From Armatimonadota bacterium (lineage in GTDB: Bacteria > Armatimonadota > UBA10988): 32,733 nt of DNA. This document shows positions 1-32,733 of this stretch, one piece after another. Both the position numbers and the translations under genes were made by a program. The DNA is taken from the NCBI GenBank assembly GCA_016235455.1, contig JACRKZ010000050.1:1-32733 (forward strand), read 5' to 3'. Within the stretch, counting starts at the first letter, position 1, and every line of letters starts with the position of its first letter. The notes under the pieces were generated by a model that did not search any database, was not told the DNA's origin, and saw only the letters and a list, made by a program, of their open reading frames with translations.

Positions 1-342
1 CACGGTGGCCCAGTCTTCGTCGGTGACCGGCTCGCCAGCCAGCGCCTTGGTGCGCAGGGCCGTCAGCGCGGCGATGACCTCGGGCGCGTTCTCCTGCGAC
101 TCGATGTTGGCCAGCAGCGCCGGCACACCGTCCAGCGCGGTGATCCAGCTCTTGGCCTCGGCCGGCGACAACCCGATCGACCCGAGCCAGGCCAGCGTCT
201 CCACCTCGGCGCGCAAGGTGGCGGCGGACGGCTTGTCGGGCATGAGCGAGGCAGGCTGGGCCATCGCGGGCAGCGCGACGAGCAACAGCGCAGCGCTGGG
301 CAACAGCGCGACGACGGCGGACAGGCGGACGCGGATGGACAT
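1..342 (-). CDS. Secreted hypothetical protein (5' part; runs off the window)
   Basis: Not in the ORF track. Manual translation from ATG at 342 gives MSIRVRLSAVVALLPSAALLLVALPAMAQPASLMPDKP..., open to position 1, with a signal peptide (AMA|Q) and an AAGGAG RBS upstream. Confidence 0.75.
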   Translation of the reverse strand, partial: MSIRVRLSAVVALLPSAALLLVALPAMAQPASLMPDKPSAATLRAEVETLAWLGSIGLSPAEAKSWITALDGVPALLANIESQENAPEVIAALTALRTKALAGEPVTDEDWATV

Positions 343-389
343 GGCCGGGCTCCTTGTGGTGACAGTATGCGACATCGGCGCGGAGTCCT

Positions 390-2183
390 CTAGGGCTGGG
401 CGCCGCGCAGGCGTTGGTAGGCGGCGTCGAGCTGGGCCAGCGCCACATCCATCGTGTCTAGGCCGGGCCGGAAGACCATGGGCCCTGCCTCGCGCCAAGC
501 CGGCAGGGCGATCGGCGCCAGTTGGCGGGTGGTCACCGACCATGCGTACAGACCGCGGTTGGTCAGAGCCAGGATCCCGCCGCCGGGCGCCGCGCCGTGC
601 AGTGTGGCGCCCGGCTCCCGCAGCGGCGCCGGCAATGCCACCGCCTGCTGGCCGCCATCGGCCGGGTCGACCAGCCAGCAGCGCCGCACACCGTTGGCCG
701 TCTCGGTCATCAGGCAGCGGCTATTCGGTCCGTCGGCGATCCAGGCCACGGGCTCAACCCGCGTGTCCGCGGCGAAGGCGACGTGGCGGTCGGGCTGGCC
801 CTGGGTCAGGTCGGCCAGGACAAGTCGCTCATCGACCGCGTAGGCCAGCCATCGGCCACGGGGATCGCCGCGCAGGCCCATCGGCCGGTGGTTGTGCTGG
901 GCGAGGCAGCGCACGACCCGACCCGGGTCGGCCAGGTCGCGGACCTCCACCACGTAGCCCGCGCGCGGGCGGTCGCGCGTAGCGCAGGCGATGGTTGCGC
1001 TACCAACCATGTCCGCGGCGCGGACGTTCGGCACCGTCACCGTCGCTCCGTCGCGCTGCGAACAGACATGCAGCCCGTCATCGCTGATCAGCAGCACCTT
1101 GCCGTCAGCCAGAGCGGCCCCAGCATAGCGGGCGGCCCGGCCGAGCGCGTGGCGTAGCCATTGGGCCTGGCCGTCGCGAACCACATAGACCACGTCGTCC
1201 GTGGGGCGCCACCAGGGGTAGGCCGCGCTGGGATGGCGGGCGGTGAAGACGATGCCGTCCGGCGACCAGCGCGGCTCGCGGACGCTGGGCGCAAGCGCCT
1301 CGGCCTCGGGCGCCGCGCGGCTCAGCCACACCCGCGCCGCGGCGGCGAGCGCTCGCATCGGGCCGGGGTCGGGCAAGGCCTGGACCTTGCCGTTCAAAGC
1401 GTCGATCTTGACCAACGCGGTCTGCGCACCAGCGCGCAGGCCGGCGACCGGGTCAGCGGCATCGCTCAGCATGACGTACCAACGCGGCGCCTCAGTCAGG
1501 CTGGCGCCGCCGTCGGTGCCCACCAGCGCCAGGGCCGCGCCGCGCGCTGCTTTCGGCGTCGAGGCAGCCGCCTCGCGGCGCGCGATGCGCAGGGCCTCGT
1601 CGCGGCTGGTCCGCGGCTTCCAGCCGGCGGGCACCAACGGCTGCGAGCGGCTCAAGCTGGCCACCCGGCGACCCCAGGGCCAGAGCTGCCCGTAGGTGCG
1701 CAACTCAACTCCCGGCGCCGGCTGCGCCGACAGCTCGTAGACCACGGTCTCCAGCTCGCCCGGCGCCGCCTGTTCGCGGGCGATGCGCGCGCTGACCGGG
1801 CCGCCGAAGTCGGGCCACAGGCGGCGCGCGGCGCGGATCAACAGATCCGCCCCGGCGCGGGCCGTCCAATGCGGGCTGAGCGCCTCGCGCCAAGCGACTC
1901 GCTCGGGCAGCCAGTCCTGCCCTGGGCGGCCGCCGTCCACCGCCAGATCGTCCATGGCGCCGAAGGCCATCCACAGGCCTTGGGACTGCGCGGCGCGGCC
2001 GACCGGTTGGTTGTGCCACGAGATGGCGTGCAACTGCCAGCCGCTCGGGCCAACGGGCAGAACCCGCATGTCCAGCGGCCCCGGCGGCACGAGGAACAGG
2101 TCGCCACTCAGCAGCTCGCGCGGGGCCTCGGCGTCGCACGCAGCAACGGCGGCCAACAGTGATACAACCACCCACCTGAGCAT
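390..2183 (-). CDS. Putative lipoprotein with a PepSY-like segment and TolB/WD40-like beta-propeller repeats
   Basis: 597-aa ORF. Lipobox-like AVAAC; PepSY-like TSRDEALRIA...VKIDALNGKV; TolB-like EPRWSPDG and GDPRGRWLAY. Confidence 0.6.
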   Translation of the reverse strand: MLRWVVVSLLAAVAACDAEAPRELLSGDLFLVPPGPLDMRVLPVGPSGWQLHAISWHNQPVGRAAQSQGLWMAFGAMDDLAVDGGRPGQDWLPERVAWREALSPHWTARAGADLLIRAARRLWPDFGGPVSARIAREQAAPGELETVVYELSAQPAPGVELRTYGQLWPWGRRVASLSRSQPLVPAGWKPRTSRDEALRIARREAAASTPKAARGAALALVGTDGGASLTEAPRWYVMLSDAADPVAGLRAGAQTALVKIDALNGKVQALPDPGPMRALAAAARVWLSRAAPEAEALAPSVREPRWSPDGIVFTARHPSAAYPWWRPTDDVVYVVRDGQAQWLRHALGRAARYAGAALADGKVLLISDDGLHVCSQRDGATVTVPNVRAADMVGSATIACATRDRPRAGYVVEVRDLADPGRVVRCLAQHNHRPMGLRGDPRGRWLAYAVDERLVLADLTQGQPDRHVAFAADTRVEPVAWIADGPNSRCLMTETANGVRRCWLVDPADGGQQAVALPAPLREPGATLHGAAPGGGILALTNRGLYAWSVTTRQLAPIALPAWREAGPMVFRPGLDTMDVALAQLDAAYQRLRGAQP

Positions 2184-2249
2184 GGTCCACCCCTTGGCAC
2201 GCGGACGCGGGCGTCCGCGCTCCCAGGTGCGCGGTCGGCGGGCGGATTC

Positions 2250-2520
2250 CTGCGGCTACGTCGATCTTGCATCAAGCCGCACGGCGGTCGGGTCGAGCGT
2301 GAGACGCTTGCCCTCGACCCGCTTGACCGGCCATCGGCCCAGGCTGAAGCGGCCGACGCCGCTGTACGACCGTGGCGTCCTGGGCCGGAATGGGCTGGCG
2401 CACGTGCGCTCCAACGGCCCCGGCGGCCGCAGGAACAGGTCGTCCGTGACCGGATCCCGCGCCACCACCCACCTGAACATCATCTACCCCACGATGCGGG
2501 TGAGGGCGCCCGCGACCCGA
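2250..2520 (-). pseudogene. Chimeric gene relic: diverged 5' end of the 390-2183 gene fused to a diverged 3' end of the GH44 gene
   Basis: 2256-2398 aligns by eye with ~3429-3585, and ~2410-2518 with ~2071-2224, both with small deletions. The 75-aa ORF 2256-2483 contains FRWVV..DLFLRPPGPL (cf. LRWVV..DLFLVPPGPL) and YSGVGRFSLGRWPVKRVEG (cf. YSGVDRFSLGQWPARRVEG). Confidence 0.85.
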
Positions 2521-2523
2521 CCG

Positions 2524-3411
2524 CTACTGCGGCGCCACCTCGCCATCCCACACCGTCACCCGGTACTTCAGTGTCACCGGCTTGCCCTTCTCCAACACGG
2601 TCGGCGTCAGCGCCGGCCAGGAGGGGTTGAGGAAGCCAAAGCCGTGGCGCAGCAGCCAGCCGGTCTTGGGATAGCCGGGATTGGTGGGGTCGTCGTCGAT
2701 GCGGCCGCCGGCGGGTCGGCCCTTGAAGGTGCCGGTGACCTGCGCCCAGGCCGCCTGGGCCAGCACGCCGTCGTCCTTCTGCACGCCCTGGTCGGTGGTG
2801 ATGACGGTCTTGGCCGCGCCACCATCCCGAGGGGCGAAGCGGAAGCAGAATCCGCCGAAGCCCTTCTTGCCCTCGGCGGTGCCGACGATGGTCACCGGCT
2901 CGTCCAGCGCCTCCTCGGTGATCACGAAGTCCATCACCCGCTGTGGGCCCTCGGCGGCGTGGACGGTGATGGCCACCGTCTCCTTGACGAAGCGCTTGTC
3001 GCCGTCATACCAGCCGTTCTCCACGCTGAGCAGGGCGGTCTTGTCGCCAGTCTCGCGGGCCAGCCAGGCCACGTGCTTGAGCTGGAAGCCGGCCAGCGTC
3101 CAGATGTCGCCCTTCTTGCCACCGACGGTGATGTCCTGCCACATCCAGGAGATGCCGCGATGGTGAGGGTGGTCGGGGTTGAAATCGTCGGTGATGACCG
3201 TGCCGGCAGGCGTGCAGACCGGCGCCAGATAGCACCCGCGCCGACGGTTCTCGGCGGTGCCGTTGGCCAGGATCTGGCCGTAGTTGTAGACGAATACCCG
3301 GCGGCCGCCTTCGGTCAACTCCAGGCCGGTGCCGTCCACCTCCGCATACGCAAAGGGCGACGGACCCGCCCACGGCAGGCAGGCCAGCATTACCACGGTC
3401 AATCCAGACAT
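2524..3411 (-). CDS. Secreted DUF6807/PmoA-like family protein
   Basis: Motifs YLAPVCTPAG-VITDD, DHPHHRGISWMW and KGFGGFCFR. Start moved to ATG 3411 (AAGGAG 7 nt upstream, signal peptide, no overlap with the upstream gene). Confidence 0.7.
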   Translation of the reverse strand: MSGLTVVMLACLPWAGPSPFAYAEVDGTGLELTEGGRRVFVYNYGQILANGTAENRRRGCYLAPVCTPAGTVITDDFNPDHPHHRGISWMWQDITVGGKKGDIWTLAGFQLKHVAWLARETGDKTALLSVENGWYDGDKRFVKETVAITVHAAEGPQRVMDFVITEEALDEPVTIVGTAEGKKGFGGFCFRFAPRDGGAAKTVITTDQGVQKDDGVLAQAAWAQVTGTFKGRPAGGRIDDDPTNPGYPKTGWLLRHGFGFLNPSWPALTPTVLEKGKPVTLKYRVTVWDGEVAPQ

Positions 3412-3428
3412 CACCACGCTCCTTGCAG

Positions 3429-6400
3429 CTACTTCGATCTTACATCCAGGCGCACCGCGCTCATGGCTGGTACGTCGAGCGCGACGGTCCGGCCCTCGAC
3501 CCGCCTGGCCGGCCATTGGCCCAGGCTGAAGCGGTCGACGCCGCTGTACTCCCAGACCGTGGCGTCCTGGGCCGGGATGGGCTGGGCCAGGCGCAGCGTG
3601 ACCCGGGCGTCCTTGGCCGCGCGGGTGTTGATCAGCACGAACGACAGCCGGCCGTCGGCCGCGCGGTAGGTGTGGACCGAGACATCCGTCGGCGCGGAGC
3701 AGGTGGACGGCAGGTACTGCTCGCCCACGGCGGTGTGCTTCCCGTCGGGGTTGCGTAGCAGCTTGTAGGCGAACCAGTGCGAGCTGTTGGGGGTCGGGAA
3801 GAGCCAGAGGAAGGCGTAGTCGAGGCCCTCGCGGGCGAACACGCCGAGCAACTCGGCCTGCGCCACGCCGCCTGAGACGTCCTGCTCACCGCCGAAGTTG
3901 TACTCGCCCAGGCTCGTCTGCAGGCCCGGATAGCACTCATCGACCCAGGAGCGCATGAGCCGCAGCAACTGGATCCGGCCGCCCGTCTCCTTGCCCATCC
4001 AACTGGGGTCCTTCCAGGTCGGATCCCACATCACCCGCGTCTCCTGCACCCGCGCCTCCATGGTCTTCGGGTCGCCCGGCGCGCCGGCCATGTAGATGCC
4101 GGTCTGCGGGTAGAAGTGCAGATCGAAGATGTCCAACAGGCGTTGGCCGGTCTTCTGCTCGTGCTCGCGCAGCCGGGTCAGATACCATTTGGCCAGCGGC
4201 ACCTTGCCGTGAGCGACGTAGTCCGGCGGAGCATCCCAGGTGCCCTGGCCCTGCTCCACGGCGGCGCGGTCGAGCCCGGAGAAGAAGTACGCCGTCCAAC
4301 CCCAGAAGGTTGGGCCCGCGATCTTCACGCTGGGATCGATGCCGCGGATCAGCCTGGCGTAGTCGGTGGTGCGCTGGAGGAAGGCGTCGTAGCCCAGCGG
4401 CTCGGTGACCATGCCGCGGTGGGTGCTCTGCCAGAGCATCGGCTCGTTGTCCAGCGCAACCACCTTGATGCCGCCCTTGTCGGCTGGGCCGTAGCCCAGC
4501 TTGTCGATCATGAACCGTAGGAACTCGGTTTGCTCCTCGGGCGTGACCGCCACCGACGTGTCGTCGGGGTTGGCCCGCACGTCGCGCAGCACGCGCTTGC
4601 CGTCCTTGTCCAGCACGAAGGCGCCGGCGGCGTCCTTGACGTACTGCCGCCCATTGCCGGCGTTGGGGTGCGGATCGGTGGGCTGCGAGCGGCCGGCCCA
4701 GGACTCCTGGTCCGGGTATTTGCCCGTGTCGAACGCAACCGACGTGCCGTCCTTGGCCACGCGGCCCATGCTGGGCAGCGTCAGGTAGCTCTGCAGGCCC
4801 GCAGCCTTGTTCTCGCCGTGAAAGCGCGCCAGCCAGGTGGCTTCGGGCGGCGTGTCGACGCCCTCGTTCTGGTAGTACCAGTCAGCGCCCTTGCTGCCGA
4901 AGCCGTGCCGCCAGTTGAACGGGCTGACCGGGTTGCCGCCGGCCCGGAGCATGGTCAGCCCGGCTTCCACGGCCGCCTTGCGGTCACCCATGGCCGCGGC
5001 ATAGATGAATGGGCTGACCGGCCGGCCCGGCGCGGCCGGGTCGATGTCGGCCGTCACGGTAGCGGCATCGGCGGCCAGCGCCCGCGGCGTACGCGGCAAC
5101 GGCGCGACCACCCACTGCGTGTGCAGCCGCGCGGCGCGGTTGTCGAAGCCGATGTCGTCGATCAGCAGGCTGAAGGCGCGCGCCTGCGGCTCCCAGCCGC
5201 GGATCTGCAGCTCCCAGGCTTTGCGCGGGTCGAAGTTGGTCTTCTTGGCGGCGTAGATGTCGGCCAGCGGGATGACCACCTCGTGCCACTGACCGAAGTC
5301 ATGCGGCGCGTCGGCGATGAGCCTGGCCCAGAAGCTGAGGTTGCGGTAGGTGCGGATGTCGACGCCGGCGTCGGCCGGCCACCAGCCGTACCAGTTCCAG
5401 CCACAGCCGATGTAGCCGCTGCCCTCGCCATGGAACTCCAGCGCCACCTTGCCCTCGTGCGTCTCGTCGCTCTGGGCGCGCAGGAAGTTGAGCCCGCCCG
5501 GCGGCGAGCACCAGCCCAGTCCGCCGCCCAGGCGTTCGCCGTCCCATACGGTGCGCTTGTCGTCGCGCGCGGCCACGGCCAGCGGCAGCGCCTGGCTGCT
5601 CAACCCACCCTTGTCGTCCTCGGCGATGATGCCGATGACGCGCGTGCCCGGCGCCAGCGGCTGGGCCAGGGCGAAGCGGTTGCCATAGGTCTTGTCACCG
5701 GCCTCACCGTCATCGTGCCGGCCGTCATCGAGCAGCGGCAGGTCGCCGCCACCCACCGCGCTCAAGTCGGCCCACACGCGCCGCAGCCCGCCGCGCCGCG
5801 TGGTGGCCGTGCCCGACAGCCACAAGGGCGCGCCGGTCTCGCCTTCCATCACGCTCAGCGGGTTGATCGCCGCGGCCAGCAGCAACGGGCCGCCCTTGGT
5901 CCACATCAGCCGGCCACGATACAGCCCGGCCCGGCCCAGGCCCAGGTAGACGGTGCGGCCGTCGCCCGCGGCCGTCCAGGCCGTGGCCACACGCACGTGG
6001 GCGAAGGGGTCGACCGCGTTGGCGATGCGCAACACCGATCGGGCCGGCGCGGGCACCTGCGTCTGCAGGCCGCCGGTCACGTCGGACCACGACTGACCAT
6101 AGTTGTCGCTCATCTCGACGGTGAAGATGCGGTCGTCGGTGCCCCACACCGGCTGCCGGTTCTCGCGGAACACCACCTCGCCCGCACTGCCCAACATGCG
6201 CGTGTGCTGCTCCATGGTGTAGTTCCAGGTGCGGCCGCCGTCGGCGCTCTTGGAGAAGCCGTGGTGCTTGCTGGTGAACAGCACTTCGCCCACCTGGGCC
6301 GTGGGCAAAGGCGCCGGGAAGTAGTCCACCGAGCCCGAGCCCGCCTGCCAGCTGGCGCCGGCATCGGCGGTCCACAGGATGCCGTCCTGCTCCCGCGAGG

Positions 6401-6917
6401 CCAGCACCCAGCGCTGCGCGTCGATAGCCAGCGGGTACTGCCCCTTGACCTCGCGCGGCAGGGCCGACGGCAGCCACGTGGCCCCGGCGTCACGGCTGAC
6501 TAGGAGCTCCTGGCCCGCTTTAGCTCCGGCCAGGACGAGTCTGGGATCGGCGGCGGAGAAGACCAGACTGGCCACCGACGCGGGGCTGACCTTGGTCCAG
6601 GTGCGCCCGCTGTCGGCCGAACGCAGCAGCCCGCCCGCCTGCTCGGCGGCGAGGATGACACCCGCTTGGGCCGGCGAGCCGGCGAGGGCCACGGGCGAGG
6701 TCAGGGCCAGCCGCGCCCAGTGGTCGCCGCTGTCGACCGAGAGCTGGGCGACGCCGTCGACCAGCGCCAGCACCACGCCCGGCGCGCCGCTGGCCAGTTC
6801 GGTCACACCGCGACCGTCGCCCAACGGCAACGGCCGCGGTTCCCAGCGCAGATAGCCGGCGCCGCGCGCCAGCGAGACGCAGCACAGTACGAGCAACAGC
6901 AGACCGCGACGAGCCAT
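3429..6917 (-). CDS. Multidomain glycoside hydrolase family 44 (endoglucanase/xyloglucanase-like) with N-terminal BNR beta-propeller and CBM-like module
   Basis: GH44 motifs LRAGGN, LDNEPMLWQSTHR (acid/base Glu), DLHFYPQ, GEYNFGG (nucleophile Glu). Asp-box repeats SVDSGDHW, SADSGRTW, SRDAGATW, SADGGRTW, SDNYGQSW. LLDDGRHDDGEAGDKTY motif. Signal peptide. Confidence 0.85.
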   Translation of the reverse strand: MARRGLLLLVLCCVSLARGAGYLRWEPRPLPLGDGRGVTELASGAPGVVLALVDGVAQLSVDSGDHWARLALTSPVALAGSPAQAGVILAAEQAGGLLRSADSGRTWTKVSPASVASLVFSAADPRLVLAGAKAGQELLVSRDAGATWLPSALPREVKGQYPLAIDAQRWVLASREQDGILWTADAGASWQAGSGSVDYFPAPLPTAQVGEVLFTSKHHGFSKSADGGRTWNYTMEQHTRMLGSAGEVVFRENRQPVWGTDDRIFTVEMSDNYGQSWSDVTGGLQTQVPAPARSVLRIANAVDPFAHVRVATAWTAAGDGRTVYLGLGRAGLYRGRLMWTKGGPLLLAAAINPLSVMEGETGAPLWLSGTATTRRGGLRRVWADLSAVGGGDLPLLDDGRHDDGEAGDKTYGNRFALAQPLAPGTRVIGIIAEDDKGGLSSQALPLAVAARDDKRTVWDGERLGGGLGWCSPPGGLNFLRAQSDETHEGKVALEFHGEGSGYIGCGWNWYGWWPADAGVDIRTYRNLSFWARLIADAPHDFGQWHEVVIPLADIYAAKKTNFDPRKAWELQIRGWEPQARAFSLLIDDIGFDNRAARLHTQWVVAPLPRTPRALAADAATVTADIDPAAPGRPVSPFIYAAAMGDRKAAVEAGLTMLRAGGNPVSPFNWRHGFGSKGADWYYQNEGVDTPPEATWLARFHGENKAAGLQSYLTLPSMGRVAKDGTSVAFDTGKYPDQESWAGRSQPTDPHPNAGNGRQYVKDAAGAFVLDKDGKRVLRDVRANPDDTSVAVTPEEQTEFLRFMIDKLGYGPADKGGIKVVALDNEPMLWQSTHRGMVTEPLGYDAFLQRTTDYARLIRGIDPSVKIAGPTFWGWTAYFFSGLDRAAVEQGQGTWDAPPDYVAHGKVPLAKWYLTRLREHEQKTGQRLLDIFDLHFYPQTGIYMAGAPGDPKTMEARVQETRVMWDPTWKDPSWMGKETGGRIQLLRLMRSWVDECYPGLQTSLGEYNFGGEQDVSGGVAQAELLGVFAREGLDYAFLWLFPTPNSSHWFAYKLLRNPDGKHTAVGEQYLPSTCSAPTDVSVHTYRAADGRLSFVLINTRAAKDARVTLRLAQPIPAQDATVWEYSGVDRFSLGQWPARRVEGRTVALDVPAMSAVRLDVRSK

Positions 6918-6998
6918 GGCCCTCTCCGAGGCGTCACCAAGCTATTCGATGCGCCGCGCCGAGGTCCTACCGCGGATCATGCATCGCTCAATGAGTCT

Positions 6999-8057
6999 CT
7001 AGCCGTGGGGCAGTTTGGCCGGGCGGATCATCTTGCTGTTGCCCACCCAGAAGCCCTCGAACGGCGGCGCCTTGGGCGCCGTGCCAGGCGCGCCGAGCTT
7101 GGCCAACACGCTCAACTCGTAGATGCGGGCCATGTTCTTGGCTTTGTAGTCGGGCGTGGTGATAGCCAGAACAATGGGCAGGCGCCATTGGGTGACCTGG
7201 CCAAAGACGTTGGTCTCGGCCACCTTCCACTCACCGCGCACGGCCACGGCCAGCACGGTGATCTTGCGCTCGCTGCCACCCCAGGTCTTCTCCGCAGCGA
7301 AGTAGTCGAGCGCCGCCTTGGCCAGCTGGCTGGTGCTGCCCGGCCCGCCGAACTCGGCCACGTGGCCCGGCCACACCGTGGCGTCGGCCTCCTGCTCGAT
7401 GCTGCGCACCGCGGTGGCAACCACCTGGTCGATGAGCGCCGCCTGCGCGTGCGCCTCGGCGCTGTTGGGATCCAGCTTGACCGCGAAGCCGAGCAGCGCC
7501 TTCCACTTCTCGGCCTGCTTGACCCGCACGTCGGGCGTGTAGAAGGTGATGGCGGGCATGGCCTTGACGTAGTCCACCAGGTACGTCGCGCTGGCCCGGC
7601 GGGTGCGACCGATGCTGTTGAGGCCTTTGAACAGCCGGCTGAAGGCGCGCGATCCGTCGTCGCGCCGGGCGGCCTTGAGCTCCCAGAAGCGGGTGTCGAC
7701 CGCGTTCTCGGTCTTGATCTCCCAGTTGGTGTCGGCGGGATCCTGAGCCGCCCCGTAGCGTTCGACAATCTGGGCCAGCACGGGCTGCACCGCCGGCACC
7801 GCCTCCTTCTCCACCTCGGCCAGGTTGCTCAGCAGCTTCTCGGCTTTGCCGATCATGCCTTCCTCGGTGGTCTCGTGGACCATGGCGCCGCCGGTGAAGG
7901 CGCCGAGCTGCTCGGCGTACTTGCCGCTCAACTCGATGAGCTTGTCGATGTCGGCATTCACCTGCTCGGGCGTGGGATCGGCCGCCAGGGCCGCCGTGGC
8001 GCAGACCAGCGCGAGAGCGGCCAGCAGCCAGCCGCGGCGAGTGGCATTGGGTTTCAT
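6999..8057 (-). CDS. Secreted hypothetical protein (possible Tat signal)
   Basis: Start moved to ATG 8057 (AGGAGG RBS). MKPNATRRGWLLAALALVCATAALA|AD; strong GC3 codon bias; no recognised catalytic motif. Confidence 0.75.
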   Translation of the reverse strand: MKPNATRRGWLLAALALVCATAALAADPTPEQVNADIDKLIELSGKYAEQLGAFTGGAMVHETTEEGMIGKAEKLLSNLAEVEKEAVPAVQPVLAQIVERYGAAQDPADTNWEIKTENAVDTRFWELKAARRDDGSRAFSRLFKGLNSIGRTRRASATYLVDYVKAMPAITFYTPDVRVKQAEKWKALLGFAVKLDPNSAEAHAQAALIDQVVATAVRSIEQEADATVWPGHVAEFGGPGSTSQLAKAALDYFAAEKTWGGSERKITVLAVAVRGEWKVAETNVFGQVTQWRLPIVLAITTPDYKAKNMARIYELSVLAKLGAPGTAPKAPPFEGFWVGNSKMIRPAKLPHG

Positions 8058-8205
8058 CGGTTCCCTCCTGGTGTGAGCCGCGCCTGTGGCGTCATGGCGC
8101 GATGCAGTTGAGTGTAGCGCAACCGCGACCCGCCCGCCACCGCATCCGCGGGGGCCTGTGGCGCGACGGCGTGTGCTATCCTCGGGCGCGGGAGGAGATT
8201 GAACC

Positions 8206-9429
8206 ATGAAGACCGTGCTATCCGCGCTGCTGGCGCTGGGTGTGCTGGCGAGCGCGGCCTGTGCCGAGCCGTTGCCGTTCACGGGGGTGAACCTGGCCAG
8301 CGGTGAGTTCTATGGGCCCAAGCCCGACGTGCGGCCAATCTACGGCAAGAACTTCATCTATCCCGGCGTGGCCGAGTACGCCTACTTCGCGTGGCACGGC
8401 GCCAACGTGTTCCGCGTGCCGTTCCTGTGGGAGACCATCCAGCCGCAAGCCAACGGCGACCTGGACCCGGAGATGCTGGGCCACCTCAAGGACGCTGTCA
8501 AGCTGGCCACCGACAAGGGCCTCGTGGTGGAGTTGGACCCGCACAACTACGCGCGCTACTACGGCAAGGTGTTGGGCACGCCCGAGGCGCCCGCGGCCAT
8601 GTTCGCCGACTTCTGGGCCAAGCTGGCCACCGCGTTCAAGGATGACCCGCGCGTCTGGTTCCAGCTCGTCAACGAGCCCCATGGCATCTCGGCGGCGGCC
8701 TGGTTCGATGTGGCCAACGAGGCGGTGCAGGCCATTCGCAAGACCGGCGCCACCAACCTGATCCTGCTGCCCGGCACGGCCTATAGCGGCGCGCATTCGT
8801 GGCAGGCGGACTGGTACGGCGGAGCCAACTCGGCGTCGGTGACCAAGGTCAAGGACCCCATCGACCACATGGTCATCGAGGTGCACCAGTACCTGGACGG
8901 CGACTCCAGCGGCACCAAGCCCGAGATCAAGAGCCCAACCATCGGCTCCGAGCGGCTCCGTGGCTTCGTCGCCTGGTGCCGCGCCAACAAGTACCGCGCC
9001 TTCCTGGGCGAGTTCGCGGTGCCCGCGAGCGAGGCCGGCAAGGTGGCGCTCGAGGACATGCTGGCCAGCATGGAGGCCGACCGCGACGTGTGGCTGGGCT
9101 GGACCTGGTGGGCCGCCGGCGCCTGGTGGCCCGACAACTACATGTTCTCGCTCAAGCCCACCGGCGGCGACAAGGCGCAGACCAAGTGGCTCGTGCCGCA
9201 TCTGCGCGGCCGCGAGGCGGCGACCGTCAAGCTGGCGCTCGATGGCGCGGCGAGCAGCGGGCCCGCGGTCTGTGGCACCCGCCTCACGCTCAAGGCCGGC
9301 CCCGCGCCGGCTGGCAAGACGTTCGCCAAGTGGACCGGCGACGTCGCCTTCCTGGCCGACGCGACCAAGGCCGAGACCACGCTGACCGTGCCCTACCGTG
9401 ATCTGAGCCTGAAGGTGACTTGGCGCTGA
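8206..9429 (+). CDS. Glycoside hydrolase family 5 cellulase/endoglucanase with C-terminal bacterial-repeat (InlB B-repeat-like) domain
   Basis: GVNLASGEF, FRVPFLWE, DPHNY, VNEPH (acid/base), EVHQYLD, FLGEF (nucleophile), WTWWAAG; C-terminal GKTFAKWTGD; GGAG RBS; signal peptide. Confidence 0.92.
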   Translation: MKTVLSALLALGVLASAACAEPLPFTGVNLASGEFYGPKPDVRPIYGKNFIYPGVAEYAYFAWHGANVFRVPFLWETIQPQANGDLDPEMLGHLKDAVKLATDKGLVVELDPHNYARYYGKVLGTPEAPAAMFADFWAKLATAFKDDPRVWFQLVNEPHGISAAAWFDVANEAVQAIRKTGATNLILLPGTAYSGAHSWQADWYGGANSASVTKVKDPIDHMVIEVHQYLDGDSSGTKPEIKSPTIGSERLRGFVAWCRANKYRAFLGEFAVPASEAGKVALEDMLASMEADRDVWLGWTWWAAGAWWPDNYMFSLKPTGGDKAQTKWLVPHLRGREAATVKLALDGAASSGPAVCGTRLTLKAGPAPAGKTFAKWTGDVAFLADATKAETTLTVPYRDLSLKVTWR

Positions 9430-9466
9430 TCGCGAACTGAGCAAACGCTCCCGGAGTGTTTGCGCC

Positions 9467-12331
9467 ATGGCTCGATGGTTGTGGACCGTAGTGCTGGGGG
9501 CCGTCGTCGCGACGGCGGCTCCCTACCGCATCGTGGTCGAGGATGCCACGCATCCCGACCTGCCCGTCCCGCCGCCCACGGCCACGCCGGTGGAGCTGGT
9601 GGTACATGGCCGCACCTCGACGCTGCGCAGCATCCATATCGCCAAGCTGGGTCAGAAGCTGCCGCCGACCTTCGCCGGCAGCCGCATGGCCAACACGCCC
9701 GGCTTCCAGTGGTATGTGACGCGCCACTTCGCCATGAAGGCGCAGGTACCGAAGCTCGACGAGAAAGCCATGATCGAGCTGCTCGTGGTGGCCGAGCTGG
9801 GCTATCCCCACGAGTGCCGCGCCGTGGGTCGCGAGCCCGACGGCATCGACACCAAGCGCTTGCCCATCGTCTACGCCAACGACATGGAGGCGCTCAACGC
9901 CGCGGTCAAGACCGATCTGGGCAGCCAGTGGAGCGGCGGCGGCGGCGGCGTGACGCTCCATGCCAACCGCGCGGCCTACAACTACTGGACCAGCGGCGGG
10001 CTGGAGTACCACCGGCGCGATCTGCTGCTGCATGAAAACATGCACATGATCGAGATGTGCGCGATTGGCGTCGGCCGCTCGCCGGTCTGGCTGCTGGAGG
10101 GTTTGTCGCACGTCTTCGGCCAGCACGTCTGGGACAAGGCCAATCAGCGCCTGACCACGGCCGTGCTGGACCGCGCGCCGAGCAACGACTTCTACGACCG
10201 CGGGTTGGCCAACATCGCCGAGAAGCCGGTGGTGGCGGCCGACTTCTATGAGAGCCGTGTTGGCGAACCCTATCGGCCCGGCGTGTATGTGCTGTTCAAC
10301 CAGTTCTGCTGGTCAGACCCCGAGCGCCTGATGAAGTGGCGCCTGTGGCGCGATGAGCTGTACGCCTGCGGCGGCGTGGATCTGGTGGCCAACAACCGCC
10401 GGCTCATGCAGCGCATCTTCGGCCCGCCCGAAGCCTTCGACCGCGAATGGCTGCCGTGGCTGGCCGCGCGGCGCAACAGCTACCACTGGGTCTGCTGGGG
10501 CTGGGAGCAGGACGGCGACACGGTGCAGGCCTACGGCTGGCCGCCGGCCGGCTTCGACTATGCCCAGATGGACATCAACTGGGCGCCCGGCGAGCAGCCG
10601 GCCGAGGATCCGCTGCGGCTCGACTACCCGCAGACGCCGCCGCCGGCGCTGGTCGCTCCGGTCGACCGCCGCGCCGATGAGCCGTCGTTGGGCGTGCTGC
10701 TGGACTTCCGCGGCGAGCCCGACAAAGGCCTGTGCGGCGTGGCCCTGGCACGGCGCGCGGCGCTGGGCACGAAGGTCACGCGCACCGACACAGGCCGGCT
10801 GGAGATCGACGGCAGCCGCGTCGGTCGGCCCAACCAGACGCTCGACCTCGGCGCGGTCCTGCGCGACGTGCTACGACCGGGCGCCGAACGCCTGGGCCTG
10901 AAGGTCGAGCTGGGCGACACGCGCGACACATCGATGCCAATCCTCGTGCGGAACTGCCGCGAGGTGAGCATCGACGGCAGCGCCATCGGCCTGGAGAGCA
11001 AGACTGTTCCGCTGACCGCCGAGCTGCAGGCCGCCATCCGCCGCACTGAGGGCCGGCTGGGCTTGAACCTGCGCTTTGGCCGGCAGGCGCTGATCGTCAC
11101 GCTGGCCGCGGACAACGGCGCGCCGCCCAACCGCCAGGAGATCACCTTGCCGGTCAACGCCGAGCAGCGCCAGGCGCTGCTGAGCGGCCGCCTGTCGTTG
11201 TTGGCCAAGGACGCCAACCCACGCCTGACGCCGTACCTGGACCTGGTCCGCCGCACGACCGAGGATTACGACCAGGCGACGCCGAGCGGCCGCCTGTCGC
11301 TGGCCAGCGAGGACGACCTCTACGGCCTGGCGCGCGCCGCCTACCTGGCGGGCGAGCAGGCTCCGGCGTCGCTGACCGAGCTGCGGCGTAACCTCACCGC
11401 CGCCGGTGATGCGGGCCTGGCCGCCTATCGGGCCGGCCTGCCCAAGGTCATGGCCGACCTGGTTGCCCTGCCGAACACCGGCGGGGCGGTGGCGGCGCTG
11501 CTGGGCGTCAGCCTGAACCTCGGCGCCGACGCCGAGTCGACCTGTGCGGCACCGGCCTTCATCGCCGCCCTGCGCGGCGCGCGCGGCGAGGAGGTCACGG
11601 GCACCGTGCGGCTGGAAGCCACGGGCATTCGCCTGTCCGGGCCGGCCCTTGAACAGCCGGTGCGTCTGCCCGCCGGCGGCGCCCAGGCCGTGCCTTGGCG
11701 CGTGCCGATAGCCGAGGGTGGCACGGGCGCGTTCGTGTGCCGCGCGGTGGCCACGCTGACCTGCCGCGGCCAGCGCTTCACGCTGACCGCCGAGGCCATG
11801 GCACGTCGCTCGATCCCGGCCTGGCAGGTCATCGGCCCGTTCGACAACGCCGGCGGCGCCACGGCCGACATCGCCCACGCACCCGAGACCGAGCCGGTTG
11901 ACCTGACCCGGCGCTACGCCGGCGCCAAGGGCGCCCAGGTGGCCTGGCGCAAGGTGGAGCGCGCGTCCAGCGCCAGCCCGCTGAGCGAGCTGGTGGTCGA
12001 TCTCAACGAGCTCTACGGCCAGCCCGAGAACGTGGCCGCCTATGCCGTTTGCTGGGTGGAATCGGAACGCGAGCAGGAGGTGGAGCTGGGCGTCGGCTCC
12101 GAGGACGGGTTCGTGGCCTGGGTCAACCGCCAGCGCGTGGGCGCTGTGCTCCAGGCCAACCGTACCTACGCCGCACGCGGCGACCGCTGCCGCGTGAAAC
12201 TGCGCGCGGGGCTCAATGAACTGCTGCTCAAGATCACGCTCAGCGGCGCGGGCTGGAAGTTCGGCGCCGATCTGACCGGGCTCGACGGCCGGCCGGTACA
12301 AGGGCTGCGCTATCATCCGGAGCCGCGCTGA
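9467..12331 (+). CDS. Secreted multidomain protein with gluzincin-like zinc-metallopeptidase motif and C-terminal beta-sandwich domain
   Basis: LLLHENMH followed by PVWLLEGLS (third Zn ligand Glu). C-terminal WQVIGPFDN...GVGSEDG...GLNELLLKI resembles PA14/galactose-binding-like domains. Signal peptide. Confidence 0.65.
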   Translation: MARWLWTVVLGAVVATAAPYRIVVEDATHPDLPVPPPTATPVELVVHGRTSTLRSIHIAKLGQKLPPTFAGSRMANTPGFQWYVTRHFAMKAQVPKLDEKAMIELLVVAELGYPHECRAVGREPDGIDTKRLPIVYANDMEALNAAVKTDLGSQWSGGGGGVTLHANRAAYNYWTSGGLEYHRRDLLLHENMHMIEMCAIGVGRSPVWLLEGLSHVFGQHVWDKANQRLTTAVLDRAPSNDFYDRGLANIAEKPVVAADFYESRVGEPYRPGVYVLFNQFCWSDPERLMKWRLWRDELYACGGVDLVANNRRLMQRIFGPPEAFDREWLPWLAARRNSYHWVCWGWEQDGDTVQAYGWPPAGFDYAQMDINWAPGEQPAEDPLRLDYPQTPPPALVAPVDRRADEPSLGVLLDFRGEPDKGLCGVALARRAALGTKVTRTDTGRLEIDGSRVGRPNQTLDLGAVLRDVLRPGAERLGLKVELGDTRDTSMPILVRNCREVSIDGSAIGLESKTVPLTAELQAAIRRTEGRLGLNLRFGRQALIVTLAADNGAPPNRQEITLPVNAEQRQALLSGRLSLLAKDANPRLTPYLDLVRRTTEDYDQATPSGRLSLASEDDLYGLARAAYLAGEQAPASLTELRRNLTAAGDAGLAAYRAGLPKVMADLVALPNTGGAVAALLGVSLNLGADAESTCAAPAFIAALRGARGEEVTGTVRLEATGIRLSGPALEQPVRLPAGGAQAVPWRVPIAEGGTGAFVCRAVATLTCRGQRFTLTAEAMARRSIPAWQVIGPFDNAGGATADIAHAPETEPVDLTRRYAGAKGAQVAWRKVERASSASPLSELVVDLNELYGQPENVAAYAVCWVESEREQEVELGVGSEDGFVAWVNRQRVGAVLQANRTYAARGDRCRVKLRAGLNELLLKITLSGAGWKFGADLTGLDGRPVQGLRYHPEPR

Positions 12332-12791
12332 CCACTCTGACGCTTTACAGACGGTCAGACGGACGGCATAGTACTCAGGCAAGCCAGTGTGTATCGGGGC
12401 CTGACGGGCCAGACTGGCGCGCGACAAGGTGCCGTGCTGAGCGCTGGGGTCAGGGCAGGGCAGGCGTGGCGGATGTCGGCGCAGGCCCCAGCCGTGCCAT
12501 GGGCCTCGTTGCCGCCCGGCTTCGTCGGCGGTGCCTGAAGCGCTGCCCAGCGCAAGCATGGCGGCAGCCAGGTTGACGCAGCCGGGCCGCAAGGCGCGGC
12601 CCGAGGCGCTCGGGATACCTGAACTGCGGCGCTTGTGCTGGGCCAACCCCAGATGCCGACTGCCTGCGCCCATCGGCGCCGCCTTGGGCGCACTGTGCTT
12701 CGGGCATGCCTGGCGGGCGTCAGGCCAGTGCCGCTTGGCACATACTGGGTGGAGCCGCTCTATGGTGCTCTGTCGCCCAGGAGAACCGTTC

Positions 12792-13961
12792 ATGACTGCT
12801 CGTCGGACGACAACGTTCATCGCCCGGGCGGCGGTAGCCGCCCTGCTGCTGACGTGCTGCCAGTCGCGCCGGAGCGCTGAACGGCCTGCCGCGAGCGAAG
12901 GCACGGTTGCCGGCACGTCGGTTCAGACCGCGGCGCTCCCTACTCCGGTGGCTTCCACGCCGGCCGGACACCCGACCCAGTGGTACGTGGGGGTGCTGTA
13001 CTGGTCGATGAACATCAAGGGTCAGGTGGCCATGCGCCGGGGGCTGGAGGATGAGTGCCAGCGGATCAACCAGGCCGCGGCCAAGGACGGCAGCCGGCAG
13101 GTGAAGCTCGAGCCGCACGTTGCGGGCGATGGTGAGCAAGGCATCGAAACGCAGATTCGCCAGATGCGCGAGTTGATCGCGGCGCGCGTAGACCTGATCA
13201 TTGTTCAGCCCACGGATAACGCCGCGCTGGCCGCCCCGTTGCGCGAGGCCAACGCCGCGCGCACCCCCGTGGTGGCCTACGATCAGTACATCAATGGTGG
13301 CGAACTCGCGGCCTATGTCACTTCTGACAATTACCAGGCTGGCTGGCTAGATGGCGAGTATATCGCCGACCGCTTCCGTGGGCGGAGCGAGCTCCGCCTG
13401 GTCCTCGTCGAGTACCCGCAGGTCTCCTCGACCGTCGAGCGCGTCAACGGCTTCGTGGACGCGCTTGAGGCAGCCAAGGCGCATCAGCGGGTGCTGAAGA
13501 GCTACACGGCGGTCGAGCCGGTCGGCGGACGCAAGGCCGGGCAGGCCATTGTACGCGACTTCCCGGCGCGCGGCAGCGTTGACGTGGTGTTCACCGTTAA
13601 CGATGGCGGCGGCCTGGCGGTAGTCGATGTCCTGGCCGAGGCCAAGCGCACGGACATCATGGTGGCCACCATCGACGGCGACCCTCGTTCGGTCGACAAC
13701 ATCCGAGCCCGCCGCATCACGGTGGTGGACAGTGCGCAGTTCTGTGGGCCCCTTGGCGCCGAGGCAATGCGGGCTGGCTACGCGCTGCTTCGAGGACTGC
13801 CGACGCCGCGCCATGCCCTGGTGCCGGTCTTCCCCATCACCGTCGAGACGCTGGGGCTCTACCCAGGCTGGATGGGGCCCATCCCCGACGGATTCGACAA
13901 GCCCTGGCACAGCGCCAAGCCACGCTGGAGCGGCGCGCTCCGCGTGGAGGAGCGACGATGA
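12792..13961 (+). CDS. Sugar-binding periplasmic/lipoprotein of the RbsB/LacI-type PBP1 family
   Basis: VDLIIVQP, PVVAYD, YVTSDNYQAG, ERVNGF, VFTVNDGGGLAV, VATIDG. Start moved to ATG 12792 (AGGAG RBS); lipobox-like LLLTC. Confidence 0.85.
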   Translation: MTARRTTTFIARAAVAALLLTCCQSRRSAERPAASEGTVAGTSVQTAALPTPVASTPAGHPTQWYVGVLYWSMNIKGQVAMRRGLEDECQRINQAAAKDGSRQVKLEPHVAGDGEQGIETQIRQMRELIAARVDLIIVQPTDNAALAAPLREANAARTPVVAYDQYINGGELAAYVTSDNYQAGWLDGEYIADRFRGRSELRLVLVEYPQVSSTVERVNGFVDALEAAKAHQRVLKSYTAVEPVGGRKAGQAIVRDFPARGSVDVVFTVNDGGGLAVVDVLAEAKRTDIMVATIDGDPRSVDNIRARRITVVDSAQFCGPLGAEAMRAGYALLRGLPTPRHALVPVFPITVETLGLYPGWMGPIPDGFDKPWHSAKPRWSGALRVEERR

Positions 13962-16513
13962 GCATGGCCAGTCGCTGGCACCGCAGGGGCTCGGCCACCG
14001 TAGAGCGCATGGACCGCAAGCTCGCGCTCGCCTTTGGCGCGATCATCCTGGCGCTCATGCTGATCGTGGCCGGCACGGCCAGCCGGCTCTACAACCGCCT
14101 CAATCGCCAGGAGGAGGATCGTCTGGCTGGAACCATCGCCAGGGTGCTCGACCAGGCCATCAACAAGGTGGCATTCTCGGGCAAGTACCACACCCGCCTG
14201 CTTCTCGAGGAGATGAAGGCGAGCGTCCCGGACCTCGCCTTCATCTCTGTTGAGGATGCGGACGGCAGAGTGATCGCGCATAGCGATCCGTCCCGCAACG
14301 GCACCGTGCGCAGCCCCAGCGATATGGTGGCGACTCCGGCCGTCGGCGCACCCAGGTCGACCGAGCGGCTGGTCGACGGGCGCCACATCAAGGAGGTGGC
14401 CGTCCCCTATCGCGGTGGGCTAGGCGGCAACGTTCTGGGCACCATCCATGTTGGCATCACCACGGAGCTGGCTCGCCAGACACACCGGCGCAACCTGGCC
14501 GGGATGCTTGTGTTGACGGCCCTGCTCACCATCAGCGCCATGTGGGTGGTCCTGCTGCTCAGCCGCGGCTTCGGCGGCGCGGTACGCGCTCTGGCGGTGC
14601 AACTGCAGGGCATCGCCGATAGCCTGCCGGGTGTCATCTACCGGTTCCACCTTCTCGCTGATGGCTCGGTGCGTATGGTGTTCACCAGCCAGGCGGCGAT
14701 GCACCTGTTCGGCCTGGGCTCGGCGCGCCCGGAGGACTTCCTGGTCGGCTTCACCGCCGGCCTCCAGGCCGATGATCAGGCGCGCTTCGATGAGTCGATC
14801 CGCGCCGCCGCCGCGGCTCGGTCGCCGTGGCACTTCGGCGCACGGTTCACGCGGTCTGACGGGAGCACCCTGTGGTTCCATTGCATCGCGCAGATCGCGA
14901 GCCTCGCCGATGGCACCACCGAGTTCTCGGGCGTACTGCTCGACATCACCGAGCGCCAACGAGCCGAGGAGGACCTGTGGCGCTCGCGGGAGATCCTCAA
15001 GGCCGTGCTGGATAGCATCACGGTACGCGTCTTCTGGAAGGACACGGACCTCAACTACCTGGGCTGCAACCTGGCGTTCGCGCGCGACGCCGGGTTCGAG
15101 GAGCCCGAGCAGGTCATTGGCAGAAGCGATTTCGATGTGGTCTGGCGCGCCCAGGCCGAGATGTACCGGAGCGCCGATTACGAAGTGATAGCGACGGGCA
15201 CGCCCAGACTGCTCTATGAGGAACCGTTGACCACGGGCTCGGGCGAGACGGTGCACGTGCTCACCAGCAAGGTGCCTCTGCGCGACGCACAAGGAGCAGT
15301 CATCGGCGTGCTCGGCACGTATCTGGACATCACCGAACGCAAGCGGGCCGACGCTCAGCGCGACGAGTTGCAGGCGCAACTCGTGCAGGCCCAGAAGATG
15401 GAATCGGTGGGCCGGCTGGCCGGTGGCGTGGCACACGACTTCAACAACATGCTCGGCGTCATCCTGGGCCACGCCGAGATGGCGATGCAGGCGGTCGGCC
15501 CGCTCTCGCCCGTCCATGCCGACCTGGAACAGATCACCCAAGCGGCCAGGCGCTCCGCGGATCTGACGCGGCAGTTGCTGGCCTTCGCGCGCAAACAGAC
15601 CGTCACGCCCAGAGTGCTCGATCTGAACACGACCGTCGAAGGCATGCTCAGAATGCTCAAACGGCTCATTGGCGAGAACATCGAACTGGCTTGGCGGCCC
15701 GGCGCGAATTTGCCGCGCATCAACATGGATCCCTCGCAGCTCGACCAGATCCTGGCCAATCTCTGCGTCAATGCGCGAGACGCCATCGACGGTGTCGGCC
15801 AGGTGACCATCGAGACGGCGCTCGTGCCGCGCGTCAGCGTCGGCGCCGCGTCCCCCGATAGCGAGCATGTACGCCTTTCGGTCACCGACACCGGCTGTGG
15901 CATGGACCGTGAGACCATCAGCCACATCTACGAGCCGTTCTACACGACCAAGTCGTTAGGGCAGGGCACCGGATTGGGGCTGGCCACGGTCTACGGCATC
16001 GTCACGCAGAACAGCGGTCTGATCGATGTTGACAGCGCTCCTGGCCGTGGCACGACATTCCACGTCTACCTGCCCGCGCTGCCCGCACTGCCCGTTGGCG
16101 CGAACGCCGAGGACGCCCCGCCGCGGACACTGCCGGCCCAAGGGGGCCAGGAGATCGTGCTCCTCGTCGAAGACGAGCCGGCCATTCTGCGTATGGTGTC
16201 GGTCATGCTGGAGCGCCTGGGGTACCGCGTTCTGCCAGCCGCCAGACCCAGCGAGGCCATCCGCCTCGCTGGCCAGCACGCCGAGCCCATCGACCTGCTG
16301 CTGACCGATGTGATCATGCCCGAGATGACCGGGCGCGACCTGGCCAACCAGTTGCTGGCGCGGCACGCCGGGCTCAAGGTGCTGTTCATGTCGGGCTACA
16401 CGGGCGACGTGCTCGCCAGCCGAGGGGTCATCGACGACGGCGTCAACTTCATTGGCAAGCCATTCACCGCGGCCGAGCTTGCCGCTGGCCTGCGCCAGCT
16501 ACTTGGCTCGTGA
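13958..16513 (+). CDS. Membrane hybrid sensor histidine kinase (2 TM, two PAS, HisKA/HATPase, receiver)
   Basis: H-box AHDFNNML, N-box NLCVNARDA, DTGCGM, PFYTTK, GTGLGL; receiver LLVEDE..LLTDVIMP..GKP; two PAS/PAC ends (DITER); ATGA overlap with the upstream gene. Confidence 0.93.
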   Translation: MSMASRWHRRGSATVERMDRKLALAFGAIILALMLIVAGTASRLYNRLNRQEEDRLAGTIARVLDQAINKVAFSGKYHTRLLLEEMKASVPDLAFISVEDADGRVIAHSDPSRNGTVRSPSDMVATPAVGAPRSTERLVDGRHIKEVAVPYRGGLGGNVLGTIHVGITTELARQTHRRNLAGMLVLTALLTISAMWVVLLLSRGFGGAVRALAVQLQGIADSLPGVIYRFHLLADGSVRMVFTSQAAMHLFGLGSARPEDFLVGFTAGLQADDQARFDESIRAAAAARSPWHFGARFTRSDGSTLWFHCIAQIASLADGTTEFSGVLLDITERQRAEEDLWRSREILKAVLDSITVRVFWKDTDLNYLGCNLAFARDAGFEEPEQVIGRSDFDVVWRAQAEMYRSADYEVIATGTPRLLYEEPLTTGSGETVHVLTSKVPLRDAQGAVIGVLGTYLDITERKRADAQRDELQAQLVQAQKMESVGRLAGGVAHDFNNMLGVILGHAEMAMQAVGPLSPVHADLEQITQAARRSADLTRQLLAFARKQTVTPRVLDLNTTVEGMLRMLKRLIGENIELAWRPGANLPRINMDPSQLDQILANLCVNARDAIDGVGQVTIETALVPRVSVGAASPDSEHVRLSVTDTGCGMDRETISHIYEPFYTTKSLGQGTGLGLATVYGIVTQNSGLIDVDSAPGRGTTFHVYLPALPALPVGANAEDAPPRTLPAQGGQEIVLLVEDEPAILRMVSVMLERLGYRVLPAARPSEAIRLAGQHAEPIDLLLTDVIMPEMTGRDLANQLLARHAGLKVLFMSGYTGDVLASRGVIDDGVNFIGKPFTAAELAAGLRQLLGS

Positions 16514-16520
16514 GTGCCGC

Positions 16521-18776
16521 CTACACCCCATGCGCCGTCCGCGCGATGATCGCCTCCTGCAGCGCCTCGGACAGGCTGGTGAAGTAGTCGCTGTAGCCGC
16601 CCACGCGCACGATCAGGTCGCGGTGCGCTTCAGGCTCGGCCTGCGCCGCGCGCAGAGTCTCGGTGTCCACCACGTTGATCTGCAACTGCATGCCACCCAG
16701 CGCGAAGTAGGCGCGCACGAGCTGGACGGCGGTGTCGAGCCCGGCCTGCGTGGTCAGCATCTCGCGCTGCAGGCGCATGTTGACCACCGGTGTGCCGGCC
16801 ATGAGCGCCAACGGCAGCTTGGTCACCGAGCGCAGCATGGCCGTCGGACCATGCGTGTCGCGGCCTTGCGCCGGCCCAGCGCTGTCGGCCATGACCGCAC
16901 CGGCTAGCCGGCCATCGGGCGTCGCACCCACGTAGGCACCGTCGCCGGCCCAGTGGTTGAACATGATGCAGCCCGGCAGGTAGCGCCCACCGCGCGGATG
17001 CGGCTGTCGATGCATCTCGCGGCAGACGAACTCGAGGATCTCACGACCCACATCGTCGGCCGCCGGATCGTCGTTGCCGAAGCGCGGCGCCGCCATCAAC
17101 AGGCGCCGCTCGGTCTCGTAGCCCTCGAAGTTGGCGGCCAGCGCGGCGCTGAGTGTGGTGCGGTCGAGTTTGCCCTGCTCATACACGCAGGTACGTAGCG
17201 CGGCCAGGCTGTCGATCAGGTTGGCGATGCCGATGACGTTGGTGATCGACCAGTTGTAGCGCGCGCCACCGGCCTCGAAGCCGCGGTGCCGCGCCACGCA
17301 GTCGCGGGTGAACAGCGTGCGGTAGAGCTTGGGGTCGCCCTCGGTGAAGCGTCGGCGGTAGTCGTCGGACAGATCGGTGAAGAAGACCGCCATGACATGG
17401 CTGATCTGCCGGCGCAACGCCGCCAGCAGGCTCTCGAAATCCTCGAAATCGACCAGCCGGCCCGTATGTGGACCCACCTGGCGCCGTTCGACCGGGTCGT
17501 AGCCGTCGTTCAGCGTGTATTCGAGGATCTTGGCCAGGTTGATGTCAATGCCCGGATAGTGCCGGCTGTGATAGCAACTGCTGCCGACGCTCGAACGGCC
17601 GGGGATCATCGACTCCGTGCAGCCGCCAAAGCCCAGGTCGCGCGCATCCTCGGGCGTCAGGCTCAGGTCGAGGTCGAGCAGCGTCTGCTGGTACAGGTCG
17701 TCGTTGTACAGCGCCGGCCGGCCGGTGCCGTTGCTCAGCGCCTGCAAGGCCAGCCGGACACCCGCGTCGGGCGTGCCCTTGGTGATGCGGAAGGCGACAT
17801 TGGGCCGCGCCAGCCGGTTGCGCTCACAGGCCAGCAGGATCTCGGCCGACAACGCGTTGTAGCCATCCTCGCCCGCGGGCGTGTAGCCACCGAGCTGCAG
17901 GTTGTAGCCGTTCATGCTCTCGATGCTGTGGAAATGCTCATCGAGCAGCCGCCGCGCGAAGTCGACATCGATGACGCCGGCCGCGAGATCCTGGTCGTAG
18001 AGCGCGCCGAGCAACTGGTCGAGCCGACCGACGTTGTCGCAGCCATCGAGCATCCACATGAAGTGGACCGCCAGGAAGCCCTGGTAGAACGTCGTCGCCG
18101 GCTGCAGGAAGCAGTCGCGGAAGCTGTCGCGCAAGTGCAGCAGTTCGGCGCGGCGCGGCTCGTCAGCCTGCTCCGCGGCCGCGCCGATGGCCTCCACCGC
18201 ACGGGCATGGAAGGCGCGGACGCCCTGCGCGTAGTCCCACACCGCGTCGAGCAGGTTCCGCTCGTCGTCGCCGGCCCCCGAGTCGGCCGCGTAGACCTTG
18301 GCCAGTTCCGCGGCCAGCTCGGCCTCCACCGCGTCGAAGCCCTCGGCCAGGATGCGCGGCGCGTCGGGGCAGTTGTGGGTGGAGTCGCCGAAGAAGTGGA
18401 AGCGCGGCCGCAAGTCGGCCAGCAGCGCGTCGATGAACTCCGCCTGCTCGGGGTGCCGGGCCTTCTTGATCTCCGCGGCCTCGCCGTTGGCGCGCAGCCC
18501 GCCGAAGTACTCGAAATCACAGATGCCGCCCAGCACCGACCACTGGCCACGGGCGGGATTGGCCGCGCGCAGCAGCTCGTGCGGCTCACATGGCATCAGC
18601 AGCCCATCCTCGGGCACGCGGATGAGCATGTGCTCGTACAGGCGGCGATAGGCCCGGCCGTAGGCCCGTGGCCAGGGCAGGTCGAGCCCTTCGTAGAGGC
18701 CGAGCGCGGCCCACTCGCCCAGCGCTCGCAGGCGGTCTTCGTAGTCTGGGAAACGGTCGGACAGCGTGACGGCCAT
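16521..18776 (-). CDS. Glycyl radical enzyme (pyruvate formate-lyase superfamily, non-PFL), substrate unknown
   Basis: Gly loop LIVRVGGYS, single-Cys loop GGCTES, ATPDGR, PRFGND, LQINVVD. Start moved to ATG 18776 (GAGGAG RBS). Confidence 0.9.
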   Translation of the reverse strand: MAVTLSDRFPDYEDRLRALGEWAALGLYEGLDLPWPRAYGRAYRRLYEHMLIRVPEDGLLMPCEPHELLRAANPARGQWSVLGGICDFEYFGGLRANGEAAEIKKARHPEQAEFIDALLADLRPRFHFFGDSTHNCPDAPRILAEGFDAVEAELAAELAKVYAADSGAGDDERNLLDAVWDYAQGVRAFHARAVEAIGAAAEQADEPRRAELLHLRDSFRDCFLQPATTFYQGFLAVHFMWMLDGCDNVGRLDQLLGALYDQDLAAGVIDVDFARRLLDEHFHSIESMNGYNLQLGGYTPAGEDGYNALSAEILLACERNRLARPNVAFRITKGTPDAGVRLALQALSNGTGRPALYNDDLYQQTLLDLDLSLTPEDARDLGFGGCTESMIPGRSSVGSSCYHSRHYPGIDINLAKILEYTLNDGYDPVERRQVGPHTGRLVDFEDFESLLAALRRQISHVMAVFFTDLSDDYRRRFTEGDPKLYRTLFTRDCVARHRGFEAGGARYNWSITNVIGIANLIDSLAALRTCVYEQGKLDRTTLSAALAANFEGYETERRLLMAAPRFGNDDPAADDVGREILEFVCREMHRQPHPRGGRYLPGCIMFNHWAGDGAYVGATPDGRLAGAVMADSAGPAQGRDTHGPTAMLRSVTKLPLALMAGTPVVNMRLQREMLTTQAGLDTAVQLVRAYFALGGMQLQINVVDTETLRAAQAEPEAHRDLIVRVGGYSDYFTSLSEALQEAIIARTAHGV

Positions 18777-18797
18777 GGTCCGGCTCCTCGTGCAGTG

Positions 18798-18825
18798 CGC
18801 TGTGCGCTCTGCGCAGCGCACAGCG
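18798..18825. promoter_or_regulatory. Perfect 11-bp inverted repeat between divergent genes
   Basis: CGCTGTGCGCT-N6-AGCGCACAGCG, ~20 bp upstream of the glycyl radical enzyme start. Confidence 0.4.
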
Positions 18826-18871
18826 TAGCGCGTCGCGCGGCTGGGTACAACCGGATTCAGGGAAGCGAACC

Positions 18872-19129
18872 ATGGGCGACCTCAAAGACCCGCGGCTGAT
18901 GTGGCTCAAGGCGGCACTGTTCGTCGTCGCGGTGCTGCTGGCCTCGGCCGGGCTGCTGGCCCAGCAGCCCGAATGGCGCACCGCGCTGCTGCTGGCGATC
19001 GCAGTGGTCTGCGCCTGCCGTTTCTACTACTTCTGCTTCTACGTCATCGAACACTACATCGACGACCAGTTCCGCTTCGCCGGACTGTGGTCGGTGTTGC
19101 TCTACCTCTGGCGGCGCCGCTCCGGCTAG
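18872..19129 (+). CDS. Small hypothetical membrane protein
   Basis: 85 aa, two hydrophobic helices, aromatic-rich CRFYYFCFYVIEHYID; coding-like GC3. Confidence 0.75.
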   Translation: MGDLKDPRLMWLKAALFVVAVLLASAGLLAQQPEWRTALLLAIAVVCACRFYYFCFYVIEHYIDDQFRFAGLWSVLLYLWRRRSG

Positions 19130-19319
19130 CGCGGCAGGCCAATGGCGATCCCCACCGAGCACAGCCGCCCCATCGTGATCCGACGCCATGTGGATCATAT
19201 GTTTGCATAGCAGAAACCATTACTAAAGCCCGTCAGATTCGTCTCCTTGCGCGGATGTTGCGCGATGGGGCGGATCAGCGGGCGATCTCGCGGCGCGCAT
19301 CTGGTCAGAGGGACGAGTC

Positions 19320-19811
19320 ATGCCAGAGCGAGTCAAGACGCCAGCCGAGAGCCGGCCGCGACGTGGCCGGGAGGCGTTCGATCCGAGCGTGGCGCGTTTC
19401 TTCCTGGCCTTGGGCGCCGTGGGTGAGGTGAGTCGCGCCGCGCAGCTAGCCGGCGTGGACGAGGACACGGCCTGGGGCTGGCTGGATCAGATCCCTCGGC
19501 CGGCGTGGCTGACACGTCGGGCCGAGGCGGCGACCCGCATGTTCGACCTGGCCTGTGAGGCGCTGGCCCAGACCCAGCGCGTGTTGCGTGGCGAGACGGA
19601 CGAGTGCGGTGAGCCAACGGTGAAGGTTGGCCTAAGGGAGCTGGTGATGGTGGCGGAGCGGTTCTTCGCGGCAGCCCTGAAGCTCGACCGGGAAGTAGGT
19701 ACCGATGCCGACCCCGAGCTATCGATCGACCTGGGTGCGTGGGCGCAAGCGGCCGATCGCCTGGGACGGGCCCCAGCCCCATCCGGGGCAGCTGGAGGTT
19801 CTGTCGAGTAG
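19320..19811 (+). CDS. Putative terminase small subunit-like HTH protein
   Basis: HTH-like LGAVGEVSRAAQLAGVDEDTAWGW followed by helical segments; lies directly upstream of and overlaps the terminase large subunit. Confidence 0.55.
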   Translation: MPERVKTPAESRPRRGREAFDPSVARFFLALGAVGEVSRAAQLAGVDEDTAWGWLDQIPRPAWLTRRAEAATRMFDLACEALAQTQRVLRGETDECGEPTVKVGLRELVMVAERFFAAALKLDREVGTDADPELSIDLGAWAQAADRLGRAPAPSGAAGGSVE

Positions 19812-20958
19812 CGCCCGATTCCGCGTTCTGGCCTGTGGCCGCCGCTGGGGCAAGAGCCTGCTGGCGCTCATGGCCTGCCTGCTCGAAGCCAGGAAGGCCG
19901 GCGCGCAGATCTGGTATGTGGCCCCCACCTTTCGCATGGTGGACCTGCACTGGCGCACGCTGCGGCGCAACCTGCCGCCCGGCTATCCGGCGCGCCTGAA
20001 GCAGGCCGAACGCCGGCTGGTGTGTGACAACGGCGCGGAGATCGTCTTCCGCTCGGCCGACAACCCCGACCACCTGCGCGGCGTGGGCCTCGACTTCCTG
20101 GTGGTCGATGAGGCGGCCTTCATCGCCAACGGCGCGACCGCCTGGGGCGAGGCCATGCGCCCGACCCTGGCCGACCGCCGCGGGCGCGCGCTGATCATCT
20201 CTACCCCGCGCGGCCACGACTGGTTCCACAGCATGTACAGCCGCGGCCAGGACCCGGGCGAGCCCGACAGCACGGCCTTCTGGTTCCCCACGGCCAGCAA
20301 CCCGACCATCGCGCCGGGCGAGGTGGAAGCGGCGGCGCGCGAGCTGCCCCAGCGCATCTTCGAGCAAGAGTTCGAGGCGCGCTTCCTCGACGACGGCGGC
20401 TCGGTCTTCCGCGGTGTGCGGCGCGCGGCGGTGCTGGCGCCGGCCGAGCCCTATCCGGGCCGCTTCGTGGTGGGCGTCGACTGGGGCAAGCGCGACGACT
20501 TCACCGTGTTCTGCGTGCTCGATACCGAGTGCGGCGCGGTGGTGGCGCTGGAGCGGTTCAACCAGATCGACTACGCGGTCCAGACCCAGCGACTGGGCAC
20601 GCTGTGCGAGCGCTGGCGGCCGAAGCTGGTGCAGGCCGAGCAGAACTCCATCGGTGAGCCGCTGCTGGAGCAGTTGCTGCGCGACGGCCTGCCGGTGCGC
20701 GGCTTCAAGACCACCGCCGGCAGCAAGACGCGGATCATCGACAACCTGGCCCTGGCGCTCGACCAGCAGGCGCTGACCCTGCCGGCCGACCCGGTGCTGG
20801 TCTGCGAGCTGGAGGCCTACACCATGGAGCCCACGCGCTCGGGCCACTACCGCTATTCGGCGCCGCCGGGCCTGCACGACGACTGCGTGATGGCCCTGGC
20901 CTTGGCCTGGGACGCCCGCGACCAGGCCACCGACGACCTGTTGGCGGCCTTCCTATGA
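19705..20958 (+). CDS. terL: Phage terminase large subunit (ATPase plus RNase H-like nuclease)
   Basis: Q-motif PHPGQ, Walker A ACGRRWGKS, Walker B FLVVDEAA, motif III ISTPRG, FEQEF, nuclease GVDWG and HDDCVMALALA. Start uncertain. Confidence 0.92.
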   Translation: MPTPSYRSTWVRGRKRPIAWDGPQPHPGQLEVLSSSARFRVLACGRRWGKSLLALMACLLEARKAGAQIWYVAPTFRMVDLHWRTLRRNLPPGYPARLKQAERRLVCDNGAEIVFRSADNPDHLRGVGLDFLVVDEAAFIANGATAWGEAMRPTLADRRGRALIISTPRGHDWFHSMYSRGQDPGEPDSTAFWFPTASNPTIAPGEVEAAARELPQRIFEQEFEARFLDDGGSVFRGVRRAAVLAPAEPYPGRFVVGVDWGKRDDFTVFCVLDTECGAVVALERFNQIDYAVQTQRLGTLCERWRPKLVQAEQNSIGEPLLEQLLRDGLPVRGFKTTAGSKTRIIDNLALALDQQALTLPADPVLVCELEAYTMEPTRSGHYRYSAPPGLHDDCVMALALAWDARDQATDDLLAAFL

Positions 20959-21079
20959 GAGCGAAGAACGGTGTCAGGCACGAGCGGCACTGACGCTCCG
21001 GGCCAACCCAGGCCGTAATGTGGTCGCGATCCTGAATCAGTCGAGGCTGGCGAAGGTCATCGGAGTTGGAGACAGCCAG

Positions 21080-22065
21080 ATGGCCAACGCCCGCCGCCGT
21101 GATTGAATCCCAGACCTGAGCCAGCCCCTGCCTGGCTTGGCCCATCCTGTCTGGTAGCGCTACCTGCCGTGCGCCGTGGTCGGTGCCTTGGCGCGGGGCT
21201 GCGGGGTGCGCGGCTATCGGCGCGTGTATGATCCGTTGGTCGTGTTGTGGGCCCTGGTGGACGACGCGCTGAGCGGCAACCTCAGCCTGGAAGCGCAGGT
21301 CGAGCGGCTGGCGGCGGTGTCAGGCCGCGAACTGAGCGCGGGCAGCGGGGCCCTATGTCGAGCGCGGCAGCGCCAGCCGGTGGCCCTGATGCGGGCCTGC
21401 GCGGAGCATGTTGCGCGCGTGGCGGCCGGCTTCCAACGCAACGCTGGGTCGTGGGTCGACTACGCGGTCGACGGGTCCTACACGGCGTTGCTGGACAGTC
21501 CGGCCAATCAGGAGCGCGATCCGCAGTCGGCTTGTCAGCGGGCAGGTTGTGGCTGGCCGCTGCTGCACGCCGTAGCTCTGGTGGACCAGGGCACGGGTTG
21601 CAGCGTGGCCATGTCGCTGGGCGGACTGGGCGACCATGACGCCAAGCTGGCCCGCCCCTTGTGGGACCGCCTGGCGCGCGGCGACCGAGTGGTCATGGAT
21701 CGGGGGTTCGCCTCGTACGGCATGTTGACCGCGGCCCAGCGGCGGGGCTGGACGGTGGTCATGCGGCAGCACCAACGCCGGCTCAACAGCGAGCCGTTGA
21801 CGGGCGACGGTGACGACCGGCTGGAGACCTGGTCGGTGCCCAACAAGCGCCCTGACTGGTGGGATGCGCAGCGGCCGGCGCGGCAGGCGGTGCGCGTGGT
21901 GCGGCAGCGGCGGCGTGATGGCACTCAGCACCAACGTTGGCGCGGAGCAGTTGAGCCACGCCGAGGTGCTGGCCCTGTACGAGCAGCGCTGGCGCATCGA
22001 GACGCGCTTCCTCGAACTCAAGCACTACCTGGCCATCGAGCCAGTGTGCGCGCGCCAACGGTCCC
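21080..22065 (+). pseudogene. IS4-family transposase pseudogene
   Basis: YAVDGS and VVMDRGF (D, D). The IS4 YREK signature YEQRWRIETRFLELK lies in another frame after a shift near 21923. Two in-frame stops follow ATG 21080, and the C-terminus is missing. Confidence 0.85.
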
Positions 22066-22106
22066 GGCTGCGGCGTAACGCCGGCTGCGGCGTAACGCCG
22101 GCTGCG
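22064..22106 (+). repeat. 17-bp tandem repeat, about 2.5 copies
   Basis: CCGGCTGCGGCGTAACG x2 plus CCGGCTGCG. Confidence 0.9.
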
Positions 22107-22236
22107 ATGCCGAACAGCAGGAGCGGCTGCTCGGTGCCGCGCGGCCCGCGCGCCAGTCTTGTCCCTGACAGACCCCGTCGCTCGCGCCTATGATGGCCGT
22201 GGCACACGTCGTTGCAGTGGCCGCGGGAGAGCAGGG

Positions 22237-25125
22237 ATGCGCCGAGCGACGTGTTGGATCCTCCAATTGGCTGCGCTGGCCGGGCTGGTAGGCTGTGGCG
22301 GCTCATCGCCGTCGAGCACGGTGGCCCCCAAGCCGTTGCCGGGCACCGCCAAGTTCCACATCGACGTGGCCTCGGGCCAGGTCAGCATCACCCCCAGCAC
22401 CACCGGCTCGCGCGCCATCCTGCTCGGCGGATCGGCCGGGTTCACGACCAGCACACTGCTCGACCAGCCGGGCAACACCGGCCTCAGGATCCTCAATGTG
22501 GCGGTCAGCAACGGCTGGGTGCAGGACATCGGCCGCCAGCCCGACGGCGTCGTGACCGGCCTGCGCGTGCTGTTCAGCCCGTTCGTCACCGCCCAGGCCT
22601 TTGCCGATCTACGCCCCAAGGTCACCGTCAGCGCCCTCGTCGCGTCGGCCACCGACGACAGTGTCGATGGGCCGCTGGCGACCGCCGCCATGCGCGCACC
22701 AACCGGCGCCGCAGTCGGACCCGATGGGTCGATCTACATCACGGACGCCGCAGCCAACCGCGTGCGCAAGATCCGCGCCGGGTTCGTCAGCACGCTGGCC
22801 GGCAGCGGCACCGGCGGCCCAGGCGACGGCCTGGGCACGGCCGCCCAACTGGCCCAGCCCGCGGGCATCGCGATCAACCCGCGCGATGGCGCGTTGATCG
22901 TCACCGAGCTCTCGGGCCATCGCGTGCGGCGCATCACGCCCGAGGGCCGCGTCACGACCATCGCGGGCGGCACGACGTCTGGCGGGGCCAACGGCCTGGG
23001 CAACGTGGCCACCTTCACCAACCCGTTTGGCGCGGCTGTGGCCGCCGATGGCACCATCTATGTGGTAGAGCGCAACGGCCATCGCGTGCGGCGCATTGTG
23101 CAGTCCGGCGCCGACCCGACGTTGCCTGGCAGCTACACGGTCAGCACGCTGGCCGGCTCCGGCGCGCCCGGACTGCGCGATGGCGTGGGTGCCGAGGCGC
23201 AGTTCTCCTTTGCCTCGGGCCTGACCATAGGGCCCGACGGTCGTCTGTATGTGGCCGACACGGGCAACCATCGCATCCGCCTGGTCAGCCCCGACGGCGC
23301 CGTGGTCACCATTGCCGGCGCCGGCCCGCAGACCAGCCTCGATGGTGATGGCGCCGTCGCCACGTTCAACCAGCCGATCGGCGTGGTGTGGGCCGGACAG
23401 GCACTGATCGTCACCGAGGACGCCGGCCGCGTGATCCGCCAGGTAAGCCTGCGCGCCGGCGGCACCGCTTCACCGGCCAACCCACGTAGCTGGTCGGTGC
23501 AGACCTTGGCTGGCAACCCCGCGTCGAGCACGGTGGTGCTCAACGGCGACGGCACGGCAGCCACGTTCGCCGGCCTGCGCCTGCCCGCGGTCGATGCGCG
23601 CGGGACGCTCGTCGTGCCGGAAGCCACCAACCGCGCTATACGCCTGGTGACGCCGCCCAACGGGCTGTTCCCGGTGGGCACGGTCAGCGGCGCGGGTGAC
23701 GGCAGCCTGGTCCGGCTGGCCAGTGCCGACGGCGTCATCCCCAACTCGCTCTTTGGCGCCAACCTGCCGTTCGTCAGCTACACCGGCGTGGTAGCGCCGG
23801 GCGGCAGCACCGCGGCCAAGCCCTGGGTGTTCGCCGTGCCCGCGGGTGTGGCGGCGTTCGAGTTCATGGTCACCGTGGAGGCCGACACGGCCGTCGCCGC
23901 GCCGCCCGAAGCCGTGGTCAACGCCAGCGCCGGCGTCCGCGTCGTCGGCTCGCCCAACGTGCGCGTGCGCACCTATGCCGGCGGCGACGCCGGCCTGCTC
24001 GACGGTGATGTTGGTCTGGCCCGGTTCGGCGCCATTCACGGCCTGGCGCGCGATGCGCAAGGCCGGCTTTACGTGACTGACGGCAACAACCGGGTGCGCT
24101 GCGTCGAGCCCAACGGCCGCGTCTACACCATCGCCGGCTCGACGCTGCCCGCTACCATCGCCGAGGTACCGGTCGACGGACCGGGCAACACCGCGCAACT
24201 GGCTCAGCCGCGAGGCATCGCGGTCAGTGCCGACGGTGATGCAGTCTATGTCGCCGAACTGGGTCGGAGCCGGATCCGGCTGGTCACGCTGACTGGCCCG
24301 GACCGGTTCAACTCGGCGAACTGGACCGTGACGTCGGTGGCCGGCGGAGCGTTGTTCAACGCCGCGCAGAACGGCACGGTCAAGGGCGACAAGGCCAGCT
24401 TCGGCGGGGTGTCGGGCCTGCTGCTGGCCACCGCCGACGACCTGTACGTGTGCGAACCGCTGGGCAACCGCGTCCGCCGAGTGCGCTTTGTGGGCGGCGA
24501 TCGCCGAGTCGCGGCCAACTGGGAGGTCTCCCTCGTGGCGGGCGACGCGAGCCTGCGCGAGGGCGCCCCGGGCGATACCGACGGACTGGGCGCCGCCGCG
24601 CGCTTCAGCCAACCCCAAGGCCTGGCCATGGACCGCTCCGGCCTGCTCTATGTGGCCGAGGCCTCGGCCTCGCGCATCCGGCGCATCGATAACGCCGGCG
24701 GCCTCCCTGGCGCGGCACGCGTGTCGTTCTGGGCCGGCGCGCCCACCGTGACGGCGTCGGCCCGCTTCTCCCTGGCCGATGGCACCAGCGCCACGGCGCG
24801 ATTCAGTTCGCCCGTGGGGCTCGGCATCGATGCCGCGGGCTACGTGTACGTGTGCGACTACCAGAACCGCCGCATCCGCCGCATCGGACCCAATGCCGAG
24901 GTCGCCACGGTGGCCGGGTCGGGCACGGCAAACGCCGTCTTCGACGGGCTCACCGACGGCACCAACAATACCGTCTTCTTTGGCGAAAACCAGGACGGCA
25001 CCGGCGCCACGGCCCAGTTTGGCCAGGCCCGCTGCCTGCTGGTCGACCCCAGCGGCTCGATCTACGTAGGCGACGGCACTCGCCTCCGGCTCATCGAGCG
25101 GACGGTGTCGCCCGCGCCCACGTGA
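22237..25125 (+). CDS. NHL-repeat beta-propeller lipoprotein
   Basis: Lipobox LVGC then GGSS. Many P-x-G-x-A-x-x-x-DG-x-x-Y-V-x-D-x-x-N-x-R-x-R repeats with DG..AxF spacers, in two blocks. Start moved to ATG 22237 (GGAG upstream). Confidence 0.88.
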   Translation: MRRATCWILQLAALAGLVGCGGSSPSSTVAPKPLPGTAKFHIDVASGQVSITPSTTGSRAILLGGSAGFTTSTLLDQPGNTGLRILNVAVSNGWVQDIGRQPDGVVTGLRVLFSPFVTAQAFADLRPKVTVSALVASATDDSVDGPLATAAMRAPTGAAVGPDGSIYITDAAANRVRKIRAGFVSTLAGSGTGGPGDGLGTAAQLAQPAGIAINPRDGALIVTELSGHRVRRITPEGRVTTIAGGTTSGGANGLGNVATFTNPFGAAVAADGTIYVVERNGHRVRRIVQSGADPTLPGSYTVSTLAGSGAPGLRDGVGAEAQFSFASGLTIGPDGRLYVADTGNHRIRLVSPDGAVVTIAGAGPQTSLDGDGAVATFNQPIGVVWAGQALIVTEDAGRVIRQVSLRAGGTASPANPRSWSVQTLAGNPASSTVVLNGDGTAATFAGLRLPAVDARGTLVVPEATNRAIRLVTPPNGLFPVGTVSGAGDGSLVRLASADGVIPNSLFGANLPFVSYTGVVAPGGSTAAKPWVFAVPAGVAAFEFMVTVEADTAVAAPPEAVVNASAGVRVVGSPNVRVRTYAGGDAGLLDGDVGLARFGAIHGLARDAQGRLYVTDGNNRVRCVEPNGRVYTIAGSTLPATIAEVPVDGPGNTAQLAQPRGIAVSADGDAVYVAELGRSRIRLVTLTGPDRFNSANWTVTSVAGGALFNAAQNGTVKGDKASFGGVSGLLLATADDLYVCEPLGNRVRRVRFVGGDRRVAANWEVSLVAGDASLREGAPGDTDGLGAAARFSQPQGLAMDRSGLLYVAEASASRIRRIDNAGGLPGAARVSFWAGAPTVTASARFSLADGTSATARFSSPVGLGIDAAGYVYVCDYQNRRIRRIGPNAEVATVAGSGTANAVFDGLTDGTNNTVFFGENQDGTGATAQFGQARCLLVDPSGSIYVGDGTRLRLIERTVSPAPT

Positions 25126-25211
25126 CCGACGCCGCGTCGGCGCCGTCCGCGCGGCTTGCCAGGAGACACCGCCGTCGGTAGACTGAGGCCGACACGGTCG
25201 GGAGCCGTAAC

Positions 25212-26492
25212 GTGCTGGGTGTGCTCGATGAGCTACGTGACCTGACCGATCCCATTCGCATCGCCGTGGTGGGCGCCGGCGCCATGGGTCTGGGTCTGGT
25301 CCGCCAGATTGCGCTGACGCCGGGCCTGACCTGTGTCGGCGTGGCCGACCTTCGCCTCGACCGCGCCGAGGCCGCTGCCCTGGCCACCGGCCGGCCCTAC
25401 CAGGTGTGCGACAGTGCCGCGCAGGTGCACGGCGCCATCGGCGCGGGGCGGATGGTCGTCTGTGCCGACGGCCGGCTGCTGGCTGCCGCGGCCGGCGTCG
25501 AGGTGCTGCTCGAGGCGTCCAGCGCCGTGCTGAACGCTGCCGAGACCGCCCTGACCGCCGTACGGCACGGGCAGCATCTGGTGCTCATGAACGCCGAGAT
25601 CGACGCCGCCTTTGGTCCCGTTCTGGCCGCCGAGGCCGCGGCGCACGGCGTGGTCATGACCGGTTGCGACGGCGACCAGCATGGTGTGCTCAAGCGCCTG
25701 TGGGACGAGGTCGTGCTATGGGGCTTCGAGCCGGTGATGGCCGGCAACCAGAAGGGCTTTCTCGACCGCTACGCCAACCCCACGACCATCGTGCCCGAGG
25801 CCGACAAGCGCCGGCTCGACTACCGCATGTGCACCGCCTACACCGACGGCTCCAAGCTCAACATCGAGATGAGCCTGCTGGCCAACGGCCTCGGCCTGAC
25901 CATCGCCCAGCCCGGCATGCTCGGCCCGCGCGCGGCCCATGTGCACGAGGCCTTCGACCGCTTCGACCTGGCGGCGCTGCGCGGCACGCACGGCGCCGTG
26001 GCCGACTACCTGCTGGGCGCGGAGCCCGGCGGCGGCGTGTTCGTCATCGGCTACTGCGACGATCCCTACCAGGCCGACATGCTGGCCTACTACAAGCTCG
26101 GCGATGGGCCGTTCTATCTGTTCTACCGACCGTACCACCTGTGCCATCTGGAGGTCGCCGGCTGCGTGCTGCTCGCCGCGCGACACGGACGCGCCCTGCT
26201 CGCGCCACGCCATGGGCTGCGCACGCAGGTCATCGCCTATGCCAAGCGGCCGTTGCGGGCCGGTGAGCGGCTCGACGGGCTCGGCGGCTACACCTGCTAC
26301 GGCCAGATTGAGCTGACCGCGGCAGCCAAGACGCCGGGCCTGCCCATCATCCTGGCCGACGACGTGGTCCTGGCCCGCGACATCGCCCAGGACGAGCGAC
26401 TGGCCTGGACCGACGCCGACATGCCTGACGACCGGCTCGACGTGCGCCTGCATCGGGCCAGCCTGGCGCTCACGCCGGGGTCCGGCGCATGA
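25212..26492 (+). CDS. NAD(P)-dependent oxidoreductase with C-terminal SAF domain (homoserine dehydrogenase-like, COG4091 type)
   Basis: Rossmann VVGAGAMG, MNAEID, DGDQHG, DGSKLNIE, LFYRPYHL, SAF-like AKRPLRAGERLDGLGG. Confidence 0.85.
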   Translation: MLGVLDELRDLTDPIRIAVVGAGAMGLGLVRQIALTPGLTCVGVADLRLDRAEAAALATGRPYQVCDSAAQVHGAIGAGRMVVCADGRLLAAAAGVEVLLEASSAVLNAAETALTAVRHGQHLVLMNAEIDAAFGPVLAAEAAAHGVVMTGCDGDQHGVLKRLWDEVVLWGFEPVMAGNQKGFLDRYANPTTIVPEADKRRLDYRMCTAYTDGSKLNIEMSLLANGLGLTIAQPGMLGPRAAHVHEAFDRFDLAALRGTHGAVADYLLGAEPGGGVFVIGYCDDPYQADMLAYYKLGDGPFYLFYRPYHLCHLEVAGCVLLAARHGRALLAPRHGLRTQVIAYAKRPLRAGERLDGLGGYTCYGQIELTAAAKTPGLPIILADDVVLARDIAQDERLAWTDADMPDDRLDVRLHRASLALTPGSGA

Positions 26493-27376
26493 AGCTGGCC
26501 ATCCTGGTCGTCTATCGGCTGACCGATGATCTGCTGCCGCTGCTGGACCTGCACCTGGCGCGCATCGCGCGGCACACCACGGTGCCCTACACGCTGTATG
26601 GCGCGGCTGTCAGCCTCGGCGAGGGCGCCCGGCAGCGGCTCTCGGCCCAGCCCCATGTCGTCCTGCCCGAGTTGGTTGGCACCACCGCGACCGACAAGCA
26701 CGAACACGCGCACTACCTGGAACAGCTCACCCAACTCGCCTTTGACCACGGCGCGGACCATGTGGTCACGCTGCACCTCGACTCCTTCCCCATCGCCGAC
26801 GGCTGGGTCGAGACGCTGCTCAGCCTCCTCTCGCCGCGTTGCCCGCTGGTCACGCTGACACGCGGCAGCACCGCCTGCCTGCTGGTCGAACGCGACTTCT
26901 ATCTGGCCCGGCGGCCACCCTATCTGCTGCCAGACGACGTGCTGGCCGAGGCCGACTGCCAGGCCTTCCTGCGCGCGGTCAACGCGCCGGCCCATTCGGG
27001 CGCCGGCCTGCTCTACGCCACGCACCAGGCTGGGCTCGAGTTCCGCGAACTGCCCGACACCACGGTGCCCGGCCAGCCCACCTGGCGCGCGCGGGTCTTC
27101 GGCGATGTGCTCTTCCACTGGGCCGCCGCGGTGCGCCAGCCACCGGTCGGCCCCTCGACGGCGACCGCCGCGGCACCCGAAGCCCTGGCCGCCACCGCCC
27201 GCACGCTGCTGCCCGCAAGCTGGCGCCGAGCCCTGCGCCACCTGCTGGCGCCACTCCTCCATCGCCACCTCGACCTGCCGCGACAGCAGGCACACGAGGC
27301 CTGGGTCGCCGGGACCTATGCGCGAATGATGGCCGACCCCGAGGCGTTCATCGAGCGGCAGCGCGGCGGGCGATGA
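26489..27376 (+). CDS. Hypothetical protein, possibly glycosyltransferase-like (GT-A)
   Basis: ATGA overlap with the upstream gene; N-terminal KLAILVV strand; DHVVTLHLDSFPIADGW resembles a degenerate DxD region. Confidence 0.55.
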   Translation: MKLAILVVYRLTDDLLPLLDLHLARIARHTTVPYTLYGAAVSLGEGARQRLSAQPHVVLPELVGTTATDKHEHAHYLEQLTQLAFDHGADHVVTLHLDSFPIADGWVETLLSLLSPRCPLVTLTRGSTACLLVERDFYLARRPPYLLPDDVLAEADCQAFLRAVNAPAHSGAGLLYATHQAGLEFRELPDTTVPGQPTWRARVFGDVLFHWAAAVRQPPVGPSTATAAAPEALAATARTLLPASWRRALRHLLAPLLHRHLDLPRQQAHEAWVAGTYARMMADPEAFIERQRGGR

Positions 27377-27468
27377 GTACGCGCAATCATCCGGCCACTC
27401 ACCCGGAAGGATAGACCAGCCGGTCGTAGAATGACATAACGTATCGATCCAAACCGACGGGAGCGGCC

Positions 27469-30400
27469 ATGGCTACGCCAGATCGCATCACGGAGCTGAG
27501 CGACCGCTTCGACAGCCTGCGAGCGCAGTACCAGAGCAGTGCCTACAACGAAACGCAGGTGCGACGTGACTTCCTGGACCCGCTGTTCCGCGAACTGGGC
27601 TGGGACGTCGACAACCAGCAAGGCCACGCCGAGGCCTATCGCGATGTGATCTGCGAGTACTCGTTGACCGGCGCTGGACCGGCGACGCGGCCGGACTACT
27701 GCTTTCAGATAGGTGGCCGGCCGATCTTCTTCGCCGAGGCCAAGAAGCCGTCCGTGGTCCTCAAGGACGACATCGCCGCCGCCTACCAGATTCGGCGCTA
27801 CGCTTGGTCCGCCAAGCTGTCGCTGAGCATCCTGACCGACTTCGAGGAGTTTGCCGTCTACGACTGCCGGGCCAAGCCGGTGAAAACCGACTCGGCTGCT
27901 CAGGGCCGCGTGTTGTACATGACCTATCGGGATTACGCCGCCCGATGGGACGAAATCGCCGCACGGTTCAGCAAGACCGCCGTGCTCAAGGGCGCGTTCG
28001 ATGAGTACGCGAAGAGCAGCAAGGCGAAGCGCGGCACCGCTGATGTCGACGATGCCTTCCTGGCTGAACTCGAAGGCTGGCGCGAGATGCTGGCGCGCAA
28101 CCTGGCGCTGCGTAACGCCGCGCTTACGTCGCGCCAGCTCAACCACGCGGTGCAGGCCACGCTCGACCGCATCATCTTCCTGCGCATCGCGGAAGATCGC
28201 GGCATCGAGAGCTACGGCCAGATGCAGGGCCTGCTCAACGGCACGGGCATCTACGGTCGGCTCACAAAGCTGTTCAAGGATGCCGACGATAAGTACAACT
28301 CCGGCCTCTTCCACTTCGGCAGCGAGAAGGGCCGCGCCGGCAGCGATGACGGCTGGACGCTGAACCTCAACCTCGATGACAAGGTGCTCAAGGACATCAT
28401 CAAGGGCCTCTACTTTCCCGACAGCCCCTACGCCTTTGCCGTGGTGCCCGCCGATCTGCTCGGTCAGGTCTACGAACGGTTCCTGGGCAAGGTCATCCGC
28501 CTCACGGCTGGGCACCAGGCCAAGGTCGAGGAGAAGCCGGAGGTCAAGAAGGCTGGTGGCGTCTACTACACGCCAACCTACATCGTCGACCACATCGTTC
28601 GCCGCACGGTGGAGCCGTTGTTGGAGGGCAAGCAACCCAAGCAGGTCGCCACACTGCGCATCCTGGACCCCGCGTGTGGCTCGGGCTCGTTTCTTCTGGG
28701 CGCCTACGACTACCTGCTCGACTGGTACTTGACGGCCTACAGCGACAAGCCCGCCGAGTGGCTCAAGGGCAAGGAGCCGCGGCTGGCGCAGACACCGGGC
28801 GGCTATCGCCTGACCACGCGCGAGCGCAAGCGCATCCTCACCGACCACCTGTTCGGCGTCGACATCGACGCGCAGGCGGTGGAGGTGACCAAGCTGTCGC
28901 TCCTGCTCAAGGTGCTCGAAGGCGAGAACGAGCAGTCGCTCAACAGGCAGCTCAGCCTGTTTCACGAGCGCGCGCTACCCGACCTGGACCGGAACATCCA
29001 GTGCGGCAACTCGCTGCTCGGCCCGGAGTTCTACACCAGCCACCTGCCCGGCACACTGGACGACGAGACCGAGTACCGGGTCAACGTCTTCGACTGGCAG
29101 GCTGGGTTCCCGGCCGCCATGGCCGCCGGTGGGTTCGACGCCGTCGTCGGCAACCCGCCGTACATCCGTATCCAAACACTCAAGGAGTGGGCGCCGGTCG
29201 AGGTCGAGGAGTACAAGCAGCGCTACCGCTCGGCGGGCCGCGGCAACTACGACATCTACGTGGTCTTCGTCGAGCGCGGGCTGGCTCTGCTCAATGCCAA
29301 CGGCCGGTTGGGCTTCATTCTGCCGCACAAGTTCACCAATGCCAAGTACGGAGAGCCGCTACGCGCACTGGTGGCTGCCGGTCGGCACCTGGCCGAGGTC
29401 ATTCACTTCGGCGACCGGCAAGTGTTCGAGGGAGCCACGACGTACACCTGCCTGATGTTTCTGGACAAGTGTGGGGCTGAGAAGTGCCAGGTCACGCATG
29501 TGGCGGACCTGGCAGCATGGGACCGGGGAGAGGCGATGCCATCAGGGCATGTGGCTGCAGCCGACCTCGGCTCGGGTGAATGGTCCTTCGCCGTTGGCAA
29601 TTCGGGCCGGCTGCTTACCAAAGTTGCCGACGGTCTCCTGCTGTTGGGCGACATCGTCGATCAGTTTGTGGGTGTTCAGACCAGCGCCGACAGCGTGTAT
29701 ATCCTGACTGAACAGGCGACTTTCGGGCCAGAGCCGAGCTACTTGTCCGTGGCCCTCGGCGAGAGCATCGCCATTGAACCAGGCCTACTCCGGCATATAG
29801 TGAGTGGCACCGATGTCAGCAGATACGGTGCCATGCCACGCCGTCAGGTCATCCTCTATCCGTACGACGTGACCGACGAGACCGCGACGCTGATCGACTT
29901 CGCCGACCTGCAGGACCGGTTCCCCGCCGGGGCCGAGTATCTGCACCGCAACCGTGCCCAACTGGAGGGCCGTGAAGGTGGCAAGTTCCGTGACGAGCAC
30001 TGGTACAGGTTCGGCCGCAACCAGAACATCGGCATCCAGTCCCGTGTGAAGCTCTGTGTGCCGCGCCTCGTCAAGCGCCTGTGTGCAGCCCCTGATCCAG
30101 ATGGCTCGCGCTGCCTTGACAACGTGGATGTGGGCGGGTTGACGATCCGTACCGCCTTCGCAGACCTAGACAGGCGGTACCTGCTGGCCATCCTCAATAG
30201 CCGGCTTCTAGGCTGGTACTTCCCCTATATCAGTGCGCCGTTCAGTGGGGGCTTCTGGTCGGCCAACCGCCAGTTCCTGAGCCGTGCGCCTATCCGTTTG
30301 GCCAGCCCAACCGTCCCCGAGGACGTCGCCCGGCACGACGAACTGGTGAACCTGGTCGACCAGATGCTGGCTCTTCACAAGCAGCTTTGCGCGGACCTGG

Positions 30401-30528
30401 CGCCGCGTGAGCGCCAACAGACCGAGCGGCGCATCACCGCCACGGACACCCGCATCGACCAGATCGTCTACGAGCTGTACGGGCTGAGCGACAAGGAAAT
30501 CGCCCTGGTCGAGGATACGACCGGGTGA
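27469..30528 (+). CDS. Type IIG restriction-modification enzyme (fused endonuclease, N6-adenine methyltransferase and TRD; Eco57I-like)
   Basis: N-terminal PD-(D/E)xK nuclease RPDY...AEAKK, GVYYTP, motif I DPACGSG, motif IV GNPPY, TaqI-C-like C-terminus, IDQIVYELYGL tail; GGAG RBS. Confidence 0.92.
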   Translation: MATPDRITELSDRFDSLRAQYQSSAYNETQVRRDFLDPLFRELGWDVDNQQGHAEAYRDVICEYSLTGAGPATRPDYCFQIGGRPIFFAEAKKPSVVLKDDIAAAYQIRRYAWSAKLSLSILTDFEEFAVYDCRAKPVKTDSAAQGRVLYMTYRDYAARWDEIAARFSKTAVLKGAFDEYAKSSKAKRGTADVDDAFLAELEGWREMLARNLALRNAALTSRQLNHAVQATLDRIIFLRIAEDRGIESYGQMQGLLNGTGIYGRLTKLFKDADDKYNSGLFHFGSEKGRAGSDDGWTLNLNLDDKVLKDIIKGLYFPDSPYAFAVVPADLLGQVYERFLGKVIRLTAGHQAKVEEKPEVKKAGGVYYTPTYIVDHIVRRTVEPLLEGKQPKQVATLRILDPACGSGSFLLGAYDYLLDWYLTAYSDKPAEWLKGKEPRLAQTPGGYRLTTRERKRILTDHLFGVDIDAQAVEVTKLSLLLKVLEGENEQSLNRQLSLFHERALPDLDRNIQCGNSLLGPEFYTSHLPGTLDDETEYRVNVFDWQAGFPAAMAAGGFDAVVGNPPYIRIQTLKEWAPVEVEEYKQRYRSAGRGNYDIYVVFVERGLALLNANGRLGFILPHKFTNAKYGEPLRALVAAGRHLAEVIHFGDRQVFEGATTYTCLMFLDKCGAEKCQVTHVADLAAWDRGEAMPSGHVAAADLGSGEWSFAVGNSGRLLTKVADGLLLLGDIVDQFVGVQTSADSVYILTEQATFGPEPSYLSVALGESIAIEPGLLRHIVSGTDVSRYGAMPRRQVILYPYDVTDETATLIDFADLQDRFPAGAEYLHRNRAQLEGREGGKFRDEHWYRFGRNQNIGIQSRVKLCVPRLVKRLCAAPDPDGSRCLDNVDVGGLTIRTAFADLDRRYLLAILNSRLLGWYFPYISAPFSGGFWSANRQFLSRAPIRLASPTVPEDVARHDELVNLVDQMLALHKQLCADLAPRERQQTERRITATDTRIDQIVYELYGLSDKEIALVEDTTG

Positions 30529-30587
30529 TGCTAGGCACCACAGGTCAGCTAGGCTGATCGTGGCGAAGCCCTGTATCGGCGCGCTCC

Positions 30588-30632
30588 GTCTGCCACGTCG
30601 GACTTGTCTGACCTGTCGGACACGTCCGACAG
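30588..30632. repeat. Tandem 9-bp repeat with palindromic GTCnGAC core (REP-like)
   Basis: GTCTGCCAC GTCGGACTT GTCTGACCT GTCGGACAC GTCCGACAG. Confidence 0.8.
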
Positions 30633-30689
30633 CGCGCGCCGCGCACCGAAGCTGCGCCGACCCCACCTGAACCCACCCGCGAATCTCAC

Positions 30690-30730
30690 TTGACACCCGC
30701 CACGCAACTGTACTAACCTTCCTAGTACAG
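30690..30730 (+). promoter_or_regulatory. Sigma70-type promoter overlapped by a YtrA/GntR-type operator
   Basis: TTGACA (30690-30695), TAACCT (30714-30719), and inverted repeat CTGTACTA-N7-TAGTACAG (30708-30730) just upstream of the GntR start. Confidence 0.85.
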
Positions 30731-30738
30731 GTGATACC

Positions 30739-31088
30739 ATGGAGATCGTGCTCCAGGCGGGCAGTCGTCAGCCCATATGGCGGCAGTTGGCCGAGCAGAT
30801 TCGCGAGGGTGTGGCCCAGGGGCGCGCCGGTTGGTCATCAACCCGAACACGGTGGCGCGGGTCTATCTGGAGCTTGAGCGCGAAGGGGTGTTGGAAACCC
30901 GGCCTGGTGTGGGTGTGTTCGTGGCGCGGCCGCGTGATGAGCTGCGCGATGCGGTGCGGCGGCGGCGGCTGGCCGAGGCGGTGGATAAGCTGCTGACCGA
31001 GGCGGTGCTGCTGGGCTTCTCGGAAGCCGAGTTGATGCGGGTGGTGGAGGAGCGGCTGGCCAGCTATCGCTGGTCGCGAGAGGGGTGA
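30739..31088 (+). pseudogene. YtrA-subfamily GntR regulator disrupted by a frameshifting internal deletion
   Basis: One frame gives QPIWRQLAEQIREGVAQGR and another gives RRLVINPNTVARVYLELEREGVLETRPGVGVFVA. The usual LxPGxxLPSxRxLA segment is missing at ~30825. Confidence 0.8.
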
Positions 31089-31092
31089 GACG

Positions 31093-32004
31093 ATGGGCGA
31101 TGTGGTGCTGGCCGAGGGCTTGACCAAGCGCTATGGTGGGCGCGCGGTGGTCGATGGGCTGGAGTTGTGCGTGCCCGAGGGCTGTTGCTATGGGCTGCTG
31201 GGGCCCAATGGCGCGGGCAAGTCGACCGCGCTGAAGATGCTCATGGGGCTGATCTGCCCCGATGCCGGGCGGAGCAGCCTGTTCGGCGAGGATTCGCAGC
31301 GGCTCAGCCCGCCGACACTGGCGCGCACGGCCTATCTGGCCGAGAACCATCCCCTCTATCGCTGGATGACCATCCGCCAGATGACCAGCTTCGCGCGGTC
31401 GTTCTATCCGCGCTGGAACGACGAGCTGGTGGGTGCCATCTACGACCATTTCGGCCTCAACTGGGGCCAGCGCATCGGCCGGCTGTCCAACGGTCAGCGC
31501 GCGCAGGTGTCGCTGGCGCTGGCCGTGGCCACCGAGCCGGAGCTGCTCATCCTGGACGACCCGACGCTGGGGCTCGACCCGCTGGTGCGGCGCGACTTCC
31601 TCGAGTCGCTGGTGCAGATCATCGCCCAGCCGGGCCGCACCATCATCTTCTCCTCGCACATCCTGGGCGATGTGGAACGCGTGGTGGACCGCATCGGCAT
31701 TCTGGTGGACGGCTCGCTGCGCGTGGACCGGCCGCTGGACGATCTCAAGGAGCGTCTGCGCCGCGTGATCCTGACCTTTGGCGCGCCGCCGCCCAAGACG
31801 CCCAACTGGCCCGAGTTGGTCTCGGCCCACCGTGGCGAGGATCGGCTGGAGCTGGTGGTGGACGGCTGGGACGAGAGCGTCCATGCCGCCGCGCTGGTGC
31901 TGGCGCCGGCCACGCTGCAAGTCGTCGAGATGGATCTGGAGGAGATCTTCGTGGCCTATGTGGGCGGGTCGCGGTCGGCCCTGCCGGCGTTCGGGGAGGG
32001 TTGA
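31093..32004 (+). CDS. ABC transporter ATP-binding protein (YtrB-like)
   Basis: Walker A GPNGAGKST, signature LSNGQ, Walker B LILDDP, H-loop SSH. Confidence 0.92.
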   Translation: MGDVVLAEGLTKRYGGRAVVDGLELCVPEGCCYGLLGPNGAGKSTALKMLMGLICPDAGRSSLFGEDSQRLSPPTLARTAYLAENHPLYRWMTIRQMTSFARSFYPRWNDELVGAIYDHFGLNWGQRIGRLSNGQRAQVSLALAVATEPELLILDDPTLGLDPLVRRDFLESLVQIIAQPGRTIIFSSHILGDVERVVDRIGILVDGSLRVDRPLDDLKERLRRVILTFGAPPPKTPNWPELVSAHRGEDRLELVVDGWDESVHAAALVLAPATLQVVEMDLEEIFVAYVGGSRSALPAFGEG

Positions 32005-32005
32005 G

Positions 32006-32644
32006 GTGCCGGCGGTGCGGGTGCTGGCCAAGGAGCTGGCGGTGCCGCTGCGGCTGGGCGCCGCGGTGCTGGTCTGGTCGCTGTGGTCGGTAGCCGGCGC
32101 GCTGTCGCGGTGCCGCGTCGACTCGGAGGAGCTGTTCGGCGATCTGAGCCGTCTGCGCGGCGTCGACACGCTATGGCTGGTGTCGGTCGCGCTGGCCGCC
32201 GCAGTGGGCCTGTGGCTGACCTGGGGTGAAACGCGCTGGGGCTCCTGGGCGCTGCTGCTGACGCGGCCCGTCCGCCGGCGGCGGGTGGTGGCGCTCAAGC
32301 TGCTGGCCGGCGCGCTGGTCGTGCTGCCGGTCACGGCGCTGCCGATAGCGCTCTTGCACGGCTGGGTGGCGTGGTCGGGCCAAGCGGCCTGGCCCTACGA
32401 CCCGGCCAGCGCGGCAGCGTTGTGGCGCGGCTGGCTGGCCGTGCCAGCGTGGTATCTGGCGTGCTTCAGCACCGGCCTTCCAGCTCGCCCGACAACGGCC
32501 TGGCGGTGGCTGCCGCTGGCCGGCGCGGCGGTGCTGGCGCGGGGGTTGGGCTTCGTGGAGCGGCCGGGGTGGTTGGCGCTGGCCGTCAGCGCGGCGCTGG
32601 CCGTCGGCGCGCTGCTTGAGGCGGAGCGGATGGACTGGGGGTAG
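32006..32644 (+). CDS. ABC-2-type transporter permease
   Basis: Multiple TM helices; GETRWGSWALLLTRPVRRRRVVALKL matches the ABC-2 permease E..G....LL.RP..R......K pattern; GTG start right after the ATPase stop. Confidence 0.75.
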   Translation: MPAVRVLAKELAVPLRLGAAVLVWSLWSVAGALSRCRVDSEELFGDLSRLRGVDTLWLVSVALAAAVGLWLTWGETRWGSWALLLTRPVRRRRVVALKLLAGALVVLPVTALPIALLHGWVAWSGQAAWPYDPASAAALWRGWLAVPAWYLACFSTGLPARPTTAWRWLPLAGAAVLARGLGFVERPGWLALAVSAALAVGALLEAERMDWG

Positions 32645-32646
32645 CC

Positions 32647-32733
32647 ATGGGCGAGCTATGCGCGGTGCCACGCCGCCTGTTGGCGGGGCTCGCCTGGGGG
32701 CTGGTGTGGGCCGGGCTGGTGGCGCTGTGGCCG
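32647..32733 (+). CDS. Membrane protein (5' fragment; runs off the window)
   Basis: ATG 2 nt after the permease stop; MGELCAVPRRLLAGLAWGLVWAGLVALWP, open to the end. Confidence 0.5.
   Translation, partial: MGELCAVPRRLLAGLAWGLVWAGLVALWP

Follow-up and report, generated by a model that had tools for sequence, protein, structure and literature searches.

We cautiously interpret a TerS-like gene and the large terminase gene (terL) that follows it in an Armatimonadota genome as the packaging module of a domesticated, host-kept, multi-locus, phage-derived head-tail cluster resembling a gene transfer agent (GTA); our confidence in this reading is moderate. The window, that is, the whole stretch of 32,733 nt that was analysed, belongs to contig C27 of G000, a 6.5 Mb draft MAG in 185 contigs that is 93% complete. 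It was compared with the five other genomes of the family (G001-G005), which are draft MAGs throughout; G001 is of the same genus as G000 and is 80% complete, with its capsid gene at a contig edge. The nearest relatives with names were Fimbriimonadaceae/Armatimonadetes MAGs; Fimbriimonas ginsengisoli represents the family in culture. An earlier note on this DNA had described a solitary terminase module and had offered four readings of it: a dispersed GTA-like system, a packaging hijack, an anti-phage decoy, or a prophage stump cut off by an IS4 element. The first of these fits best, with unlinked portal, capsid and tube genes, a family-wide cluster, slow evolution and splits in other genomes in its favour.

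The large terminase TerL (417 aa; 19705..20958, + strand) was recognised by Pfam, PHROG and PDB matches. Its start, ATG 19705, gives an out-of-frame overlap of 107 nt with terS and is favoured by an alignment of six family sequences, in which the protein is conserved N-terminally from residue 8 (STW). TerL is of the Terminase_6 type (PF03237 + PF17289), with the ATPase and the RNaseH-like nuclease domains both above the family cut-offs (Terminase_6N, 8.2e-11, 42.4 bits, cut-off 22; Terminase_6C, 1.2e-06, 29 bits, cut-off 22.6), and it matched phrog_2 'terminase large subunit' at 1.6e-40. The nearest solved relatives in the ATPase and nuclease domains are those of the P74-26/G20c TerL (4zni, 2.5e-23; 5tge, 1.1e-20), with sequence matches that span residues 22-185 and 253-404 only, but they come from complete viruses. 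The motifs CGRRWGKS, HLRG, LVVDEA, ISTP, GVDW.K..D, AE.N and HDD are all present and identical in 6/6 family sequences, in agreement with the earlier description of intact ATPase and nuclease motifs. We take CGRRWGKS to be Walker A, HLRG the arginine motif and LVVDEA Walker B with the catalytic Glu; the acidic nuclease residues are presumably those in GVDW.K..D, AE.N and HDD. The HLRG arginine falls at the position of an R-to-A difference between chains 4zni and 4znj. The GC3 of terL (0.94, against 0.81-0.94 for the remaining genes of the window) is host-like, as had been claimed. On the antisense strand a 514-aa ORF is open across the gene.

Directly 5' of terL is the gene of a TerS-like protein of 163 aa (19320..19811, + strand). 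We found 19 homologues (135-163 aa), and the gene directly 5' of terL was also TerS-like in 3/3 relatives with assembled upstream DNA (G002, G004 and G005), the proteins being 45-50% identical. Judged by its sequence conservation, this is a real conserved gene. The further claim that it encodes an HTH TerS is plausible but not proven, because the protein had no match in Pfam, PHROG or NCBIfam and no significant fold match. In its AF2 model, three short helices (22-56) precede a long helical hairpin (62-127), and the C-tail is disordered. A Foldseek search of the model against PDB and BFVD returned nothing at E<=0.001; the top PDB matches were the G20c/P74-26 small terminase at a non-significant E of 0.7, and in VIA comparisons the same small terminase reached Z 5.3-6.1, in matches confined to the helical hairpin and accompanied by numerous unrelated hairpins. 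The location of the gene and the layout of its helices are consistent with a TerS.

Within the window the pair is indeed solitary, with a phage structural, integrase or lysis match in 0/30 ORFs scanned. Genome-wide it is not. The only Phage_portal match in the 6.5 Mb of G000 is at C70:5067-6017 (6e-56), and the only Phage_capsid match is on the same contig, so that the search for unlinked portal and capsid genes suggested by the earlier note found both. C70 carries the sole copies in the assembly of the portal, the prohead protease/HK97 capsid (one fused ORF) and the tail tube; TerL is likewise present once, and there was no PF03354 match in G000. The C70 genes are 62-74% identical to those directly 3' of terL in G002-G005. 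The 133-aa tube protein had 37 BFVD matches at E<=0.001, led by tail tube / TP901-1 major tail proteins, while its best VIA-wide score against the PDB was Z 7.8, in a mixture of tail, tube and hub chains with flavin reductases that is not decisive alone. A tape-measure/tail-tip set is found on C144, a contig that begins within the tape-measure gene. This set is a distant paralogue (27-34%) of the one joined to the cluster in G005, and both sets occur in G003 and G005.

Since every genome is a draft MAG, C27, C70 and C144 are joined by binning alone, and no contig-end overlaps joining them were found among the 185 contigs of G000. That the separation is an assembly or binning artefact, with C27 and C70 from different organisms or with chimeric contigs, is nevertheless extremely improbable. 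The junction of the terL stop with the IS and that of the upstream gene with the portal are each well within contigs, the estimated contamination is 0.84%, and the GC of C27 (0.695) is within the range of 0.674-0.709 among the 40 contigs listed. The identity to each relative matches among TerL, portal and capsid, and each part occurs in exactly one copy. In addition, an independent DNA run contained a near-identical terL in which the sequence 3' of the stop is also not a portal start.

TerL was found in 5/5 other family genomes at 63-71% identity, with one best copy each. In G002-G005 the orthologues form a single compact cluster of ~7-13 kb with TerS, TerL, HK97-type portal, S78 protease, HK97 capsid, neck (an 89-aa protein, a head-tail adaptor and a 155-aa protein), tube and tail tip; terL was within a contiguous cluster in 4/4 relatives with assembled informative downstream DNA. 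The tail-tip genes are contiguous with the cluster in G005. They are on a separate contig in G003 and in G004, in the latter beside DnaX, isochorismatase and clostripain genes, and the head-and-packaging set of these two genomes has no adjacent tail tip. In G001 the gene after terL is a convergent glycoside hydrolase and not a portal; no portal was found in this 80%-complete genome, whose contig C164 is only 3.5 kb long and has N runs. Split loci were therefore seen in G000, G001, G003 and G004, and the break sites vary by genome. Host genes (URO-D, sulfatase, MatE, RlmN and citrate synthase) abut the cluster at both ends, and an integrase, replication or lysis gene was found in 0/52 flank ORFs scanned in the relatives. 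The copies examined are not intact temperate prophages, as integrase, lysogeny control, replication and lysis modules were not found around them. The TerL of G040, which is 44% identical, belongs by contrast to a full sipho-type prophage.

The earlier note had proposed to look for the pair in related genomes next to the 85-aa gene and the glycyl-radical enzyme (GRE), and these neighbours are missing in the relatives. Of 18 window proteins searched against the loci of the five relatives, only the TerS-like protein and TerL matched, apart from one generic receiver-domain match; the GRE and the 85-aa gene are therefore not conserved neighbours. Measured by what that note had asked of synteny, this counts against a domestication conserved in its site. 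Flank synteny was, however, absent between any two genomes, each copy having its own chromosomal position, and mobility would lead to the same picture. In two genomes of the genus the terminase pair stands apart from the rest of the phage-like genes, as would be expected if the pair alone had been co-opted for a non-packaging role in defence or DNA processing. We regard such a role as very unlikely: the cluster is contiguous in 4/4 relatives (G002-G005), portal, capsid and tube are equally conserved in the same genome, and no defence genes are linked to the pair, the type IIG restriction-modification gene 6.5 kb away being in a separate low-GC stretch. We found no evidence for the suggested packaging hijack or anti-phage decoy.

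The break after terL is marked by a frameshifted and truncated remnant of an IS4-family transposase gene (21176..22193, + strand), which matched NF033592 in two frames and DDE_Tnp_1 at 5.4e-10. The ORF 21176-22078 spans positions 13-264 of the 332 of the NF033592 profile with 92 bits (cut-off 115), and the ORF 21810-22193 spans positions 263-306, also below the cut-off, the C-terminus being missing. No convincing terminal inverted repeats were found around the remnant, and no second copy was found in G000. With a sub-cut-off transposase in two frames and no terminal repeats, an intact IS4 family insertion sequence was rejected, and the earlier description of the IS as decayed is borne out. Transposase similarity begins ~230 nt past the terL stop (the earlier note had put the start of the IS at ~24 bp), at the spot where the portal gene follows terL in the relatives; the terL-portal spacer is 13-18 nt there, and the G000 break falls in it. 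In near relatives from metagenomes, the sequence after the terL stop resembles that of the window and not a portal start. The proposal of a prophage stump cut by IS4 was thus right in placing an IS4 remnant where the portal should be, but the rest has not been lost, and the ancestor suggested by the relatives was not a full prophage.

The main rival to domestication, possible though rather doubtful in our view, is that G000 holds ancient prophage fragments that no longer function, with an IS-linked break, deleted neck and tail genes and ORFs left open through slow or recent decay. It owes this rank to the neck genes: neither tblastn nor profiles revealed counterparts of the relatives' adaptor, 89-aa and 279-aa genes in the 93%-complete assembly, and so the G000 set may be incomplete and non-functional. 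A 505-aa ORF on C70, considered as a diverged adaptor, was rejected for lack of similarity. Neither a lysis gene nor a regulator nor a head-completion set could be identified, a truncated duplicate adjoins the intact tube gene, the IS4 remnant is at the break, and long frames can arise by chance in high-GC genomes, as the antisense ORF over terL illustrates. On the other hand, the missing neck genes may lie in assembly gaps, and C144 itself starts inside a gene. The pieces are like defective prophages in having structural genes without a complete phage and an IS remnant at the break, and unlike them in their presence in all six sampled family genomes, RpoB-like divergence, intact motifs (all catalytic motifs of TerL included) and conserved upstream motif.

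Between G000 and G001, dN was 0.220 for TerL, 0.195 for the capsid and 0.246 for the tube, as compared with 0.175 for RpoB, and the terminal branch of G000 was 0.126 in the TerL+capsid+tube tree and 0.112 in the RpoB tree, which argues against a non-functional remnant. The terL of G001 is also apart from the portal, yet TerL, capsid and tube are 71-74% identical between the two genomes, against 53-57% for two neighbouring host genes. The earlier note had asked for a low dN/dS; Nei-Gojobori values were 0.3-0.7 for all genes including rpoB, with a saturated pS of ~0.4, and because of this saturation they are upper bounds only and dN relative to RpoB, to which it is near, was used instead. In near-identical metagenome contigs, from relatives in which no portal start follows terL, 17/20 of the changed terL codons were synonymous among the codons listed, again unlike a decaying remnant. 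The gene occurs in ~20 sequencing runs, and samples with near-identical sequence were of a bioreactor type.

In the TerL tree, the family copies group with 17 metagenome proteins in a clade (SH-aLRT 96) that contains no viral contig, and G000+G001 form a subclade (support 98). The identity of the best viral contig to TerL is 52%, and nesting among recent phage, which the earlier note would have taken as evidence against domestication, was not seen. The proposed comparison of TerL with the species tree gave a divided answer. The G000+G001 pairing is the same in the module tree and in RpoB, but in this comparison of five taxa and one marker the other inner branch is in conflict, the module tree joining G004+G005 with weak support (68/70) and RpoB joining G004+G002 (100/99).

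Upstream of terS is a two-part motif (19197..19263, + strand), a half palindrome followed by a tandem repeat: ATATGTTTG (19197-19205), 41 nt and TTGCGC-N5-TTGCGC (19247-19263). G002 and G004 have the same architecture upstream of TerS (CAAACA-N2-4-(T)GTT(T/C)G, 42-44 nt, tandem repeat), and G005 has both elements in reversed order. A second, canonical copy in G000 is located at C70:8790-8866(-), on the strand of the portal and 2.5 kb upstream of it; three small ORFs on the opposite strand and then a 462-aa ORF lie between. In its strict form the motif occurs once genome-wide, on C70, the copy before terS being degenerate. The tandem TTGCGS repeat by itself is not enriched in G000 (7 hits vs 6 expected), and when the two motif regions of G000 were aligned locally the score was 27, shuffles giving a mean of 17.8 (sd 2.7) and reaching 34 at most. 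Searches upstream of the separate tail-tip loci L031 and L104-L107 did not find the motif. Its function is inferred, the more tentatively on C70, where the ORFs named above intervene before the portal. A bolder version of our reading, offered tentatively, is that Fimbriimonadaceae-like Armatimonadota have their own domesticated, vertically inherited GTA at scattered loci, the terminase even being set apart from the portal, with a regulon under a CAAACA..TGTTTG + tandem TTGCGS operator kept at both halves.

The compact terS, terL, portal, protease/capsid and head-tail adaptor set is also like that of a cf-PICI, and a fused protease-capsid ORF such as that of G000 is described for some cfPICIs in the text consulted of PMC10085698. 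A phage satellite of this kind would make its own capsids, package itself and take its other functions from a helper phage. The head-and-packaging sets without adjacent tail-tip genes in G003 and G004 and the different chromosomal position of every copy are in line with it. We consider it improbable, however, as neither an integrase, an AlpA/MerR-type regulator nor a primase-replicase was found in the 52 flank ORFs of G002-G005, and none of the three turned up in the window either. Host genes are at both ends, and there is one copy in every family genome. Tail-tip genes also belong to the set, and the tail-tube gene is within the cluster, while tail genes are 'forbidden' in the cfPICI model given in that part of PMC10085698. 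A helper prophage should show itself in G000 by a further portal, capsid or terminase, and there is none.

Only a small number of gene transfer agents have been proven, and these belong to a handful of lineages. The domesticated cluster favoured here is like them in its caudovirus-descended parts (TerS, TerL, portal, protease, HK97 capsid, adaptor, small tail-tube protein and tail tip), and TerL, portal, S78 protease, HK97 capsid, adaptor and tail tube were all recognised. In the criteria for GTAs or viriforms excerpted from PMC9662315, the particle proteins derive from caudoviruses, mostly random host DNA is packaged, endogenisation is full and often over several loci, the element's own genes are not fully packageable and inheritance is mostly vertical. 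In the terms of that excerpt, the cluster is GTA-like in being spread over several loci, lineage-wide, slow-evolving and host-embedded, without adjacent integrase, replication or lysis genes; host genes abut it and its loci are split in G000, G001, G003 and G004. Because the G000 parts are unlinked, one headful could presumably not carry all of them. The GTAs named in the same excerpt are alphaproteobacterial and from Brachyspira, and RcGTA of Rhodobacter capsulatus has a multi-locus 'genome' according to the part of PMC5026251 consulted. Unlike RcGTA, the element described here belongs to the phylum Armatimonadota and is known from genes alone, and in G000 even the packaging genes lie apart from the portal. 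The tube model gave a weak fold match to the RcGTA particle chain 6tba_5A (Z 6.3, rmsd 5.5, 111 aligned). Our literature search for gene transfer agents in Armatimonadota yielded no report.

In the mechanism that we envisage, the pieces of the cluster would be expressed in trans, possibly via the common upstream motif. TerS would bind DNA, TerL would use its ATPase and nuclease to pump it via the C70 portal into HK97-type proheads, and tailed particles with host DNA would be released. The candidate is family-wide, has no mobile-element genes and is broken in various ways in different genomes while its parts stay intact; if the reading is true, it adds a new case in which virus domestication can be tested, from a phylum that is little studied and mostly uncultured. 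The terminase-portal split is a natural experiment, because the two halves must work in trans if both are still selected, and host control could be approached through the upstream motif. In annotation, 'orphan terminase' calls in drafts need a check of the whole assembly before they are read as remnants or as new functions.

The IS region was covered neither in the RNA runs nor in the DNA run, and it is therefore no silent control. In favour of the main reading, contigs of three metatranscriptome runs, which carry no strand or level information and can include DNA, match portions of terS and terL with 93-100% identity.

The TerS-like/TerL pair of the window, which spans all of contig C27, is best read as the part that serves packaging in a head-tail cluster of caudovirus origin, one that is endogenised and occurs throughout the family. 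The large terminase TerL (19705-20958, plus strand) was recognised by Pfam (Terminase_6N, 8.2e-11; Terminase_6C, 1.2e-06) and PHROG (phrog_2, 1.6e-40), and its nearest solved structures are those of P74-26/G20c TerL (2.5e-23 for the ATPase domain and 1.1e-20 for the nuclease domain). The earlier note had described it as intact and host-like in GC3, and this is what we found: Walker A, the HLRG arginine, Walker B, ISTP and the three acidic nuclease positions are kept and are identical in 6/6 family sequences, and the GC3 of terL (0.94) is on par with that of the adjoining host genes. The 514-aa frame open antisense to terL (19333-20877, minus strand) is a by-product of high GC and no gene; open frames alone are therefore weak evidence in this genome.

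The ORF before terL (19320-19811, plus strand) overlaps it out of frame by 107 nt (19705-19811); the corresponding overlap is ~116 nt in the family genome G004 and little in G005. The earlier note had called it TerS-like. Its position next to terL and its helix layout fit a small terminase, but it had zero matches in Pfam, PHROG and NCBIfam, and the label of predicted TerS-like protein is given on position and layout. Its homologues (n=19) are 135-163 aa long, and it is 45-50% identical to the same-position gene in three relatives. In the AF2 model (pLDDT 74) three short helices are followed by a long helical hairpin and then by a disordered tail. The best Foldseek matches in the PDB were the small terminases of G20c (E 0.7, TM 0.25-0.30), the same phage group as the best TerL match, and VIA gave Z scores of 5.3-6.1 confined to the hairpin.

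Within the window the pair stands by itself, as had been claimed: none of the 30 window ORFs scanned gave a phage structural, integrase or lysis match. The neighbouring IS is also as decayed as first described. The IS4-family transposase remnant 3' of terL is divided between two frames, falls short of the family cut-off score and has lost its C-terminus, and neither terminal repeats nor a second copy in the host genome (G000) was found.

The five other genomes of the family (G001-G005, of which G001 is of the same genus) all encode TerL at 63-71% identity, and some TerL match was present in 31 of 61 phylum genomes of a wider sample, mostly far weaker. In G002-G005 the portal gene (PF04860, up to 3.7e-59) begins 13-18 nt after terL and is followed by an S78 prohead protease, an HK97-type capsid, an 89-132-aa gene, a head-tail adaptor (~200 aa, phrog_442 up to 2e-25) and a highly conserved 133-aa gene. 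A tail tube is the most likely identity of the predicted 133-aa protein: language-model look-alikes of it are viral, some with Phage_tail_2 (27% of one cluster), its model (pLDDT 63) had 37 BFVD matches at E<=0.001 headed by 'tail tube protein' and 'major tail protein TP901-1', and VIA-wide returned tail, tube and hub chains, including an RcGTA particle chain (Z 6.3), intermixed with unrelated folds. Directly past the tube gene G005 has ORFs of 279, 151, 702, 574, 137 and 242 aa. G002 has, next after the tube gene, a homologue of the 279-aa ORF, beyond which the contig ends; homologues of the 279-, 702-, 574- and 242-aa ORFs are on another contig in G004, beside DnaX, isochorismatase and clostripain-type genes, and those of the 702-, 574-, 137- and 242-aa ORFs start another contig in G003, before a glycosyltransferase.

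Before TerS and past the far end of the cluster, the flanks in the relatives are ordinary host genes (URO-D, sulfatase, MatE, APH, BACON, RlmN, GFO oxidoreductase, lipoate ligase and citrate synthase), and integrase, replication, regulator and lysis genes were absent from the 52 flank ORFs scanned. The search for the same neighbours in related genomes was negative, no two genomes having flanking genes in common. Beside the window pair lie a glycyl-radical enzyme (PFL-like + Gly_radical, 16521-18821, minus strand) and an 85-aa hydrophobic ORF of high GC3 (18872-19129, plus strand), neither of which is conserved as a terS neighbour in the relatives. About 3.4 kb past the last cluster gene, G005 carries a 157-aa ORF with a podophage Gp80 domain (L026, contig C16, 15935-16408; PF23140, 4.6e-24; phrog_240 'head protein').

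At genome scale the terminase is not solitary. The portal, a fused protease-capsid ORF and the 133-aa gene of G000 lie on contig C70 (~6224 down to 2667, minus strand) and are 66-70%, 62-74% and 71-73% identical to the relatives' proteins, so that the whole-genome search for unlinked portal and capsid genes recovered both. Family searches gave no other Phage_portal or Phage_capsid match in the assembly (a draft of 6.5 Mb in 185 contigs, completeness 93%, contamination 0.84%), which holds one copy of TerL and no PF03354 terminase. Adjoining the tube gene, a 115-aa truncated tandem duplicate (C70 2281-2628, minus strand), near-identical over its central part, is a rearrangement scar at the point where the adaptor comes next in G001. 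A third contig, C144, begins inside a tape-measure gene (L031, 1-8416; PF20155, 4.4e-16), followed by genes for an 816-aa and a 1304-aa protein and then by pilin-like, MutY-like and FtsA genes. The 816-aa protein is 27% identical to the relatives' 702-aa protein, and the set, which may belong to the same machine, is a distant paralogue of the G005 tail-tip set and the only such set found in G000; its orthologues are at contig starts in G003 (C187) and G005 (C152), both of which also carry the other set.

The main rival to an endogenised cluster is a slowly decaying remnant, incomplete by now in G000. The adaptor, 89-aa and 279-aa genes were absent from G000 searches (single proteins at 1e-4, profiles at 0.01), which fits such a remnant and weighs most heavily against a complete machine in this genome. 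However, since C144 begins inside the tape-measure gene, DNA is missing there in which these genes could lie.

The break in G000 falls in the short terL-portal spacer. Past terL the window sequence is not that of a portal and leads on to the IS4 remnant; the C70 portal gene has its own Shine-Dalgarno, and 5' of it are a terminator-like hairpin and a 462-aa ORF. In G001 (80% complete) the gene after terL is a glycoside hydrolase in convergent orientation, with its G000 homologue on still another contig. Capsid and tube genes are immediate neighbours in that order in G001, an arrangement shared with G000, and the adaptor gene comes after the tube gene. A contig from a bioreactor metagenome DNA run departs from the window 7 nt past the terL stop. 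It has beyond terL an 11-nt string in common with the downstream window sequence, and its letters past terL hold no ribosome site or start like the relatives' portal junction, which weakly suggests that terL and portal separated before the two strains split.

In G002 and G004 a conserved two-part motif precedes TerS by ~60-190 nt: the palindrome CAAACA-N2-4-(T)GTT(T/C)G, 42-44 nt, and the tandem TTGCGS-N5-TTGCGS. Both parts occur in reversed order in G005. The window has the tandem repeat upstream of terS at 19247-19263, with a half palindrome 41 nt from it (19197-19205); on its own, the tandem shows no enrichment in G000 (7 matches vs 6 expected). The two-part form had a single strict match in a whole-genome scan of G000 (L029, C70 8790-8866, minus strand), on the portal's strand and 2.5 kb upstream of it, and this copy is nearer the G002/G004 form than the window copy. 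Between it and the portal (C70 6300-8726) are the 462-aa ORF, which shares the portal's strand, carries an HEGTH motif and had no family match, and three small opposite-strand ORFs in tandem (85-99 aa, mutually similar), which may be PepSY-like. We infer that C70 is the ancestral site of the cluster in G000; the leader-terS-terL segment may have been copied or moved to the window contig (C27) and then lost at C70.

In the TerL tree (79 rows) the six family copies and 17 metagenome proteins form one clade (SH-aLRT 96) with zero viral contigs inside; G000 and G001 share a subclade (98), and viral contigs (best 52% identity) fall in the sister clade. The dN/dS between genomes is uninformative because synonymous sites are saturated (pS ~0.4 even for rpoB). 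Between G000 and G001, dN is 0.220 for TerL, 0.195 for the capsid and 0.246 for the tube, close to RpoB (0.175); the TerS-like protein evolves faster (0.47-0.55 vs G002, G004 and G005). The G000 terminal branch in five-taxon trees is 0.126 for TerL+capsid+tube and 0.112 for RpoB. The module and RpoB trees agree on G000+G001 (84/99 for the module, 100/100 for RpoB), but the remaining inner branch differs (G004+G005, 68/70, against G004+G002, 100/99 for RpoB), and the trees are partly congruent with no strongly supported conflict. Contigs from the DNA run and three RNA-library runs of bioreactor metagenomes cover terS and terL in part, with 93-100% identity. Among 23 listed terL nucleotide differences, a partial set with 48 further ones over the compared stretch, 18 are at third codon positions, and 17 of the 20 codons changed are synonymous. 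The RNA-library contigs, in which neither strand nor level is readable and which may contain DNA, also cover parts of the glycyl-radical gene and the 85-aa ORF.

The look of a real prophage in Armatimonadota is shown by G040, of the wider phylum, where TerL (44%) belongs to a full prophage of sipho type that includes a tape measure, a ParB-like gene and replication genes. Neither an intact prophage nor a cf-PICI satellite fits the cluster and its scanned flanks; such satellites, according to PMC10085698, carry an integrase together with a regulator and a primase-replicase but no tail genes. Between the two readings of the earlier note, a dispersed GTA-like system and a prophage stump, we lean towards the former. 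By the GTA criteria of PMC9662315, the cluster has viral-type particle proteins and full endogenisation at several loci, and its descent may in part be host-linked; packaging of random DNA and head capacity are further criteria there. Our literature search returned no report of GTAs in Armatimonadota, the GTA passage in a retrieved paper concerning Rhodobacteraceae. The finding bears on the field of GTAs and virus domestication, within the limits of draft MAG data and of gene content as its basis.

Elsewhere in the phylum, a TerL 43% identical is encoded in G017 (L035, contig C151, 17838-19112, minus strand) without a recognisable adjoining portal, and the ORFs downstream of it had no PHROG structural matches. 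The window also encodes a 1019-aa fused restriction-modification protein of type IIG style (27469-30528, plus strand; HSDR_N, Eco57I/N6_Mtase/MmeI_Mtase and TaqI_C domains). It sits in a GC dip (27500-30500, 0.63-0.65 vs ~0.70 elsewhere), and this stretch is therefore probably an acquired island.
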